A stretch of DNA of 64,000 bases. It comes from Enterobacteria phage Aplg8. Location of the stretch: the sequence record NC_054902.1; one strand, 5' to 3'. The stretch's first letter is position 1. The number at the start of each line of letters is the position of its first letter. This document shows positions 1 to 64,000 of the stretch, one piece after another. The translations under genes were made by a program, and so were the position numbers. The notes beneath the pieces are model-generated. The model saw only the letters and a list, made by a program, of their open reading frames with translations, had not been told where the DNA came from and ran no database searches.

Positions 1-780
1 ATTAATCAGGGAATTACTACGCTAATTACAGCTGGCACACAAAAACTGATAAGAAAATCAGGGGTTAGTAAATATCTTATTGGTGCCATGAGTCAACGTA
101 CAGTTCAAAGTTTATTAGGCTCATTTACAGTTGGTACATATTTAATTGACTTCTTTAACATGGCATATAACTCATCTGGATTGATGATATATTCTGTAAA
201 AATGCCAGAGAATAGATTATCCTATGAAACTGACTGGAACTATAATTCTCCTAATATTCGTATAACTGGAAGAGAATTAGACCCTTTGGTTATTTCATTT
301 AGAATGGATTCAGAAGCTTGTAACTATCGTGCAATGCAAGACTGGGTTAACGCTGTTCAAGACCCAGTAACTGGATTGCGTGCTTTACCGCAAGATGTCG
401 AGGCAGATATTCAGGTCAATCTTCATTCTCGCAATGGATTACCACATACTGCGGTGATGTTCACTGGCTGTATTCCAATATCTGTGAGTGCTCCTGAGTT
501 ATCATATGATGGAGATAACCAAATAACTACATTTGATGTTACTTTCGCTTATAGAGTCATGCAGGCTGGAGCAGTTGATAGACAAGCTGCCCTTGAATGG
601 CTTGAATCTGCTACTATAAATGGTATTCAAAGCGTTCTCGGAAATAGTGGAGGTGTTACTGGACTATCTAATTCGCTTTCACGACTTAGTAGATTAGGGG
701 GAACTGCAGGAAGCATTTCAAATATTAATACTATGACAGGAATTGTCAATTCGCAAAGTAAAATATTAGGAGCAATATAA
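1..780 (+). CDS. 54: Baseplate tail-tube initiator gp54-like protein, 5'-truncated at window edge
   Basis: Reading frame open from nt 1 with no stop before the ATG at 88; plus (late) strand; sits directly upstream of the alt cluster as 54-alt-30 in T4; followed by a terminator hairpin. Identity by synteny only. Confidence 0.5.
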   Translation: MNQGITTLITAGTQKLIRKSGVSKYLIGAMSQRTVQSLLGSFTVGTYLIDFFNMAYNSSGLMIYSVKMPENRLSYETDWNYNSPNIRITGRELDPLVISFRMDSEACNYRAMQDWVNAVQDPVTGLRALPQDVEADIQVNLHSRNGLPHTAVMFTGCIPISVSAPELSYDGDNQITTFDVTFAYRVMQAGAVDRQAALEWLESATINGIQSVLGNSGGVTGLSNSLSRLSRLGGTAGSISNINTMTGIVNSQSKILGAI

Positions 781-784
781 CAAT

Positions 785-815
785 GGGGACCTTTCGGTCC
801 CCCATATTTTTATTT
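785..815 (+). terminator. Rho-independent terminator after gene 54
   Basis: GGGGACC-tttc-GGTCCCC hairpin followed by a T-rich run (catatttttattt). Confidence 0.6.
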
Positions 816-1100
816 ACGGAATGAAATAAAAGCAGCAACTGAAGCAACAGAGGTTTCTTCAATATAAACCTCAATTTTTACCGGAGCTTCTGACTCAAAT
901 TTACCTGTTACTACACCCTGGAAAATGCTTTCAGTCTGTTCTGGCTTTGAAAAATTTTCAGAAGGAAAAATTCCAAACTTTTTATCGGTTCCGAAAATTT
1001 TAATAAATTCATCGTAAACTGCTTCATTAAAAGCATTATCAGCGGGAATAACGCCTTCAACGACGAGTTCTTGACCTAAAAAGCGCAAAGAAGATTTCAT
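810..1100 (-). CDS. Hypothetical protein, 96 aa
   Basis: ORF with GAGG Shine-Dalgarno about 8 nt before the ATG; directly downstream of the copy-A early promoter cassette. Confidence 0.45.
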   Translation of the reverse strand: MKSSLRFLGQELVVEGVIPADNAFNEAVYDEFIKIFGTDKKFGIFPSENFSKPEQTESIFQGVVTGKFESEAPVKIEVYIEETSVASVAAFISFRK

Positions 1101-1108
1101 TTTGTGTT

Positions 1109-1161
1109 CCTCATGTTATGTCAGTAAGACTACTATAACACAACACGAGGGACTTGTAAAC
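1109..1161 (-). promoter_or_regulatory. Early sigma70-type promoter plus leader, copy A of a 53-bp repeat
   Basis: Minus strand reads GTTTAC-N18-TATAGT, then a leader ending in CATGAGG immediately before the ATG at 1100; 52/53 identical to 16389-16441. Confidence 0.5.
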
Positions 1162-3218
1162 TACATTTTGAACTTTTTAGACATTCCGTTGATGTTAACC
1201 AAAGAAGCTAAGATTTGAGAAACTTCGTTTTCCTCTTCTTTTGATTCTTCTACAAGGAATTGATTAAATCCAGCCATTAGACGAACTTCACCAGTTTCCA
1301 TTAGATGGTCGCCATCATATACTGATTCCTCTAATTGTTCAGAAGGAGGAACGATTGTACCTTCGATTAGATACTTGTTATAAGCAGTTTCTTTCATAAA
1401 GTAAGTACTTACTTTATTAATCTTCAGTAAAATTCCACGTGGTAGAATAACTTCAGCTTCTGATGGAAATCCTGATAAATGACCCGGAACGATAACTTTG
1501 ATTCGCTCAGCTCCTTTAATTACCATACCCACGCTAGTTTCAGCATCTTCATTAGCATATGTAGAATGACTACCCATATGCATCAAATCTTCTGCATCAA
1601 CGGAACCTTCTCCTTCACCAGAAAATACTGCTCCGGAATCATCTAAGGCCATATAATTTTTACCATACTCACCAAAGATATTTGGTTTAAGTGATGTCGA
1701 TACGAAGTTCTTGAAATAGAACATTTTATTTTCAATGTTATGACGCAAAGTTTTAAAAGTAACTTCTTGTCCACGGTAAAGTGTAGTTCCTGGAGGAAGA
1801 ACTGAACCTTTAGCGAATGCAGAATCAAGCGTCTCAATATGTTTAATAGCTCGTTCCATATATTCTTCACGGGTAGAATCTGGTTTACCCAAAAGGAACG
1901 AGTTCATTTCAACATATGAATCTGCGCAATAATCTTCAATTACGTCAGATTCAGCCTGAGTTAATCCTTTTGGAGTTACTTCGGTGCTTGCATATTCATA
2001 CGCCTGAGCAGCGGATTCATCAATTAATTTATAAATGCCATTCATGACAAATTGAATAATAGCTGTCTTTTCATCTGGCGTAGCTTTAGAACCTTTAACT
2101 AAATCATTGACAATTTTCTTAATAACATCAAAGCTATTAGAAATATTAATGTCAGCAAGATCGCTTAAAATTTTATCAGTTTTATAATCAAAAAATTCTT
2201 TATTCTTTAAATATTCTTGAGAACTTTGATATGTTATATCGCTCTGCAACTTGATAGATGGATCACGTAAACGTGCATGGGCTAATGCAATATGATTTCG
2301 GAAGCTTTCTAGTTCATAATCGTTAGATTTAAAACGAGAAGCACTTCTCATACCACCGATAGCTCCTTTGCTGAAGTTTGAACCAATCTGAATAACGCCA
2401 GAGTTCATTGGTCCTTCTGCTTTATATACCGGAACTTTAGATTCAAACTCTTGATATTTCTTAGCAGCGAAGCTATCACCCTGAAGTGAAGCATCAACAG
2501 TAGAATATTGAGCTTGTGCTGCTAATCGACGACTAATTTTAGTTTTCTGAATAACAGCTTGATCCGTACGCTTATCATTTTCTAAAGCAATAGAAGCAGC
2601 AACTGCGACAGCTTTAGGAACAGCATTACCTGTTTTAACGTCTACATAAACATCACCAACCTTTGATTCAACTTTTGTGAATAACTCAGTTGAAATAGGA
2701 GGTACACCTGGAATGTCTTCTAAATTGGCATTTTTACGGTAAACCATAATATATGCATATTTCTTATCATAGTCCCAGATTTCCTTTAAAAGAACATATC
2801 GACCTGCTCCTTTAGTACGTACTAAACGGTCAGCAATAACTTGCATTTGACGAGCTGCGCCATTTGTTTTACTCTTTAGTACGCGGAATAAGCATGCATC
2901 AATTTTATACTGTTTCATTGTTTGAAGAGCAGTATCAAAAACAGCATTAATGACGCCAATTGGATTTCCACCTAAGTTTTTAAGTTTAACTAATGATAAT
3001 TTCTCGTTGACACCTATCATTACGATATGCATCATTTTGTCGCCTGGCTTAACGTTTTTATTCGTATCACCGCCAGAGGTGTATGTACAAAATCTAAATC
3101 CAGGAAGCACGCTTTCTTCACCGGCTTGAATAGCAAAAATTTGAGGTATTTTATGCTTAGGATTTAAGTTAACAACCGGCGCCGAAGCGCCGTCAAATAA
3201 TTCTGTAATAAGTTCCAT
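1161..3218 (-). CDS. Alt-family ADP-ribosyltransferase paralog, 685 aa
   Basis: N-terminal ~240 aa (MELITELFD...KISRR) about 65% identical to the adjacent alt product; C-terminal region retains R-S-E type motifs (YRGQEVTF, FVSTSL, EAEVILPRG); central region diverged. Confidence 0.8.
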   Translation of the reverse strand: MELITELFDGASAPVVNLNPKHKIPQIFAIQAGEESVLPGFRFCTYTSGGDTNKNVKPGDKMMHIVMIGVNEKLSLVKLKNLGGNPIGVINAVFDTALQTMKQYKIDACLFRVLKSKTNGAARQMQVIADRLVRTKGAGRYVLLKEIWDYDKKYAYIMVYRKNANLEDIPGVPPISTELFTKVESKVGDVYVDVKTGNAVPKAVAVAASIALENDKRTDQAVIQKTKISRRLAAQAQYSTVDASLQGDSFAAKKYQEFESKVPVYKAEGPMNSGVIQIGSNFSKGAIGGMRSASRFKSNDYELESFRNHIALAHARLRDPSIKLQSDITYQSSQEYLKNKEFFDYKTDKILSDLADINISNSFDVIKKIVNDLVKGSKATPDEKTAIIQFVMNGIYKLIDESAAQAYEYASTEVTPKGLTQAESDVIEDYCADSYVEMNSFLLGKPDSTREEYMERAIKHIETLDSAFAKGSVLPPGTTLYRGQEVTFKTLRHNIENKMFYFKNFVSTSLKPNIFGEYGKNYMALDDSGAVFSGEGEGSVDAEDLMHMGSHSTYANEDAETSVGMVIKGAERIKVIVPGHLSGFPSEAEVILPRGILLKINKVSTYFMKETAYNKYLIEGTIVPPSEQLEESVYDGDHLMETGEVRLMAGFNQFLVEESKEEENEVSQILASLVNINGMSKKFKM

Positions 3219-3221
3219 GAT

Positions 3222-5318
3222 TTATCCTTGAACGAACTTGTAAGGCATGTTTGTAATATCTATGCAAGACGCAATAATTCCAAGAGATGATTCTACTTTC
3301 TGTTTAACATTTGATGAAACAAATGATGCAAAGTCAACTCTGTCTTCTATTTCAATATCACCTGTCATTGCAACTACTTCGCCAGTTTCCATTAAACGGT
3401 CACCGTCATAAATTACCGATTCGGTGAGTTCTTCGGTGGTCATAACTTCAGCTTGAATGAGTTTTGTATTATTAGACGTGGTTCCGTCATTATTAGAAGC
3501 ATCAGTTATTTTATTAACTTTGACCATCAATCCGCGCGGTAGAATAACTTCGGCTTCTGTTGCTATTCCGAGACTTCCTGGATATACAACATTAACTTTA
3601 TGAGCTCCATCAATTGCCCATCCTATTTGAACTTTAACGTATTCAGGATTTTCTTTATACGCTCTTATTTCGTTTGGATTAATAGTTATTCCTTCTTCAT
3701 TTTTATCAACTGTCAATTCATTACGAGCTTCTGGTTCTAAAAGACCAATACCAGCATGTGTAATTCCAAAACGTCCAAAAATGATAGGAGTTAAAGAAGT
3801 AGATACAAAATTTCTGAAATAGAACACTTTATTTTTAACTAGTGCTTCGTATATAGGAGCAGTCATACTTTGAGCACGATAAACTGTGATGCCTTCCGGT
3901 ATGCGGTCACCATTTTCAAAAGCTGAATCTAAGTTATTTATAGCAGATTCAATTTCTTTTTCACTCATTACATCATATCGTTCTGGATTGTAACGACCTA
4001 AAAGAAGATTATTGATGTCAGTATATCCTGAACCGCAATATTCTCTAATGCCACGCTTTTGTGATGGAGTATATTTAGAACCATCGCGGGCAATAGTAAT
4101 ATCAATCATTGGACCAGCACCAATTCCAGAAAAACTGTAAATCATTCGTTTGAGGAATTTAGTTTTTGCTGCGTTCCAGGAATTTTTAGTTATTTCTTCC
4201 CAGACTTCATCTGGTTGTCCTTTACGATTTTTATTATGATTAGCAAGCCATTTATCTTTATAATCTTCAAAGAATTGATTTACAGCTGCTGCGTATTTCT
4301 CTAAACATTTTATTGAAGTAGTTGGTTCATTTTTAATTGCATTAAAAATTACTTCTTTAATTTTTTCTGAAACTTCACCGACTTGACTCATTGGAAAGAA
4401 TTTATAATCATAGTGAAGTTCATCTGCCGTTCCTTTAGCAATAATTTTTGCTGCCTTTGTTTTAGAAGCTAATGAATTAATTCCAATTTTCATTTCTTCT
4501 GCTTCGGGAATTAAAGGTGCAGTAGCTGGTTTATTAAAATTAGCTGCTGTAGATTCATACTTCTGGAATAATTCACTTTCAAATCTAGAAGATTCCAATG
4601 ACTGACTTTGTGCAATTGCTCTACGGGAAATTTTAACTTTAACGATTACGGCTTGGTCAGAACGTTTATCATTTTCTTGTGCAATAGATGCAGCAATTGC
4701 CTCATTTTTGGTTACTTGAGCTCCAGTATCTTTATTGATATAAACATCACCGACTTTCGATTCAACTTTAGTAAAGAGCTCGGTACTAATTTCCGGAACT
4801 CCTGGAATGTCTTCTAGTGATACATTTTTACGATGTATAAGAATATATGCATACTTTTTATCGTAATCCCAGAGTTCCTTAAGAAGGACGTATCTGCCAC
4901 CTGAACGACTGCGGATGAGTCTATCAGCAATAAGTTGAATTTGTCGAGCTTGACCGGCGGTTTTAGACTTAAGAATACGGAGCATACAGGCATCAATTTT
5001 ATACTGACGCATCGTTTGCATCGCAACAGTAAAAACTGAATTGATGTAATTAATTGGGCTTGGACCGAGACCTTTTAATTTAGCAATTGAACCTTTAGCA
5101 GTTAATGTAAAAGGAACAATATGCATCATTTTATCGCCCATCTTTAAATCGCGATTAGTATCACCTCCAGATGTATAGGTACACAAACGAAAGCCTGGTT
5201 GTTCAATTGCGTCATCAACATGAACTGAAAAAATTTGCGGTATTTTCTTCTTTGGATTTAAGTTTGTAATCGGAAGAGTAGTATCTTCGTCAAATAATTC
5301 TGTAATGAGTTCCATCAT
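3222..5318 (-). CDS. alt: Alt ADP-ribosyltransferase, head-packaged; probable start at the second Met
   Basis: 698-aa ORF starting MMELITELFDEDTTLPI; motifs YRAQSMTA, FVSTSL, EAEVILPRG; T4 Alt is 682 aa (recalled); located next to gene 30 as in T4. Confidence 0.85.
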   Translation of the reverse strand: MMELITELFDEDTTLPITNLNPKKKIPQIFSVHVDDAIEQPGFRLCTYTSGGDTNRDLKMGDKMMHIVPFTLTAKGSIAKLKGLGPSPINYINSVFTVAMQTMRQYKIDACMLRILKSKTAGQARQIQLIADRLIRSRSGGRYVLLKELWDYDKKYAYILIHRKNVSLEDIPGVPEISTELFTKVESKVGDVYINKDTGAQVTKNEAIAASIAQENDKRSDQAVIVKVKISRRAIAQSQSLESSRFESELFQKYESTAANFNKPATAPLIPEAEEMKIGINSLASKTKAAKIIAKGTADELHYDYKFFPMSQVGEVSEKIKEVIFNAIKNEPTTSIKCLEKYAAAVNQFFEDYKDKWLANHNKNRKGQPDEVWEEITKNSWNAAKTKFLKRMIYSFSGIGAGPMIDITIARDGSKYTPSQKRGIREYCGSGYTDINNLLLGRYNPERYDVMSEKEIESAINNLDSAFENGDRIPEGITVYRAQSMTAPIYEALVKNKVFYFRNFVSTSLTPIIFGRFGITHAGIGLLEPEARNELTVDKNEEGITINPNEIRAYKENPEYVKVQIGWAIDGAHKVNVVYPGSLGIATEAEVILPRGLMVKVNKITDASNNDGTTSNNTKLIQAEVMTTEELTESVIYDGDRLMETGEVVAMTGDIEIEDRVDFASFVSSNVKQKVESSLGIIASCIDITNMPYKFVQG

Positions 5319-5338
5319 ATCCTCTCTAGTGTTTATTC

Positions 5339-5346
5339 TATTTATA
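5339..5346 (-). promoter_or_regulatory. T4-type late promoter (TATAAATA) upstream of alt
   Basis: Exact TATAAATA on the minus strand about 20 nt upstream of the alt ATG; preceded by a GGCC-cgaa-GGCC hairpin. Confidence 0.5.
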
Positions 5347-5367
5347 AAATTAAAGGCCCGAAGGCCT

Positions 5368-5556
5368 TTAATAATCTATTGGTAAGAGAGTACGATATAT
5401 TTCAAACTTTGGACCTTTTTCATAGGCATCAAATGTTTCTGTGAATTTATTATAAGCATATGCATCTATAAATTCAATCATAATTTGTGATACAGAAGTA
5501 GAAACATCTCCACCTTCTTTTTGAGCCACGACAATTGTTTCTAAGTAAGCTTTCAT
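5368..5556 (-). CDS. Hypothetical protein, 62 aa
   Basis: ORF whose start overlaps the gene 30 stop (ATGA-type overlap). Confidence 0.4.
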   Translation of the reverse strand: MKAYLETIVVAQKEGGDVSTSVSQIMIEFIDAYAYNKFTETFDAYEKGPKFEIYRTLLPIDY

Positions 5557-7016
5557 AAACCAGTTACCTCATGAAAATCGCCAAATACATCTTCGAACGT
5601 ATTAGCTTTAGTTTTATCTTCACGTAAACGAATCGCAATCGGAAGAAATAATTTAACGTAATCAGTGCGGCCATCAGATTTTAACCAACCGTTGCATTCG
5701 CACTCTAGAATTTTTCCAATATAATAATTTTGGTTTTCCATAATGCGAGTACGGTCAAGTTCATGCGATTTTACACCGGCTTTATCTTTTAAGCCTGAAC
5801 CAGCATTTACTTTAATTTTTCCACACTCTGATTCAAGAATAAATCCACCTGCTTTAGTAGGGTCTTTACGGTGAGGATAAATTCCTACAATTTTTAAATC
5901 AACATCAATTACTTCTTTAAATTTATAGAGATTTTTTGAACGAGCATTTTCCCATAACCCATCAACGTTTTTGAGAATAATACCTTCAAGACCTTGATCA
6001 ATATACTTTTTGTAAATTACCTTAGCTTCATCTAGGTTATTTACTACCTGGTTTTCAATTAAAATTACTTTATCATAGCCTGATGTCATTTGTTCTAGTT
6101 TAGAAAAACGTACATCATATTTTAAACGAAACGCCGGAAGACCGTATATTTCTACCAACGGGACATAATCCCAAACCTGAAACTTCATGCATTGAGCTTC
6201 TTTTTCAGAAATGGTTCCTTTTAAGGATTTATTGGCGATTCCATTAGAAGTAGTACGAGATTCCGCTACTTCGGCGAATTCTTTAGCTTTACTAATTTCA
6301 GGATAAGCATCAAAAAGAAAATCTAGGCCTTCTGGTTCCTTTTTAACTTGCTCATGGTATACCAATTCGCCATCAATTAACACGCCTTCTGGATGAATCT
6401 GGCGGGCTTCAGCAGTCATTTTGATTAACTCTTCCTTAAGAAGATCTAATCCTAGATATTCATTACCAGCTCGCGATAAAAGACGAACATCATCTAATTC
6501 ATCACCTCTAACTTCAGCAAAACATCGAGCTCCATCTGCTTTTAACTGCGCAAAGGCTGGAAATTTGATATTCTTACTAATGCCCTTTTCATCATAAGAA
6601 CTTGCCAGCATTTGAGGTTGTTCAGGAATTAAACCTGGCCAAACTTTGTTTGCAATAGATACTGAAGCACCGCATTCAAGGTCTCGCATCATCACTCGAC
6701 GCAAAACTTCAACATCATCCTTTTTACCATCGGTGATATATCCAGTCAATTCCTCAATTGCAGCATTTCCGGTCAATTTCCGAGTAGCTAACGTGAATTC
6801 AATGAAGTCAAGCATATCGGTAATAGTCAGCATTCCAAAACTCTGGGTAGCAATACCAGGTTTAGGCCATTTCTTGATATAATACTGTAACCCACGAGAA
6901 TAAGTCAGACGATATACCCGTTTAAGCAATTCATTATCTTTATTCTTTTCAAGAATTGCTTGCTTCTGCTTAGTTGATCCAATAGATGCTATTTCATTCA
7001 GAATTTTAAGAATCAT
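5553..7016 (-). CDS. 30: ATP-dependent DNA ligase
   Basis: 487 aa, same length as T4 gp30; start MILKILNEIASIGSTKQKQ; adenylation motif KADGAR. Confidence 0.95.
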   Translation of the reverse strand: MILKILNEIASIGSTKQKQAILEKNKDNELLKRVYRLTYSRGLQYYIKKWPKPGIATQSFGMLTITDMLDFIEFTLATRKLTGNAAIEELTGYITDGKKDDVEVLRRVMMRDLECGASVSIANKVWPGLIPEQPQMLASSYDEKGISKNIKFPAFAQLKADGARCFAEVRGDELDDVRLLSRAGNEYLGLDLLKEELIKMTAEARQIHPEGVLIDGELVYHEQVKKEPEGLDFLFDAYPEISKAKEFAEVAESRTTSNGIANKSLKGTISEKEAQCMKFQVWDYVPLVEIYGLPAFRLKYDVRFSKLEQMTSGYDKVILIENQVVNNLDEAKVIYKKYIDQGLEGIILKNVDGLWENARSKNLYKFKEVIDVDLKIVGIYPHRKDPTKAGGFILESECGKIKVNAGSGLKDKAGVKSHELDRTRIMENQNYYIGKILECECNGWLKSDGRTDYVKLFLPIAIRLREDKTKANTFEDVFGDFHEVTGL

Positions 7017-7282
7017 TGCTCATCCTTCAAAGTTTGGTTTACAGCTCTATTATAAATCAATTCATCATTAAGCTCAGGCAAAGACTTATGATATGTAGTT
7101 CTAACTTTATTTCCTTGCATCCAGTGCTTGACGTAAATGAAACCTTGCTCTACACATTTTTTAAAAATTCGTTCGTCTTTTTGAGCTCGGAATTCTGGAT
7201 TGCATCTAAAAAATTGATTTACGTGACCGTAATCACGTGTAGTATTACCTTCATTTTCATAAATAGTGTGAACGACAAACAT
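7013..7282 (-). CDS. Hypothetical protein, 89 aa (30.1 position)
   Basis: ORF tightly packed after gene 30. Confidence 0.5.
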   Translation of the reverse strand: MFVVHTIYENEGNTTRDYGHVNQFFRCNPEFRAQKDERIFKKCVEQGFIYVKHWMQGNKVRTTYHKSLPELNDELIYNRAVNQTLKDEQ

Positions 7283-8118
7283 TAGAATGCTCCTTGGAAA
7301 ATATTATCACCACCAGTAGGTCTATTATACAAATACTCTATGCCACCAGGTTTAATATAGTTCCATGTCTGAAAAGGATGCGTCTGATATGGATGATATA
7401 GATTATAAGGATTAAATCCAGGAGTTCTCCAGGTAGTGTTCCAAGGAAAAGAATCGTTTTTAATCATCTTCTCAATTACATCTTTTATAACTTTTTCACT
7501 ATCAAAACTTTCTTTATTTTCCTTCGATGGAAAAAGCTTATTCTCTACATCATTCCATGTATAAACTCGCTGTGCAGTTTTTGGAATACTGTCACGCTCC
7601 CCTCGAGCCATCCAATAAACAGGAACATTTAATATTTCACTCGCGTGATCGCAATGGTGAGCGAGATCGTCAATATAACAAATTACGTTATATTTCTCTT
7701 TTGCCTTTTTGAACAACTCTTCTTTTGAAGAATCATGACCACACATCAATACTTCTGAGAAGGCACCAGGAAAAAGAGCATTCAAATTAAATTGACGATT
7801 CAGCAGAGCGTCAATAGAATCACCCAATGCTGTAACAGCTACAAAATTATAATCTTCTTTTAATTTGTTAATTACACACAGAGCATCTTTATATGGAGAC
7901 AAGTAACGAATAAAATCCGAACGATTGTATTTTTCAATTAGCTTAACGCCAAGTTCTTCATCACAGTTAAAGAGTTTACCTGGAGAAATAAATTTTTCGT
8001 CCTGAATCATTTTTAAAATATGTTCTAATGGAAGATTATATTTTTGGGCAAAATAAGGAAGACCTGATTGCCAGCTTAAACATACACCATCAATATCAGT
8101 TAAAATAGTAGGCTTCAT
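7282..8118 (-). CDS. HAD-superfamily hydrolase-like protein, 278 aa (30.2 position)
   Basis: N-terminal ILTDIDGV resembles HAD motif I (DxDG); later YIDDLAHH acidic motif. Confidence 0.5.
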   Translation of the reverse strand: MKPTILTDIDGVCLSWQSGLPYFAQKYNLPLEHILKMIQDEKFISPGKLFNCDEELGVKLIEKYNRSDFIRYLSPYKDALCVINKLKEDYNFVAVTALGDSIDALLNRQFNLNALFPGAFSEVLMCGHDSSKEELFKKAKEKYNVICYIDDLAHHCDHASEILNVPVYWMARGERDSIPKTAQRVYTWNDVENKLFPSKENKESFDSEKVIKDVIEKMIKNDSFPWNTTWRTPGFNPYNLYHPYQTHPFQTWNYIKPGGIEYLYNRPTGGDNIFQGAF

Positions 8119-8579
8119 AGAGAGTCTCTTAATAGGTTTAACACATCAATAAATTCAGCTTCGGTTAATATTGTATCATCTTTTGTTAGACCACTAGCCA
8201 TGCTGTGCTTCAAAACTTTTCCTTTCGAGGCTTGTAATGCATCACGAAAGCCCCTGTTTTGGAACGCTGCTTCAAAATATGCATTTGTGTATAATTCTTT
8301 CCACGCTGGAGAGTATCTTGAAAACGGAACTCCGAGCCAGAAGAGGGTCCCACGGTCCTGAGCTCTAGCATAAGCTCGTCCAGCTTGTTGGGCAGCAAGC
8401 CCGGATAACCCAAATATACGACGTTGCTGTTCAACATTTTTCACCTTACACCCTTGGAGGAATCCTTCGAGACCTCCAAATTGGATACCATCCATAACAA
8501 AAGGCCATTGGGCGAAATTACTTAATGCGCATGATGGCCATTTAAAATTGCTTCTTATCTCTAGCTCAGACATTTTCAA
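8115..8579 (-). CDS. NADAR/YbiA-like domain protein, 154 aa (30.3 position)
   Basis: LSNFAQWPFVMDG...EGFLQGCKV aligns with the E. coli YbiA core FSNFAAWPIKVDG...EHYFQAQKF (recalled); C-terminal part alignable but lacks a clear ENDxxWG motif. Confidence 0.5.
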   Translation of the reverse strand: MKMSELEIRSNFKWPSCALSNFAQWPFVMDGIQFGGLEGFLQGCKVKNVEQQRRIFGLSGLAAQQAGRAYARAQDRGTLFWLGVPFSRYSPAWKELYTNAYFEAAFQNRGFRDALQASKGKVLKHSMASGLTKDDTILTEAEFIDVLNLLRDSL

Positions 8580-8772
8580 TACTTATAATTTCAACATCAG
8601 CCCAATGACCATAGCAAGGAAGACGAAATTCAACTGGCCAGTTAGGGTCCTTTTCTAATATAATAGACTCAACTTTCGGTTCTTCATGTTCATCAGTATA
8701 TGGATTTTTATCTGTTACTTTATATGTGACCTTAATGTACTGAATTCCAAAAATCTTATTAATTATATTCAT
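8566..8772 (-). CDS. Hypothetical protein, 68 aa
   Basis: ORF in operon-like array overlapping its neighbours by a few nt. Confidence 0.4.
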   Translation of the reverse strand: MNIINKIFGIQYIKVTYKVTDKNPYTDEHEEPKVESIILEKDPNWPVEFRLPCYGHWADVEIISIENV

Positions 8773-8966
8773 ACTAATTCCTTTAATCCGTAAATAGGAG
8801 ATAATTCATCGCCCATACGAAGGTCTTCATTTCCATCTACCCAGGAAACAATATAAGCCTCTTTTATTTGAATACCACTCCATTTAAATGGAGGTAGAAC
8901 CTTAGAAATTAATCCAGGTATACCAACTCCCTTTAATTCAACAGTTTGACCTAAAAAGAATTTCAT
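8769..8966 (-). CDS. Hypothetical protein, 65 aa
   Basis: ORF in operon-like array. Confidence 0.4.
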   Translation of the reverse strand: MKFFLGQTVELKGVGIPGLISKVLPPFKWSGIQIKEAYIVSWVDGNEDLRMGDELSPIYGLKELV

Positions 8967-9253
8967 TAGAACCTCATCTGAAAACCGTGCGATTTAACAT
9001 TACCGCCGCCAATATCAGAAATGTTAATTTCACGCGCAATTGAAGGATCAATGTCAATTTCACGATTGAGTTTAGTGATAGCTAAAGTATCGCGCCCATT
9101 TACAGTACGGAACTCTAAAGGACATACTACATTAACGTAGTTTTTAATCGATTCACTGGTAGGTTGCAAATGAGCAGGAAGGTCTTTAGGCGCTTTAGAG
9201 AAAACCACTTCACAGAAATTTTTGCGGGTATCAAAATAAGTAGTCATAAACAT
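8966..9253 (-). CDS. Hypothetical protein, 95 aa
   Basis: ORF preceded by a UUCG-loop hairpin (GGGGCTTCGGCCCC) and a GAGG Shine-Dalgarno. Confidence 0.45.
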   Translation of the reverse strand: MFMTTYFDTRKNFCEVVFSKAPKDLPAHLQPTSESIKNYVNVVCPLEFRTVNGRDTLAITKLNREIDIDPSIAREINISDIGGGNVKSHGFQMRF

Positions 9254-9294
9254 AGTATTTTCCTCAGTAAGGGGCCGAAGCCCCTCATTTTATT

Positions 9295-9660
9295 TTAAAT
9301 ATCAAATTCGTTAAGAACTACATCAAAGATTGCTTCAAGATGCTCAGGTTTAGCTCTGTTACTCAGAATATGACGAATCCAAGTTTTAACCAGAAGCTTG
9401 CGATTAACGCCATTCCAGCAAGGATGAGTCCCTAAATCGCGTTGACGAAAATCATCATCCAAAGCGATTTTGAAGTTGGAACCTTCCATTGTGATTGAAA
9501 CCGTGATGCCATTTTCAAATCGCATATAAACGTAGTTAGGAGTCATATACTGTTCAATTTCGCATACTGATCCATTTTGATGTTTCCAAAGGCAAATAGT
9601 ATCAATAGAACCTGCAATACCATTAGAAACATATTTACGTTCAAAGTTGATGTAGTTCAT
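9295..9660 (-). CDS. Hypothetical protein, 121 aa
   Basis: ORF directly downstream of an early promoter; Shine-Dalgarno GGAGAA. Confidence 0.45.
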   Translation of the reverse strand: MNYINFERKYVSNGIAGSIDTICLWKHQNGSVCEIEQYMTPNYVYMRFENGITVSITMEGSNFKIALDDDFRQRDLGTHPCWNGVNRKLLVKTWIRHILSNRAKPEHLEAIFDVVLNEFDI

Positions 9661-9697
9661 TTTTATTCTCCGAGATGTTTAATTGCGGTACAGGTAT

Positions 9698-9726
9698 ATA
9701 ATATCATATCCTGTACCAAAGTAAAC
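9698..9726 (-). promoter_or_regulatory. Early promoter (GTTTAC-N17-TATTAT)
   Basis: Minus strand GTTTAC then 17 nt then TATTAT; 8-bp inverted repeat GGTACAGG/CCTGTACC brackets the -10. Confidence 0.5.
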
Positions 9727-9728
9727 AA

Positions 9729-10061
9729 TTATTTTACTACTTTCCAGTGCTGCATGTCAAGTTTACCAACTTTTTTCATCTTCTCAATTAAGCGTTCGGC
9801 ACGTTGGCGAGCTGTAACATAATACCATTCACCTAATTCATTTTGTTCAATTTTTCCAACGATTACTGTATTCAATTCATAAATCCAACCAGTAAAGAAA
9901 TTATGAACTTGAATTGTAAAGGTGAAATCTGTTCCCATACCTTCTGTTGTTTCTACTTCAATAATATTACCTTCAACTGCCATTAAGAACCACATAGTTT
10001 CATCATATTTACCATTGAAGCATTTAGTTTTAACTGCAGCGTTCAGATTAATCGTTTTCAT
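9729..10061 (-). CDS. Hypothetical protein, 110 aa
   Basis: ORF with AAGGAG Shine-Dalgarno downstream of an early promoter. Confidence 0.45.
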   Translation of the reverse strand: MKTINLNAAVKTKCFNGKYDETMWFLMAVEGNIIEVETTEGMGTDFTFTIQVHNFFTGWIYELNTVIVGKIEQNELGEWYYVTARQRAERLIEKMKKVGKLDMQHWKVVK

Positions 10062-10088
10062 TTTATTCTCCTTTGTTTGTGTAAGATA

Positions 10089-10118
10089 ATACTATCACAA
10101 AGGAACCATACTGTAAAC
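10089..10118 (-). promoter_or_regulatory. Early promoter (GTTTAC-N18-TAGTAT)
   Basis: Consensus -35 GTTTAC and TGn-extended -10 on the minus strand. Confidence 0.5.
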
Positions 10119-10141
10119 AACTTTGTGCAATCTTTGGAAAA

Positions 10142-10167
10142 TAAAAAAGGACTCCCGAAGGAGTCCT
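10142..10167 (-). terminator. Rho-independent terminator (minus strand)
   Basis: GGACTCC-cgaa-GGAGTCC hairpin followed on the minus strand by TTTTTTAT; downstream of the 30.9-like gene. Confidence 0.6.
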
Positions 10168-10171
10168 CAAC

Positions 10172-10348
10172 TTATGCTTTCTGCTTACCAAAACGAGAAG
10201 CATCATCTCGAAGAACCGCACGTGCTCGGCGCATGATCTTCTCAACAGTTTGATTGATACGAGAGTTCGACCCACGCTTGTAACCAGCGCGTTTAGAATC
10301 ACCAACTTTCTTTTCAACTGCTTTCTTTGCTTTAGCTTGTTTTGCCAT
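10172..10348 (-). CDS. Small basic protein, about 58 aa (30.9 position)
   Basis: Track ORF 10172-10390 trimmed to the internal Met (MAKQAKAKKAVEKK...); lysine/arginine rich. Confidence 0.4.
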   Translation of the reverse strand: MAKQAKAKKAVEKKVGDSKRAGYKRGSNSRINQTVEKIMRRARAVLRDDASRFGKQKA

Positions 10349-10592
10349 TATAAATTCTCTTTTAAATGAAAATGCAGGACTTATTGGCATTGCCTGCGAA
10401 AGCCCTCAAGGGGTACTTAGGTTTTGAATATTTAACGACCAGGATAACCATAAACCCGTCATCATTCACATTCAAGAGGTACACCGTAAAACTGCCGGGG
10501 TCTTAAAACTATAATGATTCGCAAATCATTAATCAGACAGTTCGACGGCTCCTCGATTTTAGCTCACACTAAGGCAGTGAATCTCCAATAAA

Positions 10593-10841
10593 TTACTTCA
10601 GTGTTACCACAAAGTGACGAACTGCTTTTCGTGCAGCAGAAGCCAGAGGCTTAGCATATTTAAGTTCATCTTTTTCCTGAAGCTCAGCGGCTAATGCAGT
10701 TTGAGCAGGATTCAGATGTTTGAAATAACGCAGGATTTCAAGAGCTTCGGCTTCAACATCAATAGATGCGCCATAGTTTTCGTGACCATTATTCCATGCG
10801 TTTCGTTGCAGTTCAAGAGCGTGTTGTAATTGTTTAATCAT
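10593..10841 (-). CDS. rIII: rIII lysis-inhibition accessory protein
   Basis: 82 aa as T4 rIII; position between the gene 30 cluster and gene 31. Confidence 0.8.
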   Translation of the reverse strand: MIKQLQHALELQRNAWNNGHENYGASIDVEAEALEILRYFKHLNPAQTALAAELQEKDELKYAKPLASAARKAVRHFVVTLK

Positions 10842-10988
10842 TTAAAAATTCTCGTTAGAGATTAAAACTCGGTAGTCACGTTCTTCTGAATTTCATCTTC
10901 TTTCGACAGATCTCTCAGTTGTAGACTACCACATAGAATTGTTCGGTTAACTTATTATTCCGACACCCAATTCATATTATTATTTATA

Positions 10989-11324
10989 TCACTTATAAAG
11001 ACACGGAATAGCTTTATAATGACAGGTAACGAATTTTTGTTTAATTTCTTTTGGCTGCTTAAGACCCAGAGCTACAAAAGGATGCGGAACATTTCGAATT
11101 TGACCAACTGGAAGAGAAGTCAAATCACCAACTTCGCAGAAACCTTCAGGAACATCAGGACCAACAGAGTGAACTACACACAGTTCAGGAACTTCACCTT
11201 GGACACGTTTACCAATAATAAGTCCTGATTCTGTAACTTCTTCATCACCGGCTTGCGCAGGTTCAGAAACTAAAATAACATATTCACCGACAGCACGAAT
11301 TGGTAGCTGTTGTACTTCAGACAT
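10989..11324 (-). CDS. 31: Co-chaperonin gp31 (GroES analogue)
   Basis: 111 aa as T4 gp31; synteny rIII-31-cd. Confidence 0.85.
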
Positions 11325-11354
11325 CGTTTTTCCTTTTTGTTAACAGATGAATTA

Positions 11355-11382
11355 ATAATAACAAATAATTCTTAAAGCATTT
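11355..11382 (-). promoter_or_regulatory. Candidate MotA-dependent middle promoter for gene 31
   Basis: Minus strand aaaTGCTTTA (MotA-box-like), 12 nt, then TATTAT, about 25 nt upstream of the gene 31 ATG. Confidence 0.45.
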
Positions 11383-11689
11383 ATTTACCAATAAATTGAA
11401 GCAAATGCTCAACTTTCATGCCATTAACGGAAATCAATTTGTCAATAGAAAAACCTCGCCATGCACCGAGTTCAACATCAAATATCGGAATCATATCAGT
11501 AGATTCTTTCCGAGTAGATTCAGTCAATTTACCGGTTTGCATAGTTGGCATAAAGTCACCATCACGGGTGCCTTTCATAGTACGAATAGTACCATCAGAC
11601 TTTTCAAAAACCACGTTTGAAATACCCATGGACAATTTAGTTTTCAAAATTTCACGAATTGCTACTTTCTGTTCAGTTGTCAGTTTCAT
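11381..11689 (-). CDS. Hypothetical protein, 102 aa
   Basis: ORF between cd and gene 31. Confidence 0.45.
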   Translation of the reverse strand: MKLTTEQKVAIREILKTKLSMGISNVVFEKSDGTIRTMKGTRDGDFMPTMQTGKLTESTRKESTDMIPIFDVELGAWRGFSIDKLISVNGMKVEHLLQFIGK

Positions 11690-11926
11690 TTATTTACCTA
11701 TTACAGTTTTAATATGAGTTGTTCCACGTTCTTTAAGAGTGGAAAGCAACTTTTGGCATTTTTCTAAATCAGATTTCCAACTATACGGCCTATCAATACA
11801 AACCCATTCTGACTTATAATACTGTTTCCATTTAGAGAAAAAATATTTCTTATACTCTACAGCAAATGAGATGTTCTCATTAGAATAAGAACTAATTGCT
11901 GTGAGCTTTACCAAACGAAATTTCAT
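11690..11926 (-). CDS. Hypothetical protein, 78 aa
   Basis: ORF between cd and gene 31. Confidence 0.45.
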   Translation of the reverse strand: MKFRLVKLTAISSYSNENISFAVEYKKYFFSKWKQYYKSEWVCIDRPYSWKSDLEKCQKLLSTLKERGTTHIKTVIGK

Positions 11927-12507
11927 TATTCACCACAGAATTCGTTGATATTTTCCCAGTTTAACTTATTCAAGTTTTTCTTAGGAACATTAAACACTTC
12001 AATACCTGCATTTCGCAGAATATCATCCCAACCAGGTTTATTTTTATCGTATGTTTCACAATAAACTAGCTTTTTAATACCAGATTGAGCTATCGCTTTT
12101 GCGCAATCCGGACAAGGAGAAAGTGTTACATACATAGTAGCACCTTCAATAGAAGAACCATTTCGTGCAGCAAACAAAATTGCATTTAGTTCAGCATGAA
12201 TTTCATTTTTAGATGACCATTCCGAGTGAGCACTACGATGTTCTTTCGCCAAGACAAAACGATCAGTTGAACCAAACGATACACATTCAGGCTTATGACC
12301 TTGAATGATAGTATGTTTAGGTTTATTCAACAACCAACCTTGCTCAGCAGCATAATCACAGCAGTTCACACCACCAGCAGGTGAACCATTATATCCGGTA
12401 GAAATAATACGTCCATTCTTTTCAATTACTGCTCCTACTTTCCAGGAGCAACATTTTGATTCTTGTGATACTAAATATGCAATTTGAAGTACTGTACTCG
12501 CTTTCAT
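11926..12507 (-). CDS. cd: dCMP deaminase
   Basis: 193 aa as T4 Cd; zinc-binding deaminase motifs HAELNAI and SPCPDCAKAI. Confidence 0.9.
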   Translation of the reverse strand: MKASTVLQIAYLVSQESKCCSWKVGAVIEKNGRIISTGYNGSPAGGVNCCDYAAEQGWLLNKPKHTIIQGHKPECVSFGSTDRFVLAKEHRSAHSEWSSKNEIHAELNAILFAARNGSSIEGATMYVTLSPCPDCAKAIAQSGIKKLVYCETYDKNKPGWDDILRNAGIEVFNVPKKNLNKLNWENINEFCGE

Positions 12508-12842
12508 TTCATAATCACCAGATAAGCAGATTTAGCAGTTTCAACACGATAAATTTCGTGACGAAGTTTAGTTATACTTTTAATAACAGAACTAATTATA
12601 TTCTGCCCATCTTTAAAGCGGTTTTTCTTATCAATAAAAACTGCGCCAGTCATCTTTTTGTGAAGCTCAACTGGATACTTCGTCACAATAATAGCATCAT
12701 ACACAGAAGGATGAATACTATTCACCAGAGTATCATTCATTAAAGTTATTCTAATGAACTTTGCTGTTTCAGAATCAAGCGCTCTATGATCGCCAGTATC
12801 ATTTTCAAGACAATTATCAATTATATCAGTTAAATTCATCAT
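12504..12842 (-). CDS. Hypothetical protein, 112 aa
   Basis: ORF overlapping cd start by 4 nt. Confidence 0.45.
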   Translation of the reverse strand: MMNLTDIIDNCLENDTGDHRALDSETAKFIRITLMNDTLVNSIHPSVYDAIIVTKYPVELHKKMTGAVFIDKKNRFKDGQNIISSVIKSITKLRHEIYRVETAKSAYLVIMK

Positions 12843-13075
12843 AGTACGCCATACACCCTTTGTGCTTCAACTAATCCATCAAAATCCAATTTGAGATGTG
12901 TTATTTGGTCACCATCACCTGGATTCACAATTACTAATACTGAACGAGGAGTTTCGGTAATAACACGAACCGATGTTTCAGGAAATCGTTCAGAAACCTT
13001 ATTTACCAATTCCTGTGCAAATAGCTTAACTTTTTCTTGGAATTCTTTAACAGTAATTGGTTTTTCACTTAGCAT
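12839..13075 (-). CDS. Hypothetical protein, 78 aa
   Basis: ORF downstream of an early promoter. Confidence 0.45.
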   Translation of the reverse strand: MLSEKPITVKEFQEKVKLFAQELVNKVSERFPETSVRVITETPRSVLVIVNPGDGDQITHLKLDFDGLVEAQRVYGVL

Positions 13076-13105
13076 TTTGTTTTCCTCATTTGTTTTGGTA
13101 GAGCT

Positions 13106-13135
13106 ATAATATCACAACTCTACCGTAAAGTAAAC
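13106..13135 (-). promoter_or_regulatory. Early promoter (GTTTAC-N18-TATTAT)
   Basis: Consensus elements on the minus strand; 7-bp inverted repeat GGTAGAG/CTCTACC brackets the -10. Confidence 0.5.
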
Positions 13136-13137
13136 TG

Positions 13138-13413
13138 TTAAATTGCCTTGAATTCTGATGTCTGTGATTCAAAACGAATATCGCCTTTGATGACCAGCTC
13201 AGCATCAAGACCAAATACGACAATGATATGCGCAGAACCTGGATACAGCGTAATGGCAATAGAATCCACCTGGTCTGGAAGCAAAGTGTTCAATACATGA
13301 GTCACTTGAGCATGAATTCGAAGCTCGGCTGCGTTATCAAGCTTTTCAAACATATTATTAGCGATAATTTGGCTAAACACTACTTCTACGATTTTAGAAT
13401 AAGTCGGAAACAT
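13138..13413 (-). CDS. Hypothetical protein, 91 aa
   Basis: ORF in the cd-pseT interval. Confidence 0.4.
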   Translation of the reverse strand: MFPTYSKIVEVVFSQIIANNMFEKLDNAAELRIHAQVTHVLNTLLPDQVDSIAITLYPGSAHIIVVFGLDAELVIKGDIRFESQTSEFKAI

Positions 13414-13415
13414 AT

Positions 13416-13608
13416 TTACCTCACATAATTTTCTTCAAGCCAATCAATAACATCCAACGCATTATCAAAAGTTGAACCATCTACTTTATCTTCTGTTTCA
13501 TAATCAAGAACATCTAAGCCTACTCTTCCATCAACAATAGGCCATAAACAAAATAGATATTTCTTTTCTTTTTCAATTTTATCACAAAGTCGATAAATCT
13601 TTTCTATG

Positions 13609-13616
<8 letters not shown>
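13416..13616 (-). CDS. Hypothetical protein, 66 aa
   Basis: ORF in the cd-pseT interval. Confidence 0.4.
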
Positions 13617-15009
<1,393 letters not shown>

Positions 15010-15013
<4 letters not shown>

Positions 15014-15240
15014 TTATTTTTCTCAACTAATGATTGAATATAATCATGCAGGTCTTTAGATGCTTTACCCCACTTATTTTGATATTCATTTTTGAGATTA
15101 GCACGTGATTGAGCTAATAAAACATCATTAGTTGGAGGTAAAGATTCTAACCGCTGAATCTGGCGTCCATAAATCATTGCAGCCATCTCGGATTCATAAA
15201 TCAATCCTTTGAGATGTTCAAATTGATGCCATGAAATCAT
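15010..15240 (-). CDS. Hypothetical protein, 76 aa
   Basis: ORF in the pseT-alc interval. Confidence 0.45.
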
Positions 15241-15536
15241 TTACATTTATCCTCTTTTAACTCTTGACGATAATAACATATCATAGTTTTCTGATCATGT
15301 ACATATCGTTTTACATCATTAAGCCAAATACGAAATTCCTGGGAATCTTCAAATGGCATACCGACCCAAGCTTTACCATCAATAACTTTAACTTGCCAAG
15401 ATAGTTTAGCTTCATCATATGACTTTATTTGTACAGGCCAATTAGGATGAACTGTTTCTTTCTTTACTTCTAGAGGCTTTGTAGAACAACCAACTAGAAG
15501 ACCAATAGATAATATTACTGCTGATAGTTTAATCAT
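15237..15536 (-). CDS. Outer-membrane spanin (Rz1-like lipoprotein), 99 aa
   Basis: Signal peptide with lipobox LLVGCS; immediately downstream of the i-spanin-like gene; matches my recollection of the T4 spanin pair in the pseT.2/pseT.3 position. Confidence 0.6.
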   Translation of the reverse strand: MIKLSAVILSIGLLVGCSTKPLEVKKETVHPNWPVQIKSYDEAKLSWQVKVIDGKAWVGMPFEDSQEFRIWLNDVKRYVHDQKTMICYYRQELKEDKCK

Positions 15537-15886
15537 TTAGAAAGGTCCTGGATGTCTTCTGCGAACTTGTTGAAGGAGTTGTTGATTTGTTTTTCAACCA
15601 ATCCTGGCTTATGAGCCACCACATCCGCCTTCTTTGCGTCTTTGCGCAGTTTTTCATTTTCACGCTCAATAGCAGCAATTGCCTCACGATTTTTATTATT
15701 CATCGCATCAATATAATTATACTGAATTCGCAAATTATTTAATGCTAAGGCGTTTTCATTGGCCGTTTTTGTAATTTCTACAACAGACGTTTCTAATCTT
15801 TCAATTTTATTTTTTAAAATTAAAGAAGTTCCGCCTAATGCAATTACAATTAATAGCAAACCTGCTGTCGTATTACTTAATTGCAT
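15533..15886 (-). CDS. Inner-membrane spanin (Rz-like), 117 aa
   Basis: N-terminal transmembrane segment TAGLLLIVIALGGTSLIL followed by a coiled-coil-like charged region. Confidence 0.6.
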   Translation of the reverse strand: MQLSNTTAGLLLIVIALGGTSLILKNKIERLETSVVEITKTANENALALNNLRIQYNYIDAMNNKNREAIAAIERENEKLRKDAKKADVVAHKPGLVEKQINNSFNKFAEDIQDLSK

Positions 15887-16383
15887 AAAGTTTTAATAAC
15901 CTCTATAATATCGTCTTGAGAAAGACCGTTAATTAAAATATGATGTTCAGCTGGAGATTTAGAAATTTTAAAGCATGCCTCAACATCTTCTGCCATATCC
16001 GATGCACTACGATTTGGATTACTAATACCAAGGCGGTGTTTTCCCGTCAAAGGATTAACGATGATATAGCATTTGCAGCTATTGATATGAACATTGGGTT
16101 GAGTCTGATTAATGAACACTTCACAATCATACTTAGCGAGTTGATTTTCTAAAAAGACTTTCATCTCTTCAACCGCATCAGGAAGCATATCACGGGCTTG
16201 CTCAAGACGACGATTTCGATATTCTTTAATGGTCGTTTTCCGCTTGACTTGCTTAGCTAAATCTTTCTTAAGATCGGTGATATATCCAACTCGACGATTT
16301 CCTTTGAATACAGAAATCCCATCTGTAGTATCACCGTATGCTTCAACGACCATTTCAGTAGTAATAAGTTGTAAATCCATCAT
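15877..16383 (-). CDS. alc: Alc-like host transcription termination protein
   Basis: 167/168 aa as T4 Alc; position between the pseT cluster and rnlA. Confidence 0.6.
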   Translation of the reverse strand: MMDLQLITTEMVVEAYGDTTDGISVFKGNRRVGYITDLKKDLAKQVKRKTTIKEYRNRRLEQARDMLPDAVEEMKVFLENQLAKYDCEVFINQTQPNVHINSCKCYIIVNPLTGKHRLGISNPNRSASDMAEDVEACFKISKSPAEHHILINGLSQDDIIEVIKTLCN

Positions 16384-16388
16384 AAAGT

Positions 16389-16441
16389 CCTCATGTTATG
16401 TCAGTAAGACTACTGTAACACAACACGAGGGACTTGTAAAC
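16389..16441 (-). promoter_or_regulatory. Early promoter plus leader, copy B of the 53-bp repeat
   Basis: GTTTAC-N18-TACAGT then leader ending CATGAGG before the alc ATG; 52/53 identical to 1109-1161. Confidence 0.5.
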
Positions 16442-16444
16442 AGC

Positions 16445-18056
<1,612 letters not shown>

Positions 18057-18059
18057 TCC

Positions 18060-19238
18060 TTAAAAGTATTTTTTAAAACTCATCATAACTTTATCATCAA
18101 CATCATTATCAATCTGTGCAACAAGATAAGATGACAGCTCTACTTCTTGCGGTGCAGATTGAACATTATCAGAATTAAGATATTCACGAATCCAAGGATA
18201 TGGATGTTTAACCGGAGCATCGGTAATTGGGCATGGAAGACCACACTGTTTCATACGAGATACAGTTAAGTAATCAATAAAGCTCCACATGCTATTTGTA
18301 TTTAATCCAGGAACATCGCCATCTTTAAATAAATGAACTGCCCAATCTTTTTCTTGGCGGTTAACTTCCATGAAAATATCAACTGCTTCTTGTTCACACT
18401 CTTGAGCAATTTTAACCCATTCATCGCCATCAGTACCAGATTGAAGTTGACGAATAATATATTGGGTGCCTTTAAGGTGAAGCTGTTCATCGCGTGCAAT
18501 GAACTTCATAATCTTGGCATTACCTTCCATGATTTCCATGTTCTTATGGAAGTTAAAGGTACATGCGAAAGATACATAAAAACGAATAGCTTCCAATGCA
18601 TTGATTACATGCAAACAGAGGTAAAGAGATTTCATTAGCTCACGCTTCCAATATGTCTCATGCTCAATAGCATCTTCAATAACGTCTTCGTCTGCATTAA
18701 TTTCTTTTTGGTATTCGATATCAGCTTTAGCGTTTTCCCAATAACGAGTTTTAATCAGAACATCATCATAATAACGTCCAATGGATTCAGCACGTTTCAT
18801 AATAGCTTCATCTAATACAATTTCATCAAATACCTTCGATGGATCAGTATAAAGATTTCGCATGATATGAGTATATGAACGACTGTGAATAGTTTCACTA
18901 AAAGTCCATGTAGCAACCCATGTATCAAGGCTTGGGTCTGAAATTAATGACATAAGTACAGCAGATGGCGCGCGACCCTGAATGCTATCTAAAAGTGATT
19001 GATACTTCAAGTTGTTAGTAAAAATATTTTGCTGATACTGAGGAAGCTTATTAAACTGTGCAGCATCCATCATCAAGTTTACTTCTTCGGGACGCCAAAA
19101 AAATGATAAAGATTTCTCAATAAGTTCTTCAAATACTCTATGTCGTTGAATATCATATCGAGCTAAACCCAATCCAGAACCAAAAAACATCGGCTCAGTC
19201 AAAATATTAACAGGGGATGTATTAAAAACTGTGCTCAT
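18060..19238 (-). CDS. nrdB: Ribonucleotide reductase small subunit, intron-less
   Basis: 392-aa continuous ORF; T4 NrdB is about 388 aa with an intron, absent here. Confidence 0.95.
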   Translation of the reverse strand: MSTVFNTSPVNILTEPMFFGSGLGLARYDIQRHRVFEELIEKSLSFFWRPEEVNLMMDAAQFNKLPQYQQNIFTNNLKYQSLLDSIQGRAPSAVLMSLISDPSLDTWVATWTFSETIHSRSYTHIMRNLYTDPSKVFDEIVLDEAIMKRAESIGRYYDDVLIKTRYWENAKADIEYQKEINADEDVIEDAIEHETYWKRELMKSLYLCLHVINALEAIRFYVSFACTFNFHKNMEIMEGNAKIMKFIARDEQLHLKGTQYIIRQLQSGTDGDEWVKIAQECEQEAVDIFMEVNRQEKDWAVHLFKDGDVPGLNTNSMWSFIDYLTVSRMKQCGLPCPITDAPVKHPYPWIREYLNSDNVQSAPQEVELSSYLVAQIDNDVDDKVMMSFKKYF

Positions 19239-19968
19239 AAATTTTCCTCTTTAAAATTCTGCCGCGTTTCCAACCTGGCGGTATAATATCATCTTTACCT
19301 ATAAGCGTGCATTCACTTCCATTATTAATCCATTTCTTACCGCGGATTCCTTTATAATCTCTTGGTTGTATTTTATCAAACTTTGCATCAAGTTGATATG
19401 ACCATCTAAATCCATAGGCATATTGAAATTTACCCTCAGCACAATATTTGATATTTGACCCGTTTCCATTAACTGACCTGGACGCTGCCGCAATAGAGTG
19501 AAAGGTTTCTATGAAATCCCCATCTAATGAGAATTTATGTATTTCGATAGATGGGCATGCATACCTATTCACGTTTGATACATGTTGTTTAGTTTCGTTT
19601 TTATGATGCTTGCCTAACATTCCTCTAGGATGAGGATTATTTTTCCAATATTTCTTAAAGAAATCAGAATTAGCTTTAGCAAATAATTTTCTGTGCAAGC
19701 TATACAATCTGTTATTAATTCTATTACCAGCTTTATCTGTTGCCATTAACGTTAACGCAGAGGCAAGCCCAAAATGGCCTTCATTTATCTTACATAGTAA
19801 TAGATGCGCTATAAAATGTTCTCTAGCTGTTAATTCAACTAAATTTTCTTTATCATCAGAACCTCCCATGCATTTAGGGACTATATGATGTGTCTCTTTA
19901 TATTCAGATAAAGGTTCCCGAGCCTGAGCTCGGGAAATTAGGTCATTATAGATTTTTTGATAATTCAT
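19222..19968 (-). CDS. mobE: HNH homing endonuclease (MobE-like)
   Basis: HNH motif HHIVPKCMGGSDDKENLVELTAREHFIAH; sits between nrdA and nrdB as mobE does in T4; overlaps the nrdB start by 17 nt. Confidence 0.8.
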   Translation of the reverse strand: MNYQKIYNDLISRAQAREPLSEYKETHHIVPKCMGGSDDKENLVELTAREHFIAHLLLCKINEGHFGLASALTLMATDKAGNRINNRLYSLHRKLFAKANSDFFKKYWKNNPHPRGMLGKHHKNETKQHVSNVNRYACPSIEIHKFSLDGDFIETFHSIAAASRSVNGNGSNIKYCAEGKFQYAYGFRWSYQLDAKFDKIQPRDYKGIRGKKWINNGSECTLIGKDDIIPPGWKRGRILKRKIYEHSF

Positions 19969-22232
19969 TACAATTTACACGCTGCACAATCGTCGGCTTT
20001 AGGAGTTTCTATTTCATAATCATCAGTACCAGAACCATCACGGGTATTATGATAATAGAAATTTTTAATGCCATAATACCATCCATATAGCATGTCATCA
20101 ATCATTATTGACATTGGAACCTTTCCTTTTGGAAAAATCTGCGGGTCATAGTATGTATTCGCCGAAGCTGATTGACAAACCCATTTCAGCATAATAGCTA
20201 CCTGTGTAAGATAAGGTTTATTACCTTTCTTAGCTAATTTCCATGTATAGTCGTAAAGGTCTATGTTATGCTCAATATTGGGCACGACCTGATTAAAGGA
20301 GCCCTCTTTTGATTCTTTAACAGAGACTGGTCCACGTGGAGGCTCGATACCGTTTGTACTGTTAGAAACTTGGGAAGATGACTCACATGGCATAAGTGCT
20401 GATAATGTGCTATTACGGATGCCAAAGAGCTTAAGGTCTTCCCGCAGCGCCGACCAGTCACAAACGTATTTTGGAGCTGCGATTTGGTCAATCTTTTTAT
20501 TGTACCAGTCGATAGGTAATTCGCCTCGAGACCAACGAGTGTCTGAATAATATTCGCAAGGTCCTTTTTCTTTGGCGAGCTTAATGGATGCTTTAATGAG
20601 TCCATATTGTAATCTCTCAAATAGTTCATGTGTTAAATCGTTAGCATCTTCATAAGAAGCAAAGTTACTTGCCAGCCAAGCTGCATAGTTAGTAACACCT
20701 ACACCGAGGTTACGACGCTTTTTAGCTTTTTCTGCTTCAGGAACTGGATATCCTTGGTAATCCAAAAGATTATCAAGAGCACGAACTTGGACTTCTGCCA
20801 ATTCATTAATTTTATCTTGGTCTTGCCAGTCAAAATTATCCAGTACGAATGCAGAGAGAGTACACAATCCAATTTCAGCATCAGGACTATTCACATCATT
20901 TGTTGGAATAGCAATTTCACAGCACAAGTTACTCTGACGAATAGGTGCCTTTTCACGAATAAATGGAGTATAGTTATTCGTATTATCAATGAACTGCACA
21001 TAAATCCTTGCTGTTCCTGAACGTTCAGTCATGAGCAATTCAAATAGTTCACGGGCTTTAATACGCTTTTTGCGAATATTAGGGTCTTTTTCTGCTGCTT
21101 CGTATAATTCACGGAAACGGTCTTGGTCTTTAAAATAAGAATAATAAAGCTCGCCACCCATTTCATGCGGACTGAACAAAGTAATGTAATCGTTCTTTCC
21201 GAATCGTTCCATCATCAAATCATTCAGCTGAACACCATAATCCATGTGACGAATGCGGTTTTCTTCTACGCCTTTGTTATTTTTCAAAACGAGAAGATTT
21301 TCAACTTCCAAATGCCAAATAGGATAATAAGCAGTAGCAGCGCCGCCACGAATTCCACCCTGTGAGCATGATTTAACTGCAGTCTGAAAATGTTTCCAAA
21401 AAGGAATAACACCAGTATGGCGTACTTCACCCATGCCAATCTTAGAACCTTCAGCACGAATCATACCAACGTTAATACCAATTCCAGCGCGTTTAGAGAT
21501 ATATTCAACAATTGAAGCGGAAGCCTTATTGATAGACTTTAATGAATCACCTGCTTCAATAACAACGCATGAACTAAACTGCCGAGTTGGAGTACGGCAA
21601 CCAGCCATAATAGGAGTTGGTAGTGAAATCTGTCGAGTAGATACTGCTTCATAAAAACGAATAACGTGTTTTAATCTATCAACAGGTTCATCTTGATGCA
21701 ATGCCATTCCAATAGTCATAAATGCAAACTGTGGAGTTTCATAAATTTGACCGGTGGTTTTATCTTTGACTAGATATTTTTCTTTTAATTGCATCGCTCC
21801 GGAATAAGTAAATTCCATATCCCGCTCGTGCTTAATTTTTGATTCTAAAAATGTAATTTCTTCCGCAGAATATTTTGACAATAATTCAGGGTCATATTTC
21901 CCTTCATTTACGCAATAAGAAATATGGTCAATAAATGAACGCGGTTCATACTGCCCGTAAACATGCTTACGAAGAGCAAACATTAAACAGCGTGCAGCTA
22001 CATATTGATAATCAGGCTCTTCAACCGAAATAGAATTCGCAGCAGCCTTAATGACAATAGTCTGAATATCATCAGTTGTCATTCCATCACGGAGATAAGA
22101 TTTAATATTTTCATATAATTCATAAGGATCTACTGATGTTCCCTCAGCTGCCCAAGATAAAACTTTAATAATTTTTTGTGGGTCAAAGCTCTGAGAAACA
22201 CCACTACTTTTGGTAACATTAATTAATTGCAT
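19968..22232 (-). CDS. nrdA: Ribonucleotide reductase large subunit
   Basis: 754 aa as T4 NrdA; start [11 protein letters not shown]. Confidence 0.95.
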   Translation of the reverse strand: MQLINVTKSSGVSQSFDPQKIIKVLSWAAEGTSVDPYELYENIKSYLRDGMTTDDIQTIVIKAAANSISVEEPDYQYVAARCLMFALRKHVYGQYEPRSFIDHISYCVNEGKYDPELLSKYSAEEITFLESKIKHERDMEFTYSGAMQLKEKYLVKDKTTGQIYETPQFAFMTIGMALHQDEPVDRLKHVIRFYEAVSTRQISLPTPIMAGCRTPTRQFSSCVVIEAGDSLKSINKASASIVEYISKRAGIGINVGMIRAEGSKIGMGEVRHTGVIPFWKHFQTAVKSCSQGGIRGGAATAYYPIWHLEVENLLVLKNNKGVEENRIRHMDYGVQLNDLMMERFGKNDYITLFSPHEMGGELYYSYFKDQDRFRELYEAAEKDPNIRKKRIKARELFELLMTERSGTARIYVQFIDNTNNYTPFIREKAPIRQSNLCCEIAIPTNDVNSPDAEIGLCTLSAFVLDNFDWQDQDKINELAEVQVRALDNLLDYQGYPVPEAEKAKKRRNLGVGVTNYAAWLASNFASYEDANDLTHELFERLQYGLIKASIKLAKEKGPCEYYSDTRWSRGELPIDWYNKKIDQIAAPKYVCDWSALREDLKLFGIRNSTLSALMPCESSSQVSNSTNGIEPPRGPVSVKESKEGSFNQVVPNIEHNIDLYDYTWKLAKKGNKPYLTQVAIMLKWVCQSASANTYYDPQIFPKGKVPMSIMIDDMLYGWYYGIKNFYYHNTRDGSGTDDYEIETPKADDCAACKL

Positions 22233-22549
22233 AAGTCCTCAACTTGAAAATCGTCTTTAAACAATCGGTTAACTATATGAGCTATTATATCACCATGACA
22301 CGGCTTTGGTTTACATGTGCATCCTAGCCTCATTCCACGTAAAGGCTCTAAATGTGCTTTAGTTATTTCTCCGGATTTAATTCGACGTATAAAATCTTTT
22401 TTGAATAATTCAATGGCAGCCTCCCGGCTGCCAGCATCTTTACCGACGTAATTTCCCCAAAATGTACCACGGTGAATATTAACATCAAAGTCGGATTTGT
22501 ATTTATTCACTACCCGGCATAGACGGCCCACGCTGGAATAATTCGTCAT
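22223..22549 (-). CDS. DUF4326-like protein, 108 aa
   Basis: C-terminal [17 protein letters not shown] resembles the conserved Cys/His motif of DUF4326 (recalled). Confidence 0.45.
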
Positions 22550-22778
22550 ATTGTTTTTCCGTTAATACAGTAATATCATAGTAACAATCGGAAGAAGTTT
22601 TAACTGTGGAAATTTTATTATCAAAATACTCACGAGTCATTTTATGAGTATAGTATTTTTTACCATAAATGGTAATAGGCTGTTCTGGTCCTGGAACTTC
22701 TAACTCGCTTGGGTTAGGAAGTGTAAAAAGAACAACACCAGAAGTATCTTTAAATCGTAAAATCATATATCCTCGCAA
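22503..22778 (-). CDS. Hypothetical protein, about 87-91 aa
   Basis: ORF between nrdA and td; overlaps the previous ORF in a different frame. Confidence 0.4.
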
Positions 22779-22786
22779 TAATAAAA

Positions 22787-23647
22787 TTACACCGCCATCT
22801 TTCCTTTAATAGGAGGGTGTGATTCATAGTTGTTAAGAATAAAATTATGCGGCTTTGCGAATTGACTCAACCAAAATACCTGCGATTCTGTGTCCCATTC
22901 ATCAAATTCATCTGGAAATTTTAATTGCAATTCGCATAAATCCATAGGTTCACGACGCAAAATTTCTTTACATTGCTCTACGTGATTCATATAGATATGA
23001 GTATTACCACCAGAAAATATCAAATCTCCGGGAATAAGATTACACATCTTAGCTACAATATGCGTCAAGGCAGCGTACGAGGCAATGTTGAATGGCAAGC
23101 CCAAGAAAACATCTACACTTCTTTGGTACCACTGCAAATCCAAATAGCCATTACGCACATTAAACTGATAGAACATATGACAAGGCGGTAATGCCATATA
23201 TTTAAGTTCAGCTGGATTCCACGCAGAAACAATTTGACGCCTATCATTCGGCAGTTTTTTAATACGATCAATAACTTCTACAATTTGGTCTACACCGCCA
23301 AAATCACGCCATTGTTTTCCATAAATTGGACCAAGTTCACCGCTATGGTATCCTAAATCTTTTGCCTGATTTTCGTAATTTTCATCCCAAACTGTTTTGC
23401 CTTGGATTAATGAATCATGCTGAATTAATCGTAAATCATTGACATTTGTGCTTCCTGACAAAAACCATATTAACTCAGCAATGCATGCATTCCAGGCGAG
23501 CTTTTTAGTTGTTACTGCAGGAAAACCTTTGGTTAAATCCCAACGCAATTTAGTACCGAACAAAGCAATTGTTCCTGTGCCTGTTCGGTCATCGGTTTCA
23601 TAACCATTTTCAAAAATGTCTTTAATTAAATCTTGGTATTGTTTCAT
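22787..23647 (-). CDS. td: Thymidylate synthase, intron-less
   Basis: 286-aa continuous ORF starting [17 protein letters not shown]; no intron or intron ORF. Confidence 0.95.
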
Positions 23648-23684
23648 TTAGTACCTTATATAAATTATAATACATTTTATGAAG

Positions 23685-24050
23685 CTAATAATTAAACGGT
23701 TTAGCATCAAATTTTCTCTCAATTTCAGGCGTGAAATATAATTCTTTACCGCGTTTGGAAAAACGACCAATAATATGATAATTATTCTCATCAAACGTGA
23801 TATTGCCGATATCCATAGCTTTCAACCAAATATCGATATTTCTGTCAAGCTTTATATCAAAATTCCAATACGGAGAACTATTACCAAAAATACTGCAAGC
23901 GGATTCAGTGAAACAACTGCTATAAATTTTGTCTTTAGGAACTATTAATTGATAGACGCCTTTAATAAACTGAGGACCTTGCCATTTTGGTTGTTTCGCG
24001 TCTTTTTCTAATAGAATAGGGTAATAATTAAAATTCATATTTTCCGCCAC
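23685..24050 (-). CDS. Hypothetical protein (about 117-121 aa) lying between frd and td
   Basis: ORF tightly packed between the frd stop (24059) and td start (23647); first codon in track is GTG, likely ATG start at about 24038 (MNFNYYPILLEK). Confidence 0.5.
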   Translation of the reverse strand: MAENMNFNYYPILLEKDAKQPKWQGPQFIKGVYQLIVPKDKIYSSCFTESACSIFGNSSPYWNFDIKLDRNIDIWLKAMDIGNITFDENNYHIIGRFSKRGKELYFTPEIERKFDAKPFNY

Positions 24051-24058
24051 GTATTATT

Positions 24059-24881
<823 letters not shown>

Positions 24882-24897
<16 letters not shown>

Positions 24898-25241
24898 TGA
24901 AAGGGGCCAGAAGCAAATCCGCTATCTTTAATCATTTTAACTAAAGTTACCATTCCTCTGTTAACTGCTTGCGCGATTTCATCAAAAACTTCATCACTAT
25001 CACCATAAAGATCGCTAAAAAGTTCTAACACATTCTTCTGAACTTTTAATTTACAGCCAACAAATTCGCCTACAGTAAATTCGTTTCCGCCAACTCCAGC
25101 GTAAAACGTAATTACACCAGTTAATGGTCTTTCACTAGAACATAGGTCGTGTGATAAATTAATATAAGCCGTCCCGGGTACAGTTTTAAGTTGGCAACGA
25201 ATACTTACTCGAGCAATTCCAGCTACATGAATGTCAGACAT
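24882..25241 (-). CDS. Hypothetical protein, 119 aa
   Basis: ORF in the frd-32 interval. Confidence 0.45.
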
Positions 25242-25251
25242 AGTATTTTCC

Positions 25252-25494
25252 TCAAATAGACTTTTTCACAATTTTCCAATCAGCTTTAAACTGATCAACG
25301 TCAGAGTGATAAATCCAAAATCCTGCGCTTTCACCGTCTTCATAAAGCGGACACCCATCGCATTCATCTTCCCATCCCATATCACGCAAAAGATGTTCAG
25401 CTTTTTCAATGAGTTCAGAATCTTTACCGATGATATTAAAATACCATTTACCTCTAACTTCTGAATCTTTGATGCTCTGACGTTGTAATCTCAT
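25252..25494 (-). CDS. Hypothetical protein, 80 aa
   Basis: Track ORF trimmed to Met20 (MRLQRQ), which has an AAGGAG Shine-Dalgarno and lies downstream of an early promoter. Confidence 0.45.
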   Translation of the reverse strand: MRLQRQSIKDSEVRGKWYFNIIGKDSELIEKAEHLLRDMGWEDECDGCPLYEDGESAGFWIYHSDVDQFKADWKIVKKSI

Positions 25495-25519
25495 TTTATT
25501 CTCCTTAGTTGATAAGGCT

Positions 25520-25549
25520 ATAGTATCACTACCATAGCCTGTTGTAAAC
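25520..25549 (-). promoter_or_regulatory. Early promoter (GTTTAC-N18-TACTAT)
   Basis: Consensus elements; 7-bp inverted repeat AGGCTAT/ATAGCCT brackets the -10. Confidence 0.5.
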
Positions 25550-25551
25550 AA

Positions 25552-25854
25552 TTATTTTTGAATTTTATCAAGCCACTTACCAAGCTTAATCATTTCTTTA
25601 GTAGCCTTTTCCATACTTCTGAACTTAACCAATAGAGGATAGGTATCGACACCCATAACTAAGCTAGTTACAAGACTGTGTTCACCCACAAGCCATAACG
25701 AATACGTTTGAATATCGAGCCCGTAATTTCTGTCTTTATGGACCCGTACACCCATCACTTCAAATTTCTCACTAGCTTTTTCTACCGCATCCAGGAAATC
25801 ATCTTTAGTCATATTAGGCCTTAAAAGTTTTTCGCAAAAGTTCAATGATTTCAT
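25552..25854 (-). CDS. Hypothetical protein, 100 aa
   Basis: ORF in the frd-32 interval. Confidence 0.45.
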   Translation of the reverse strand: MKSLNFCEKLLRPNMTKDDFLDAVEKASEKFEVMGVRVHKDRNYGLDIQTYSLWLVGEHSLVTSLVMGVDTYPLLVKFRSMEKATKEMIKLGKWLDKIQK

Positions 25855-26251
25855 CTACATTGTTTTCGTCAACAATACAGTGAATTTTTGTTACGCCAGA
25901 AACCTTGTCTTTGACTTCATCTTTTTCAGAAGTCGGTTCTTTATACTCACGAAAACAATGAAATTCGTCTTCGCAAATTTCTAAAAGTCTATCTTTGAGG
26001 TAAAAATGCTTTCCATTTGCGCATTCAATGTGTTTTACTGCTTTATATCCATTAGCGACGGAAACTTCTTTAACTTCAAACCATCCGCCATTATCTCGAA
26101 TCGCTTTAACTATTGATGAATTAGAACGTGGGCTATAATTAATAAATGTATCAATAAGTCTTGGAACAAGCTCATACTTTTTGCCGATATACATTACGGT
26201 TTCCTCATTTTGATAGGGGCTTGATAGAGCCCCTTGATAATTATTGTTCAA
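25814..26251 (-). CDS. Hypothetical protein, up to 145 aa; start uncertain
   Basis: ORF in the frd-32 interval. Confidence 0.4.
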
Positions 26252-26468
26252 TCAATCCCATGTAAAATTCTGCGTCTTCAGAATCCATGCCATCACAATA
26301 TTCATTAGCCATAAAGCGGGTGAGGTCTTCAAGAGGACCTTCAATAACGATTTGAATACTCCAAAACTTAGAATCTTGCACGCTTGTGATACTAAGTTCA
26401 GGATAACGATTACGAATAATTTCTTCAATATATTCAAAATCAACGATGTCAATATCAACTTTAGCCAT
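26241..26468 (-). CDS. Hypothetical protein, 75 aa
   Basis: Track ORF trimmed to MAKVDIDIV, which has a Shine-Dalgarno (AAAGAGGAA) downstream of an early promoter. Confidence 0.45.
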
Positions 26469-26510
26469 ATTATTTTCCTCTTTAATCATCAGCAGTATTG
26501 CCGATAGTTG

Positions 26511-26540
26511 TATAGTACCATGGAAGGACAAGGATGTAAA
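26511..26540 (-). promoter_or_regulatory. Early promoter (GTTTAC-N18-TACTAT) with A-rich upstream element
   Basis: Consensus elements; upstream A-tract gtgaaaaaaatttgaaataaaaaa. Confidence 0.5.
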
Positions 26541-26560
26541 CCGTTTTGTGAAAAAAATTT

Positions 26561-26590
26561 GAAATAAAAAAGGGGACCTCTAAAGGTCCC
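26561..26590 (-). terminator. Rho-independent terminator after gene 32
   Basis: GGGGACC-loop-GGTCCCC hairpin followed on the minus strand by TTTTTTATTT. Confidence 0.65.
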
Positions 26591-26613
26591 CAATTAATTA
26601 GTAATATAATCTA

Positions 26614-27522
26614 TTAAAGGTCATTCAAAAGGTCATCCAGGTCCGTGTCATCAGCACTAGATGAACTGCCAGAGCTTGAGCTCATAAAATCATCTTCAGT
26701 TTTTGTATTGAAGTCATCAACATTGAATGCATCCAAATCATCAGCAACTTTATCAGCTTTCTTAGCAGCAGTTGCAGCGGCACCGCCCATCACAGCAGTT
26801 CCCATAACTTGACCGAATTTAGTGCTCAGTTCTTCAAACGATTTGAATTTATCTTTAGAAGTCATTTCAGAAAGGTCAACCATTTGTTCGAACAGTTCTT
26901 TCTGGAAAGATTCATCGTCAATGTTTGGAATCGCAGATTGATTCAGGAATTTAGATTCGTCGTAGTTACTAAATCCAGAAACCTGTTTAACTTTCAGTAC
27001 AAAGTTAGCACCTTCCCACGGACAAGTTACATCAACCGGAGTTTCACCCATTTCAACATCAACTGCAATCATTGCATTGATTTTATCCCAGATTTTCTTA
27101 CCGAAACGGTATTTAAATACTTTACCTTCATTTTCTGGAGCAGCTGGGTCTTTTACTACAAGAATGTTAGCCCAGTAAGAAGTTTTACGTTTAACAAGAC
27201 TGTACTCTTTATTGTCAGTGTTGTACAAATCATTTTTACTGATGTACTGACATACTGGACAAGAATCGTAATCACCGTGGGTAGATGAACAGTTTTCAAT
27301 ATACCATTTACCATTTTTCTTGAAACCGTGATTTACAAGAATTGCGAATGGTGCTTGTTCATCATTTTTAGACGGAAGAAAACGAATTACTGCTTGACCG
27401 TTACCCGCATTGTCGAGTTTCAGCTTCCACTCGCCTTTATCTTCAGAAGAAAAACCACCTTTATTTCCAGCCAGTTTAGCCATTTGTGCAGCGAGTTCAG
27501 CAGTAGATTTACGTTTAAACAT
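26614..27522 (-). CDS. 32: Single-stranded DNA-binding protein
   Basis: 302 aa; [17 protein letters not shown] start; acidic Ser/Asp-rich C-terminal tail; T4 gp32 is 301 aa. Confidence 0.95.
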
Positions 27523-27600
27523 TTTTATTTCCTTTTTAATTTAATTAACAGTTGGTGCTATGACGATGTATGACCTCATAGCTGGTCAGTGAGATAATTA
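27523..27600 (-). promoter_or_regulatory. Gene 32 mRNA leader (candidate autoregulatory operator/pseudoknot region)
   Basis: About 80-nt untranslated leader; minus strand contains GCTATGAGGTCATACATCGTCATAGC followed by an A/U-rich tract before the ATG, as in the T4 gene 32 translational operator (recalled). Confidence 0.45.
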
Positions 27601-27605
27601 TAATT

Positions 27606-27613
27606 TATTTATA
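27606..27613 (-). promoter_or_regulatory. Late promoter (TATAAATA) upstream of gene 32, with adjacent MotA-box-like TTGCTTA
   Basis: Exact TATAAATA on the minus strand in the 59-32 intergenic region; TTGCTTAT immediately upstream. Confidence 0.45.
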
Positions 27614-27621
27614 ATAAGCAA

Positions 27622-28275
27622 TTAATACTTACAAGATTTCACAGTTTCAATAAAAACTTTTTTAGCTTCCTGTGAATCGATATTTAAAATTTTTCTATAA
27701 GCTTTTAACTTTATAGAATAATTGTTCCAAACTAAATTATCAGTTTGTTCATCATGTTTATCAATTATATTTAAAAACGAATCAAGCAAGATAAACGTCT
27801 CAAACGAAATTATATTCGATTGAAGTAGTTTAAAAATATAACTTGATTGAACTTTTGGATTATACTCAAAGATTTCTTTAAAAGCAGAAACTTCAACTTT
27901 TTTACTAAAATAATAAATGTTGCGAATATCTTCTTCAAACTTAAATTTAATTTGCTTTAAACGTCCGATATATTCACGATAAAACACAAGTGCATCAGCG
28001 TCAGAGATGTCACCAATCCAAGCATCTTGGTTAGCAACCAAATTGCTTATAAAGATTAAAGCAAGTTCCTTTAATTTATATTTTTCTGATAACTTCTGGA
28101 AAAAATACTTATCCCTTCGCTTTTGATAAGCGGCATCAGACACCCGCATGCACCAATTATACTTAATAACATCATACTTTCCATTCATATGTTGTTTTAT
28201 CATTAAGTATAATTTATAAACTGATTTACCATCAATGTATCTTTCACCACCAGCAGGCATGCGGAGTTTAATCAT
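27622..28275 (-). CDS. 59: Helicase loader gp59
   Basis: 217 aa as T4 gp59; synteny 32-59-33. Confidence 0.85.
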   Translation of the reverse strand: MIKLRMPAGGERYIDGKSVYKLYLMIKQHMNGKYDVIKYNWCMRVSDAAYQKRRDKYFFQKLSEKYKLKELALIFISNLVANQDAWIGDISDADALVFYREYIGRLKQIKFKFEEDIRNIYYFSKKVEVSAFKEIFEYNPKVQSSYIFKLLQSNIISFETFILLDSFLNIIDKHDEQTDNLVWNNYSIKLKAYRKILNIDSQEAKKVFIETVKSCKY

Positions 28276-28619
28276 AGTAGAAAATCTAATGTATTAGTTT
28301 TTTCACAACGAACAACAGAAGGACGTAAAAGATTTTCGTCAATAGCTTCTGACTGAATTTTTTCAATTATACCCGAAGGAATAAATTTAGCAAATTGAGT
28401 TTCAGGAATAGAGTTTTCTTCTAAGAATGCTGTCGTAGCTTCAAGATAACTCATTCCAAACTCTTCTACCATTTTTTCAATAATAAATCCATTTTCTTGA
28501 CGATCAAGAAGCTTTGCTATTTCATCCTTTTCTTTCTTGATTGAAAGTTCTTTTTCTGAAAGACCGGTCTCATCGACCGGACGAATATCATTTAGAGAAA
28601 ACTGTGTCATAAAGTTCAA
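28272..28619 (-). CDS. 33: Late transcription co-activator gp33
   Basis: 115 aa (T4 gp33 112 aa); synteny. Confidence 0.75.
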   Translation of the reverse strand: MNFMTQFSLNDIRPVDETGLSEKELSIKKEKDEIAKLLDRQENGFIIEKMVEEFGMSYLEATTAFLEENSIPETQFAKFIPSGIIEKIQSEAIDENLLRPSVVRCEKTNTLDFLL

Positions 28620-28857
28620 CTACCTCTTCAGTTTCAGCTTCAAACACATCACGGTTATCTTTATGATACAAAGCTAATAGACGATTAAACATCTTACCAT
28701 CAACGCCAAGTTCATCTTTGGCACGAATTCGAATATCTTTAATCAGTTCATTATAACCGGAAATTTTCAGTTTATGATCAGATGCTTCTTTAATAAATTT
28801 AGCCAAGTCTTCGCCATGGATAGCTTCATCAAATTCAACCATTTCTTTTTTAGCCAT
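28588..28857 (-). CDS. dsbA: dsDNA-binding protein DsbA
   Basis: 89 aa as T4 DsbA; synteny 33-dsbA-rnh. Confidence 0.7.
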   Translation of the reverse strand: MAKKEMVEFDEAIHGEDLAKFIKEASDHKLKISGYNELIKDIRIRAKDELGVDGKMFNRLLALYHKDNRDVFEAETEEVVELYDTVFSK

Positions 28858-28865
28858 TATTCACC

Positions 28866-29798
28866 TCAAAATTCATTAATGCTATTAGTTAATTTAGAAA
28901 GACCCGCTTTTACAAAATATGAATAAATTTTGCCACGCGGTGGTAATTTATATGAATTATAGTAATTCACAATGTTTGAAGCAATATTATCAGGAATATA
29001 ATCAAAATCAATTAGAACTAAATTTTCTTTATAACGATTATATTCAGATTCTGTGAGAAGCACCTTAGCTTGCTCACGGTCATTAGCAATAGCTTCAACG
29101 ATTGAAGTTTTCATCGAAGGAGTTCGTTCACCTTCAACTTTGGTAAACCAAAAGTCAGATCGTACTTTAACTGAAGCAACGTTATCCTTTTTATCGCCTT
29201 TAAGGATTTTAGTCATACAGTCAATTTCAGCAGAACCGCTTTTAATTTTAACCCATTTCTTATGCATCGGCGACCATTGCTTAACATTTGGATATTTGTG
29301 AAGTTGAGTAAAGTCACCATCCGACGAAATGATTAAAATCTTATGTCCTTCTAAAGAGAACTTTTTAACAAGAACAGCAATGTGGTCATCTGCTTCATAC
29401 TTATCAATATCCATAACAATGTATGGCATATAAGCTTTCAATTCATCTATAACTTTGTGGCTGGATTCAAAATAACCTTCCCAGTCCCAAGTCGATTCTT
29501 CTCGTGCTTTTCCACGGTTTTTCTTATAATAATACGCGAAATCACGACGCCAGTATCCAGATTTCGCGTTATCAATACACAGTACAATTTTAGTGTATCC
29601 AAGCGTTTTTGCTTTTTTGACATTAAACTTAATTGAGTTCAATATCAAATGACGAACCATTGATAAATTAATTTTTTCTTTATCTGGAAAGTTTACCAAA
29701 GCAGTTGAAAGCGCAATTTGACTAAAGTCAATTAAGCAGATTCCTTCTTTGTAATCTTCATCCAGCATCATTTCTAAATCCATATGAACCTCGTTCAA
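28866..29798 (-). CDS. rnh: RNase H (5'-3' exonuclease); probable start at MDLEMML (about 29783)
   Basis: From MDLEMML the product is 305 aa as T4 RNase H; acidic catalytic residues present (DNAKSGYWRR, ADDHIAV, SSDGDF). Confidence 0.9.
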   Translation of the reverse strand: MNEVHMDLEMMLDEDYKEGICLIDFSQIALSTALVNFPDKEKINLSMVRHLILNSIKFNVKKAKTLGYTKIVLCIDNAKSGYWRRDFAYYYKKNRGKAREESTWDWEGYFESSHKVIDELKAYMPYIVMDIDKYEADDHIAVLVKKFSLEGHKILIISSDGDFTQLHKYPNVKQWSPMHKKWVKIKSGSAEIDCMTKILKGDKKDNVASVKVRSDFWFTKVEGERTPSMKTSIVEAIANDREQAKVLLTESEYNRYKENLVLIDFDYIPDNIASNIVNYYNSYKLPPRGKIYSYFVKAGLSKLTNSINEF

Positions 29799-29846
29799 TT
29801 AGTGAGATTTCTATTATATACCATCCGAATCTTAAAGTAAACAAGT

Positions 29847-29854
29847 ATAAATAC
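29847..29854 (+). promoter_or_regulatory. Late promoter (TATAAATA) for gene 34
   Basis: Exact TATAAATA about 35 nt upstream of the gene 34 ATG. Confidence 0.55.
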
Positions 29855-29887
29855 TTATTATTGAAAACACAATAGGAGCCCGGGAGA

Positions 29888-32800
29888 ATGGCCGAGATTA
29901 AAAGAAAGTTCAGAGCAGAAGACGGTCTGGACGCAGGTGGCGATAAAATAATCAACGTAGCTTTAGCTGATCGTGCCGTAGGAACTGACGGTGTTAACGT
30001 TGATTACCTAATTCAAGAAAACACAGTTCAACAATACGATCCAACTCGTGGATATTTAAAAGATTTTGTAATCATTTATGATAACCGCTTTTGGGCTGCT
30101 ATAAATGATATTCCAAAACCGGCAGGAGCTTTTAATAGCGGACGCTGGAGAGCATTACGTACCGATGCTAACTGGATTACAGTCTCATCTGGTTCATATC
30201 AATTAAAATCTGGTGAAGCTATTTCGGTTAACACTGCAGCTGGTAATGATATTACATTTACTTTACCATCTTCTCCAATTGACGGTGATACTATCGTTCT
30301 CCAAGATATTGGAGGAAAACCTGGAGTTAACCAAGTTTTAATTGTAGCTCCAGTGCAAAGTATTGTAAACTTCAGAGGTCAACAAGTACGTTCAGTACTA
30401 ATGACTCATCCAAAATCGCAGATAGTTTTAATTTTTAGTAATCGTCTGTGGCAAATGTATGTTGCCGATTATAGTAGAGAAGCTGTCGTTGTAACACCAG
30501 CAAGTCTCTATCAGGCGCAATCTAATGATTTTATCGTACGTAGATTTACTTCTGCTGCACCAATTAATGTTAAACTTCCAAGATTTGCTAATCATGGCGA
30601 TATTATTAATTTCGTTGATTTAGATAAACTGAATCCACTTTATCATACAATTGTTACTACATACGATGAAACGACTTCAGTACAAGAAGTTGGAACTCAT
30701 TCCATTGAAGGCCGTACATCAATTGACGGTTTCTTGATGTTTGATGATAATGAGAAATTATGGAGATTGTTTGACGGGGACAGTAAAGCACGTTTACGTA
30801 TCATAACGACTAATTCAAATATTCGTCCAAACGAAGAAGTTATGGTATTTGGTGCAAATAACGGAACAACTCAAACGATTGAGCTTCAGCTTCCAACTAA
30901 TATTTCTGTTGGTGATACTGTTAAAATTTCCATGAATTACATGAGAAAAGGACAAACAGTTAAAATCAAAGCTGCCGGTGAAGATAAAATTGCTTCTTCA
31001 GTTCAATTGCTGCAATTCCCAAAACGTTCAGAATATCCGCCTGAAGCTGAATGGGTGACTGTTCAAGAATTAGTTTTTAACGGTGAAACTAATTATGTTC
31101 CAGTTTTACAGCTTGCTTATATCGAAGATTCCGATGGAAAATATTGGGTTGTACAGCAAAACGTTCCAACTGTAGAAAGAGTAGACTCTTTAAATAATTC
31201 TACTAGAGCAAGATTAGGCGTAATTGCTTTAGCTACACAAGCTCAAGCTAATGTCGATTTAGAAAATTCTCCACAAAAAGAATTAGCAATTACTCCAGAA
31301 ACGTTAGCTAATCGTACTGCTACTGAAACTCGCAGAGGTATTGCAAGAATAGCAACTACTGCTCAAGTGAATCAGAACACCACATTCTCTTTTGCTGATG
31401 ATATTATCATCACTCCTAAAAAGCTGAATGAAAGAACTGCTACAGAAACTCGCAGAGGTGTCGCAGAAATTGCTACACAACAGGAAACTAATACAGGTAC
31501 TGATGATACTACAATCATCACTCCTAAAAAGCTTCAAGCTCGTCAAGGTTCTGAATCATTATCTGGTATTGTAACTTTTGTATCTACTGCAGGAGCTACT
31601 CCAGCTTCTAGTCGTGAATTAAATGGTACGAATGTTTATAATAAAAACACTAATAATTTAGTTGTTTCACCTAAAGCTTTGGATCAGTATAAAGCTACTC
31701 CAACACAGCAAGGTGCAGTAATTTTAGCAGTTGAAAGTGAAGTAATTGCTGGACAAAGCCAAGAAGGATGGGCAAATGCGGTTGTAACGCCAGAAACGTT
31801 ACATAAAAAGACATCAACTGATGCAAGAATTGGTTTAATTGAAATTGCTACGCAAAGTGAAGTTAATACAGGAACTGATTATACTCGTGCAGTCACTCCT
31901 AAAACTTTAAATGACCGTAGAGCAACTGAAAGTTTAAGTGGTATAGCTGAAATTGCTACACAAGTTGAATTCGACGTAGGCGTCGACGATACTCGTATCT
32001 CTACACCATTAAAAATTAAAACTAGATTTAATAGTACTGATCGTACTTCTGTTGTTGCTCTATCTGGATTAGTTGAATCAGGAACTCTCTGGGACCATTA
32101 TACCCTTAATATTCTTGAAGCAAATGAGACACAGCGTGGTACACTTCGTGTAGCTACACAAGTTGAAGCTGCTGCAGGAACATTGGATAATGTTTTGATA
32201 ACTCCTAAAAAGCTTTTAGGTACTAAATCTACCGAAGCACAAGAAGGTGTTATTAAAGTTGCAACCCAGTCTGAAACCGTAGCTGGAACATCAGCAAATA
32301 CTGCTGTATCTCCAAAAAATTTAAAATGGATTGTGCAGAGTGAACCTACTTGGGCAGCTACTACTGCAATAAGAGGTTTTGTTAAAACTTCATCTGGTTC
32401 AATTACATTCGTTGGTAATGATACAGTCGGTTCTACCCAAGATTTAGAACTGTATGAGAAAAATAGCTATGCAGTATCACCATATGAATTAAACCGTGTA
32501 TTAGCAAATTATTTACCGTTAAAAGCAAAAGCTGCTGATACAAATTTATTGGATGGTCTAGATTCATCTCAGTTCATTCGTAGGGATATTGCACAGACGG
32601 TTAATGGTTCACTAACCTTAACCCAACAAACGAATCTGAGTGCCCCTCTTGTATCATCTAGTACTGCTGCGTTTGGTGGTTCAGTTTCGGCAAATAGTAC
32701 ATTAACTATTTCTAATACTGGAACGGCAACTCGTCTGATTTTTGAGAAAGGACCTCAAACTGGAACTAACCCAGCACAGACGATGACTATCAGAGTATGG

Positions 32801-33757
32801 GGAAATCAGTTTGGTGGCGGATCAGATACAACACGTTCTACTGTATTTGAAGTTGGTGATGAAACATCTAATCACTTTTATTCTCAACGTAATAAAGCTG
32901 GTAATATTACGTTTAGCATTAATGGTACTGTAATGCCAATAAATGTTAACGCTTCCGGTTCATTGAATGCGAATGGCGTAGCAACATTTGGTAGTTCAGT
33001 TACAGCCAATGGTGAATTCATTAGCAAGTCTGCAAATGCTTTCAGAGCAATAAACGGTGATTATGGATTCTTTATTCGCAATGATGCTGCTAACACATAT
33101 TTTATGCTTACTGCATCGGGTGATCAGACTGGTGGATTTAATGGATTACGTCCTTTAGCTATTAATAATGCATCTGGTCAAGTAACGATTGGTGAAAGCT
33201 TAATCATTGCCAAAGGTGCTACTATAAATTCAGGCGGTTTAACTGTTAACTCGAGAATTCGTTCTCAGGGTACTAAAACATCTGATTTATATACCCGGGC
33301 GCCAACATCTGATACCGTAGGATTCTGGTCAATCGATATTAACGATTCAGCCACTTATAACCAGTTCCCGGGTTATTTTAAAATGGTTGAAAAAACTAAT
33401 GAAGTGACTGGGCTTCCATACTTAGAACGTGGCGAAGAAGTTAAATCTCCTGGTACATTGACTCAGTTTGGTAACACACTTGATTCACTTTACCAAGATT
33501 GGATTACTTATCCAACAACTCCAGAAGCACGTACAACCCGTTGGACTCGTACATGGCAGAAAACTAAAAATTCTTGGTCGAGTTTTGTTCAGGTATTTGA
33601 TGGAGGTAACCCTCCTCAGCCGTCTGATATCGGTGCTTTACCATCTGATAATGCTACAATGGGGAATCTTACTATTCGCGATTTCTTACGAATTGGTAAT
33701 GTTCGCATTATTCCTGACCCAGTAAATAAATCTGTTAAATTTGAATGGATTGAATAA
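29888..33757 (+). CDS. 34: Long tail fibre proximal subunit
   Basis: 1289 aa, same length as T4 gp34; internal repeated roughly 40-aa motifs (ITPKKL.../TETRRG...IATQ). Confidence 0.95.
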   Translation: MAEIKRKFRAEDGLDAGGDKIINVALADRAVGTDGVNVDYLIQENTVQQYDPTRGYLKDFVIIYDNRFWAAINDIPKPAGAFNSGRWRALRTDANWITVSSGSYQLKSGEAISVNTAAGNDITFTLPSSPIDGDTIVLQDIGGKPGVNQVLIVAPVQSIVNFRGQQVRSVLMTHPKSQIVLIFSNRLWQMYVADYSREAVVVTPASLYQAQSNDFIVRRFTSAAPINVKLPRFANHGDIINFVDLDKLNPLYHTIVTTYDETTSVQEVGTHSIEGRTSIDGFLMFDDNEKLWRLFDGDSKARLRIITTNSNIRPNEEVMVFGANNGTTQTIELQLPTNISVGDTVKISMNYMRKGQTVKIKAAGEDKIASSVQLLQFPKRSEYPPEAEWVTVQELVFNGETNYVPVLQLAYIEDSDGKYWVVQQNVPTVERVDSLNNSTRARLGVIALATQAQANVDLENSPQKELAITPETLANRTATETRRGIARIATTAQVNQNTTFSFADDIIITPKKLNERTATETRRGVAEIATQQETNTGTDDTTIITPKKLQARQGSESLSGIVTFVSTAGATPASSRELNGTNVYNKNTNNLVVSPKALDQYKATPTQQGAVILAVESEVIAGQSQEGWANAVVTPETLHKKTSTDARIGLIEIATQSEVNTGTDYTRAVTPKTLNDRRATESLSGIAEIATQVEFDVGVDDTRISTPLKIKTRFNSTDRTSVVALSGLVESGTLWDHYTLNILEANETQRGTLRVATQVEAAAGTLDNVLITPKKLLGTKSTEAQEGVIKVATQSETVAGTSANTAVSPKNLKWIVQSEPTWAATTAIRGFVKTSSGSITFVGNDTVGSTQDLELYEKNSYAVSPYELNRVLANYLPLKAKAADTNLLDGLDSSQFIRRDIAQTVNGSLTLTQQTNLSAPLVSSSTAAFGGSVSANSTLTISNTGTATRLIFEKGPQTGTNPAQTMTIRVWGNQFGGGSDTTRSTVFEVGDETSNHFYSQRNKAGNITFSINGTVMPINVNASGSLNANGVATFGSSVTANGEFISKSANAFRAINGDYGFFIRNDAANTYFMLTASGDQTGGFNGLRPLAINNASGQVTIGESLIIAKGATINSGGLTVNSRIRSQGTKTSDLYTRAPTSDTVGFWSIDINDSATYNQFPGYFKMVEKTNEVTGLPYLERGEEVKSPGTLTQFGNTLDSLYQDWITYPTTPEARTTRWTRTWQKTKNSWSSFVQVFDGGNPPQPSDIGALPSDNATMGNLTIRDFLRIGNVRIIPDPVNKSVKFEWIE

Positions 33758-33765
33758 GAGGTATT

Positions 33766-34881
33766 ATGGAAAAATTTATGGCAGAGTTTGGACAAGGATA
33801 TGTCCAAACGCCATTTTTATCGGAAAGTAATTCAGTAAGATACAAAATAAGTATAGCGGGTTCTTGCCCGCTTTCTACTGCAGGACCATATGTTAAATTT
33901 CAAGATAATCCTGTCGGAAATCAAACATTTAGCGCAGGACTTCATCTAAGAGTTTTTGACCCTTCCACCGGAGCATTAGTTGATAGTAAGTCATATGCTT
34001 TTTCTACTTCAAATGATACTACATCAGCTGCTTTTGTTAGTTTCATGAATTCTTTGACGAATAACAGACTTGTTGCTATATTAACTAGCGGAAAGGTTAA
34101 TTTTCCTCCTGAAGTAGTATCTTGGTTAAGAACCGCCGGAACGTCTGCTTTTCCATCTGATTCTGTATTGTCAAGATTCGACGTATCATATGCTGCCTTT
34201 TATACTTCTTCTAAAAGAGCTATTGCATTAGAGCATGTTAAACTGAGTAATAGAAAAAGCACAGATGATTATCAAACTATTTTAGATGTTGTATTTGACA
34301 GTTTAGAAGACGTTGGAGCTACAGGGTTTCCAAGAAGAACGTATGAAAGCGTTGAGCAATTCATGTCAGCAGTTGGTGGAACTAATAACGAAATTGCGCG
34401 TTTGCCAACTTCAGCTGCTATAAGTAAACTCTCTGATTATAATTTAATTCCTGGCGATGTTCTTTATCTTAAAGCTCAGTTATATGCTGATGCCGATTTA
34501 CTTGCTCTTGGAACTACAAATATATCCATCCGTTTTTATAACGCATCTAATGGATATATTTCCTCGACGCAAGCTGAATTTACTGGGCAAGCTGGGTCAT
34601 GGGAATTAAAGGAAGATTATGTAGTTGTTCCAGAAAATGCAGTAGGATTTACGATATATGCACAGAGAACTGCTCAAGCGGGACAAGGCGGTATGCGAAA
34701 TTTAAGCTTTTCTGAAGTATCAAGAAACGGCGGCATTTCAAAACCTGCTGAATTTGGCGTCAATGGTATTCGTGTTAATTATATCTGTGAATCTGCTTCA
34801 CCTCCGGATATAATGGTACTTCCTACACAAGCATCGTCTAAAACTGGTAAAGTGTTTGGGCAAGAATTTAGAGAAGTATAA
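33766..34881 (+). CDS. 35: Long tail fibre hinge protein
   Basis: 371 aa (T4 gp35 372 aa); synteny 34-35-36-37. Confidence 0.9.
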   Translation: MEKFMAEFGQGYVQTPFLSESNSVRYKISIAGSCPLSTAGPYVKFQDNPVGNQTFSAGLHLRVFDPSTGALVDSKSYAFSTSNDTTSAAFVSFMNSLTNNRLVAILTSGKVNFPPEVVSWLRTAGTSAFPSDSVLSRFDVSYAAFYTSSKRAIALEHVKLSNRKSTDDYQTILDVVFDSLEDVGATGFPRRTYESVEQFMSAVGGTNNEIARLPTSAAISKLSDYNLIPGDVLYLKAQLYADADLLALGTTNISIRFYNASNGYISSTQAEFTGQAGSWELKEDYVVVPENAVGFTIYAQRTAQAGQGGMRNLSFSEVSRNGGISKPAEFGVNGIRVNYICESASPPDIMVLPTQASSKTGKVFGQEFREV

Positions 34882-34885
34882 ATTG

Positions 34886-34910
34886 AGGGAGCCTTCGGGT
34901 TCCCTTTTTC
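34886..34910 (+). terminator. Terminator-like hairpin after gene 35
   Basis: GGGAGCC-ttcg-GGTTCCC hairpin followed by TTTTTCTTTAT. Confidence 0.5.
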
Positions 34911-34912
34911 TT

Positions 34913-34920
34913 TATAAATA
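34913..34920 (+). promoter_or_regulatory. Late promoter (TATAAATA) for gene 36
   Basis: Exact TATAAATA about 25 nt upstream of the gene 36 ATG. Confidence 0.55.
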
Positions 34921-34943
34921 CTATTAAAATAAAGGGGCATACA

Positions 34944-35609
34944 ATGGCTGATTTAAAAGTAGGTTCAACAACCGGAGGCTCTGTCATTTGGCATCAAGGA
35001 AATTTTCCATTGAATCCAGCCGGTGACGATGTACTCTATAAATCATTTAAAATATATTCAGAATATAATAAACCGCAAGCTGCTGATAACGATTTCGTTT
35101 CTAAAGCTAATGGTGGTACTTATGCATCAAAGGTAACATTTAACGCTGGTGTTCAAGTACCATATGCTATAAACAATACAAACCAAAGTGGTATTTTTCC
35201 TGGTAACGGTGATGCAGCTACTTTTGCTACAGCAAATATTGACATCGTTTCGTGGTATGGTATTGGTTTTAAATCATCACAAGGTTCAGCAGACCGAACT
35301 GTTGTTATTAACGCTCGTACCGGTGATATCAGCACTAAGGGCGGTTTTTATGCAACTGGTCCTGTCCGTTCTAACGCTACTGCTCCTATAGCAGCGAATG
35401 ACCTTACTAGAAAGGACTATGTTGATGGAGCAATAAATACTGTTACAGCAAATGCGAACTCTAGAGTGTTGCGTTCTGGTGACACTATGACAGGTAATTT
35501 AACAGCGCCAAACTTTTTCTCACAGAATCCTGCGTCTCAACCTTCACATGTTCCACGATTTGACCAAATCGTAATTAAGGATTCTGTTCAAGATTTCGGC
35601 TATTATTAA
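34944..35609 (+). CDS. 36: Long tail fibre distal connector
   Basis: 221 aa as T4 gp36. Confidence 0.9.
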
Positions 35610-35617
35610 GAGGACTT

Positions 35618-38600
35618 ATGGCTACTTTAAAACAAATACAATTTAAAAGAAGCAAAACTGCAGGTCAACGTCCTGCTGCTTCAGTATTAGCCGAAGGTGA
35701 ATTGGCTATAAACTTAAAAGACCGTACTCTTTTTACTAAAGATGACTCGGGAAATATTATTGATTTAAGCATTACCGCTGGCGGTAATATTAGTGGAAAT
35801 ATCACTCAAACTGGCGATTATACACAGACTGGAAAATTTAATTTAATTGGTCCGCAAATTGTAGCAAGCGGTGGATATATTGAGTTTAATTATCGTACTA
35901 CTGGAAGTGGGGCTTGGTCTGGTCAACACACTGCAAAAGCTCCAATTTTTGTAGATTTAAGCTCAGCTACTTCCACATCTGAATATAACCCTATAATTAA
36001 ACAGCGCTTTAAAGATGGAACTTTTTCATTAGGTACTTTAGTTTCTGAAGGTTCGTTGAAGATTCATTATATCAATGAATCTGGCGATTCGAAATATTGG
36101 ACGTTTCGACGTGACGGCGGATTTGTTGTTGACGGTGGAGGTTTAGCAGTATCAGGAGGTAGTATAACTACATCTGGAAATATTGCAGCTCTCGGAAATA
36201 TTACTTCGCCTCAGATTAATACTAAAAATATTATTTTAGATACAAAAGCATTTGGACAATACGATTCGCAATCATTAGTTCAATATGTTTATCCTGGAAC
36301 AGGTGAAGAAAATGGTATAAACTATCTTCGTAAAGTTCGAGCTAAATCAGGCGGAACCATTTACCATGAAATCGCTTCAGCTCAAACCGGTAAAAATGAT
36401 GAAATTTCTTGGTGGACCGGAAATACACTTACTACTAAATTAATGGGTCTTCGTAATGATGGCGCAATGGTATTACGTCGTTCACTTGCTATTGGCACAA
36501 TTACCACTGACGAAAATACTAACAACTATGGTTCTCCTACTCCAATGGGAGAAAGATATATTGCTTTGGGCGATGCTGCCACTGGTTTAAAATACATTAA
36601 GCAGGGTGTTTATGATTTAGTAGGTAATTGGAATTCTGTTGCTTCTATTACTCCTGATAGTTTCCGTAGTACTCGTAAAGCGTTATTTGGACGTTCAGAA
36701 GACCAAGGCAGAACCTGGACAATGCCTGGAACGAACGCTGCCTTTTTATCAGTTCAAACACAGGCTGATGAAAACACTGCTGGAGACGGCCAGACGCATA
36801 TTGGCTATAACTCAGGCGGAAAAATGAACCACTATTTCCGTGGTAAAGGCAAAACTAATATTAATACTCAGAAAGGTATGGAAGTTAATCCGGGTATTTT
36901 GAAATTGGTAACTGGCTCTAATAACGTACAGTTTTATGCCGACGGAACAGTATCTTCAATACAAAGAATTAAATTTGATAACGGATTAGTTCTTACTGGT
37001 GCTAGACCCGACGGTATTCAACTTGACGCTCCTACAGCAACAGATGGCACTAAAACTATATTGTGGGCCGGCGGTACTCGCCCAGGTCAGAATAAAAGTT
37101 ATCTATCTATCAAAGCATGGGGTAATGCCTTTAATGCATCTGGCGATCGTGCTCGTGAAACAGTTTTTGAAGTATCAGATGGACAAGGTTACCATTTTTA
37201 TTCTCAACGAGTTGCTCCCGGATCAGGTTCTACCGTCGGACCTATTCAATTTCGAGTTAATGGTGGTTTATTAACTTCTGGTGGTATTACATCATCTGGT
37301 TCTATTGTTACTGAATCAAGTTTAGTTGCAAATAATGGATTATCTGTAAATGGTCAGGCTAAATTCGGCGGAACTGCTGATGCATTAAGAATTTGGAATG
37401 CTGAATATGGCGCAATTTTCCGTCGTTCAGAAGCATCATTGCATATTATTCCAACCCCTAAAGATGCTGGTGAAAGTGGTGGAATAAGTAATCTTCGCCC
37501 GTTAAGTATCAGCCTTAATAACGGTATGGTACAAATGCGTCATTCTGTCACGTTAGGCGATGATGGCGCTGGCGGTAATATGATTACTGTGGACAATGAT
37601 AACAAACTTGTTGTTGTTACTAGTCATAGTCGTATTTCTCCTAATTACCGTATGCAGGTAGGACAAGCAGCTTATATTGATGCTGAATGTACTGACACCG
37701 TTCGCCCGGCTGGTGCAGGGTCTTTTGCTTCACAAAATAATGAAAACGTTCGTGCTCCGTTCTATATGAATATTAATCGCACAGATACAAGTACTTACGT
37801 TCCTATTTTAAAGCAACGTTATGTTCAAGGAAATAGCTGTTATTCTTTAGGTACTTTAATAAATGGCGGTAACTTCAGAGTTCATTATCATGAAGGTGGA
37901 GACGGAAGTTCAACAGGCGCAACTATAAAAGATTTAGGCTGGGAATTTACACGTTCTGGTGATTTTATATCTCCTAAGCGCATTTCTGCCGGGGGTTCAG
38001 TTTATTTAGGTACAGACGGTAACATCACAGGTGGTTCTGGTAATTTTGCCAACTTAAATAGTACAATTGAATCACTTAAAACTGATATTGTCTCAAGTTA
38101 TCCAATTGGTGCTCCGATTCCATGGCCTACTGATACACCTCCTGAAGGTTATGCCATCATGGAAGGTCAAACATTTGATGTTGACTTGTATCCTAAGTTA
38201 GCTGCTGTGTATCCTTCCGGCGCTCTGCCTGATATGCGTGGGCAAACGATTAAAGGTAAACCATCTGGGCGCGCTGTATTAAGTACAGAAGCAGACGGTG
38301 TTAAGTCACATAGCCATAGTGCAAGTGCATCAAGCACAGATTTGGGTACTAAGACCACTTCTAGTTTTGATTACGGTAGCAAAACGACTTCAAGCTTTGA
38401 TTATGGTACTAAGACCAGTAATACCACTGGTAACCATAACCATACAGTGAGTGGTAATACTAGTTCCGCAGGAGCTCACCAACACGCGCGTTCAGGTCCA
38501 CAGGTCACTGCTGCATGGGCAGACGATTTGTTTAGAGACGGGGTTACTACGATAGGTGCAAACTCATATGCTAAAATTAACTCAGGTATCACTGGTTCGA

Positions 38601-38854
38601 CTTTAGCAACTAAGGTCGGTAAAACATCAAATGACGGTGCCCACACCCATAGTTGGTCAGGAACTACTAGCTCTACGGGTAACCATGCTCATACGGTAGG
38701 TATTGGTGCTCATACCCATTCGGTAGGTATTGGTGCTCATTCTCATACTGTTGCAATTGGTTCCCATGGACATACAATAACTGTAAATGCCACAGGAAAT
38801 ACAGAAAACACAGTTAAAAACGTTGCTTTTAACTATATCGTTCGTTTAGCATAA
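35618..38854 (+). CDS. 37: Long tail fibre distal subunit (receptor-binding)
   Basis: 1078 aa (T4 gp37 1026 aa); C-terminal His-x-His repeats GAHTHS/GAHSHT/GSHGHT typical of the gp37 tip. Confidence 0.95.
38345..38434 (+). repeat. In-frame tandem coding repeat in gene 37 ([10 protein letters not shown] x2 plus a partial third)
   Basis: Two 30-nt units encode identical peptides ([10 protein letters not shown] / [10 protein letters not shown]) with synonymous differences at several codons. Confidence 0.7.
38695..38775 (+). repeat. Triple 27-nt His-box repeat in gene 37 (VGIGAHTHS / VGIGAHSHT / VAIGSHGHT)
   Basis: First two units share an identical 18-nt core gtaggtattggtgctcat. Confidence 0.7.
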
Positions 38855-38855
38855 G

Positions 38856-38884
38856 GAGAAGGGGCTTCGGTCCCTTTTTATAAT
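38856..38884 (+). promoter_or_regulatory. Hairpin between Shine-Dalgarno and start codon of gene 38
   Basis: GGAG at about 38855 is about 25 nt from the ATG at 38885; the intervening GGGGCTTCGGTCCC hairpin would bring them together. Confidence 0.45.
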
Positions 38885-39436
38885 ATGAAACTCTATCACT
38901 ATTATTTTGACACTAAAGAATTTTACAAAGAAGAAAATTATAAACCATTAAAAGGCGTAGGATTTCCGGCTCATTCGACACCAAAAAAACCTTTAGACCC
39001 TAAAGAAGGCTATGCTGTTATATTTGACGAACGCGAGCAAGAATGGGTATATGTTGAAGACCATCGAGGAAAAACAGTATGGACATATGATAAGCAAAAA
39101 ATTGTTATTGACACTCCAGGTGCTCTTCAAAATGTTACTACAGAAGAACCTGGTGAATTTGACCTTTGGACCGACGACGGGTGGAAGGAAGATGAAGCAT
39201 ATAAACGCGTAGTTCAACGTGATAAGAAAATTCATGAACTCTATAAATTATTCAGTGTTTTAAGTTCTCTTATTGACGCAGAGGTTGCTAATAGAGAAGA
39301 AAAACGAAAATTTAAAGAGCTCAAAAAATTCTTTGCCCTTTTAGAAAAACATGAACATCTTGGCGGCGAATTCCCTAAATTCCCTGACCTTGAAAACAAA
39401 TCTATTATCAAAGCGATTATAAATATCTTTAAGTAA
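38885..39436 (+). CDS. 38: Tail fibre assembly chaperone gp38 (T4-type)
   Basis: 183 aa as T4 gp38; N-terminus MKLYHYYFDTKEFYKEENYKP and C-terminal FALLEKHEHLGGEFP resemble T4 gp38 as recalled. Confidence 0.85.
   Translation: MKLYHYYFDTKEFYKEENYKPLKGVGFPAHSTPKKPLDPKEGYAVIFDEREQEWVYVEDHRGKTVWTYDKQKIVIDTPGALQNVTTEEPGEFDLWTDDGWKEDEAYKRVVQRDKKIHELYKLFSVLSSLIDAEVANREEKRKFKELKKFFALLEKHEHLGGEFPKFPDLENKSIIKAIINIFK
39418..39425 (+). promoter_or_regulatory. Late promoter (TATAAATA) for gene t
   Basis: Exact TATAAATA about 20 nt upstream of the t ATG, inside the 3' end of gene 38. Confidence 0.55.
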
Positions 39437-39445
39437 GGAGGTATT

Positions 39446-40105
39446 ATGGCAACACCAAAAGTATCATTTTCGCTTAGTGATATTCTATTTGGGTTGCTAG
39501 ATCGTATTTTCAAAGATAACGCTACTGGAAAGGTTTTAATGTCCCGAGTAGCGGTAATTATTCTTTTGTTCCTAATGGCACTAATATGGTACAAAGGAAG
39601 TATTTTGCTGGATTATTATGTAAGAGCTAAGTATGATACTTATACTGAAATAATCCAAAAAGAACGAGCTTTACGTTTTGAATCTGCGGCTCTAGAACAA
39701 CTGCAAATAGTTCATATCTCATCTGGTGCAGATTTTAGTGCTGTGTATTCTTTCAGACCTAAAAACTTAAATTATTTTGTCGACCTTATAGCTTATGAAG
39801 GCAAACTACCTAGCACAATTTCTGAAAAGTCCCTTGGCGGATTCCCGGTGGATAAAACGGCCAATGAATATATAATTCATTTAAGTGGCCGTCATTTCTC
39901 ATCTAAATCAGAATTTGCATTTTTGCCTACAAAATCTAAGACTGCCGAACTTTCTTATATGTATAGTTGTCCATACTTTAATTTGGATAACATCTACGCT
40001 GGAACTGTGACGATGTATTGGTATAAGGGGAGTAATATACTTGAGGAAGATCGCTTAGCGGCTATATGCAACCAAGCGGTCCGAATACTAGGAAGGGCTA
40101 AATAA
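39446..40105 (+). CDS. t: Holin
   Basis: 219 aa (T4 T 218 aa); N-terminal hydrophobic segment, large periplasmic domain; FSLSDILFGLLDRIFKDNATGKVL matches T4 T as recalled. Confidence 0.9.
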   Translation: MATPKVSFSLSDILFGLLDRIFKDNATGKVLMSRVAVIILLFLMALIWYKGSILLDYYVRAKYDTYTEIIQKERALRFESAALEQLQIVHISSGADFSAVYSFRPKNLNYFVDLIAYEGKLPSTISEKSLGGFPVDKTANEYIIHLSGRHFSSKSEFAFLPTKSKTAELSYMYSCPYFNLDNIYAGTVTMYWYKGSNILEEDRLAAICNQAVRILGRAK

Positions 40106-40378
40106 TTAGTTGTTAGAATACATCGCTAAATGACGATAAATATTTTCAAAACCTTCATTGAATTCACTAATCAGTGTTTTCTTTTCTTCGGCAGTTAAAT
40201 TTGTAATTAGTTTTCTGAACGAATTCTGATTTAGCTGCCGACCATCTTTTTTAATTCCAATCTCATTCAAGAATCCGATGAAACTTGCTCGGTCTTCAAC
40301 AATATCTTCCCTAGAGAATTTAATCAAAATAGAAGCAATAGTAATAATTTCACGTACGATTTCAATGTCTTTATTCAT
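40106..40378 (-). CDS. asiA: Anti-sigma70 factor AsiA
   Basis: 90 aa; MNKDIEIVREIITIASILIKFSREDIV matches T4 AsiA closely as recalled. Confidence 0.9.
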   Translation of the reverse strand: MNKDIEIVREIITIASILIKFSREDIVEDRASFIGFLNEIGIKKDGRQLNQNSFRKLITNLTAEEKKTLISEFNEGFENIYRHLAMYSNN

Positions 40379-40412
40379 AACGGTTTATTCATTCCACTTA
40401 GTTGATATGGAT

Positions 40413-40442
40413 ATAGTACCATTATCAGTGTTGATTGTAAAC
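40413..40442 (-). promoter_or_regulatory. Early promoter for asiA (GTTTAC-N18-TACTAT)
   Basis: Consensus elements; leader TATCAACTA motif. Confidence 0.5.
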
Positions 40443-40586
40443 GGCTTTTTCTACGCTTTTAACGTAATCAATGTAGTCTTCCTGTTCATACGAGTGTAAG
40501 GCCAAGAATGGAACTAATAGTTCATTATAGACTAAAGCCTCACGCTCACGTTCGGCCTCTACTACGTTCTGAAGATTATGACTCAT
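40425..40586 (-). CDS. Hypothetical acidic protein, about 53 aa
   Basis: Track ORF trimmed to MSHNLQNVV; acidic. Confidence 0.35.
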   Translation of the reverse strand: MSHNLQNVVEAEREREALVYNELLVPFLALHSYEQEDYIDYVKSVEKAVYNQH

Positions 40587-40875
40587 ATTGTTCCTTATAA
40601 CTATCAATGTAGTCCTGTATGTCGAAGAATGACATTTCATATTCTAGGACATTAAGAGCCCGTTCTTCAGTATAGTCAGAACCAAAGACGATAGTGATTT
40701 CACCAGGCTTCATATGGTTGAAATCGACACTAAAAGGAATACGAGAACAGACTTCATCTTCCATATCTACGATAACACTACGACACACTTCTCGGTTAAC
40801 CTGATAAAGCTCTGCAAGTTCTTCACAACGAATAACAAGTTCAGTGGCAGGATTTTCTTTGATTTTAGTAAACAT
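40576..40875 (-). CDS. Hypothetical acidic protein, 99 aa (possible Arn-like)
   Basis: Strongly acidic 99-aa ORF in the position where T4 carries arn; identity not verified. Confidence 0.4.
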   Translation of the reverse strand: MFTKIKENPATELVIRCEELAELYQVNREVCRSVIVDMEDEVCSRIPFSVDFNHMKPGEITIVFGSDYTEERALNVLEYEMSFFDIQDYIDSYKEQYES

Positions 40876-40949
40876 AGTCTTTACCCTTATGTTTTTGTTT
40901 GCGTTTAGATTGAAGTTCTGATTTCTTCTTGTACTTATGGACAGAAGCC

Positions 40950-41177
40950 TTATTGAAATCGTGTTTTGCTACAAGATTGTTCATAATGATTTATAACCTC
41001 GTTTAAACATTTACTAGTGAAAGAAAACTTTTTAGCCACAGAGCATTCGATAATGTGCTCTTTCAAATCTTTAGAGTTAGTATAACCCATCTCAGTAATA
41101 AAGTGGCGAATTAAAGCTTTATTCTTATCATTAACAGAATTAAAATAATCTGCTTTAGAATCAATTATTCTCATCAT
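40950..41177 (-). CDS. Hypothetical protein, 75 aa
   Basis: ORF in the asiA-motA interval. Confidence 0.4.
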   Translation of the reverse strand: MMRIIDSKADYFNSVNDKNKALIRHFITEMGYTNSKDLKEHIIECSVAKKFSFTSKCLNEVINHYEQSCSKTRFQ

Positions 41178-41442
41178 CTAATTTCCTTAATTGATACTGC
41201 AACGAGCTAATAATTTCTTCGTTCATTTTAATATACATGTCGCGCAAGAAAGGTTTTAACCCGTCACGAATAATTGCTAACGTATCACCTTTACATAAAT
41301 TAACCAAATAAGGATGGTCTAAAGCATCCCAACCAGGCTGATTAGCATACATACCATAATTTTCTTCCATCATAGCATTCAGGCGTTTGATATGATTAAT
41401 GTTGGCTTCAATAGCATCAATCTGGAGTTGTTTAAGATTCAT
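41161..41442 (-). CDS. Hypothetical protein, 93 aa
   Basis: ORF in the asiA-motA interval. Confidence 0.4.
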   Translation of the reverse strand: MNLKQLQIDAIEANINHIKRLNAMMEENYGMYANQPGWDALDHPYLVNLCKGDTLAIIRDGLKPFLRDMYIKMNEEIISSLQYQLRKLDDENN

Positions 41443-41903
41443 TAGTAAAGGTCCTCAGAGTAAAGTTCTTTTTCACTACCACCACGTTCAATACGTACTT
41501 GTCCAGCGTAAGTTGCAATAATCATTGCTTCTTCACGTGTCCAATAATTACTATATTGGTCAATAAACCCTTGGTCATCATCACAAACTTGTTGAGTAAC
41601 TAATTGAGGTTTAACTACATCTAAAACTTCTGCCATATCTTTAGAATAATGACGAGCACCTGGAATAATAAGAGTTCGTCCATCTTTTAATTTAAAACGG
41701 TTGGCTGCACAGACAATTCGTCGTTGATACTTTTGGTTTTCATCCCAGTACGCAGTCTGCCAACAGATTTCAGGAACTTCTTTCAGAATATCTTCTTCTG
41801 TGCATTTATAACCATGCGCTTTAAATTTTTCAACAAGACTTTCTGGAGTTTCACGAGATAAAGGAACATTCAGCATTTTTAAACGATTAACAAACGGGTT
41901 CAT
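41442..41903 (-). CDS. Hypothetical protein, 153 aa
   Basis: ORF in the asiA-motA interval. Confidence 0.45.
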
Positions 41904-42229
41904 TTAAACCATCCTTTAATACGTTGCCACAAAGTTTTCTGTTGAGCTTTGTTAACACCAATTGAACGAATAACTGGTTGAGATTCCTGGAATTCTTTAT
42001 AATCAGCAAGGTAAATTTCATAAGCCGCTTGAACAAAAGTACTAATCGCTGCCATAAAGTTCTTGCGAATTCCCATAGAGGCTTCAGAACCACCACGGAT
42101 GATTAAATATTTACCAGTCTTAATCTTTACAATAGTTCCAAGATAAGCTCCATGGTACCAAATATCCCAACCCTCTTGAGTAGGTTCTGCACAACGACGA
42201 AGTTCATTGACAATTTCTAACTTGTTCAT
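41900..42229 (-). CDS. Hypothetical protein, 109 aa
   Basis: ORF immediately downstream of motA. Confidence 0.45.
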
Positions 42230-42239
42230 TATTTATTCC

Positions 42240-42875
42240 TCACAGTTCAGATGCTACAGTGATTACAGCTTCAATGTTTTCTACTGAGCGTTTAATGTCA
42301 AGATACACATTACCGTTTTTAGCGATTTTACATGACATTCCGATATCAGTAAATTTCTGAATATGATGTTCCATCATTTTGTATCCAAAAATTCGCATGT
42401 TTCCATTGTTGTTAATTTCAAAATTACGAATTCCGTGAGTGCGTTTTTCTAAAATAGCGAGATAGTTACTGCGATAAGTTTCGACCTTTTTAAGAACAAA
42501 TCCATTTTCATCTAAAAGTTTTAACATGAGGTCTTTATCTTCTTCCATATCAGAAGTAATCTCACGAGCTTTACGAGTTGCTCGTTTTTTCAGCAGTTCC
42601 GGAGCATTTTCCTGCGCGTATAAAGTTGCTGCGTTTGAAATAATATCCTGAGCTTCACCTGTAATGATTAATCCATCACCAGATTTCTCCACCAGGCCTT
42701 TTTTAATCAATACCCCAATATTACTATTAACTACTGCGTTACCTAAATCTGGATGCACCTCACGAACTTCTGCAGCTGTAATGAAATCTTTCTTAGCAAT
42801 GGTAATTAAAATCGCAGCAGTTTTTTCATTCAGAACATCGTTAGAAGCTTTGATGATGTAAGTTACTTTAGACAT
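42240..42875 (-). CDS. motA: Middle-transcription activator MotA
   Basis: 211 aa as T4 MotA; synteny asiA...motA-52. Confidence 0.85.
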   Translation of the reverse strand: MSKVTYIIKASNDVLNEKTAAILITIAKKDFITAAEVREVHPDLGNAVVNSNIGVLIKKGLVEKSGDGLIITGEAQDIISNAATLYAQENAPELLKKRATRKAREITSDMEEDKDLMLKLLDENGFVLKKVETYRSNYLAILEKRTHGIRNFEINNNGNMRIFGYKMMEHHIQKFTDIGMSCKIAKNGNVYLDIKRSVENIEAVITVASEL

Positions 42876-42916
42876 TTTCTAATCTCCGTAATTCTGTATC
42901 AGTAGTTGATAGTTGT

Positions 42917-42946
42917 ATAGTACCACAGTATGCTTTGGTTGTAAAC
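42917..42946 (-). promoter_or_regulatory. Early promoter for motA (GTTTAC-N18-TACTAT)
   Basis: Consensus elements; leader ACAACTATCAACTACTGATACAG. Confidence 0.55.
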
Positions 42947-42971
42947 CGTTTTGTGAAAAAAATTTTTGAAA

Positions 42972-42999
42972 TAAAAAAGGGAGAGCCGAGGCTCTCCCT
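42972..42999 (-). terminator. Rho-independent terminator after the gene 52 operon
   Basis: GGGAGAGCC-gag-GCTCTCCC hairpin followed on the minus strand by TTTTTTATTT. Confidence 0.65.
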
Positions 43000-43003
43000 A
43001 AAA

Positions 43004-43152
43004 TTACTGCATGACTGTGATAACTGTCATGATAACACGTTGAATTCCGAACGCAAGAAGACCTCCTGCTACGGCTGGAACAACACCTAAACCCGCCAGT
43101 AAAATGCTACCGGATACTAATGCAGCGCTTGTAATACCTATGAATGGACTCA
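43004..43152 (-). CDS. Small hydrophobic protein, 49 aa
   Basis: ORF MSPFIGITSAALVSGSILLAGLGVVPAVAGG... whose ATG overlaps the gene 52 stop (ATGA); not in the 60-aa-minimum ORF track. Confidence 0.45.
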
Positions 43153-44478
43153 TTTGATTTCCTCTAAATCTTTAGTGTATTCGGTAACTACATCAGTAGT
43201 TTTCCAATATTCGTTTTCTTCTTTCTTAGCTTTAGCTTCTTCAGCAAGTTTCTTTGCTTCGTCGGAAGTCATATGAAAAATATTCATTCCGACTAGTTTA
43301 TCAACATAAGAAGAATACATCTCAATTTTAGAAAGTTCTTCGGTCAGTTCTTTACGAGTTTTACCTTGAACAACAATTTCACCTGAAATTACTTTCTTAA
43401 TGAAATGTGCCTTGGCAAAGGCTAAACGAAAAGCTGACTCAGTTTCTTTGATTTTGTTATCAATTCGTTTTTGGACATAAGTTTTACGAACTTCAACAAA
43501 GTCTTTAATTAAATCAACTACGTTATCGTAAACTTGCAGTTTTCCTTTCTCATTAATGACGGTAATATTCTGAGAACGACGCTCAATCAACCCGAAGTCT
43601 TTCATAATTTTTGCATGGCGTTCTTCTTCATTATCGCTCAAAGAATATTCTTTACGGAATTTAACTTTGAATCCAAAACCATGCTCACCACAAGCATCAT
43701 CCCATGTAATGAAGCCTTTATCTTCAAGTGGGTCTAAGATTTTACTCACATAAGTTTCACGATCATACTTATACGGAATCTCAGTGATATGCATTTGAGT
43801 TCGTGAAGTAAACTTATATGTTCCACGAATTTCATATTGCCCATCAATTTCAACGACTTCACCACGAAATTCTGGGAATTCTACCTTCGGTTTAGTTACT
43901 TTCTTTCCTTGAAGAGCTTGCAGTACAGCTTTCTTAACAGAAGAAACACTATGAGGAAGAATGTAAGTTGCATAACCAGTTGCAATACCGGAAACGCCAT
44001 TAAGAAGAACAGTAGGAATAATAGGCAAATAGAAAGCAGGCGGAATGTGTTCTTTATCTTGATGTACCGGAGCATATTCAGTATCTTTATATACGTTATA
44101 GAAATTTTTACTTACACGAGCAAAAATATAACGACTTGCTGCTGCTTTTTGGACGGTACGAGAACCGAAGTTTCCTTGACCATCTAACAAAGGAAAGTTA
44201 TTATTCCAAGTGTTAGCCATCAAAGCCCCCGCATCTTGTGCAGAGTTTTCACCATGGTGATATCCAAGGTCCGCTACACCACCTGCAATAGAAGCGAGTT
44301 TGTGAAACTTATCTTTATTTCCTCGTGCCAAATCAAGAGCTCGAGCAATAACAAATCGTTGAACTGGCTTAAATCCATCAATCATATTTGGAATAGCACG
44401 ATTTTCAACCGTGTACATAGCATAAGCCAATGCTTCATTATCAATGATACTTTTTAAATCGCGATTATTCAGTTGCAT
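43150..44478 (-). CDS. 52: DNA topoisomerase II medium subunit
   Basis: 442 aa as T4 gp52; synteny motA-52-ac. Confidence 0.9.
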   Translation of the reverse strand: MQLNNRDLKSIIDNEALAYAMYTVENRAIPNMIDGFKPVQRFVIARALDLARGNKDKFHKLASIAGGVADLGYHHGENSAQDAGALMANTWNNNFPLLDGQGNFGSRTVQKAAASRYIFARVSKNFYNVYKDTEYAPVHQDKEHIPPAFYLPIIPTVLLNGVSGIATGYATYILPHSVSSVKKAVLQALQGKKVTKPKVEFPEFRGEVVEIDGQYEIRGTYKFTSRTQMHITEIPYKYDRETYVSKILDPLEDKGFITWDDACGEHGFGFKVKFRKEYSLSDNEEERHAKIMKDFGLIERRSQNITVINEKGKLQVYDNVVDLIKDFVEVRKTYVQKRIDNKIKETESAFRLAFAKAHFIKKVISGEIVVQGKTRKELTEELSKIEMYSSYVDKLVGMNIFHMTSDEAKKLAEEAKAKKEENEYWKTTDVVTEYTKDLEEIK

Positions 44479-44609
44479 AAATTTACCATACTAGTGAATG
44501 TAGTGCCATAATAACATCAGAAATGAAAAGCACGACTTGAATTAATCCAAACATTACTCCATAATATAGTGCTATTAATAAAATAGCAAGGGCTAATGAA
44601 TAGCCCAAG
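44479..44609 (-). CDS. Possible small membrane peptide, about 45 aa
   Basis: Hydrophobic ORF MIKKILGYSLALAILLIALYYGV...; no clear Shine-Dalgarno. Confidence 0.25.
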
Positions 44610-44615
44610 ATTTTC

Positions 44616-44774
44616 TTAATCATTAGTAGATAACAACACAAATGTTAAATATGCACACATACCCTGAGCTAAAGCTTGCGAAAACACACTGCTGGCATCA
44701 ATACAGATAGTTAAAACACATGCTACTATCCAACAAATAAATGAAATAACTCCTAATAATTTTGCAATATTCAT
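44616..44774 (-). CDS. ac: Small membrane protein Ac-like, 52 aa
   Basis: Track ORF trimmed to MNIAKLLGVISFICWIVACV...; GAGGAG Shine-Dalgarno; T4 ac product is 51 aa. Confidence 0.5.
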   Translation of the reverse strand: MNIAKLLGVISFICWIVACVLTICIDASSVFSQALAQGMCAYLTFVLLSTND

Positions 44775-44780
44775 AATATT

Positions 44781-44939
44781 CTCCTCAACTATTTTTAGAA
44801 CCAATGTACGCGAATAATGATAAAATCGCTAATACGCCCTGAGCTGATGCTTGCAAAAATACTGAAGTTTCTCCAGTTATTACTGTTCCGATGCATAAAA
44901 AGAACCAACAGAAAAAGGCTATACCGTGAACAAATTTCA
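44781..44939 (-). CDS. Ac paralog, small membrane protein, about 51 aa
   Basis: MKFVHGIAFFCWFFLCIGTV...SVFLQASAQGV shares the C...SVF.QA.AQG pattern with the adjacent ac-like ORF. Confidence 0.45.
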
Positions 44940-44947
44940 TATTTTCC

Positions 44948-45028
44948 TCACTGGCGTCCGAAGACGCCTTTGGTTTTAAGATTGTTACGATAGAACTGCA
45001 TCACGTGTTCGTTGTGGAAATTACTCAT
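44948..45028 (-). CDS. stp: Stp peptide (26 aa), activator of host anticodon-nuclease restriction
   Basis: Minus-strand translation gives [26 protein letters not shown], matching T4 Stp as recalled; start overlaps the ndd stop (TAATG). Confidence 0.85.
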
Positions 45029-45486
45029 TAATATGCCTGCAAAACGAATTTAAAGTTATCAGCCAACATACGGTTCATTTCTTCAAGTGTTTGATACTCA
45101 GAATGATGATTACGAGTAAACGCCAAAGCTAACTGACCTTTACCAAATCCTGTCGTCAGAGGTTTCATCTTAGAAGCAGGCAGATAAAATACTGTGTATG
45201 GAACATTGTTATTTGCAATAGTACGTGCAAGCTGAGACCGACGTTGACGAATATGACTTAGAACTGCACTGAATCCTTGCTTAGAACGCTGATTACCTAC
45301 ATAAAATCGTGCAGACACGCATGGATTACTAAATGGACGACCATCTAATTTACTTACTAAAAAGTAAAATCCAGGTTTAGATAAAATATCTTTATGCGGA
45401 GTTCCCAAAAACCATTCACCACCCTTGATTGTACCAATAACAGTAGCACCTGCGTTGTTCAGATCAGTAACAGTCATATATTTCAT
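45028..45486 (-). CDS. ndd: Nucleoid disruption protein
   Basis: Track ORF trimmed to [14 protein letters not shown]... (152 aa; T4 Ndd 151 aa) with GAGG Shine-Dalgarno. Confidence 0.8.
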
Positions 45487-45544
45487 ATTAATTTCCTCTA
45501 AATTATTTTCTACTCCAAGGCCGCATGAATACGCGGCCATTAAA

Positions 45545-45760
45545 TTAATCGTCACAGTCGACGCTCAATTCCCAAAACTCTTCTACGGTATAAGTTTCAG
45601 TATCATTTTCAATACAGAAACGTTCATTACTGTTATTTGCTAAAGTAGCATTAACTGTCGGTTTCTCGCTAGTGCTCTTAAGAGGTGAAATACGAATTAA
45701 CTGATCACCGTTATCTAAACAGAAAATTTCACCAACTTTTACATCTTTAAAACTTTTCAT
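45545..45760 (-). CDS. Hypothetical protein, 71 aa
   Basis: ORF downstream of ndd region. Confidence 0.4.
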
Positions 45761-45875
45761 AATTCACCTCAAGGAGTATAAAATCCAAATGCAGTTGTTG
45801 ACCATCCCATCCAATACGGAAAATTTGCACCAATGTAAAACATAAGAATATAAAACCAAATGTTTAGTAAATTCA

Positions 45876-46094
45876 TCATTTTACACCATTCCAAATTGTT
45901 TCAACTACGGATTTTAAACCATTTTGATGAATATCCATTCCGACTACCGCCATCAAATAGATTCCAACTACAACTGAACCTAAGGCAAAAATCAGCATGA
46001 AAATGAATAAAGCCGGAAAAATATTATCGAAAAACCATTCAATAAATGTAAAAGCACTGCGTTTACGCTTCATATTTTCCTCACATAAATCCAA
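45876..46094 (-). CDS. Small membrane protein, about 65-72 aa
   Basis: Hydrophobic segment FPALFIFMLIFALGSVVVGIYLMAVV. Confidence 0.4.
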   Translation of the reverse strand: MDLCEENMKRKRSAFTFIEWFFDNIFPALFIFMLIFALGSVVVGIYLMAVVGMDIHQNGLKSVVETIWNGVK

Positions 46095-46194
46095 AGTAAA
46101 CGTTTAATACATCAATCATTAAAACGATTGGGAATATACTCAAAACTACTAGTATTATAACTACATTCCATATAGCTTTAACAATCTTTTTCAT
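46081..46194 (-). CDS. Small membrane peptide, 37 aa
   Basis: Track ORF 46081-46329 trimmed to MKKIVKAIWNVVIILVVLSIFPIVLMIDV... with GGAGG Shine-Dalgarno; the upstream part of the track ORF is promoter sequence. Confidence 0.4.
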   Translation of the reverse strand: MKKIVKAIWNVVIILVVLSIFPIVLMIDVLNVYFGFM

Positions 46195-46222
46195 TTTCTG
46201 TTCCTCCGTAGTTGATAGGGTA

Positions 46223-46252
46223 ATAGTACCACGGAAGAACAGTCTTGTAAAC
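46223..46252 (-). promoter_or_regulatory. Early promoter (GTTTAC-N18-TACTAT)
   Basis: Consensus elements; leader TACCCTATCAACTACGGAGG. Confidence 0.5.
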
Positions 46253-46262
46253 AACTTTTTTA

Positions 46263-46358
46263 AAAATATTCGTAATAAATGTGAATACCAACTACTACCG
46301 CTGAAACCTGTGCAACCCACCACGCACAAGCAATAAGTACAGAATTCAAAATTTTCAT
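46263..46358 (-). CDS. Possible small membrane peptide, 31 aa
   Basis: MKILNSVLIACAWWVAQVSAVVVGIHIYYEYF with GAGG Shine-Dalgarno. Confidence 0.3.
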
Positions 46359-46437
46359 AATAACCTCATCACAAAAGTAAATGTTAAACAAATTACTGGA
46401 ATACTAATTAACCAAACAAAACACCACCATAGTGAAC

Positions 46438-46701
46438 TCATAACTCAATCTCAGCGATTTTCATTTCATTACTATTAATAGCCGCTTTAAGACTATCTGA
46501 AAGAATTACATTCCAGTGGTCATTCATATGACCATTAACTAAGCGTGTAATTTCTTCAGGAGTTGAAAAATAAGGCTGATCAGACTCCCAATGCGATAAT
46601 CCTAAGCGAGTATAAATCATGCCTTCATCATCACTAGAATATTCAACTGACACAAACTCATCAGTTATTTTATGTTTAGCGTAATAAAATTTAAATTTCA
46701 T
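46438..46701 (-). CDS. Hypothetical protein, 87 aa
   Basis: Track ORF trimmed to MKFKFYYAKHKITDE... with GGAGAA Shine-Dalgarno downstream of an early promoter. Confidence 0.45.
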   Translation of the reverse strand: MKFKFYYAKHKITDEFVSVEYSSDDEGMIYTRLGLSHWESDQPYFSTPEEITRLVNGHMNDHWNVILSDSLKAAINSNEMKIAEIEL

Positions 46702-46735
46702 TTTATTCTCCAAATCCGTATCAGTTGATAGTTGT

Positions 46736-46765
46736 ATAGTACCACGGTCCTTGTGGTACGTAAAC
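46736..46765 (-). promoter_or_regulatory. Early promoter (GTTTAC-N18-TACTAT)
   Basis: Consensus elements; leader ACAACTATCAACTGATACGG. Confidence 0.5.
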
Positions 46766-46781
46766 TGTTTTGTGAAATTTT

Positions 46782-47339
46782 TTAAATGGAAAGATACCAT
46801 CCGTTGTAGTTGCTTTTTCTTACAACCCTACGAAGGTCTTCTCTGTCACCGATGAACTTCGGAGTGTACTGGATGACACCTGGATGAATTTCTTTAGTGT
46901 TGAATATAATTATACAGTCAGCGACTTGATGATTTAGAATGGGCCCTAGATTTATTCCAGAACCATATGGATACTCTCCGCTGCATCCTGTTGTTACCGA
47001 AATCCAACGTGAGTCAGTTTGATGTGTCTTAACTTCTACGCGAAGCCCGCAATATTTTGGATGCGCCAATACATCCCATGCATATGTGTACGGATCATCG
47101 ACATCTTCTTGGCCTTTATTGACATATCCGCTTAGCCAATCTGCCACAAAAAACTCTGCGTACACAGCGATACGGCATCTTTCGATAACTTCTGCCTTAT
47201 CCTGGTTCGGGTTTTGTTTTAAAGAGTATCTTACAGTATCAGCAATTTTGACCTTCATTTCATTGGTTAAATCGCTGTTCGATAGAGTAAATGTCGGAAT
47301 CTGAAATAGTCTCTGTAACCCAGGATTCGTTTTCTGCAT
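46782..47339 (-). CDS. denB: Endonuclease IV
   Basis: 185 aa as T4 DenB; position between ndd cluster and rIIB. Confidence 0.8.
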   Translation of the reverse strand: MQKTNPGLQRLFQIPTFTLSNSDLTNEMKVKIADTVRYSLKQNPNQDKAEVIERCRIAVYAEFFVADWLSGYVNKGQEDVDDPYTYAWDVLAHPKYCGLRVEVKTHQTDSRWISVTTGCSGEYPYGSGINLGPILNHQVADCIIIFNTKEIHPGVIQYTPKFIGDREDLRRVVRKSNYNGWYLSI

Positions 47340-47395
47340 TTAAACTTTCCTTTATGTCGGAATCACTGATATTCATATAAATCATAATTTCTCTT

Positions 47396-47418
47396 AAAAC
47401 AAAAGGGCCGAAGCCCCT
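47396..47418 (-). terminator. Terminator-like hairpin
   Basis: GGGCCGAAGCCCC hairpin followed on the minus strand by TTTTGTTTT. Confidence 0.45.
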
Positions 47419-47422
47419 TATT

Positions 47423-47617
47423 TTATTTGAATTGTGCAATTCTTTTCTCTAGACACTCAGCATAAGATTTCATTGAGATGAACTGTGAAAGCAGCAGTTC
47501 TTGCTCAACTGCACTAACCGTTAGAAACTTTGTGCTTTCTAAAAATTTGCTCAGTGCATTAATTTTGAGCATTAATTGATCGTATTCTTCTTTTACTCGT
47601 GCTTGATAACCTAACAT
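47423..47617 (-). CDS. Hypothetical protein, 64 aa
   Basis: ORF between rIIB and denB, preceded by a hairpin and Shine-Dalgarno. Confidence 0.45.
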   Translation of the reverse strand: MLGYQARVKEEYDQLMLKINALSKFLESTKFLTVSAVEQELLLSQFISMKSYAECLEKRIAQFK

Positions 47618-47645
47618 AATTTTCCTTAGTTAAGGGCCGAAGCCC

Positions 47646-48584
47646 TTATTTAAATTGTTCAGTAACGTCTTCAACTACTTCGTATTGGCAGGTACGCATT
47701 TTAGCATCGTTGTAATCAATCGGAATTGATACTACATCACGTGGATGTACTTTAACTTTTACAACTCGGCTAGTTGAACTGCCAAAGTGACGAATATAAG
47801 ATTTAGAACACACATGCAGACCACGAGAACAAGTTTGTGTATCATCGTCATTCACACGAGTACGCGGCATTTTAACTACTTTACCAGGACTGTTATCAAA
47901 GGTGTTTGAGTGACAGTCAAAGTAGTTGTCACGAACTACTTTCCAAGCATAGAAGTAACCATCTTCTGTAATTTCAATATCGTTTGCTACCAAGAAATCA
48001 AAGAGTCGAGATACCGCTTTCTGGCTTGGGTTTTCCAGCAGATTTTCCAAGAACGGAAAATAAAATTCAAAGTTTTCACCTTTTTCCATCGAATCGAGAA
48101 TACGATCAACTAAACCAGACCGTAATTCGATATTTTGATAGAACAAGCTTCCGCCTTCAATTCGAACATCGCCGGAAATATATTTTTCAACAGCGCGACG
48201 AACATTAATTTTTTGTGCCGCTTCTTCCAGCTTATCCGCTACAAGCAGATTAAGAATTTCCTGGAAGTTTGAATGAGTATTAGGAGTTGCGTTATAAGTT
48301 ACACCGTCAACAGTAATTGAAATGAATTTTTTAGATGCATTCCAAATAATGTCAGATTTAGCAACTGGAGCAATAACTTCATCGCTATTAACTTTAACTG
48401 TAATATCACCGCTAATAGTAACTTTAGGGTGTTTAGCTTCTTCAGCATTTTTCAAAACACGACGGATTGTGTCAACCGATACATCCTTCCAATAAGCTAA
48501 TTCCTGCTGAGTGTAATTACCGCTTGAATACAGTTTAACAATTTCAGCTTGTTCGTTTTTGGTCAGGCATTTAATATTGTACAT
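47646..48584 (-). CDS. rIIB: rIIB protein
   Basis: 312 aa as T4 rIIB; adjacent to rIIA. Confidence 0.9.
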   Translation of the reverse strand: MYNIKCLTKNEQAEIVKLYSSGNYTQQELAYWKDVSVDTIRRVLKNAEEAKHPKVTISGDITVKVNSDEVIAPVAKSDIIWNASKKFISITVDGVTYNATPNTHSNFQEILNLLVADKLEEAAQKINVRRAVEKYISGDVRIEGGSLFYQNIELRSGLVDRILDSMEKGENFEFYFPFLENLLENPSQKAVSRLFDFLVANDIEITEDGYFYAWKVVRDNYFDCHSNTFDNSPGKVVKMPRTRVNDDDTQTCSRGLHVCSKSYIRHFGSSTSRVVKVKVHPRDVVSIPIDYNDAKMRTCQYEVVEDVTEQFK

Positions 48585-48595
48585 AATTTTCCTTA

Positions 48596-50773
48596 TTAGG
48601 CCGCAAGGGCCTTCATAGTTTTAGCGATTTGGGAAACTTCATCATCACTTAAAGAACTGCGATATCCGATGAAGTCGGAAACAATACGGAATTTCTTGGT
48701 AAACTCAGCAACCATTTTATCACTGTTTTTTGAAGCATTATTTGATAATACATCAAAAAGATTAGTTACTGTCCAGATGTCATGACCGATGGTATCTTTT
48801 CCACCATTAAAATATACACCGCGCAATGAACTAACTATATTAGCGAGTCGTGTATATTCTTCAGAAACTTCATCTGTACTGAAGTACTTCATCATAAAAT
48901 CTAGTTCAGGATACTTGATAATTTTATCAATATATCGTTGAGCTGAACTTGAATAACCTACATACTTATCATAATCTACATCATCAAAAGCATCTACATA
49001 TAAATCACGCAAAGCTTCAAAAATACATTGGCACTGACCAAGCTCTTTTACCTTTTTCTGCAAAAGCGGACGAATAACATAAAATTCATTAATGCCAATA
49101 AGATTAGCCATACGAATCAAAATATTCATAGATGGATGACAAAGTGATGTAGTACCATCCATAGAGAAAATATCAGAACGATGCATATACGCTACATAAC
49201 CAGTAATTTCATCTGCTTCTGACGTAAGTGTAAATAGTTCCTCTTTTTCCCAGCGCCCGTCTTTAATTTCAAACTTAAATGCTGTAGCAGCTTTAGGACG
49301 AGGAGCTTTACTTTTAACTACCTTTGGAATATAGCTTTTAACTAAAGCTTCAATTTCTGACAAATAATGAATGTTAACTTCATCACTTTCAAACATCGCC
49401 ATAATATCAGGAAGTAAATCAATCTGCGATTCTACTTCTGGGTTAATAAACAAAAGGCGTTCGTTATGATGAATATTCAAAGTGTTATTAAATTCACTAT
49501 CATCTAACGCATGTGCTAATCCACGAACAATATTAACACGATTTTTAATATTATCAATAACGATATTAATTTTTGTTGTATTAATACCAAACAGACGATA
49601 ACTTGATGCAACGGCTGAAGTTTCATGACTTTGCTTAATGCGCTTCAGTCGAGGGTCAAGATTTACTTCATACACAACTCCTGCATTGCATAACTTACTG
49701 TCAGGTTCAAACATGCTCTGCATCTTTTTATATGACAGATTTTTAGTCGTGAATTTGACTGAATTACTAATCATATAATCTCGAGCAGAATACCCCATCT
49801 TCATTAATTCACGATATGTGTGACGAGGAGATGTAGATTCTTTAAATCGTTTTACATCTTCATTAAATGCTTTCTCACTAAGCTCTTTAACTCGTTCAAT
49901 AATATTTTTACGAGTGCGATCATCTAATGAAAGAGCTTCACGTGATGGAGCAATATCAAGTGAACCCATTGGAAATTTAATGTAATTCACTTCATTACGA
50001 ATGCTTAGCCAGTTACGGTCTCTAATAACACCATCGATAGGATAAACAATACCACCATAGATAGCATATAATCCACCACGATCAGGCCAGTATCTTTCTG
50101 GATTTACACCGTAATAGTCATCAAAATCCGGAAAATAGTCAATTTCACGGTCAAGACCATTAATGATAGCCAAATCTTTGAACGGCCGCATGATATAAGA
50201 AACTTCATAAGCAAAGTTTCTAAAGTCTTTTTCTTCAACTGGAACTACGATTTCAATACCAGTTTTATCATCTGGACCCATTTCTTTTACGAATGTAGGT
50301 TTAATCTGTGGTCCATCGCCATCCATGTAAGCTACATAACCACGAATTTCACCTTTATGATACGAAGTAATACTAAATGTATCAGTATAACTAAACGGAG
50401 ATTTAGAACCTAAACCAAACCCGCCAATAAAGTCATTAGATTCAGCCTTAGATGAACTGAAGTATGAATTATACAGACCAGGAGAATTATCATCACCCTG
50501 AATATCAAAATCACTCATACCCGGACCAAAATCTCGACAAACAAATCGTGGATCTAATCGTCCTGGAACTTGAATGATAAATTTTTCAGGATTTCCATTA
50601 AGTGCATGAGCATCAATCATGTTAGTAATCAATTCACGGACTACTGCGCGAATCTTGTTTGTATACAAATCAGATGACAGAATTTTAAATACTTTAGGAT
50701 TTGCTGCGATGCTAAATGCTTTTGATTTAGAACCATTGCCAAGAATTGTTTCTTTTTCAGTGGTGATAATCAT
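48596..50773 (-). CDS. rIIA: rIIA protein
   Basis: 725 aa as T4 rIIA; GHKL-like ATPase motifs near the N-terminus. Confidence 0.9.
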
Positions 50774-50783
50774 AATTTCCTCA

Positions 50784-50987
50784 TTAATTCATATTACGCT
50801 TAATAACTTCAGCAACTTCTAGTAGTTCATCTTTAGTTGCGGTGTCTGATTGAATTTTATCTCTAATATCCTTAAAGCGGTTTTTAAACTCTTCGGCTTC
50901 TCCCATATCGAAAAAGCGTTGAATGATTCTATATTCTCGATGAACTGCTTTATCAAAAAGTTCTAAATTTACTTTATATGATTTCAT
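50784..50987 (-). CDS. Hypothetical protein, 67 aa (rIIA.1 position)
   Basis: ORF immediately upstream of rIIA. Confidence 0.5.
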
Positions 50988-51012
50988 TTCAATATCCTCA
51001 TTTGCCCAATTA

Positions 51013-51042
51013 ATTATACCACATCCTTGTGGTAAAGTAAAC
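51013..51042 (-). promoter_or_regulatory. Early promoter for the rIIA operon (GTTTAC-N18-TATAAT)
   Basis: Consensus elements; the -35 overlaps the gene 39 stop codon. Confidence 0.5.
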
Positions 51043-52862
51043 TACTGGCTCATCCATTCTTTGCGAAGGTCAGCATTATCTCCCATGAGCATTTCAAAAA
51101 GCTCTTTCCAGTTCTCAGGAAGTTTAACAACATCATATACTGGATTTTGAATCATCTCACGATATTCAGATTTTTCCAAAGAGCCAAGTCCTTTAATATA
51201 ACGGATGCTATGTTTAGGTAGAGCATCTTTGGCACTCTCATATTCAGCGACTGTATAAAACCATTCTTGTTTTTTACCGACCTGAGCGATGATTACAGGA
51301 GTTTTGACAAAGCGAATTCGTCCTTGCTCAAACAATTCTGGCCAATTACTAAAAAACCCGAGCAGAGAAGGATAAATGCTTCCTAGACCATCATGGTCAG
51401 CATCAGTCATAATAGCAATATTGCGATAATTCAAGTTTTCAGCTTTTTCACCAAGAACTAGACCAGTGATTGCGCAAATATCAAATAGTTCTTTGTTTTT
51501 AAGCATATCGGCATATGACATACCCCAGCTATTAAGAACTTTACCGCGCAATGGATAACCACCATGAAGTTCTTTATCGCGAACATCAATAAGATATCCG
51601 ATAGCTGAATCACCCTCAGTCAAGAACAATGTAGTGTCAGCATCTTTACCGCAAAGATTCGCTTTGATATGTTTGTGAACCTTAGCTTTAGAAGCCTTTT
51701 TAGCTGCTTTAGTTTCTGCTGCTTTTTCTGCCGCCAATTTACGAGCCAAAGCAGCTTCAATAATCGGCATTAAAATTGCTTCATTATTTAGAATAGCGCG
51801 TGAAATCTTTTTAGCATCAAGTTGAATATGACTACGGATTTCACCAAATGGAGAAGTCAAACGCTCTTTAGTTTGAGAATCAAATCGCATGTTTTTCATA
51901 TCACGAACAAACATAACGATAGTCAAACATTCTTTGACACGCGCTTTGGTTACATCAATTTTGAACTTACGTTTGATTTGTGGAATAAGGTCTTCACAAA
52001 TATCATCCATAACACAGTCAATGTGATGGCCACCATTCTTAGTATGAATGTTATTGACGTATGTTAATTGACGAAAACCATCCGGTGAACGACCAACCGC
52101 AATAGAACAATTTTCTTGTTCTTGAACGATAGCATGTTCATCATATTGGCGTGCGTATTTCTTAAAATTACCCTGAACCTTTTTACCATTAAAGGTAAAT
52201 TGAATATCAGGATAAACAACAGCAAGTGTTTGGAGACGATCTAGTGTAATGTCAAGATAAACTTGGGACAGCTCATTAGTTTCAAATGACATAAAATCAG
52301 GAATGAAAGTAACACGAGTTCCTTTCCATTTTCCAGGAATATCTTCCCATGATTTATTTTCCATGCCATTTGAGCAACGAACTACAATATTATTTTGACC
52401 ATCGCCAGTTTCACCGACAAACATCACAGAAAAAATGTTTGTCAAACTAGAACCAACACCGTTCATACCGCCAGTGACGCGTTCTTTATCATCACCGAAG
52501 TTACCACCTGCTTTTGGAATAGTCCATGCGGCAACAGGACCAGGAATTTCTTCACCGGTAGGTGTTTTAACCATCGCTTGTGGAATACCGCGACCGTTAT
52601 CTTCAACTGTTACTTGATTGTTTTTAATAGTAACATTAATTTTATTTGCGAATTTAAACTTAGTACGAATACCTTCATCTACTGAGTTATCGATAATTTC
52701 ATCAATAAGCTTAACAAGACCAGGTACATACTGAACACTTTCCCATTTACCAAACAGAAAGCGCTCATGCATTTCATTAGCAGAAGAGCCAATGTACATG
52801 CCACTACGCTTTTTGATATGTTCAATATCGCTCAGAATTTTAATTTCATTCTTAATCATCAC
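51042..52862 (-). CDS. 39: DNA topoisomerase II large subunit, fused 39+60 form
   Basis: 606-aa continuous ORF carrying the GHKL ATPase region and Toprim motifs TEGDSA and IMTDADHDG; no separate gene 60. Confidence 0.9.
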   Translation of the reverse strand: MMIKNEIKILSDIEHIKKRSGMYIGSSANEMHERFLFGKWESVQYVPGLVKLIDEIIDNSVDEGIRTKFKFANKINVTIKNNQVTVEDNGRGIPQAMVKTPTGEEIPGPVAAWTIPKAGGNFGDDKERVTGGMNGVGSSLTNIFSVMFVGETGDGQNNIVVRCSNGMENKSWEDIPGKWKGTRVTFIPDFMSFETNELSQVYLDITLDRLQTLAVVYPDIQFTFNGKKVQGNFKKYARQYDEHAIVQEQENCSIAVGRSPDGFRQLTYVNNIHTKNGGHHIDCVMDDICEDLIPQIKRKFKIDVTKARVKECLTIVMFVRDMKNMRFDSQTKERLTSPFGEIRSHIQLDAKKISRAILNNEAILMPIIEAALARKLAAEKAAETKAAKKASKAKVHKHIKANLCGKDADTTLFLTEGDSAIGYLIDVRDKELHGGYPLRGKVLNSWGMSYADMLKNKELFDICAITGLVLGEKAENLNYRNIAIMTDADHDGLGSIYPSLLGFFSNWPELFEQGRIRFVKTPVIIAQVGKKQEWFYTVAEYESAKDALPKHSIRYIKGLGSLEKSEYREMIQNPVYDVVKLPENWKELFEMLMGDNADLRKEWMSQ

Positions 52863-52928
52863 TTATCCTCGTTTGGTTTCGGGAATATTATACTCCGGTA
52901 ATCATAAAGCTAAAGGCCCGAAGGCCTT

Positions 52929-53198
52929 TTATTTAAAACGAATAGTTGAATCCTTAAAGAACAGCCCAGAACATACTGTTCCTTCTACTTTCTGCCCAGT
53001 AGGTCCAATAGCACGAAATCCAGTATGTTGGAAATCATTTTCAGAACAACCAAACCAATTATATCCAGTGATTTCAATATTAGTAAAACCACTTGAAGAT
53101 AAAACTTTGGTTGCATTATCAGCATCAGTACATCCTGCTAAAGACACTGCTAATACTAATGCCGCGATAGAACGATTAATATATTTCATAATTTTCAC
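52929..53198 (-). CDS. Predicted lipoprotein, 89 aa
   Basis: Signal peptide with lipobox SLAGC (MKIMKYINRSIAALVLAVSLAGCTD). Confidence 0.5.
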   Translation of the reverse strand: MKIMKYINRSIAALVLAVSLAGCTDADNATKVLSSSGFTNIEITGYNWFGCSENDFQHTGFRAIGPTGQKVEGTVCSGLFFKDSTIRFK

Positions 53199-53566
53199 TC
53201 AAATTTAATGGCTTGAAGAAGACTAATAATTCTCAAGCGACTTCTTTCATCTTTAACTGTAAAAGAAAGAGGGTCACCAGATTTCATAGTAATAGTACAT
53301 TCAAAATCAAAATCTTCTGTGACTTCTTCGAAGAAGTCAAATTCTTCATCATAAATTAGAACATTACTCTGACAACTATGAAGAATTTTTCCATCATTTC
53401 CAGATGCTGTACTAATCATTGTAACATTATGACCTTTCATATCTTCAACGATAAATTCACTAGTCAATATTACGGCATTAATAGAACTATTCCTATTACT
53501 AGCAGAAAGTAGATATTTCTGTTCTTCACCTTCACGAATACGATATTTCTTACCGATTTTAAACAT
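53195..53566 (-). CDS. Hypothetical protein, 123 aa
   Basis: ORF between goF region and gene 39. Confidence 0.45.
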   Translation of the reverse strand: MFKIGKKYRIREGEEQKYLLSASNRNSSINAVILTSEFIVEDMKGHNVTMISTASGNDGKILHSCQSNVLIYDEEFDFFEEVTEDFDFECTITMKSGDPLSFTVKDERSRLRIISLLQAIKFE

Positions 53567-53568
53567 AA

Positions 53569-53744
53569 TTACCCTTTAAGTAAGTCGTAAAATCCACCAT
53601 TCACATGCTTAGGAGCAGAAGGCCGACGAATAGACAGACGATGACATTTAGGGCAAACATCATTTTCTCGTTCAGAAATCTTTTTAATTTTTTCATATTC
53701 ATGCCCGCAATCTTCGGATTGGCATTTATAATCATACATTGGCA
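53569..53744 (-). CDS. Zinc-ribbon protein (FmdB-like), 58 aa
   Basis: MPMYDYKCQSEDCGHEYEKIKKISERENDVCPKCHRLS: CxxC...CxxC spacing typical of a zinc ribbon; below the track size cutoff. Confidence 0.45.
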
Positions 53745-53747
53745 TAA

Positions 53748-54173
53748 TTATTCCTTAAAGTGAGCTTTCAACATCTGATACAAGGACCATGCATGTTCAT
53801 TATTTTCAATAGTAACTTTCATGACTGGGAATTCTGTGAAATCTTCTATTTGTTCTTGCTCTTTCTCTTCCTGCTCTTGCTCTTCAACTGCCTGATATGG
53901 ATTTTCCACTTCATCAAAGAACCCAGCTTCGTTAGTAGAAAGCCAAATAAAGTTTTCGTCAAGGATATCACCATGTGTTGCATATCCAACTGTGCCAGTA
54001 GATGTCACAATTTTAGTAGGACGACCAAGATGGTCAACATCTAAAATTTTAAAAGGATGCATACCTAAACGGCGTGCATAGATTCCGTTATCAGTATGAT
54101 CTTTAATAAAATTTTCTTGAGCTTGTTTATTTTTAAATTGATACCATTTATTAACTTCAAATCTAATAGCCAT
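53748..54173 (-). CDS. goF: Hypothetical acidic protein, 141 aa (possible GoF)
   Basis: Same length as T4 GoF and correct relative position; acidic [12 protein letters not shown] tract. Identity by position and length only. Confidence 0.4.
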
Positions 54174-54421
54174 TAATAAATTTCCTTCCAGTAAGTTGTA
54201 CCGTCTTCAGTGATTTCACGGAATACACCATAAATCGGTTGTTTATCACCAACCTTTTCATACACATAAACCGAAGTCAAGTGAGTAAACTTGATGGTGT
54301 GTTCCTTTTGAACTACTACCAAATCTGGATCGAATAATACATCTTCAAATTCGTCATTAGTGCAATTCTGAACAATTTTACGTTTCATTACAATTTCCTC
54401 ATTAATTGAACAGTGGAGCAA
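54173..54421 (-). CDS. Hypothetical protein, 71-82 aa (possible Cef)
   Basis: From the internal Met the product is 71 aa, the length of T4 Cef; position only. Confidence 0.3.
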
Positions 54422-54683
54422 TGCGTTTCAGAAGAGTAGCAGCACCTTTGGCGAATTTTACATCATGAAAAACAGTTTCTTCTTCCGTTACAACACGAGC
54501 TTTAATGTTTTCACAATCCCAATTTTTGCGAACAATCTTCAAAAGCTGCAGTAAATCTTTACATTCAGCAATATCGATAACACATCCACGAGAATCTTCC
54601 ATTATCGCACGATAACCGTAAGCCATACCATAATTGTTGAAAGATTGCTCGATGATAATTAAGTTTTCCATTTTATTCTCCAA
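54402..54683 (-). CDS. Hypothetical protein, 93 aa
   Basis: ORF with GGAGAA Shine-Dalgarno downstream of a palindromic promoter-like element. Confidence 0.45.
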   Translation of the reverse strand: MENKMENLIIIEQSFNNYGMAYGYRAIMEDSRGCVIDIAECKDLLQLLKIVRKNWDCENIKARVVTEEETVFHDVKFAKGAATLLKRIAPLFN

Positions 54684-54695
54684 GTTGTTTTCTGT

Positions 54696-54738
54696 ATCAG
54701 TAGTTGATATTGATATAGTACCATAATCAACTACTGAT
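54696..54738 (-). promoter_or_regulatory. Promoter-like element with 13-bp perfect inverted repeat around the -10
   Basis: ATCAGTAGTTGAT (54696-54708) and ATCAACTACTGAT (54726-54738) flank TACTAT; -35 is non-consensus. Confidence 0.4.
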
Positions 54739-54778
54739 GTATATAGTTTTATGAAAAAATTTTAAACTTTATGCAAAT

Positions 54779-55198
54779 TTATGCTAAAGCTGCTTCGCAC
54801 CATTTTTTAATTTGGAATTCAGGAACTACCATGAACTGGCCTGCAAAAACAATATTGTAGAGCTTGACACCATCTTCTACCCAACGGTCCGAAATAAAAC
54901 CAGCGACTTGATTCGTTGTCCATGGAGTTCCATCTGTTGCCGCCGCAATTGTGAATTTATGGTCTTTTACAACTAAAACTGAAGAACAAAGTTTCCATTT
55001 AAATGCGCTTTCTTCTGGCTCAATGAACTGACTTGAGACATAACCAATGTTACCATCAGCGTCACGAACTTTAACCTCGTTACGACCAAAAACTGGATCA
55101 CTTACAGAAAGAACTTCAACCAGCTTTCCTGCAACTTTAGAACGAGAAGCAACGGATACATATACGTAATCACCAGTAGAGAGATTTACAATATTCAT
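54779..55198 (-). CDS. Tandem paralog 1 (139 aa) of a three-gene family
   Basis: N-terminal SVASRSKVAGKLVEV and C-terminal GFISDRWVEDGVKLYNIVFAGQFMVV shared with the next ORF. Confidence 0.5.
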   Translation of the reverse strand: MNIVNLSTGDYVYVSVASRSKVAGKLVEVLSVSDPVFGRNEVKVRDADGNIGYVSSQFIEPEESAFKWKLCSSVLVVKDHKFTIAAATDGTPWTTNQVAGFISDRWVEDGVKLYNIVFAGQFMVVPEFQIKKWCEAALA

Positions 55199-55207
55199 AA
55201 TAATTCC

Positions 55208-55681
55208 TTAAGCTTTACGAGGAGAAGCATAACGAGTGATTTCAGATTCTTCAACAACCCGGAAGTCACCTAAAAATACAATATTGTATAGCTTTTTACC
55301 GTCTTCAATCCATTGGTCTGTGATGAAGCCACACATCCTATCAGTTTTACTTGGACCAGCGAAATCATCAATATAATCGAATTCTTCATCAGTTACAAAT
55401 TCAACGCCTTTACACAACGCCCATTTAAATTGTGCATTAGACTCAGTGGATTCAACTTCTTCAACAGAAGCAAAATGAGAGCTAACACGAGTTTCCAGAA
55501 ATTTAGGACTTACGTAAGCGTACTGAGTTTCAGTTTTTCCAGAACTAGGAATGATTCGAACTTTAACTTCTATAACACGACCAGTACCATTAGTACGAAG
55601 TCCTACCACTTCAACTAGACGACCTGCAGCTTTAGAACGAGATGCAGACGATACACGCTTAATTTCACCGATAGTAATCAT
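55208..55681 (-). CDS. Tandem paralog 2 (157 aa) of a three-gene family
   Basis: N-terminal SSASRSKAAGRLVEV and C-terminal GFITDQWIEDGKKLYNIVFLGDFRVV. Confidence 0.5.
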   Translation of the reverse strand: MITIGEIKRVSSASRSKAAGRLVEVVGLRTNGTGRVIEVKVRIIPSSGKTETQYAYVSPKFLETRVSSHFASVEEVESTESNAQFKWALCKGVEFVTDEEFDYIDDFAGPSKTDRMCGFITDQWIEDGKKLYNIVFLGDFRVVEESEITRYASPRKA

Positions 55682-55725
55682 AATTTTTCTCTCTTTGCTG
55701 TTAAGATTTATTCTCCATGAGAGCC

Positions 55726-55753
55726 ATTATAACAGGCTCTCTATAAAGTAAAC
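55726..55753 (-). promoter_or_regulatory. Early promoter (GTTTAC-N16-TATAAT)
   Basis: Consensus hexamers with a 16-nt spacer on the minus strand. Confidence 0.4.
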
Positions 55754-56248
55754 TTAATTAAGGATATTAATTACTGCACTACGTGGAACTACACTAAAAT
55801 CACCTGCATGAACAACGTTCAGAAGTTCAACACCGTCTTCAATCCACTGATCAGTTACCCATCCACTCACTGGACCTGCGAACGGACGTCGAATTGAAAC
55901 AGCTTTACACAACAAATCAGTAGGCTCAATAGGCTTAACCAGAGTACCGTACATACAAGCGATATCCATATCAATACAGATGTCTTTAACGGGTTCTACT
56001 TCTTCAATCAACAGTTCAAAGTCGGTGCTTGGAAGGGCGGTAGTAGAAATTGTACCGTATGAATTTTTAATTTCTAAGAATAACCAAGGGCCTTCAGCTT
56101 GTTTGATGAAGTTAACAATAGTGAAACTATTACCTTGAGTGGCGCCTAAAATTTCACAAAACTTTTCATAAGCTCGCACTGAAGCACCATACCAGTTGAT
56201 TTGCTTTTCGTCTTTCAGGATGTAAGTAGCTGTAGTACTGATATTCAT
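55754..56248 (-). CDS. Tandem paralog 3 (164 aa); possibly MotB-like by position
   Basis: C-terminal GWVTDQWIEDGVELLNVVHAGDFSVV shared with paralogs 1 and 2; lacks their N-terminal motif. Confidence 0.45.
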   Translation of the reverse strand: MNISTTATYILKDEKQINWYGASVRAYEKFCEILGATQGNSFTIVNFIKQAEGPWLFLEIKNSYGTISTTALPSTDFELLIEEVEPVKDICIDMDIACMYGTLVKPIEPTDLLCKAVSIRRPFAGPVSGWVTDQWIEDGVELLNVVHAGDFSVVPRSAVINILN

Positions 56249-56260
56249 GATGTTTTCCCC

Positions 56261-56803
56261 TTAATCTAAGGTAATAAAGCCTTTTAATTCGGCATGTGAC
56301 TTGCGGAACATTACTTGATGACCGCCAATGATAACTTGGTCATCAGGTACTTCGTATACAGCGAGATAAAATCCTTTAGAAGCTAATTCTTCACGCTCTT
56401 CTCGTGTGAACCATCTCATCATATCATATTCGCTAGCGAAAGCAAAATGATAAAGAGCTATAAACCATCCTGGAATATAGTGATCTACGCCTACATATTC
56501 TTCTTTCTCAAAATTAGTATTAATTGCTATATTAGCATTTTTAACTAATAATTTGTCTTCATGCGGCACAGGAATTCTTTTATTATCATTACTATGATGC
56601 ATAAAATTAGGTCTGTCATAACCTACGTGTAATAACCACTCTTCACTCCATGAATCTATTATACTCCTGTACGGAGTTATTTGAACACAAAGATCTCGAC
56701 GTATTGTTATAGCATCTTCATAATTAAGAATACTAAATGATGATTCAACACGATAAATTTTCATTTTATTATCCTCAGTAGCTATGGTGTTATAATACCA
56801 CAA
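56261..56803 (-). CDS. Hypothetical protein; probable start at MKIYRV (about 56764), 167 aa
   Basis: Internal Met has a GAGGATAA Shine-Dalgarno; the track start lies inside the upstream promoter. Confidence 0.45.
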   Translation of the reverse strand: MWYYNTIATEDNKMKIYRVESSFSILNYEDAITIRRDLCVQITPYRSIIDSWSEEWLLHVGYDRPNFMHHSNDNKRIPVPHEDKLLVKNANIAINTNFEKEEYVGVDHYIPGWFIALYHFAFASEYDMMRWFTREEREELASKGFYLAVYEVPDDQVIIGGHQVMFRKSHAELKGFITLD

Positions 56804-56821
56804 CTAACCGAGGAAGTAAAC
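56792..56821 (-). promoter_or_regulatory. Early promoter (GTTTAC-N18-TATTAT)
   Basis: Consensus elements on the minus strand. Confidence 0.5.
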
Positions 56822-56827
56822 AACTTT

Positions 56828-57511
56828 TTATCGTTTTGTTGGAAGAGACAGAGGATCGCACTCTTCCTCTGACGGAGCATCTTCAAGACCCATAGCGTAT
56901 CGCAAAGCATACTTCATCATCAGGATGTCTTTCGCACAGTCATGAATAGAATCATGCGCAACGAATCCATCTAAGGTTCCCTTTGGAAGAGGACATGTTG
57001 TCATATCACGAACAAGCAGAAGTGCTTCAATTCTGGTACGAATATCACGCTGATTCCAGAATTTACATGGTTCTAACTTAAATGTGTCAAGCTCATTCTC
57101 AGAAACACCATTAAGACGTTGAATATCACGAATGAGATCGACTAAAATTGGAAAATCAAACGACATTCCACGGCACCAGCCTTGAGATTTCCAAGGATCG
57201 ATATTATGTGCATTGATGTAATCATTAAATTTTGCAATACCGTCGATAGTGCTTACATCTTCATCGGATGGTGCAATATTTTTTCGAGCTTCAGGAGATT
57301 GATTTTTCCACCATTCGATAGTGCTTTTAGTAAAAAGACGATGTCCTTTTTGGCTTTTTAAATCAAATTTGATTTTAATGCCACGTGAAACTAATTCATC
57401 AAACGTTTCAACTACTTCTGGGTTAGGGTCAAAAGCAATTACAGCCAAATCAATAACAGCTGCTTTTTCACCGCTTCCCATTGTTTCAAAATCTATAATA
57501 AAATCAAACAT
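56828..57511 (-). CDS. dexA: Exonuclease A
   Basis: 227 aa as T4 DexA; N-terminal FDFIIDFETMG is DEDD-exonuclease-like; position upstream of dda. Confidence 0.8.
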   Translation of the reverse strand: MFDFIIDFETMGSGEKAAVIDLAVIAFDPNPEVVETFDELVSRGIKIKFDLKSQKGHRLFTKSTIEWWKNQSPEARKNIAPSDEDVSTIDGIAKFNDYINAHNIDPWKSQGWCRGMSFDFPILVDLIRDIQRLNGVSENELDTFKLEPCKFWNQRDIRTRIEALLLVRDMTTCPLPKGTLDGFVAHDSIHDCAKDILMMKYALRYAMGLEDAPSEEECDPLSLPTKR

Positions 57512-57786
57512 TAAATTTTCCTTGCTAAATCGCGAATTTGACCTACAGTATAATCTTGGATATAAACTTTATTAATAGGCTCATCAATAAATTTTGCCAT
57601 AGATTCAATATCTTTTTGCATCTCTTCAAGACTGTATATTATCTTTAAAGCTTTTTCGCGAATAGTAATATTTTCAGGACCAGAATTTTTCTCAATGACA
57701 GCTTTAACATTTGTCATAAGAGATTTAAACTGCTGCAAACTTAATTCAATCATTAATAACCGCCTTATAAAGATGGCTAATTTCAC
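57511..57786 (-). CDS. Small protein, 80-91 aa; member A of a three-gene tandem family
   Basis: Shares pattern QF..L...V.EI...LEE...D...V....I.DY..G.I..L with member B. Confidence 0.45.
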   Translation of the reverse strand: MKLAIFIRRLLMIELSLQQFKSLMTNVKAVIEKNSGPENITIREKALKIIYSLEEMQKDIESMAKFIDEPINKVYIQDYTVGQIRDLARKI

Positions 57787-58006
57787 CTAAAATGTAATCA
57801 CTGATTGTAACAGTTTTTACTTCACCACAAAAGAATTCTAACGCAATTAAATCTCGTTCAATTTCTTCTAATTGAAGCATTAACTTGCCAGATTCAATTT
57901 TTACATTTCTACGATTTTTACTATAAGCTATTTCATAAATTTCGCTCACTTTATCTTGAAGCAGATAAAACTGGTCTTTAGTTATTTCCACGAATAGCTT
58001 CCTCAA
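57746..58006 (-). CDS. Small protein, 86 aa; member B of the family
   Basis: Alignable with member A over its full length at about 25% identity. Confidence 0.45.
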   Translation of the reverse strand: MRKLFVEITKDQFYLLQDKVSEIYEIAYSKNRRNVKIESGKLMLQLEEIERDLIALEFFCGEVKTVTISDYILGEISHLYKAVIND

Positions 58007-58238
58007 ATTTAATTAGTAATTTACAGACACTTTCATCTAGTGTAATTACCGTATCTGTATTACTGTGATATGATTGTTTTTCAATTCGTTTAATTGCTAA
58101 TATAGTATCACTTATAAGATAAAGCTTATGAAGGAGCTCAGCTCCTGTTACCATAACATCGAGATTATCTTGCTTATTAGTATGCTTCCTTATACCATCT
58201 ATTAGACGATTTAAATATTTTGAATTGATGTTAATCAT
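57978..58238 (-). CDS. Small protein, 86 aa; member C of the family (more divergent)
   Basis: Similar size and weak C-terminal similarity (TVITLDESVCKLLIKFEEAI vs TVTISDYILGEISHLYKAV). Confidence 0.4.
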   Translation of the reverse strand: MININSKYLNRLIDGIRKHTNKQDNLDVMVTGAELLHKLYLISDTILAIKRIEKQSYHSNTDTVITLDESVCKLLIKFEEAIRGNN

Positions 58239-58244
58239 ATAGCC

Positions 58245-59564
58245 TCACACATAAAACACATCATAACGACCACGTGTTACACCAACATAAAGAAGTTGTT
58301 GAGCTAGTTCAGCATCTGCATAATGAATACAAGGCGTATAAATGAAAGCACGGTCTACAGACATACCCTGAGCTTTATGGAATGTTGATGCAGGAAGTGC
58401 TTTCACTTTACTAAACTGTGATTTAGCATCCCAAAAATCACTCCACGGAGCCTTTCCGCCTTTATTCCAATTTTTATAAGTTTCTGCCGTTTTACCTAAA
58501 AACAGGTTAAACTTATATAGCTCTTCATCAGATGAAATTATTTTAATCTTTTCACGATAATATTCATCATCGCCGTAAGTTTCTACTGTTAAATCCCAAT
58601 GACGAATTAAGTATTCTCCAGGAACACCACGAGCTTTAACAAACGTTGATGTATACTCTGCTTCTATAATACGAACTAATTGTCCATTATTAAAAATAAT
58701 TTCTGATACAGGCTTTCCATCAATTTTATATGTTTTAATTAATGGTTCCTGCATTACAATAATTTCACCAACAATAAAATCTTTATCAGTTTCAAAAATC
58801 TTTTTACGAATAATATTGTTTAACTTGTCAACAGATTTATTCGTAAATGCCATTACGCGATTTTCAAACAAATCATCTAGTGATTTGACGATTGAAAAAT
58901 AATTTACCATAAAATCGCGTAAAGCGGTATCACCAGTAAATCCACGTACTCCATGCCCGTCAACAACTTTATCATAAATCCACTTACCGTTACGAACGTC
59001 AGTAGCTACATCAATAATAGGAGCATTACTGCGTTTAACTTCAGTGAGTTCACACTGATAAAAATCTTTATGCGTAAAGAATGGACTGATATAAGCAGTA
59101 TTTTCTCCTGGGTCAACAGGTCTAATTTGCTTATTATCACCTATTCCAATTATAGTACACCACGGCGGGATAGTTGAAAGCAGAATTTTAAATAGCTTTC
59201 TATCATACATTGACACTTCATCGCAGATTAATACTCTGCATTTAGCTAAATCTGGTACTTCCTTCTGCTCAAAGAGGACATTTTCTTCATATGTTACCGG
59301 GTTAATTTTGAGAATACTGTGAATAGTACTCGCTTCTTTCCCTGATAGTTTTGAAAGAATCTTTTTAGCTGCATGAGTAGGAGCTGCTAAAATAATGCCA
59401 GTTTCGCCCGTAGATATTAAGGCTTCAATGATGAACTTAGTAAGAGTAGTCTTACCAGTACCAGCAGGTCCATTAATAGTTACATGATGTTTCTTTTCTT
59501 TAATAGCCCTCATAACAATGTTAAAGGCATTTTTCTGGCCTTCAGTCAAATCATCAAATGTCAT
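58245..59564 (-). CDS. dda: Dda DNA helicase (superfamily 1)
   Basis: 439 aa as T4 Dda; Walker A GPAGTGKTT; start MTFDDLTEGQKNAFNIV. Confidence 0.9.
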   Translation of the reverse strand: MTFDDLTEGQKNAFNIVMRAIKEKKHHVTINGPAGTGKTTLTKFIIEALISTGETGIILAAPTHAAKKILSKLSGKEASTIHSILKINPVTYEENVLFEQKEVPDLAKCRVLICDEVSMYDRKLFKILLSTIPPWCTIIGIGDNKQIRPVDPGENTAYISPFFTHKDFYQCELTEVKRSNAPIIDVATDVRNGKWIYDKVVDGHGVRGFTGDTALRDFMVNYFSIVKSLDDLFENRVMAFTNKSVDKLNNIIRKKIFETDKDFIVGEIIVMQEPLIKTYKIDGKPVSEIIFNNGQLVRIIEAEYTSTFVKARGVPGEYLIRHWDLTVETYGDDEYYREKIKIISSDEELYKFNLFLGKTAETYKNWNKGGKAPWSDFWDAKSQFSKVKALPASTFHKAQGMSVDRAFIYTPCIHYADAELAQQLLYVGVTRGRYDVFYV

Positions 59565-59872
59565 CGTAAATTCCCTGCAATTGGTATACTAACAATACGC
59601 CCAGTATCTAAAATTCGCCGATATAATCTTTGTGTGTCTACATCAGGCTTAACATGTTTAACTTCTATTTTATTAAACCAAAACTTGCGTGGAGTCTCAA
59701 CTAATCTTGGAATTCCCTTACCTAAAGCTAATCGATACTGCTCTTTAAGAGTAGTAAATACTTTATCAGCAATATTCCATTCAAAAAATACAGCAGGACG
59801 ATGTTCATCAAGCGGAACTGGCGCCGTAAATCCGTCTTTGTCTCGGTAAACTATCGCATATACATAAACCAT
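59561..59872 (-). CDS. Hypothetical protein, 103 aa (dda.1 position)
   Basis: ORF overlapping the dda start by 4 nt. Confidence 0.45.
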   Translation of the reverse strand: MVYVYAIVYRDKDGFTAPVPLDEHRPAVFFEWNIADKVFTTLKEQYRLALGKGIPRLVETPRKFWFNKIEVKHVKPDVDTQRLYRRILDTGRIVSIPIAGNLR

Positions 59873-59873
59873 A

Positions 59874-60629
59874 TTATCCTCGGATAAGTTTAAAAATTGA
59901 ACAATTTAGCGGGTATCCTCTTTTCAGTTTAAGTTTATCAATAAAAGACAAGTTTTGATACCGCTCTACACCTTGAATAATTTTATCACACATATCATAT
60001 TGCATTTCTGCTTCTGACAACTTTTTCACAATTTTCCAATCCGAGCCTTTAAGAAGAACGTTCAGTTTAACAACTTCAGCGCCTTCTGCTATGCGAGAAC
60101 CATCAATACGAGCTTTAAGTGCTATAATTCTTAGCTTAATGTCAGAGGTCTGTTTTGATTTAGAAAGCTGAGAAATGTGTTCAATTCGGTTTTCACGTTT
60201 TTTCTGTATAGCTTTAATTTGATTATAAGTCTTTTTGATTTTAGCCCATTTCTTTTCATCTAAATTTAGTTTATGAACTTTTTTCGCAGATGAACGACCA
60301 ATTCGCAAAGCAAACAAATCACGTTTTTCAATTAACTCCTCTAAAGTATAATCAGAACGAAATGTATTATACTTTTTCTTTACTGCAATAACATTCCCTT
60401 TAATGTATCCAACGTTATTATCAAAACGTTCTAATGATAATTTCTCTCCTTCAATACGATTATCAAAAGGTTCTCCCGAGTAAGCACAAACTTTTTGATC
60501 TAAAATGTTCTTAATGTAATTGAAGTCTAAGTTAAAATCTTTAGAACGTCTTTTTGCAGATGCCTGAGTATGCTCTAAACGACGTTTAATTTTACGAATT
60601 TGGTTATTAGACATATTATGCAGTTTCAT
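59874..60629 (-). CDS. srd: Srd-like protein, 251 aa
   Basis: Length and position (dda-srd-modA) as in T4; basic and coiled-coil rich; identity by synteny. Confidence 0.5.
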   Translation of the reverse strand: MKLHNMSNNQIRKIKRRLEHTQASAKRRSKDFNLDFNYIKNILDQKVCAYSGEPFDNRIEGEKLSLERFDNNVGYIKGNVIAVKKKYNTFRSDYTLEELIEKRDLFALRIGRSSAKKVHKLNLDEKKWAKIKKTYNQIKAIQKKRENRIEHISQLSKSKQTSDIKLRIIALKARIDGSRIAEGAEVVKLNVLLKGSDWKIVKKLSEAEMQYDMCDKIIQGVERYQNLSFIDKLKLKRGYPLNCSIFKLIRG

Positions 60630-60664
60630 ATTTTTATCACATCTTACGGACGATTGACTACTAT

Positions 60665-60694
60665 ACTATAACATTTTTACTTTAACTTGTAAAC
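60665..60694 (-). promoter_or_regulatory. Early promoter for srd (GTTTAC-N18-TATAGT)
   Basis: Consensus elements on the minus strand. Confidence 0.5.
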
Positions 60695-60751
60695 AACTTT
60701 ATGTAAAAATGCTTTAAAAATTTCATGGTATAATGAATCTAAGTCCTTCCA

Positions 60752-61354
60752 TTATAGATTAAATCCTTCAAAATCAAGAGTATAGATAGTGTATGTTGAA
60801 TACTTTTTGTACTCATATCTATCTGCAATTTTAAATACACTTCCAGCTGGTATCATTACTTCTTGTTCATCTGAAACTAATTCCATATTACGATAACGAT
60901 GGCTATCCGGAAACTTAAAGTTTGGATTGTATTCTTTACAGCGTAGAGCTTTTATAGCATACTCCTGGAAATTGAATACCATAGGAGCTTTGAATTCAAA
61001 AATAACTTGTGTGTTGTATTCTAATCCAGAAGCAAAATGTAGAGCTATATTTTTATCATATGAAGCTGATACTACTTTATCAAATGTAATAATATCAATT
61101 CCTTGATTTAACACCTGCTTAGTCTCAACTGGAACACCTCTCCAAAGAGGTTTATCGTTTGGAACCAAACGAGATTTGATTATTTCATTTAACCAAGTAT
61201 GGTCATCTGGCTTATTAGTAATACAATGAATTAAAAGTTCAATTTCAGATAAATTAAACCCTTCAGAAAGTAATTCTTCACGAATAGAAGCACGCACCGA
61301 TGCATCCATTGATTTTATTTTAAAATCTTTTAGTTGCATTACTGAGTATTTCAT
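60752..61354 (-). CDS. modA: ADP-ribosyltransferase ModA
   Basis: 200 aa as T4 ModA; Arg motif LWRGVPVE and catalytic-type EQEVMIPAG. Confidence 0.8.
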   Translation of the reverse strand: MKYSVMQLKDFKIKSMDASVRASIREELLSEGFNLSEIELLIHCITNKPDDHTWLNEIIKSRLVPNDKPLWRGVPVETKQVLNQGIDIITFDKVVSASYDKNIALHFASGLEYNTQVIFEFKAPMVFNFQEYAIKALRCKEYNPNFKFPDSHRYRNMELVSDEQEVMIPAGSVFKIADRYEYKKYSTYTIYTLDFEGFNL

Positions 61355-61974
61355 TCAACTACCTCAATATCATAAACTTTAAATGTTCCAAATGAATCGT
61401 GTAATTTTTCTTTTGAAATAGAAGTTATTTTATACTTTCCAATTGGAATCATCCATTCTTGTTCATGTGCAATCATCATTAAGTTATCAGTACGTTCTGA
61501 ATCTAATCCATCAGTATCTTCATATGTATACTTAAACTCAGTATTAGGAGAAGAAAGTATAATATCGCTGATATGGTCAGAGTAATTAAAAGCTTTATCC
61601 GTTTTTAAGCGAAGTACTATTTCAGTGAAATATTCAGCATAAGAAAAAGAACACGCTGTATGCAAACTAGTAGTAAATGAATCTACTCTGTTCGTTGAAA
61701 ACACTTCTCCAACTTGTAAATCTTTAATGAGTTCTTTTGTCGATTTTGATATACCACGATATAGCTGATACGGCGATTTAGTTAAATGCTTTTTAACGAT
61801 TTTATTCAACTGTTGGTGAAGAGCTTCATTCTTTTTGGCTTCCATACATTGCCAAAGAACTGACTGTTCAAAGTCAGTAAATTTTTCACAGACCTTTTTA
61901 TACATATCATATTGAAAATCAACACTTTCAGCTTTTATAGATAGCTGTTCAACATCTGCAAGATTAATAATCAT
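61351..61974 (-). CDS. modB: ADP-ribosyltransferase ModB
   Basis: 207 aa as T4 ModB; LYRGISKS and EQEWMIPIG motifs; overlaps modA by 4 nt. Confidence 0.8.
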   Translation of the reverse strand: MIINLADVEQLSIKAESVDFQYDMYKKVCEKFTDFEQSVLWQCMEAKKNEALHQQLNKIVKKHLTKSPYQLYRGISKSTKELIKDLQVGEVFSTNRVDSFTTSLHTACSFSYAEYFTEIVLRLKTDKAFNYSDHISDIILSSPNTEFKYTYEDTDGLDSERTDNLMMIAHEQEWMIPIGKYKITSISKEKLHDSFGTFKVYDIEVVE

Positions 61975-62000
61975 GATAGCCTCCGTATACTTCAGAAGCT

Positions 62001-62030
62001 ATCATATCATTGTTAGGAAGGAAAGTAAAC
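62001..62030 (-). promoter_or_regulatory. Early promoter for the modB-modA operon (GTTTAC-N18-TATGAT)
   Basis: Consensus elements on the minus strand. Confidence 0.5.
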
Positions 62031-62041
62031 AACTTTTTGAA

Positions 62042-62224
62042 TTATTTTGCCCAGGGAGCCCAGGGCGGAGGGTCAAGATGGTATGAAGCTAGTTCTTCTA
62101 GAAGAGCATCTGGGGCTTCAATTCCATAATTCTGTAATACTATACGGTATTCTTTCTTATAATCACTAGAATCATTCTGGATATTCGTAGAATGATTATC
62201 TTCTAACATCTCAAATAAATCCAT
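62042..62224 (-). CDS. Hypothetical protein, 60 aa
   Basis: ORF upstream of modB. Confidence 0.4.
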   Translation of the reverse strand: MDLFEMLEDNHSTNIQNDSSDYKKEYRIVLQNYGIEAPDALLEELASYHLDPPPWAPWAK

Positions 62225-62232
62225 ACTAATTC

Positions 62233-62703
62233 CTAGCGATAAAAACCAAATTGACGATTAGCTTCAATAATCTTTCTTTCTTCTTCGGACATTCTCCAAC
62301 GTAGTCCAACATCAAAATGAGCCCAGACCATCTTAACAAATGCATTTATATCTTTAATATCTTCAATAATGAATGTTTTACTTTTAGAAGGTTGACTCGC
62401 TAATTTAACTTTATCGTCTTCAAACATGTCAAAAAGACCATATTCATGAGCTCTTTTATAGCCTTTAATAGTTAAAGCTTCAGAAGAAGAAAATGGTGAA
62501 TCTGTATTCTGCAAAATATCTTCAGTATGCTTTATAATTAGAATAATATTTTCTGGATATTTTCTTTCTTTTATATCTTTAATTAAAATATCCGGATTTT
62601 CTGCTAAAGGAATAATTAACGAGCATTTTTTATCAAGTGTATTTACTGATTTACCTTCTTTAGACATAAATCCTATTGAATACAGTTTTGCTACTTCAAT
62701 CAT
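62233..62703 (-). CDS. Hypothetical protein, 156 aa
   Basis: ORF upstream of modB. Confidence 0.45.
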
Positions 62704-62856
62704 GTGATTTCCTCTTGCCTACTAATGGACCATCAGGAATTTTGTTTTCCTGGATATATTTCTCATTTTCTTCCATCATTTTACTACCGATTTTAAGAAG
62801 CAAATCTAAGGCTTCATTTGCTTTATCCTTAGCCTCTTCTAACGTCATGTTCTTGT

Positions 62857-63060
62857 TCATGATTTATCCCCATAGATGTCTCTCATCAATTTAAGCACTG
62901 AGCGTTCTAATTTCTTTTCTTTCTCAGCACTAATCATTGATTTCATCCATTCTTCTGATTCGTTCTGCATTTCTTTATTTGCCTGTTCAACCCAACCATC
63001 ATCAATATACATTGAGTTTGGTCTACTGAACCATTCAAGCATCTTCTTCAGAACTTTCAT
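62857..63060 (-). CDS. Hypothetical protein, 67 aa
   Basis: ORF in the region upstream of modB. Confidence 0.4.
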
Positions 63061-63553
63061 TTGTTTTACCTAAAACAATAGTAGGAGCATCGTCAAATTC
63101 ATGAATTTTTAGCAATTTTGGATTTAAATTATTCCATACATAATAAATAAAGTATGATAAAGCATCTTCACTCGCAATTATAAATTTATTTCCTTCATTT
63201 ATTTTCCAGTCATATACTGAATCGTACGAATAAAAAGATAAAGGATTACCATTATATTGTTCTGCGCTAACATTAATGTATTCGGATTTAGTAAATGCTT
63301 CAATTGCTCTAAACGGACTATTTGGCACAGTTTCAATAATTCCGATCTTTTTAAGTTTTATTTCAACATCTTCTGGAACTGGCATTGAAACGAAATTTTC
63401 TACGAGATACATAGGGTTACAATAACCCCTATCAATCACTACGGCTACAGTAATTGGAACATCTTTAGCAAACGACATGCTATTACTGCTAATATACATT
63501 TCAAACAAAATCGCTTCCATAATTTTCCTCAATCGCAAGATGTAGATGAACAA
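63035..63553 (-). CDS. Hypothetical protein, 161-172 aa
   Basis: ORF in the region upstream of modB; likely start at [11 protein letters not shown]. Confidence 0.4.
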
Positions 63554-63870
63554 CCAGAATCACAAGAACTTCCACATGAATCACCTGCCCATACATGAAC
63601 AGGAACATTGGTGTCATATGAATCAGAACTAGACTGTGTATTTTGTGTGTTAGATGATGCAGTAGGTGTTGACCAGCGCCAAGGATTTTTATAATATTCT
63701 TGGGCTTCTTCATAAGTCATAGTAACTGCTTCTACTGTTCCATCTCCCATATAAACATACTCAACTACAGTTAAAGGAAGGTAGTCATTTGAAATAGGAA
63801 CTACACCTTCTCCAGGAGTCGTAGAGAAAAAATCCGTAAAGAAACTTTTAAACCAATTAAAAATAAACAT
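63529..63870 (-). CDS. Hypothetical protein, 113 aa, with Cys/Ser-rich C-terminal tail
   Basis: N-terminal hydrophobic stretch; C-terminus [19 protein letters not shown]. Confidence 0.4.
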
Positions 63871-64000
63871 TACAAAAAGCCTCTTTTGAATTCGACTTGC
63901 TTCTCACCATAATCATATCGAATCTCTGCATTAAATTCGACAGAACCATCTGCGTACATCATAAATGAATGCACAACAACTTCTGTAGACCATGGTTGTA
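63871..64000 (-). CDS. Hypothetical protein, 3' end only (N-terminus beyond window)
   Basis: Minus-strand frame open to the window end, terminating ...EFKRGFL-stop at about 63871. Confidence 0.3.

Follow-up and report, generated by a model that had tools for sequence, protein, structure and literature searches.

The consensus of T4 early promoters is reportedly documented by Liebig & Rueger 1989, Wilkens & Rueger 1994 and Miller et al. 2003. According to a review, these promoters have extra consensus regions besides the UP element, the -35 region, the TGn motif and the -10 region (PMC2988021), and a comparative study described base preferences at positions -3 to -1 in related phages (PMC1524935). 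In the phages RB49 and phi1, promoter-early stem-loops (PeSLs) join an early promoter to a stem-loop, which mostly overlaps the -10 region or lies between the -35 and -10 regions; one such structure lowered lacZ expression to the same extent as the rrnB T1 terminator (PMC2839356; Arbiol et al., 2010). Elements at the internal-protein (IP) loci of T-even phages are classed as analogues and not as homologues; they are built on T4 early promoters and have weaker, AT-rich stems (PMC2839356, citing Repoila et al., 1994). The e, soc, 49, I-TevI and segB hairpins of T4 contain a late or middle promoter and fold only in read-through RNA, in which their 3′ arm buries the Shine-Dalgarno sequence or the AUG (PMC3014915, PMC2988022). 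Some T4 early promoters are preceded by intrinsic terminators.

The DNA analyzed here, called the window, is the whole stretch of 64,000 nucleotides from Enterobacteria phage Aplg8 (NC_054902.1). Base composition (35-36% G+C, negative GC skew) and megablast searches identified it as part of a T4-like phage (Tequatrovirus) of the RB51/RB68 type with RB51, RB68 and Sf23 as closest relatives. Over the region 53500-56000, identity amounts to 98.5% with Shigella phage Sf23 and to 95.5% with RB51/RB68. The early genes around the palindrome described below are encoded on the minus strand in the order motB.2, motB.1, motB, motB-like paralogue, 89-aa ORF, cef, goF, and 39.2. In T4, an identical promoter is located between motB and cef at about position 6606, and the element is referred to here as the motB/cef promoter. 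Most of the downstream ORF was lost in T4, with the junction 8 nt past the ATG, and an out-of-frame remnant is left.

Like the PeSLs, the motB/cef element fuses an early promoter to a stem-loop over the -10 region, and it is intergenic, beside variable non-essential ORFs, with a conserved promoter block and divergent flanks. It differs from them by an A/T-rich stem without a polyG/polyC (GGGG...CCCC) tract, is non-homologous to the RB49 elements, and lies at the motB/cef locus and not at an IP locus. Promoter-embedded stem-loops are a known kind of element and the motB/cef element is another such member, for which an analogy with the PeSLs, as their T-even counterpart, appears to be the best reading. 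We consider it somewhat better than an even guess that this is a T4-type early promoter with a PeSL-like hairpin in read-through RNA that acts as a boundary between transcription units. We infer the role of the hairpin, as well as the transcription start, the read-through and the attenuation.

The promoter and its near-palindrome

The features of the locus are listed in the direction of transcription.

54779..55198, minus strand: MotB-like gene (motB paralogue), upstream of the promoter
54746..54770, minus strand: UP-element-like A/T-rich tract AAAGTTTAAAATTTTTTCATAAAAC upstream of the -35 region, fitting the consensus aAAAtaTTTcA.AAA of 32 T4 early promoters
54738..54743, minus strand: -35 hexamer TATACA, sharing its last base with the start of the 5′ arm
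54696..54738, no strand assigned: 43-bp near-palindrome with 20-nt arms (85% complementary) and 3 nt between them; its centre is the CTA of the -10 region
54726..54738, minus strand: 5′ (upstream) hairpin arm ATCAGTAGTTGAT, filling the spacer from -30 to -18 and lying outside the promoter's own transcript
54721..54723, minus strand: extended -10 element TGG (TGn)
54715..54720, minus strand: -10 hexamer TACTAT, apex of the near-palindrome
54701..54709, minus strand: +1 box TATCAACTA, with the start deduced from the spacing
54696..54708, minus strand: 3′ hairpin arm ATCAACTACTGAT, first 13 nt of the own transcript according to the predicted start
54678..54681, minus strand: Shine-Dalgarno sequence GGAG, outside the hairpin, starting 15 nt past the hairpin base with 14 unpaired nt between
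54402..54671, minus strand: 89-aa ORF (RB51ncORF009c, phrog_3720), the gene that the promoter serves first, with cef, goF and 39.2 downstream of it

The site is a standard T4-type sigma-70 early promoter with a -35 region slightly off consensus. The first part of the minus-strand sequence reads AAAGTTTAAAATTTTTTCATAAAAC TA TATACA TCAGTAGTTGATTATGG TACTAT ATCAA T, followed from the predicted start onward by ATCAACTACTGAT ACAGAAAACAACTT GGAG AATAAA ATG. The UP tract, the TGn-TAnnnT form of the -10 region and the consensus of the +1 region (T-1, A+1, T+2, C+3) are all present. With T4 early promoters, which have a GTTTAC(A/T)-type -35 region 17 ± 1 bp upstream of the -10 region, the site shares the UP tract, the 17-bp spacer between the -35 and -10 regions, TGn, the TAnnnT -10 region and conservation around +1. 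It differs from them in the -35 hexamer TATACA, which matches the T4-type TTTACA at five of six positions, in an A at position -36, where 28 of 32 T4 promoters have a G, and in a spacer that is the exact complement of the promoter's own positions +1 to +13. TG at -15/-14 was a selection criterion for the promoter sets, which is why TGn is found in every promoter of these sets. Both the promoter and the consensus are already known, and taken alone the site is a textbook T4 early promoter that adds little to the picture. An antisense promoter on the plus strand was considered and rejected; TGATATAGT is present there, but a credible -35 region and plus-strand genes are absent.

An earlier, sequence-only reading of this DNA had reported a 13-bp perfect inverted repeat that brackets the -10 element with an interval of 17 nt. 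This was confirmed on the plus strand, where ATCAGTAGTTGAT occupies positions 54696-54708 and ATCAACTACTGAT positions 54726-54738, with TACTAT on the minus strand at 54720-54715; the repeat actually belongs to the 43-bp near-palindrome. In the predicted fold, a 2x2 internal mismatch separates a perfect outer stem of 13 bp from an inner stem of 5 bp, which includes one G.U pair and ends in a 3-nt loop. The arms ATCAGTAGTTGAT and ATCAACTACTGAT have G or C at 4 of 13 positions, and the 3′ arm is itself a mini-palindrome (ATCA-ACTAC-TGAT). Three distinct perfect 13-mer inverted repeats with a loop of ≤ 60 nt were found in the window compared to 0.13 expected from 100 dinucleotide shuffles, and the inverted repeat at 54696-54738 is beyond chance. 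The folding energy of the palindrome was -20.2 kcal/mol (z = -5.3) as RNA, and -11.5 and -10.9 kcal/mol for the minus- and plus-strand sequence, respectively, as DNA.

Since the +1 box is located 5 nt past the -10 region, transcription is predicted to begin with the A at 54708 (about position 6594 in T4), where the 3′ arm begins. This A belongs to tATCAAC and lies at the usual distance of 7 nt after the -10 region. Starting at the first base of the 3′ arm, the promoter's own transcript would lack the hairpin, and it was predicted to be unstructured (z = 0.16). The palindrome exists because the spacer is the reverse complement of the first 13 bases that the promoter transcribes itself. With a spacer complementary to the start of the own transcript, the hairpin should form solely in RNA that reads through from upstream genes.

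The presence of the palindrome in close relatives, which had been named as a check, was evident from a 66-bp promoter core with 100% identity in at least 368 phage records, among them T2, T4 and T6; a further 126 records showed 95-99% identity. In most records, conservation was limited to the promoter block (window positions 54775-54664, query 86-197), and in hundreds of genomes the motB paralogue upstream and the ORF downstream are variable around this conserved block. Scans of IMG/VR contributed just seven loci for further orthologues and six for further promoters, numbers too small to be of use, and no Rfam match with E ≤ 1 was obtained across 54300-55100.

The conserved segment at the predicted start site

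TATCAACTA occurs six times in the window, always on the minus strand, compared to 0.97 expected copies, and none of 100 shuffled sequences reached six. Five of the six copies are located exactly 5 nt past the TACTAT of a GTTTACA-N17-TGnTACTAT promoter; the preceding -10 hexamers are at 25525, 40418, 42922, 46228, and 54720. A leader motif behind early -10 regions, which had been noticed from the letters, is thus borne out at these five promoters, but the gap is always N5 and not N5-8, and the promoter at 46741, previously given as about 46736, carries the one-base variant TATCAACTG in place of the exact TATCAACTA. The four paralogous copies are as follows.

42903..42911, minus strand: +1 box of the motA early promoter, -10 region 42922-42917; terminator upstream, without a promoter hairpin
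46209..46217, minus strand: +1 box, -10 region 46228-46223; a hairpin pairs the spacer with the leader including GGAGG
40399..40407, minus strand: +1 box, -10 region 40418-40413
25506..25514, minus strand: +1 box, -10 region 25525-25520; an 11-nt inverted repeat brackets and overlaps the -10 region

The promoter at 42922 corresponds to the motA early promoter of T4, for which GenBank entry Z48569 annotates GTTTACA as -35 region and TACTAT as -10 region (minus_10_signal). In T4, TATCAACTA is present ten times on the minus strand compared to 1.7 expected copies, nine of them directly behind an early -10 region, and all eight minus-strand copies of ATCAACTAC lie within early promoters. The aligned 32 T4 early promoters have T-1 and A+1 in 26 cases each, T+2 in 23 and C+3 in 20, and their consensus from the -10 region onward is TAcTAT A..ccTATCAAcTa. 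TATC shows a single offset, exactly 5 nt past the -10 region, in 14 of these promoters, and the spacer has essentially zero sequence information. The conservation downstream of the -10 region that the sequence-only reading had pointed out is consequently real and locked in position. TATCAACTA(C) is the start-site and initial-transcribed part of the known promoter class and no separate site. As the position of the +1 box is fixed and the flanking spacers diverge freely, a constraint set by RNA polymerase or by the mRNA 5′ end seems probable. Most likely, the +1 box tunes the choice of the start site and the escape from very tightly bound promoters.

A different explanation would be an operator, i.e., a phage or host DNA-binding protein that recognizes TATCAACTAC at +1, binds the palindrome as a dimer and modulates or shuts off early transcription. 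The strong, strand-specific over-representation of the motif agrees with this idea, and the two half-sites would be 30 bp apart from centre to centre, about three helical turns; moreover, the mechanism by which T4 early promoters are shut off is described as unknown or incompletely understood (PMC2988021, PMC3014915). However, just one of the 32 T4 promoters and one of the 16 promoters in the window is palindromic for TATCAACTAC, and the repeats at the others are unrelated in sequence. The motif is found at one fixed offset from the -10 region, as expected for a constraint by RNA polymerase or the start site, and about 40% of the early promoters lack it, yet a joint shut-down was reported (PMC3014915). 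Furthermore, no candidate protein was identified. We searched the 16 window and 32 T4 promoters for the same palindrome at several promoters, as expected for a shared operator, and did not find it; as the arms of the other promoters are complementary only to their own leaders, a shared protein operator is unsupported. Given these findings, we regard an operator as very unlikely, and the proposed common protein site layered on sigma-70 recognition was not upheld, since the motB/cef promoter alone is palindromic for TATCAACTAC and the offset of the motif is fixed.

In a narrower form, the +1 box TATCAACTAC might be the site of a factor that abruptly shuts off the T4 early promoters minutes after infection, an assumption to which we give very little credence. 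Such a factor could recognize the box either in the DNA or in the nascent RNA, at its 5′ end. If the assumption were correct, the motB/cef promoter would provide a double, palindromic site. For studies of how the early promoters are shut off, the +1 box with its fixed position is an obvious and cheap target for mutation.

Predicted hairpins in read-through RNA of early promoters

Shorter inverted repeats of 7-8 bp had been proposed at other -10 regions. Such repeats do exist in the window, but most are longer than stated.

9687-9694 / 9710-9717: inverted repeat at another -10 region, 8 nt, perfect
13097-13124: inverted repeat at another -10 region, 14-nt arms, 79% complementary
25515-25525 / 25530-25540: inverted repeat at another -10 region, 11 nt, 91%
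46198-46212 / 46228-46242: inverted repeat at another -10 region, 15 nt, 87%
56779-56806: inverted repeat at another -10 region

When the segment from -36 to +36 was folded, 9 of the 16 early promoters in the window reached z < -3.5, and in almost all of these hairpins, base pairing between spacer and leader leaves the -10 region in the loop. As a control in T4, the spacer and -10 region of each promoter were joined to the 31 other leaders, by which composition and motifs were preserved. The native sequences of the 32 promoters had an average MFE of -13.3 kcal/mol compared to -8.0 kcal/mol for the chimeras (Wilcoxon p = 9e-5), and 14 of them, including the motB/cef promoter, were below all of their 31 chimeras. 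In about half of the 32 T4 early promoters the spacer is complementary to the own leader, a recurrent and largely known design of which the motB/cef palindrome is one case. The sequences of the arms vary among the promoters, e.g., GTTGACAAGATT/AATCTTGTCAAC and GCTGACAAGACT/AGTCTTGTCGG, and even the frd.2 promoter has AGGCTATGGTA/TACTATAGCCT in the window (-15.6 kcal/mol) and a GGGTAGTAG-type stem in T4 (-18.4 kcal/mol), both of which fold. Complementarity is therefore kept without the sequence being kept, which favours a structure of the nucleic acid and disfavours a common protein site. In RB69 (Mosigvirus), where six promoters passed the filter, the signal was not significant. A search of the literature for inverted repeats described previously at early promoters of T4 provided nothing usable, and no genome-wide data set of T4 start sites was found.

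The hairpins of the T4 promoters were more stable in the sense than in the antisense RNA, both overall (-13.3 compared to -9.7 kcal/mol) and for the 18 strong hairpins (-18.6 compared to -13.0 kcal/mol), and G.U pairs made up 40 of 277 pairs in the sense and 7 of 225 in the antisense strand. Part of this bias is compositional, because the composition-matched chimeras also favoured sense over antisense, by 1.4 kcal/mol. Selection on the hairpins at the RNA level is thus favoured but not proven. The suggestion of the sequence-only reading that the palindrome is an RNA-structure site fits the data and is likely correct, except that the structure would not be located in the promoter's own leader, given a predicted start at the 3′ arm.

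A terminator scan revealed no intrinsic terminator between the upstream promoter at 56797 and the palindrome, and the transcripts of the upstream MotB-like gene presumably read through the palindrome for this reason. The hairpin itself was rejected as an intrinsic terminator on either strand: a U tract is absent, ACAGAAAAC follows the hairpin, the stem is not G+C-rich, and the scan was negative. Seven T4 promoters have an intrinsic terminator just upstream, and for these native minus chimera was -0.1 kcal/mol, i.e., there was no specific hairpin. For the 25 promoters without an upstream terminator, the mean was -6.8 (Mann-Whitney p = 0.011 vs. the seven). This association is confounded by the promoter subfamily, as the terminator-preceded promoters (n = 7) are largely one related cassette. 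By its sequence, the motB/cef promoter belongs to the TTTTTTCA(C/T)AAAAC ... TACTAT ... TATCAACTACTGATACAG subfamily, the other members of which are mostly preceded by terminators and have no hairpins; at the motB/cef promoter an upstream terminator is absent and a hairpin is found instead. Hairpin and terminators occupy the same place in the logic of the cassette, which has either one or the other. They differ in that the hairpin possesses neither a G+C-rich stem nor a U tract; without the latter it is not a canonical intrinsic terminator, and canonical termination is not expected.

Translational gating as in T4 e, soc, 49 and I-TevI was also considered. In this case the hairpin in read-through RNA would block binding of ribosomes to the downstream gene, which would be translated only from the transcript of its own promoter. 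For late and middle promoters of T4, gating is an established mechanism (PMC3014915, PMC2988022). The geometry fits, as the 5′ arm would be missing from the own transcript with the predicted start, and in read-through RNA 12 of the 32 T4 early promoters have a completely paired Shine-Dalgarno sequence. On average, the probability that it is unpaired was 0.29 in the read-through RNA of the T4 promoters and 0.62 in the own transcript. Chimeric upstream regions had nearly the same effect as the native ones, with 0.33 compared to 0.29 (p = 0.43), and sequestration of the Shine-Dalgarno sequence as a general specific function was rejected on this basis. Its burial is bimodal, with about 12 promoters being fully buried and about 8 more open than the controls.

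At the motB/cef promoter, the likeness to the e, soc, 49, I-TevI and segB hairpins consists in a promoter inside a hairpin that folds in read-through RNA only, and the difference in the promoter being an early one with the Shine-Dalgarno sequence outside the hairpin. A 131-nt fold contained a weak outer helix in which UUUUUCA pairs with UGGAGAA; this helix, however, has G.U pairs at two positions and closes an internal loop of 13+13 nt, and the motB/cef hairpin stops 14 nt short of GGAG. For the identical T4 promoter, the probability of an unpaired Shine-Dalgarno sequence was 0.29 in the own transcript and 0.18 in the read-through RNA, with 0.33 for the chimeric controls. Sequestration at the motB/cef promoter was rejected as well, since GGAG lies outside the hairpin and its accessibility is hardly altered. 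We consider gating highly improbable as an explanation of this element; it is real at some promoters, but neither the common denominator nor the function at the motB/cef promoter.

In the preferred interpretation, the boundary between transcription units, the spacer would have been turned into the reverse complement of the promoter's own first 13 transcribed bases, which would place the -10 region at the tip of a hairpin. RNA starting at the motB/cef promoter would contain the 3′ arm alone and be unstructured, and RNA reading through from the upstream motB cluster would contain both arms and could form the hairpin of about -20 kcal/mol. The hairpin might thereby serve as an RNA-level boundary that attenuates, processes or marks the read-through transcripts and gives the upstream mRNA a stable 3′ structure, in place of the intrinsic terminator of other early promoters. 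Such a role would agree with the one proposed for the stem-loops of RB49/phi1 and with the AT-rich analogues at the T-even internal-protein loci (PMC2839356). Elsewhere, hairpins of this type also bury the Shine-Dalgarno sequence at a number of promoters, which is not the case at the motB/cef promoter. T4 early promoters may thus have either an intrinsic terminator upstream or a hairpin formed by their own spacer and leader in read-through RNA only, and this genome-wide pattern may be the sole part that is new. If it holds experimentally, T-even phages insulate their many tandem early transcription units at the RNA level. The PeSL idea would then reach beyond RB49-type phages and the internal-protein loci of T-even phages to the whole set of T4 early promoters, and there would be a concrete rule for the annotation and engineering of promoter cassettes in T4-like genomes.

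Variation of the element in related phages

Orthologues of the motB/cef hairpin are almost invariant. In a sample of variant records, the substitutions fell within the part of the leader that separates the hairpin from the ATG and the arms were intact, except for phage TB004, in which an A-to-G exchange in the 3′ arm retains a U.G pair. The related promoter of Mosigvirus LF82-9 lacks the hairpin, and its spacer is unrelated. In phage Pinarejo (PP925831), the arms are the same, but the 17-nt loop between them is the exact reverse complement. Its flipped form, TATACA-17-TATAGT with a preceding TG, contains an extended -10 region at the same spacing, which is preserved because the element is a near-palindrome. 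Over the full query, the loop-inverted form was found only in Pinarejo, and seven further records had ≥ 99% identity over a shorter stretch. According to the T4 GenBank entry, an earlier report had given the inverted complement of a 14-bp stretch at the early promoter Pe133295. The Pinarejo and Pe133295 cases may be rare real inversions or artefacts of sequencing or assembly.

Both cases speak for a reading in which the palindrome would be a functionless product of mutation that is tolerated in an unconstrained spacer; the inverted 17-nt loop of Pinarejo is the expected outcome of a strand switch or a recombination between inverted repeats. Template switching at quasi-palindromes or gene conversion between cassettes could extend a partial self-complementarity, and the TATA-like -10 region and the leader ATCA-ACTAC-TGAT are already partly self-complementary. 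As the 13-nt leader is a mini-palindrome, just the five bases at its centre have to be altered to give the reverse complement, and the spacer in which this would happen carries almost zero sequence information for promoter function. On the other hand, about half of 32 independent promoters have the same geometry with different arms (p = 9e-5), the folds favour the G.U-rich sense strand, hairpins are depleted downstream of terminators, and at least 368 genomes carry the element in unaltered form. A mere by-product of mutation hence appears rather unlikely to us, although it deserves more weight than the other alternatives.

The cassette of promoter and hairpin might alternatively serve as a DNA linker, i.e., a patch of homology for the shuffling, deletion and inversion of neighbouring non-essential genes and perhaps also a structure-prone hotspot, as proposed for PeSLs. 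PeSL mini-circles and crossovers inside PeSLs are documented (PMC2839356), and in hundreds of genomes the promoter block is conserved between a variable motB paralogue and a variable downstream ORF. The loss of most of the downstream ORF in T4, with its junction 8 nt past the ATG, and the inverted loop of Pinarejo would also be in line with such a function. However, homology by itself requires neither a hairpin nor a G.U bias of the sense strand, the T4 deletion junction is located within the ORF and outside the palindrome, and loop inversion over the full query was seen in 1 of about 500 records, apart from the seven with ≥ 99% identity over shorter stretches. We therefore consider a linker function unlikely as the explanation of the element, while it would be compatible with a role of the hairpin as a boundary in RNA.

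The promoters of the phage N4 virion RNA polymerase are in hairpin form, and fimS and hin are invertible promoter switches. The motB/cef element resembles these systems by an inverted repeat bracketing promoter elements and by the flipped loop in one relative of Aplg8. It differs from them in being read as duplex DNA by the sigma-70 holoenzyme, by the absence of a recombinase and by arms of only 13 bp with a 17-bp loop. Furthermore, the near-palindrome provides TGnTAnnnT in either orientation, so that flipping would not silence the promoter. As a remote possibility, the inverted repeats around the -10 region could permit occasional flipping of the promoter core, as seen in the Pinarejo sequence.

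Loop orientation at promoter palindromes

The homologue of window 54685-54750 in Escherichia phage Pinarejo (PP925831.1, 5883-5948; positions 301-366 of the fetched sequence L014) has 13-bp arms unchanged from those of the window, and its 17-nt loop is the exact reverse complement (ATTGATATAGTACCATA). This flipped form still reads as TATACA-17-TATAGT with TG ahead of it, and Pinarejo was the only record to match it across the full query. The flip could reflect a real inversion, via the inverted repeats or template switching, or an assembly artefact. In the GenBank record of T4 (AF158101), a 14-bp stretch at 133300-133313 (L005:33300-33313 in the fetched T4 sequence) is annotated as 'inverted complement of previously reported sequence; corrects the early promoter Pe133295'. 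This stretch falls at the early promoter that we placed at T4 133307, which is bracketed by an inverted repeat of its own and whose window homologue has its -10 at 13111-13106. The correction at Pe133295 resembles the Pinarejo loop flip.

Other inverted repeats and terminator-plus-promoter cassettes

At another early promoter, a palindrome with 24-nt arms (79%) at window 60667-60716 overlaps the -35 region (AAGTTGTTTACAAGTT). The presence of two perfect inverted repeats within ORFs indicates that the excess of such repeats in the window extends beyond promoters:

17418-17431 / 17481-17494, 14 nt, within the coding region of ORF 16445-17605
28155-28167 / 28202-28214, 13 nt, within the coding region of ORF 27622-28275

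A recurrent terminator-plus-promoter cassette consists, in this order, of a G+C-rich hairpin, TTTTTTATTT and AAAATTTTTTCACAAAAC-GTTTACA, and its promoters lack the hairpin formed by spacer and leader:

Window, cassettes at 42930-42990 and 26525-26590
T4, cassette promoters at 163649, 146851, 130286, 58756, 55360 and 15264

Gene content around the promoter block

Of the 668 phage records that match, most conserve the promoter block at window 54664-54775 alone, and the motB paralogue upstream of it and the ORF downstream vary. In this the block resembles a conserved linker joining variable genes. The downstream 89-aa ORF (phrog_3720, window 54402-54671) is mostly missing in T4 (L002:2483-2600, a fetched T4 sequence), where its first 8 nt (ATGGAAAA) are fused out of frame to its last ~17 codons (FAKG...), so that the promoter there serves cef directly. 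Three tandem ORFs of 139, 157 and 164 aa on the minus strand at 54779-56248 share a C-terminal ...TDQWIEDG..L.N(I/V)V..G.F.VV... motif and appear to be MotB-family paralogues, of which T4 has fewer than these three.

Early leaders and translation starts

The translation start context GGAGAATAAAATG is repeated near-verbatim at several early genes:

Window 54669-54681, GGAGAATAAAATG-type start context
Window 25490-25505, same type
Window 46722-46700, same type
Other early leaders, same type

RegB, an endoribonuclease, is known to target GGAG in early intergenic regions (PMC3014915). The predicted first 13 transcribed bases at window 54696-54708, AUCA-ACUAC-UGAU, form a mini-palindrome by themselves and can fold into a weak 4-bp stem at the extreme 5′ end of the mRNA; a second location of this feature is 42899-42910.

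Follow-up and report, generated by a model that had tools for sequence, protein, structure and literature searches.

A mosaic cassette of three MotB-family genes under purifying selection in a T4-like phage

Three consecutive genes of a T4-like phage, read from the minus strand, most probably encode small early T-even proteins of the MotB family (Pfam PF17613), which are carried on a cassette moving between phage genera and are kept by purifying selection. Each protein is predicted to consist of two small beta-barrels connected by a flexible linker. The probability of this explanation as a whole is estimated at about 0.8. The genes lie in a window of 64,000 nucleotides, which is the whole stretch of DNA analysed here.

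The core of this finding is already known; the genes are annotated in GenBank, and the family was analysed in two publications (PMC7827196, PMC12152347). MotB and MotB.1 of T4 are known early proteins (PMC6070864, PMC12152347, PMC7827196). Patterson-West et al. (2021) reported that MotB and MotB.1 have a common C-terminal domain and differing N-terminal domains, categorised 102 homologues by the N-terminal type, and described several phages with more than one motB or motB.1, such as RB69 with two motB and one motB.1 (PMC7827196). Kim et al. (2025) characterized the N-terminal domain of MotB.1 as an LSm-like five-stranded barrel, as in GoF and Frd.2 (PMC12152347). The mosaicism of the cassette, the purifying selection, the acidic alleles, a revised fold assignment and a frameshift in the T4 motB.1 reference sequence are added here.

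Gene identity and genomic context

The first-pass annotation of the window had listed three consecutive ORFs of 139, 157 and 164 aa and had placed them at the position of motB in T4. Minus-strand ORFs of 139, 157 and 164 aa were confirmed at 54779-55198, 55208-55681 and 55754-56248, respectively, and the C-terminal peptides quoted for them are present in the translations of the ORF listing. The 2.6-kb stretch around them shares 99.6% identity with Shigella phage Sf23 and is matched by 692 phage records; by sequence, the window belongs to a Tequatrovirus, or T4-like phage. Read along the minus strand, the genes are dda, small ORFs, dexA, motB.2, the 164-aa, 157-aa and 139-aa genes, and a 93-aa ORF (54402-54683), followed by cef, goF, 39.2, a 123-aa ORF, 39.1 and gene 39. 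Thus, the genes occupy the interval from dexA/motB.1 to cef in which MotB proper is encoded in Tevenvirinae genomes.

Synteny with the annotated genomes of T4, RB51 and Sf23, together with profile matches, identifies the 164-aa gene as motB.1, the 157-aa gene as the motB orthologue and the 139-aa gene as an extra copy of motB. The trio does sit at the T4 motB locus, and its members are themselves motB.1, motB and this second motB. The 139-aa copy is the orthologue of RB51ncORF010c, annotated as 'similar to motB', and of Sf23 gp130, and it has no counterpart in T4. In RefSeq the 139-aa and 157-aa genes are labelled 'MotB-like transcriptional regulator', and all three genes are called regulators by some submitters.

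Homology of the shared C-terminal domain

All three pairs of proteins are similar far above chance in BLASTP. The 139-aa and 157-aa proteins are 39% identical over the whole length (E = 6e-29), the 157-aa and 164-aa proteins are 52% identical over 42 residues (E = 7e-12), and the 139-aa and 164-aa proteins are 59% identical over 29 residues (E = 6e-11). The common C-terminal block proposed in the first-pass annotation is therefore real and the three are true paralogues. The block is not of low complexity; the residues D, W, E, G, L, N, V and G are invariant among 34 MotB-type and 27 MotB.1-type sequences, and these positions, together with the alignments, rule out the artefact of a low-complexity or coincidental block that had been considered. 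When the MotB and MotB.1 profiles built from the 34- and 27-sequence alignments were compared with hhalign, the match reached a probability of 98.2% (E = 4.7e-14), its convincing part being residues ~89-150 of the 157-aa protein against 112-161 of the 164-aa protein.

The block belongs to a known domain. All three proteins pass the gathering cut-off of PF17613 (motB, modifier of transcription; 25 bits), with 72.1, 139.6 and 35.0 bits for the 139-aa, 157-aa and 164-aa proteins, respectively. The core G-[FWY]-[IV]-[ST]-D-x-W-[IV]-E-x-G-x-x-L-x-N-[IV]-V is found in 3 of the 3 proteins and is invariant or nearly so in both alignments. On the minus strand it lies at 54824-54901 in the 139-aa gene (G100-V125, GFISDRWVEDGVKLYNIVFAGQFMVV), at 55253-55330 in the 157-aa gene (G118-V143, GFITDQWIEDGKKLYNIVFLGDFRVV) and at 55787-55864 in the 164-aa gene (G129-V154, GWVTDQWIEDGVELLNVVHAGDFSVV). 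No additional copy of the domain was recognized in the six frames of the 64-kb window with an HMM search. Three neighbours, motB.2 (56261-56764), goF and the 93-aa ORF, were considered as family members and rejected with hhalign probabilities of ~0.1% each. The best match of a profile search against PDB sequences was at E = 0.68 only.

N-terminal heads

The heads of the proteins are of different types. As the first-pass annotation had recognized, the N-terminal motif SxASRSKxAGxLVEV is shared only by the 139-aa and 157-aa proteins, and the 164-aa protein has another N-terminus. MotB proper combines a KOW-like head (S-x-x-S-R-S-K-x-A-G-x-x-V-E-V) with the MotB C-terminal domain, and both the 139-aa and 157-aa proteins have this composition; the motif residues S, S, S, A, G and VKV are invariant in the 34 MotB-type sequences. 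The 164-aa protein has no KOW head and thus is not MotB proper. Its MotB.1-type C-terminal domain (PTDLLCKAV...GWVTDQWIEDGVELLNVVH) follows a non-KOW N-terminal domain, which corresponds to Category 2. Clustering of the N-terminal regions of 223 homologues revealed three head types on one C-terminal module: the KOW-like MotB head, to which the 139-aa and 157-aa proteins belong; the MotB.1 head, found in proteins of 143-169 aa including the 164-aa protein; and a third head in proteins of ~180 or ~248 aa. There are also hybrid proteins, in which a KOW-like head is combined with a MotB.1-type C-terminal domain (P0162, P0202).

The 157-aa protein consists of a KOW-like N-terminal domain (residues 1-62), a disordered acidic linker (~63-88) and a C-terminal beta-barrel domain (89-157). 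It matches PF17613 over its full length (residues 1-153 on profile positions 2-158 of 162, E = 1e-40) and phrog_1671, the MotB-like regulator, with E = 3.4e-67. It resembles T4 MotB (NP_049626, 162 aa, Category 1) in having the KOW-like motif, the linker and the C-terminal domain, and both genes lie downstream of motB.1 and behind a conserved TATAAT; the identity is 46%, and the window protein is acidic.

In the 139-aa protein the KOW-like domain (residues ~1-62; 55013-55198, minus strand) and the C-terminal domain (residues 63-139; 54779-55012, minus strand) are directly joined, without the acidic linker. The protein matches PF17613 with E = 6.4e-20 and phrog_1671 with E = 9.8e-51; the Pfam matches to SH3_3 and YqiJ_OB (E ~0.08) are below threshold and were set aside. 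It has the same two domains as T4 MotB, to which it is 37% identical, but it is acidic and lacks both the ~25-residue linker and a 6-residue insert in the N-terminal domain.

The 164-aa protein begins with a beta domain that includes one helix (residues 1-85), followed by a linker (~86-108) with the DMDIACMYGTLVKP motif and a MotB-type C-terminal domain (109-164). It matches phrog_2333 (E = 1.1e-82), phrog_1671 as a secondary match, and PF17613 with its C-terminal half only (residues 84-159, E = 1.6e-8). T4 MotB.1 shares with it phrog_2333, both domain types and the position between motB.2 and motB. The identity is 38-46%, and the window protein has an extra linker segment of ~20 residues, the one carrying that motif, which is N-terminal in other family members.

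Predicted folds

AlphaFold2 models of the 157-aa and 164-aa proteins have mean pLDDT values of 80.9 and 80.0, with residues 66-82 of the former below 50. The core block forms strands 109-126, 129-136 and 139-144 in the 157-aa model and strands 127-137, 140-147 and 150-155 in the 164-aa model; by homology with these models, the core block of the 139-aa protein is likely to form the middle strands of its C-terminal barrel. In the models the C-terminal domain looks like an SH3/Tudor-like barrel, whose central strands are the WIEDG...LYNIVF block.

This appearance bears on the published model, in which the C-terminal domain adopts a DNA-binding OB-fold of the cold-shock type and all three proteins are DNA binders of the nucleoid-associated type. 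The model comes from an HHpred-based prediction (PMC7827196), and it agrees with the C-terminal domain being the best conserved region within the family and with the slightly basic C-terminal domains of T4 MotB and the 139-aa protein (pI ~8). An OB-fold, as predicted in 2021, was not recognized for the C-terminal domain here. The SH3/Tudor-like look and the acidity of the conserved domain raise doubt on the proposal of an OB-fold DNA binder, and it is considered unlikely.

The N-terminal domain of the 164-aa model is composed of strands 8-11, 42-49, 55-62, 67-73 and 80-83 and a helix at 26-37. No direct sequence or profile similarity was found between the 164-aa protein and the GoF protein of the window. 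The 123-aa ORF at 53195-53566, a GoF-like paralogue, links the heads of GoF and MotB.1: it matches phrog_622 with E = 3.6e-30 and phrog_2333 with E = 1.3e-3, with an hhalign probability of 63.7%. Foldseek searches against BFVD gave no new functional lead. The matches with E < ~1e-6 were only those named MotB or transcriptional regulator and those at least 33% identical to the query, and all named ones are from T4-like phages.

Distribution, mosaicism and recombination

Matches to the MotB family were found by tblastn in ~750-770 phage records, T-even-type enterobacterial phages by the leading organism names. Orthologues of the 139-aa protein at least 80% identical were found in 206 of the 772 MotB-carrying records; the other 566 match at <60%, through motB. 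The copy number per genome, which the first-pass annotation had proposed to check in related phages, ranges from one to three, and the full trio is also present in Mosigvirus genomes. The RB69/Mosigvirus locus carries these three genes in an unchanged order, at 84-96% amino-acid identity. It differs in having the motB.2-like gene on the downstream side of the trio, not on the upstream side, and its flanking genes are only 65-68% identical.

The similarity of the trio to other phages does not follow that of its neighbours. In blastn comparisons the three-gene cassette (54774-56262, minus strand) has its edges at 54774 and ~56260, just outside the trio. It is 83-88% identical to four Mosigvirus/Carettavirus loci, and the adjoining dexA is 69% identical. 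Against T4, the flanks are 89-96% identical and the cassette is 69-80% identical or unalignable. The same reversal is seen in protein identity. Compared with T4, dexA is 100%, cef 97%, motB 46% and motB.1 38% identical, and the 139-aa gene is missing; compared with the Mosigvirus-type loci, the trio is 73-96%, dexA 67-68% and cef 65% identical. The dS values between the window and the Mosigvirus-type loci are 0.12-0.28 for motB.1, 0.38-0.91 for motB and 0.47-0.66 for the 139-aa gene, and 2.0-2.3 for the flanking dexA and cef. Because the pattern of identity and dS is reversed relative to the flanks and the edges match the genes, the trio is regarded as a mosaic cassette exchanged between phage genera.

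In metagenomic contigs, chimeric genes occur singly between a motB.1-type gene and an 89-aa ORF or cef; they combine a MotB head with a C-terminal domain of the 139-aa type. As read from these contigs, the tandem copies recombine with each other.

Selection

dN/dS was calculated pairwise with the Nei-Gojobori method for six phages (RB51, T4 and four with a Mosigvirus-type locus, the latter being three Mosigvirus/unclassified records and one Carettavirus) plus the window orthologues. The values are 0.08-0.20 for the 139-aa gene, across dS up to 0.68, 0.17-0.42 for the 157-aa gene (motB) and 0.08-0.29 for the 164-aa gene (motB.1). For the neighbouring genes they are 0.11-0.27 (goF), 0-0.13 (cef) and 0-0.13 (dexA). 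By domain, the median omega is 0.08-0.16 for the C-terminal domains, the most constrained part, 0.12-0.21 for the heads, and ~0.3 for the linkers, the most relaxed part. Purifying selection acts on all of the domains (omega 0.08-0.4).

The first-pass annotation had taken the trio for a tandem family diversifying in place under diversifying selection. A host arms race of this kind, with positive selection on a tandem-duplicated family, could be suspected, since the region is early, dispensable and devoted to host takeover (PMC6070864) and the locus is hypervariable among near-identical phages (dexA 100% identical to T4, motB 46%, motB.1 38%). However, the gene-wide dN/dS of 0.08-0.42 and the domain medians of at most 0.33 are comparable to those of goF, and diversifying selection is unsupported by these values, although a pairwise method may miss a few positively selected sites. 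dS is raised along with dN, which points to old alleles exchanged by recombination, and the edges of the cassette coincide with the three-gene block. The variety appears to come instead from swapping of N-terminal modules, exchange of the cassette and fusion of tandem copies, and an arms race is very unlikely as its cause.

It is highly improbable that the 139-aa copy is merely redundant with motB, as a decaying duplicate without its own function: it is missing from T4 and ~73% of the MotB-carrying records, lacks the linker and a hairpin insert of MotB, and is collapsed with motB into one chimeric gene in some genomes, but its frame is intact at dN/dS 0.08-0.20 across dS up to 0.68, its length is constant at 139 aa in 24 clusters, 84-91% identity is kept across two genera, and it has its own ribosome-binding site. 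Considering the dN/dS values, the presence of the trio in Mosigvirus and the 206 records with an orthologue of the 139-aa gene, we infer that all three genes are functional.

Expression signals and the T4 motB.1 reference

Each gene of the trio is preceded by a purine-rich ribosome-binding sequence. For the 139-aa gene it is AAGGA, a Shine-Dalgarno-like sequence, and the gene starts 9 nt past the motB stop. The intergenic element between motB.1 and motB (55712-55752, minus strand) contains TATAAT at 55726-55731, preceded by TGn, with TTTACT 15 nt upstream. This TTTACT-15-TGnTATAAT arrangement, an extended -10, probably serves as an early promoter of motB. T4, RB51 and the Mosigvirus-type loci all retain the TATAAT, the T4 version being TTTACA-17-TATAAT. 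A consensus scan for promoters and terminators stayed at the background level (22 sites against 19.7 expected), and it missed the candidate motB promoter because of the 15-nt spacer. The -10 element of motB lies in the loop of a 13-bp hairpin, which is stable in RNA folding (-16.8 kcal/mol, z -4.35); the equivalent T4 hairpin (-19.4, z -4.84) has a different stem sequence.

The T4 reference sequence (AF158101.6, NC_000866.4) has an extra G within the WIEDG codons of motB.1, which results in the annotated 119-aa '13.8 kDa' MotB.1. Thirteen other T4 records, as well as RB55 and RB59, are without the extra G and encode a 143-aa MotB.1 with the full C-terminal domain. Very probably, motB.1 in the T4 reference is mis-sequenced or carries a strain-specific frameshift. 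Kim et al. cloned T4 sequences from NC_000866.4 and reported MotB.1 as 13.8 kDa (PMC12152347); from these two points, their MotB.1 is probably the truncated form. Published tests of 'MotB.1' built from NC_000866.4 would thus concern a protein without most of the conserved domain.

Charge and inferred function

MotB was once co-isolated with RNA polymerase. In the work of Son et al. in 2021 (NAR), it is said to be a phage nucleoid-associated protein that compacts DNA. T4 MotB is an abundant early protein, which binds tightly and non-specifically to modified and unmodified DNA (PMC6070864, PMC7827196). Its copurification with H-NS and StpA requires DNA, and it alters the footprint of H-NS (PMC7827196). 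It upregulates 75 host genes, about one third of them members of the H-NS regulon; it is also toxic to E. coli and raises the burst size twofold (PMC6070864, PMC7827196). The suggestion of a host-interaction role in the first-pass annotation is in line with this, T4 MotB being a host-interaction protein (PMC6070864, PMC7827196). T7 gp5.5 and T4 Arn are likewise proposed to relieve or remodel silencing by H-NS, but they are non-homologous to MotB and bind H-NS directly, whereas the association of MotB with H-NS is mediated by DNA alone (PMC7827196). The motB region is early, dispensable and involved in host takeover (PMC6070864), and deletion of motB.1 in T4 has no laboratory phenotype (PMC12152347).

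T4 MotB is basic, with a pI of 9.23, as also stated in the 2018 paper (PMC6070864). In the window, the pI is 5.6 for the 157-aa protein, 5.4 for the 139-aa protein and 4.5 for the 164-aa protein. A single domain of the trio is clearly basic, the N-terminal one of the 157-aa protein (pI 9.6); its counterpart in the 139-aa protein is acidic. The 157-aa and 164-aa proteins have C-terminal domains of net negative charge, and those of T4 MotB and the 139-aa protein are slightly basic, with a pI of ~8. With such acidic alleles, 'tight non-specific DNA binding' is less readily transferred from T4 MotB, and tight charge-driven DNA binding may not be valid for the window proteins. The distribution of charge suggests that the nucleic-acid-binding part is the KOW head and not the shared domain.

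By analogy with T4 MotB, to which the 157-aa and 139-aa proteins are only 46% and 37% identical, the function would be carried over to the window proteins. The 157-aa orthologue would do the same job as T4 MotB through its basic KOW head, and the 139-aa copy would be a compact, functional second version. MotB.1 would combine the common C-terminal module with a different, GoF/LSm-like head, possibly directed to RNA.

It is also conceivable, although quite unlikely, that the shared C-terminal module is an acidic SH3/Tudor-like domain for docking or oligomerisation rather than for DNA binding, through which the proteins bind one partner or each other. The MotB copies would then present DNA-directed KOW heads and MotB.1 an LSm-like, possibly RNA-directed head, and H-NS/StpA filaments or RNA polymerase would be candidates for the partner. 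If this were true, the cassette would cross phage genera as a co-adapted three-part set.

The exchange of the cassette across Tequatrovirus and Mosigvirus, the SH3/Tudor-like and acidic look of the conserved domain, and the probable error or frameshift in the T4 motB.1 reference should be useful to those who work on the early genes of T4.

T4 Reference motB.1 Gene

The motB.1 gene of the T4 reference (minus strand, 3792-4151 of the T4 locus in NC_000866.4) was compared with its counterpart in the window (55754-55868), and a single additional G was recognized within its WIEDG codons (ATTGGAAG vs. ATTGAAG). The annotated T4 product is thus a protein of 119 aa, described as "13.8 kDa". Among the T4 records compared, the extra G is restricted to AF158101.6 and NC_000866.4, while in 13 other T4 records, as well as in RB55 and RB59, motB.1 is intact and codes for a protein of 143 aa that has the complete conserved C-terminal domain. 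In the published study of MotB.1, T4 sequences were cloned from NC_000866.4 and a MotB.1 of 13.8 kDa was reported (PMC12152347); therefore, the form used in that work was probably the truncated one.

Linker Motif and GoF-like Paralogue

The motif D[MI]D[IV]A[CS]MYGTL[VI]KP lies at residues ~86-108 of the 164-aa MotB.1 protein (window 55925-55993). MotB.1 forms of 164-169 aa carry it in their linker and MotB.1-type proteins of ~180 aa carry it at the N-terminus, and the 143-145-aa forms lack it. The homologues listed with this observation include P0107-P0109, P0132, and P0138, among others. The motif behaves as a movable peptide module and is possibly a short interaction motif.

A GoF-like ORF of 123 aa is encoded between 39.1 and 39.2 (window 53195-53566, minus strand), and this paralogue is absent from T4. 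Its top family, phrog_622 (E 3.6e-30), is also that of the window goF. The N-terminal half of the ORF weakly matches the MotB.1 head (phrog_2333, E 1.3e-3; hhalign 63.7%; hmmsearch E 2.4e-4). At the sequence level, the 123-aa ORF lends independent support to the relationship already published for GoF and the N-terminal domain of MotB.1.

Inverted Repeats and the Topoisomerase Gene

In the spacer between motB.1 and motB, the conserved TATAAT sits in the loop of a stable hairpin (window 55712-55752, minus strand; -16.8 kcal/mol, z -4.35). The equivalent T4 hairpin (3668-3708 of the T4 locus; -19.4 kcal/mol, z -4.84) has a stem of different sequence, GGGACC/GGTCCC against GAGAGCC/GGCTCTC, and the corresponding Mosigvirus spacers appear to be different. 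The stretch separating the 139-aa gene from the 93-aa ORF contains a perfect inverted repeat of 13 bp with a 17-nt loop (window 54696-54738, minus strand; arms ATCAGTAGTTGAT ... ATCAACTACTGAT), and folding a portion of this region yielded -12.4 kcal/mol (z -3.5). The repeat does not resemble a classical terminator because no U-tract follows it.

The large subunit of topoisomerase II is encoded by one 606-aa ORF (window 51042-52862, minus strand), whereas in T4 it is divided between genes 39 and 60 with mobA in between. The single ORF of Mizar is annotated in its record as similar to both gp39 and gp60.

Possible Recombination between Tandem Copies and Gene Order

Metagenomic contigs L009-L012 carry chimeric single motB genes, whose proteins (P0028, P0029, and P0031) have the C-terminal domain of the 139-aa copy joined to a MotB head of either the T4 type or the window type. 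One chimeric gene occupies the place of two genes in the window, which is consistent with deletion through recombination between tandem copies. In the window, the motB.2-like gene (compared span 56261-56803) is located upstream of the trio, adjoining dexA, while in the four Mosigvirus-type loci (L004-L007, 3480-4004) it is located downstream, adjoining cef. Therefore, the relative order of the cassette and motB.2 has changed between genera.

What the first reader, a model, noticed from the sequence alone, without database searches (positions are those of the whole stretch)
57511..58238. Three tandem small paralogs (80-91 aa) between dexA and dda
Three overlapping small ORFs fill the dexA-dda interval. 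Members A and B align along their length at about 25% identity, and C is a more distant member of similar size. As I recall the T4 map, dda follows dexA without such an array, so this looks like a lineage-specific expansion.
Basis: partly seen in the sequence, partly recalled or inferred. Interest (0 to 1): 0.45.

Follow-up and report, generated by a model that had tools for sequence, protein, structure and literature searches.

The report
Three DexA.1/DexA.2-family small phage genes
The three small genes between the dexA and dda genes of this T4-like phage are real, anciently diverged copies of one small helical protein of unknown function; two are the annotated T4 genes dexA.1 and dexA.2, and the third is a copy that T4 itself has deleted, so the finding is mostly ordinary.

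Summary
The window comes from a Tequatrovirus, 98% identical to Shigella phage Sf24.

**What the ORFs are**
- The three minus-strand ORFs exist at the stated coordinates.
- A (57511-57753, 80 aa) is DexA.1.
- B (57746-57991, 81 aa) is DexA.2.
- C (57978-58238, 86 aa) is a third gene, annotated only as "hypothetical".

T4 does carry dexA.1 and dexA.2 between dexA and dda. It lacks only C. A clean 232-bp deletion removed it and left C's last 35 nt in place.

**Paralogy**
- A and B align at 25% identity over 75 columns (hhalign E = 3e-6). Pfam PF26837 and phrog_1700 already unite them.
- C is a more distant member. It scores 24 bits against a profile built only from other genera, against at most 10.4 bits for 2000 shuffles.
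- B and C have the same predicted strand-helix-helix-strand-helix fold (pLDDT 94 and 88).

**Distribution.** Other Tevenvirinae genera carry 0-2 copies in the same slot.

**Selection.** All three evolve under purifying selection (dN/dS 0.09-0.21). Their protein sequences still change 5-50 times faster, by dN/dS, than dexA and dda.

**Function.** Only hydrophobic core residues are conserved, so these are not enzymes. Knockdown of dexA.1 or dexA.2 in T4 has no fitness effect. The most likely role is a dispensable, fast-evolving protein-binding modulator. The function remains unknown.

The parts
57511..57753 (-). Member A = dexA.1 ortholog (80 aa, ATG at 57753). An alternative upstream GTG at 57786 would give 91 aa.
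   Evidence: 88% identical to T4 DexA.1. Near-identical homologs carry Pfam PF26837 Phage_T4_Y00H_G. Hits phrog_1700 at 4.8e-42. dN/dS is 0.21.
57746..57991 (-). Member B = dexA.2 ortholog (81 aa, GTG at 57991 after the Shine-Dalgarno sequence GAGGAAG). An alternative TTG at 58006 would give 86 aa.
   Evidence: 90% identical to T4 DexA.2. Homologs carry PF26837. The AlphaFold2 model has pLDDT 93.7 and pTM 0.80, with a strand-helix-helix-strand-helix topology. dN/dS is 0.09. The T4 protein was detected by mass spectrometry (PMC10097602).
57978..58238 (-). Member C = third, divergent paralog (86 aa). Absent from T4 and T2. Annotated as RB14ncORF015c or 'hypothetical protein' in other Tequatroviruses.
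   Evidence: Hits phrog_4967 at 8e-59 and phrog_5263 at 1.8e-5. Scores 24.3 bits against an outgroup-only family HMM, versus at most 10.4 bits for shuffles. AlphaFold2 pLDDT 87.7 with the same topology as B. Foldseek hits DexA.2 and the same set of T4-like small proteins as B does. dN/dS is 0.18. Present in 307 phage records.
56828..57511 (-). dexA (exonuclease A, 227 aa), the downstream flank. Its ATG overlaps A's stop codon by 1 nt.
   Evidence: Pfam Rv2179c-like at 2.4e-22 and phrog_255. dN/dS is 0.004.
58245..59564 (-). dda (Dda helicase, 439 aa), the upstream flank. Its stop codon lies 6 nt before C's ATG.
   Evidence: Pfam Dda SH3 domain at 2.8e-70, AAA_19 and AAA_30. dN/dS is 0.016.
59561..59872 (-). 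dda.1 (103 aa), the first gene of the transcription unit described in T4 as dda.1-dda-dexA.2-dexA.1.
   Evidence: Pfam Phage_Y01A at 1.6e-23. The T4 transcription start and polycistronic unit are reported in bioRxiv 10.1101/2024.04.04.588121.

Best explanation
The interval holds three anciently diverged paralogs of one Tevenvirinae-specific family of ~9-10 kDa proteins. In Pfam this is PF26837, Phage_T4_Y00H_G, which covers T4 DexA.1 and DexA.2. The family's home is the slot between dda and dexA.

Shown:
- A is DexA.1, B is DexA.2, and C is a third member that T4 and T2 deleted.
- B and C are each predicted to fold as a short N-terminal strand, two long antiparallel helices, a second short strand pairing with the first, and a third helix. 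This is a capped three-helix bundle. A was not modelled; it aligns with B over its full length.
- All three are under purifying selection but evolve much faster than their neighbours.
- Copy number varies from 0 to 3 among related phages.

Inferred mechanism:
- The genes are probably made before DNA replication from the dda.1-dda-C-B-A(-dexA) message, with translational coupling.
- They most likely act without catalysis, as small binding proteins that modulate a host factor or host defence factor.
- The conserved hydrophobic core keeps the scaffold. The variable surface, especially the helix1-helix2 hairpin tip, would set target specificity.
- Duplication, divergence and loss would track what the phage meets in its hosts.
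- They are accessory genes, dispensable on laboratory E. coli.
For: Identity and paralogy.

Fold:
- AlphaFold2 gives pLDDT 93.7 for B and 87.7 for C, with the same element order.
- Foldseek against BFVD with either model returns the same set of ~76-92-aa uncharacterised proteins from T4-like phages: Cronus, fHe-Yen9-01, CC31, Henu6, Aeh1.

Not an enzyme:
- No Pfam or NCBIfam domain is found.
- The conserved family columns are almost all hydrophobic core positions, plus one acidic helix-cap residue and a loop Gly/Pro.

Real genes that evolve fast:
- dN/dS is 0.21, 0.09 and 0.18 for A, B and C. It is 0.004 for dexA and 0.016 for dda.
- Within Tequatrovirus, variation clusters at residues ~13-35, the end of helix 1 and the start of helix 2.

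Dispensable with frequent turnover:
- C is deleted in T4 and T2 and frameshifted in RB14.
- The family is absent from RB69 and PSTCR6.
- dexA.1 and dexA.2 knockdowns are scored 'Not Fit' in the genome-wide T4 CRISPRi-ART screen (PMC11879866 supplement).

Expression:
- DexA.2 protein was detected in T4-infected cells (PMC10097602).
- dda.1 to dexA.1 forms one transcript.
Against: - No binding partner, phenotype or toxicity is known for any member, so the mechanism is inferred from general properties only.
- The fixed position between dda and dexA in at least 9 genera could instead point to a link with those enzymes.
- dN/dS is well below 1, so there is no direct sign of positive (arms-race) selection. 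Faster evolution may simply reflect weak constraint on a small helical protein.
- Expression of C has not been shown.
- The alignments used for the AlphaFold models contained all three paralogs, so the two models are not fully independent.
Confidence: 0.45

Rival explanations
1. The proteins are accessory or regulatory partners of the flanking enzymes. They would bind Dda helicase or DexA exonuclease, or bridge the two, and tune activity or localisation in replication, recombination or host-DNA breakdown.
For: - A family member sits between dda and dexA in Tequatro-, Dhaka-, Gapriver-, Kanagawa-, Winkler-, Teguna-, Jiaoda-, Gelderland- and Karamvirus.
- Start and stop codons overlap with dexA.
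- The genes share a transcript with dda.
- The strand2-helix3 end of the fold is the most conserved part.
Against: - RB69 and Providencia phage PSTCR6 keep intact, adjacent dda and dexA with no family member.
- Dda and DexA are almost invariant (dN/dS 0.016 and 0.004), yet the small proteins share only ~25-40% identity between genera and have no conserved surface residues. An interface with so conserved a partner should be conserved.
- From established knowledge, purified Dda and DexA are active on their own.
- Synteny in T4-like early regions is often inherited rather than functional.
Confidence: 0.2
2. The array is a recent, lineage-specific tandem duplication in this phage's lineage.
For: Three adjacent same-strand ORFs of similar size. 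Most other genera have a single copy.
Against: - There is no nucleotide repeat in the interval.
- A and B share only 25% identity. C is detectable only by profile.
- A clusters with the Dhakavirus single copy rather than with B.
- T4 has A and B and carries a remnant of C.
- The same three genes occur in about 307 phage records.
Confidence: 0.03
3. One or more of the ORFs, C especially, is a non-functional or decaying reading frame rather than a gene.
For: - C is deleted in T4 and T2 and frameshifted in RB14.
- C has no Pfam family.
- There is no expression evidence for C.
Against: - C has dN/dS 0.18 across 7 genomes and an intact frame in all seven used for the estimate.
- It has a good Shine-Dalgarno sequence.
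- Its fold is predicted with confidence.
- It has significant profile and PHROG matches.
- It is conserved at 92-100% identity in 307 records.
Confidence: 0.05

Closest known systems
T4 DexA.1 and DexA.2 (UniProt Y00G/Y00H; Pfam PF26837 Phage_T4_Y00H_G; phrog_1700)
   Same: A and B are their orthologs at 88% and 90% identity. Length, position and gene overlaps all match. Function is unknown for all of them.
   Different: Nothing material differs for A and B. C is not recognised by PF26837 or phrog_1700 and is only a distant relative.
RB14ncORF015c / RB51 'RB14ncORF017c' (phrog_4967), a hypothetical protein between dda and dexA.2 in many Tequatroviruses
   Same: C is this gene, at 92-100% identity in 307 records.
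   Different: In RB14 the gene carries an 8-nt indel and is annotated as a 58-aa fragment. In this window it is intact.
Single-copy dda-dexA interval proteins of other Tevenvirinae genera (e.g. VR5 gp014, VR7 'DexA.2', CC31 E5DI27; phrog_5263)
   Same: Same slot, same size (76-84 aa) and same family by HMM and structure.
   Different: These genera carry one copy (two in TG1) rather than three. Most form a distinct subgroup with an 'A-I-x-W-F-T-G' motif at the end of helix 2 (100% bootstrap).
[not shown]
   Same: Overall helical bundle geometry.
Small non-enzymatic T4 pre-replicative modulators such as AsiA, Arn and Srd (comparison from general knowledge, not tested here)
   Same: Small size, expression before replication, dispensability on laboratory hosts, and action by binding rather than catalysis. 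For this family the last point is inferred.
   Different: No sequence or fold match to any of them appeared in the top 50 BFVD hits. No target is known.

Membership tests
Pfam PF26837 Phage_T4_Y00H_G (DexA.1/DexA.2 family) | Sequence match to the family model | tested here: inconclusive
   Near-identical homologs of A and B all carry the precomputed PF26837 hit. The model is missing from the local Pfam copy, so the window proteins could not be scored directly. Homologs of C have no Pfam hit.
Pfam PF26837 Phage_T4_Y00H_G (DexA.1/DexA.2 family) | Orthology of A and B to T4 DexA.1 and DexA.2 | tested here: met
   88% and 90% identity over the full length, with the same order and overlaps.
Wider dda-dexA interval small-protein family (this analysis; phrog_1700 + phrog_5263 + phrog_4967) | Significant score against a profile built without the sequence under test | tested here: met
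   An HMM built only from outgroup genera scores A at 43.4, B at 42.7 and C at 24.3 bits. The maximum over 2000 shuffles of C is 10.4 bits. All three hit phrog_5263, at E = 0.017, 3e-8 and 1.8e-5.
Wider dda-dexA interval small-protein family (this analysis; phrog_1700 + phrog_5263 + phrog_4967) | Shared strand-helix-helix-strand-helix fold of about 80 aa | tested here: met
   AlphaFold2 models of B and C have the same element order. C's model hits DexA.2 of BECP11 (TM 0.68/0.71, probability 1.00) and the same T4-like proteins as B's model.
Wider dda-dexA interval small-protein family (this analysis; phrog_1700 + phrog_5263 + phrog_4967) | Location between dda and dexA on the same strand | tested here: met
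Exonuclease or dextranase (the names attached to DexA.1/DexA.2 in many GenBank and RefSeq records) | A nuclease or glycoside-hydrolase domain, or conserved catalytic residues | tested here: not met
   No such domain appears in Pfam or NCBIfam. The proteins are 80-86 aa helical bundles. Conserved columns are hydrophobic. The names look like propagation from the neighbouring gene name dexA.
Phage anti-defence or host-takeover inhibitor proteins | A demonstrated host or defence target, or a protection phenotype | not testable with these tools
   Only indirect evidence exists. The genes are dispensable, evolve fast and turn over in copy number. DexA.2 was found conjugated to cGAS by CBASS Cap2.

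The most novel reading that the evidence does not exclude
The family could be a diversifying set of counter-defence proteins, and DexA.2 might interact directly with the type II CBASS machinery. It is one of only two T4 proteins found covalently conjugated to cGAS by Cap2, at Lys5 (PMC10097602). On this reading the paralogs would act as decoy substrates or inhibitors of ubiquitin-like conjugation or of another immune sensor. Presence or absence of C would then alter host range among Tequatroviruses.
Probability: 0.07. Interest if true: 0.7.

Novelty: new member of a known kind. Interest (0 to 1): 0.2.

Why it matters
The practical value is mostly in tidying up annotation.
- It corrects the idea that T4 lacks genes between dexA and dda.
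- It shows that the widespread 'hypothetical' 86-aa gene next to dda is a divergent third member of the DexA.1/DexA.2 family, and that the T4 and T2 reference genomes lost it by deletion.
- It flags the 'dextranase' and 'exonuclease' labels on these proteins as unfounded.

Biologically, the slot is a small example of birth-and-death evolution of a fast-evolving accessory protein in T-even phages. It would become interesting only if a host or defence target were found.

Tried and rejected
- **Direct profile comparison of C with A or B.** hhalign on shallow family alignments found nothing (E = 0.16-0.21). The link appeared only with a profile from other genera.
- **Word-indexed protein searches.** These returned only relatives at 70% identity or above, so no deep alignments could be built.
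- **Full HMMER scan.** The A+B+C profile against 1.84 billion representatives gave only 11 hits. All were T-even-like except P0110, a 1903-aa protein with 17 matched stretches whose sequence I did not inspect; I took it to be a low-complexity or coiled-coil artefact.
- **PDB by sequence.** The only hit was a 15-residue match to a dockerin (E = 0.0024), judged to be chance.
- **AFDB50 fold search.** The library was unavailable.
- **IMG/VR scan with C.** It gave only 2 loci.
- **Krischvirus, Lazarusvirus and Aeh1.** Small ORFs sit near dexA, but none scores with the family HMM. There is also no fourth copy anywhere in the 64-kb window.
- **Rfam and repeat scans of the interval.** Nothing relevant.
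- **Promoter scan.** Counts did not exceed the shuffled expectation (28 found versus 22.4 ± 4.8), and no strong minus-strand promoter lies inside the array.
- **Literature.** Only two papers mention these genes in their text. Miller et al. 2003 is not held.

Full report
**Source and gene map**

A 2.8-kb stretch spanning dexA to dda (56800-59600) is 97-98% identical to many Tequatrovirus genomes. The best match is Shigella phage Sf24, and 494 records cover at least 80% of the query.

All genes in this region lie on the minus strand:

| Gene | Coordinates | Evidence |
|---|---|---|
| dexA | 56828-57511 | Rv2179c-like exonuclease domain |
| Three small ORFs | 57511-58238 | see below |
| dda | 58245-59564 | Dda SH3 domain, E = 2.8e-70 |
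| dda.1 | 59561-59872 | Pfam Phage_Y01A |
| srd | 59874-60629 | phrog_1400 |

The three ORFs are there. The longest mechanical frames for A (91 aa, GTG) and B (86 aa, TTG) over-extend. The T4 annotation, the upstream Shine-Dalgarno sequences and the family alignment all point to shorter forms:
- A starts at the ATG at 57753 (80 aa).
- B starts at the GTG at 57991 (81 aa, preceded by GAGGAAG).
- C starts at the ATG at 58238 (86 aa, preceded by GAGG).

The genes are tightly packed, which fits translational coupling. There is a 6-nt gap from dda to C, a 14-nt C/B overlap, an 8-nt B/A overlap and a 1-nt A/dexA overlap.

**Comparison with T4**

NC_000866 annotates dexA.1 (80 aa) and dexA.2 (81 aa) between dexA and dda. 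A is 88% identical to DexA.1 and B is 90% identical to DexA.2.

What T4 lacks is C. A DNA alignment shows a single clean 232-bp gap in T4. It begins just after the dda stop codon and ends 35 nt before C's stop codon. Those last 35 nt of C carry the ribosome-binding site and start of dexA.2, and T4 keeps them at 100% identity. The breakpoints lie in a short ATTAA-type microhomology, as read from the alignment. T2 has the same deletion.

So three genes is the older state in Tequatrovirus, and T4 and T2 are the derived, reduced state.

Counts and other forms of decay:
- C is found in 307 phage records at 92-100% identity.
- DexA.2 is found in about 495 records at 80% identity or above.
- In RB14, C carries an 8-nt indel and is annotated as a 58-aa fragment.
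- In phage sb1, C has a premature stop. That record also has a fragmented dda, so assembly quality is doubtful.

**Are they paralogs?**

- **A versus B: yes.** They share 25% identity over 75 columns (hhalign E = 3.1e-6, probability 88%). This relationship is already on record. Homologs of both carry Pfam PF26837, Phage_T4_Y00H_G, and both fall in phrog_1700 (PMC11879866 supplement).
- **C versus A or B: not directly.** Pairwise and shallow-profile comparisons find nothing. C has its own PHROG (phrog_4967) and no Pfam family.

Three independent lines still place C in the same family:
1. All three ORFs hit phrog_5263, at E = 0.017, 3e-8 and 1.8e-5.
2. An HMM built only from the proteins in the same slot in eight other genera, with no Tequatrovirus sequence, scores C at 24.3 bits. 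The maximum over 2000 shuffles of C is 10.4 bits. A and B score 43 bits.
3. The AlphaFold2 models agree. B (pLDDT 93.7, pTM 0.80) and C (pLDDT 87.7, pTM 0.76) have the same order of elements: strand 2-4/2-5, helix to about residue 22, a long helix to about residue 55, a second short strand, and a C-terminal helix.

Foldseek searches of BFVD with either model return the same set of 76-92-aa uncharacterised proteins from T4-like phages. C's model also hits DexA.2 of phage BECP11 (TM 0.68/0.71).

One caveat applies. The alignments fed to AlphaFold contained all three paralogs, so the two models are not fully independent. Even so, C's C-terminal half was misaligned in that input, and it still folded into the matching strand-helix unit.

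**Distribution and history**

Copy number in the dda-dexA slot:

| Copies | Phage (genus) |
|---|---|
| 0 | RB69 (Mosigvirus); Providencia PSTCR6 |
| 1 | VR5 (Dhakavirus), VR7 (Gaprivervirus), IME523 (Kanagawavirus), X20 (Winklervirus), ValerieMcCarty01 (Jiaodavirus), CF-SP2 (Gelderlandvirus), EnC15 (Karamvirus) |
| 2 | TG1 (Tegunavirus); T4; T2 |
| 3 | This window and about 60% of Tequatrovirus records |

Krischvirus, Lazarusvirus and Aeh1 have other small ORFs near dexA that the family HMM does not recognise. The 64-kb window holds no fourth copy.

A full HMMER scan of 1.84 billion representative proteins found only 11 matches, essentially all T-even-like. The family is therefore narrow at the sequence level.

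A neighbour-joining tree gives:
- A grouped with the single Dhakavirus protein (81% bootstrap), with B as their sister (90%).
- A well-supported 'WFTG-motif' clade for six other genera (100%).
- C weakly grouped with the second TG1 copy and the Kanagawavirus protein (51%).

No nucleotide repeat exists in the interval. The picture is one of old duplications followed by differential loss (birth-and-death evolution), not a recent expansion.

**Selection**

Nei-Gojobori estimates across 7-10 Tequatrovirus genomes, all at similar dS:

| Gene | dN/dS |
|---|---|
| dexA | 0.004 |
| dda | 0.016 |
| dda.1 | 0.15 |
| A | 0.21 |
| B | 0.09 |
| C | 0.18 |

The three are real genes under purifying selection. 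Their proteins nonetheless change roughly 5-50 times faster, by dN/dS, than the flanking enzymes. Within Tequatrovirus the substitutions cluster around residues 13-35, at the end of helix 1 and the start of helix 2. The strand2-helix3 region is nearly invariant.

**What they do**

No function is known. These points narrow the options:
- No Pfam or NCBIfam domain is found.
- PDB sequence search gives only a short chance match to a dockerin.
- Across the family, the conserved columns are hydrophobic core positions, one acidic helix-cap residue and a loop Gly/Pro. No polar constellation would suit catalysis.
- Most members are acidic (pI 4.2-4.8). A (6.25) and C (7.9) are exceptions.

Published data add three points:
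- In T4 the genes lie on one transcript running from dda.1 to dexA.1 (bioRxiv 10.1101/2024.04.04.588121).
- DexA.2 protein is made. It was one of two T4 proteins found conjugated to cGAS by CBASS Cap2 (PMC10097602).
- In the genome-wide CRISPRi-ART screen of T4, knockdown of dexA.1 or dexA.2 had no fitness effect. The same was true for dexA, dda, dda.1 and srd (PMC11879866 supplement).

My best reading, which is inference, is that these are dispensable, non-catalytic binding proteins made before replication. They would modulate a host factor or host defence factor, with the scaffold conserved and the surface free to diverge.

The main rival is a role as partners of Dda or DexA, suggested by the fixed position. 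Two findings count against it. RB69 and PSTCR6 keep both enzymes without any family member. And the small proteins have no conserved surface, even though the enzymes are almost invariant.

**Novelty**

- A and B are known, annotated T4 genes already joined in one Pfam and one PHROG family.
- C is a known 'hypothetical' gene. Its membership of that family, and its loss from T4 and T2 by deletion, are small new points.
- The 'dextranase' and 'exonuclease' product names attached to these proteins in many records have no support.

Overall this is a correct observation with a partly wrong interpretation, and it is of low to modest interest.

Noticed in passing
window 57978-58238 versus T4 (L001 2889-2911) and T2 (L004): T4 and T2 carry an identical 232-bp deletion of gene C, with breakpoints in an ATTAA-type microhomology. 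It leaves C's last 35 nt as the dexA.2 ribosome-binding region. RB14 (L020) instead has an 8-nt indel that frameshifts C.
   Followed up: yes
L024 2461-2940 (phage ime09); corresponds to window 57511-57991: In ime09 a 1-nt deletion in the B/A overlap (GGTTATTAATG becomes GGTTTTAATG) fuses DexA.2 and DexA.1 into one 159-aa protein (UniProt G1FHL1). This probably explains the 160-position phrog_1700 profile. It may be a true fusion or a sequencing error, and I did not check how many genomes share it.
   Followed up: partly
window 57511-57991; public records listed: DexA.2 is named 'dextranase' in RefSeq, and DexA.1 and DexA.2 are named 'exonuclease' in many GenBank records. The names appear to be propagated from the gene name dexA. 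No domain or conserved residue supports either one.
   Followed up: yes
window 55208-55681 and 55754-56248 (minus strand): Two adjacent ORFs of 157 and 164 aa share a C-terminal motif (FAGP...TDQWIEDG...GDF.VV; 52% identity over 42 aa, E = 7e-12). They fall in the MotB-like phrog_1671 and in phrog_2333 (the T4 MotB.1 family). This is another nearby pair of diverged paralogs. The region upstream of dexA differs in gene content from T4.
   Followed up: partly
window 59874-60629 (srd, minus strand): Besides the Srd family (phrog_1400), the N-terminal ~100-160 residues of Srd match endonuclease, HNH-endonuclease and endonuclease VII PHROGs (E = 8e-19, 1e-16 and 2e-7).
   Followed up: no
window 56006-56099 (minus strand): There is a sub-threshold Rfam match to Y RNA (27.3 bits against a gathering score of 38, E = 0.02) inside the MotB.1-like ORF. 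It is most likely chance.
   Followed up: no
protein P0028: A DexA.2 homolog at 89% identity is deposited as a partial 'Enterococcus faecalis' protein on a 2.2-kb contig. This is probably T4-like phage contamination of that assembly.
   Followed up: no
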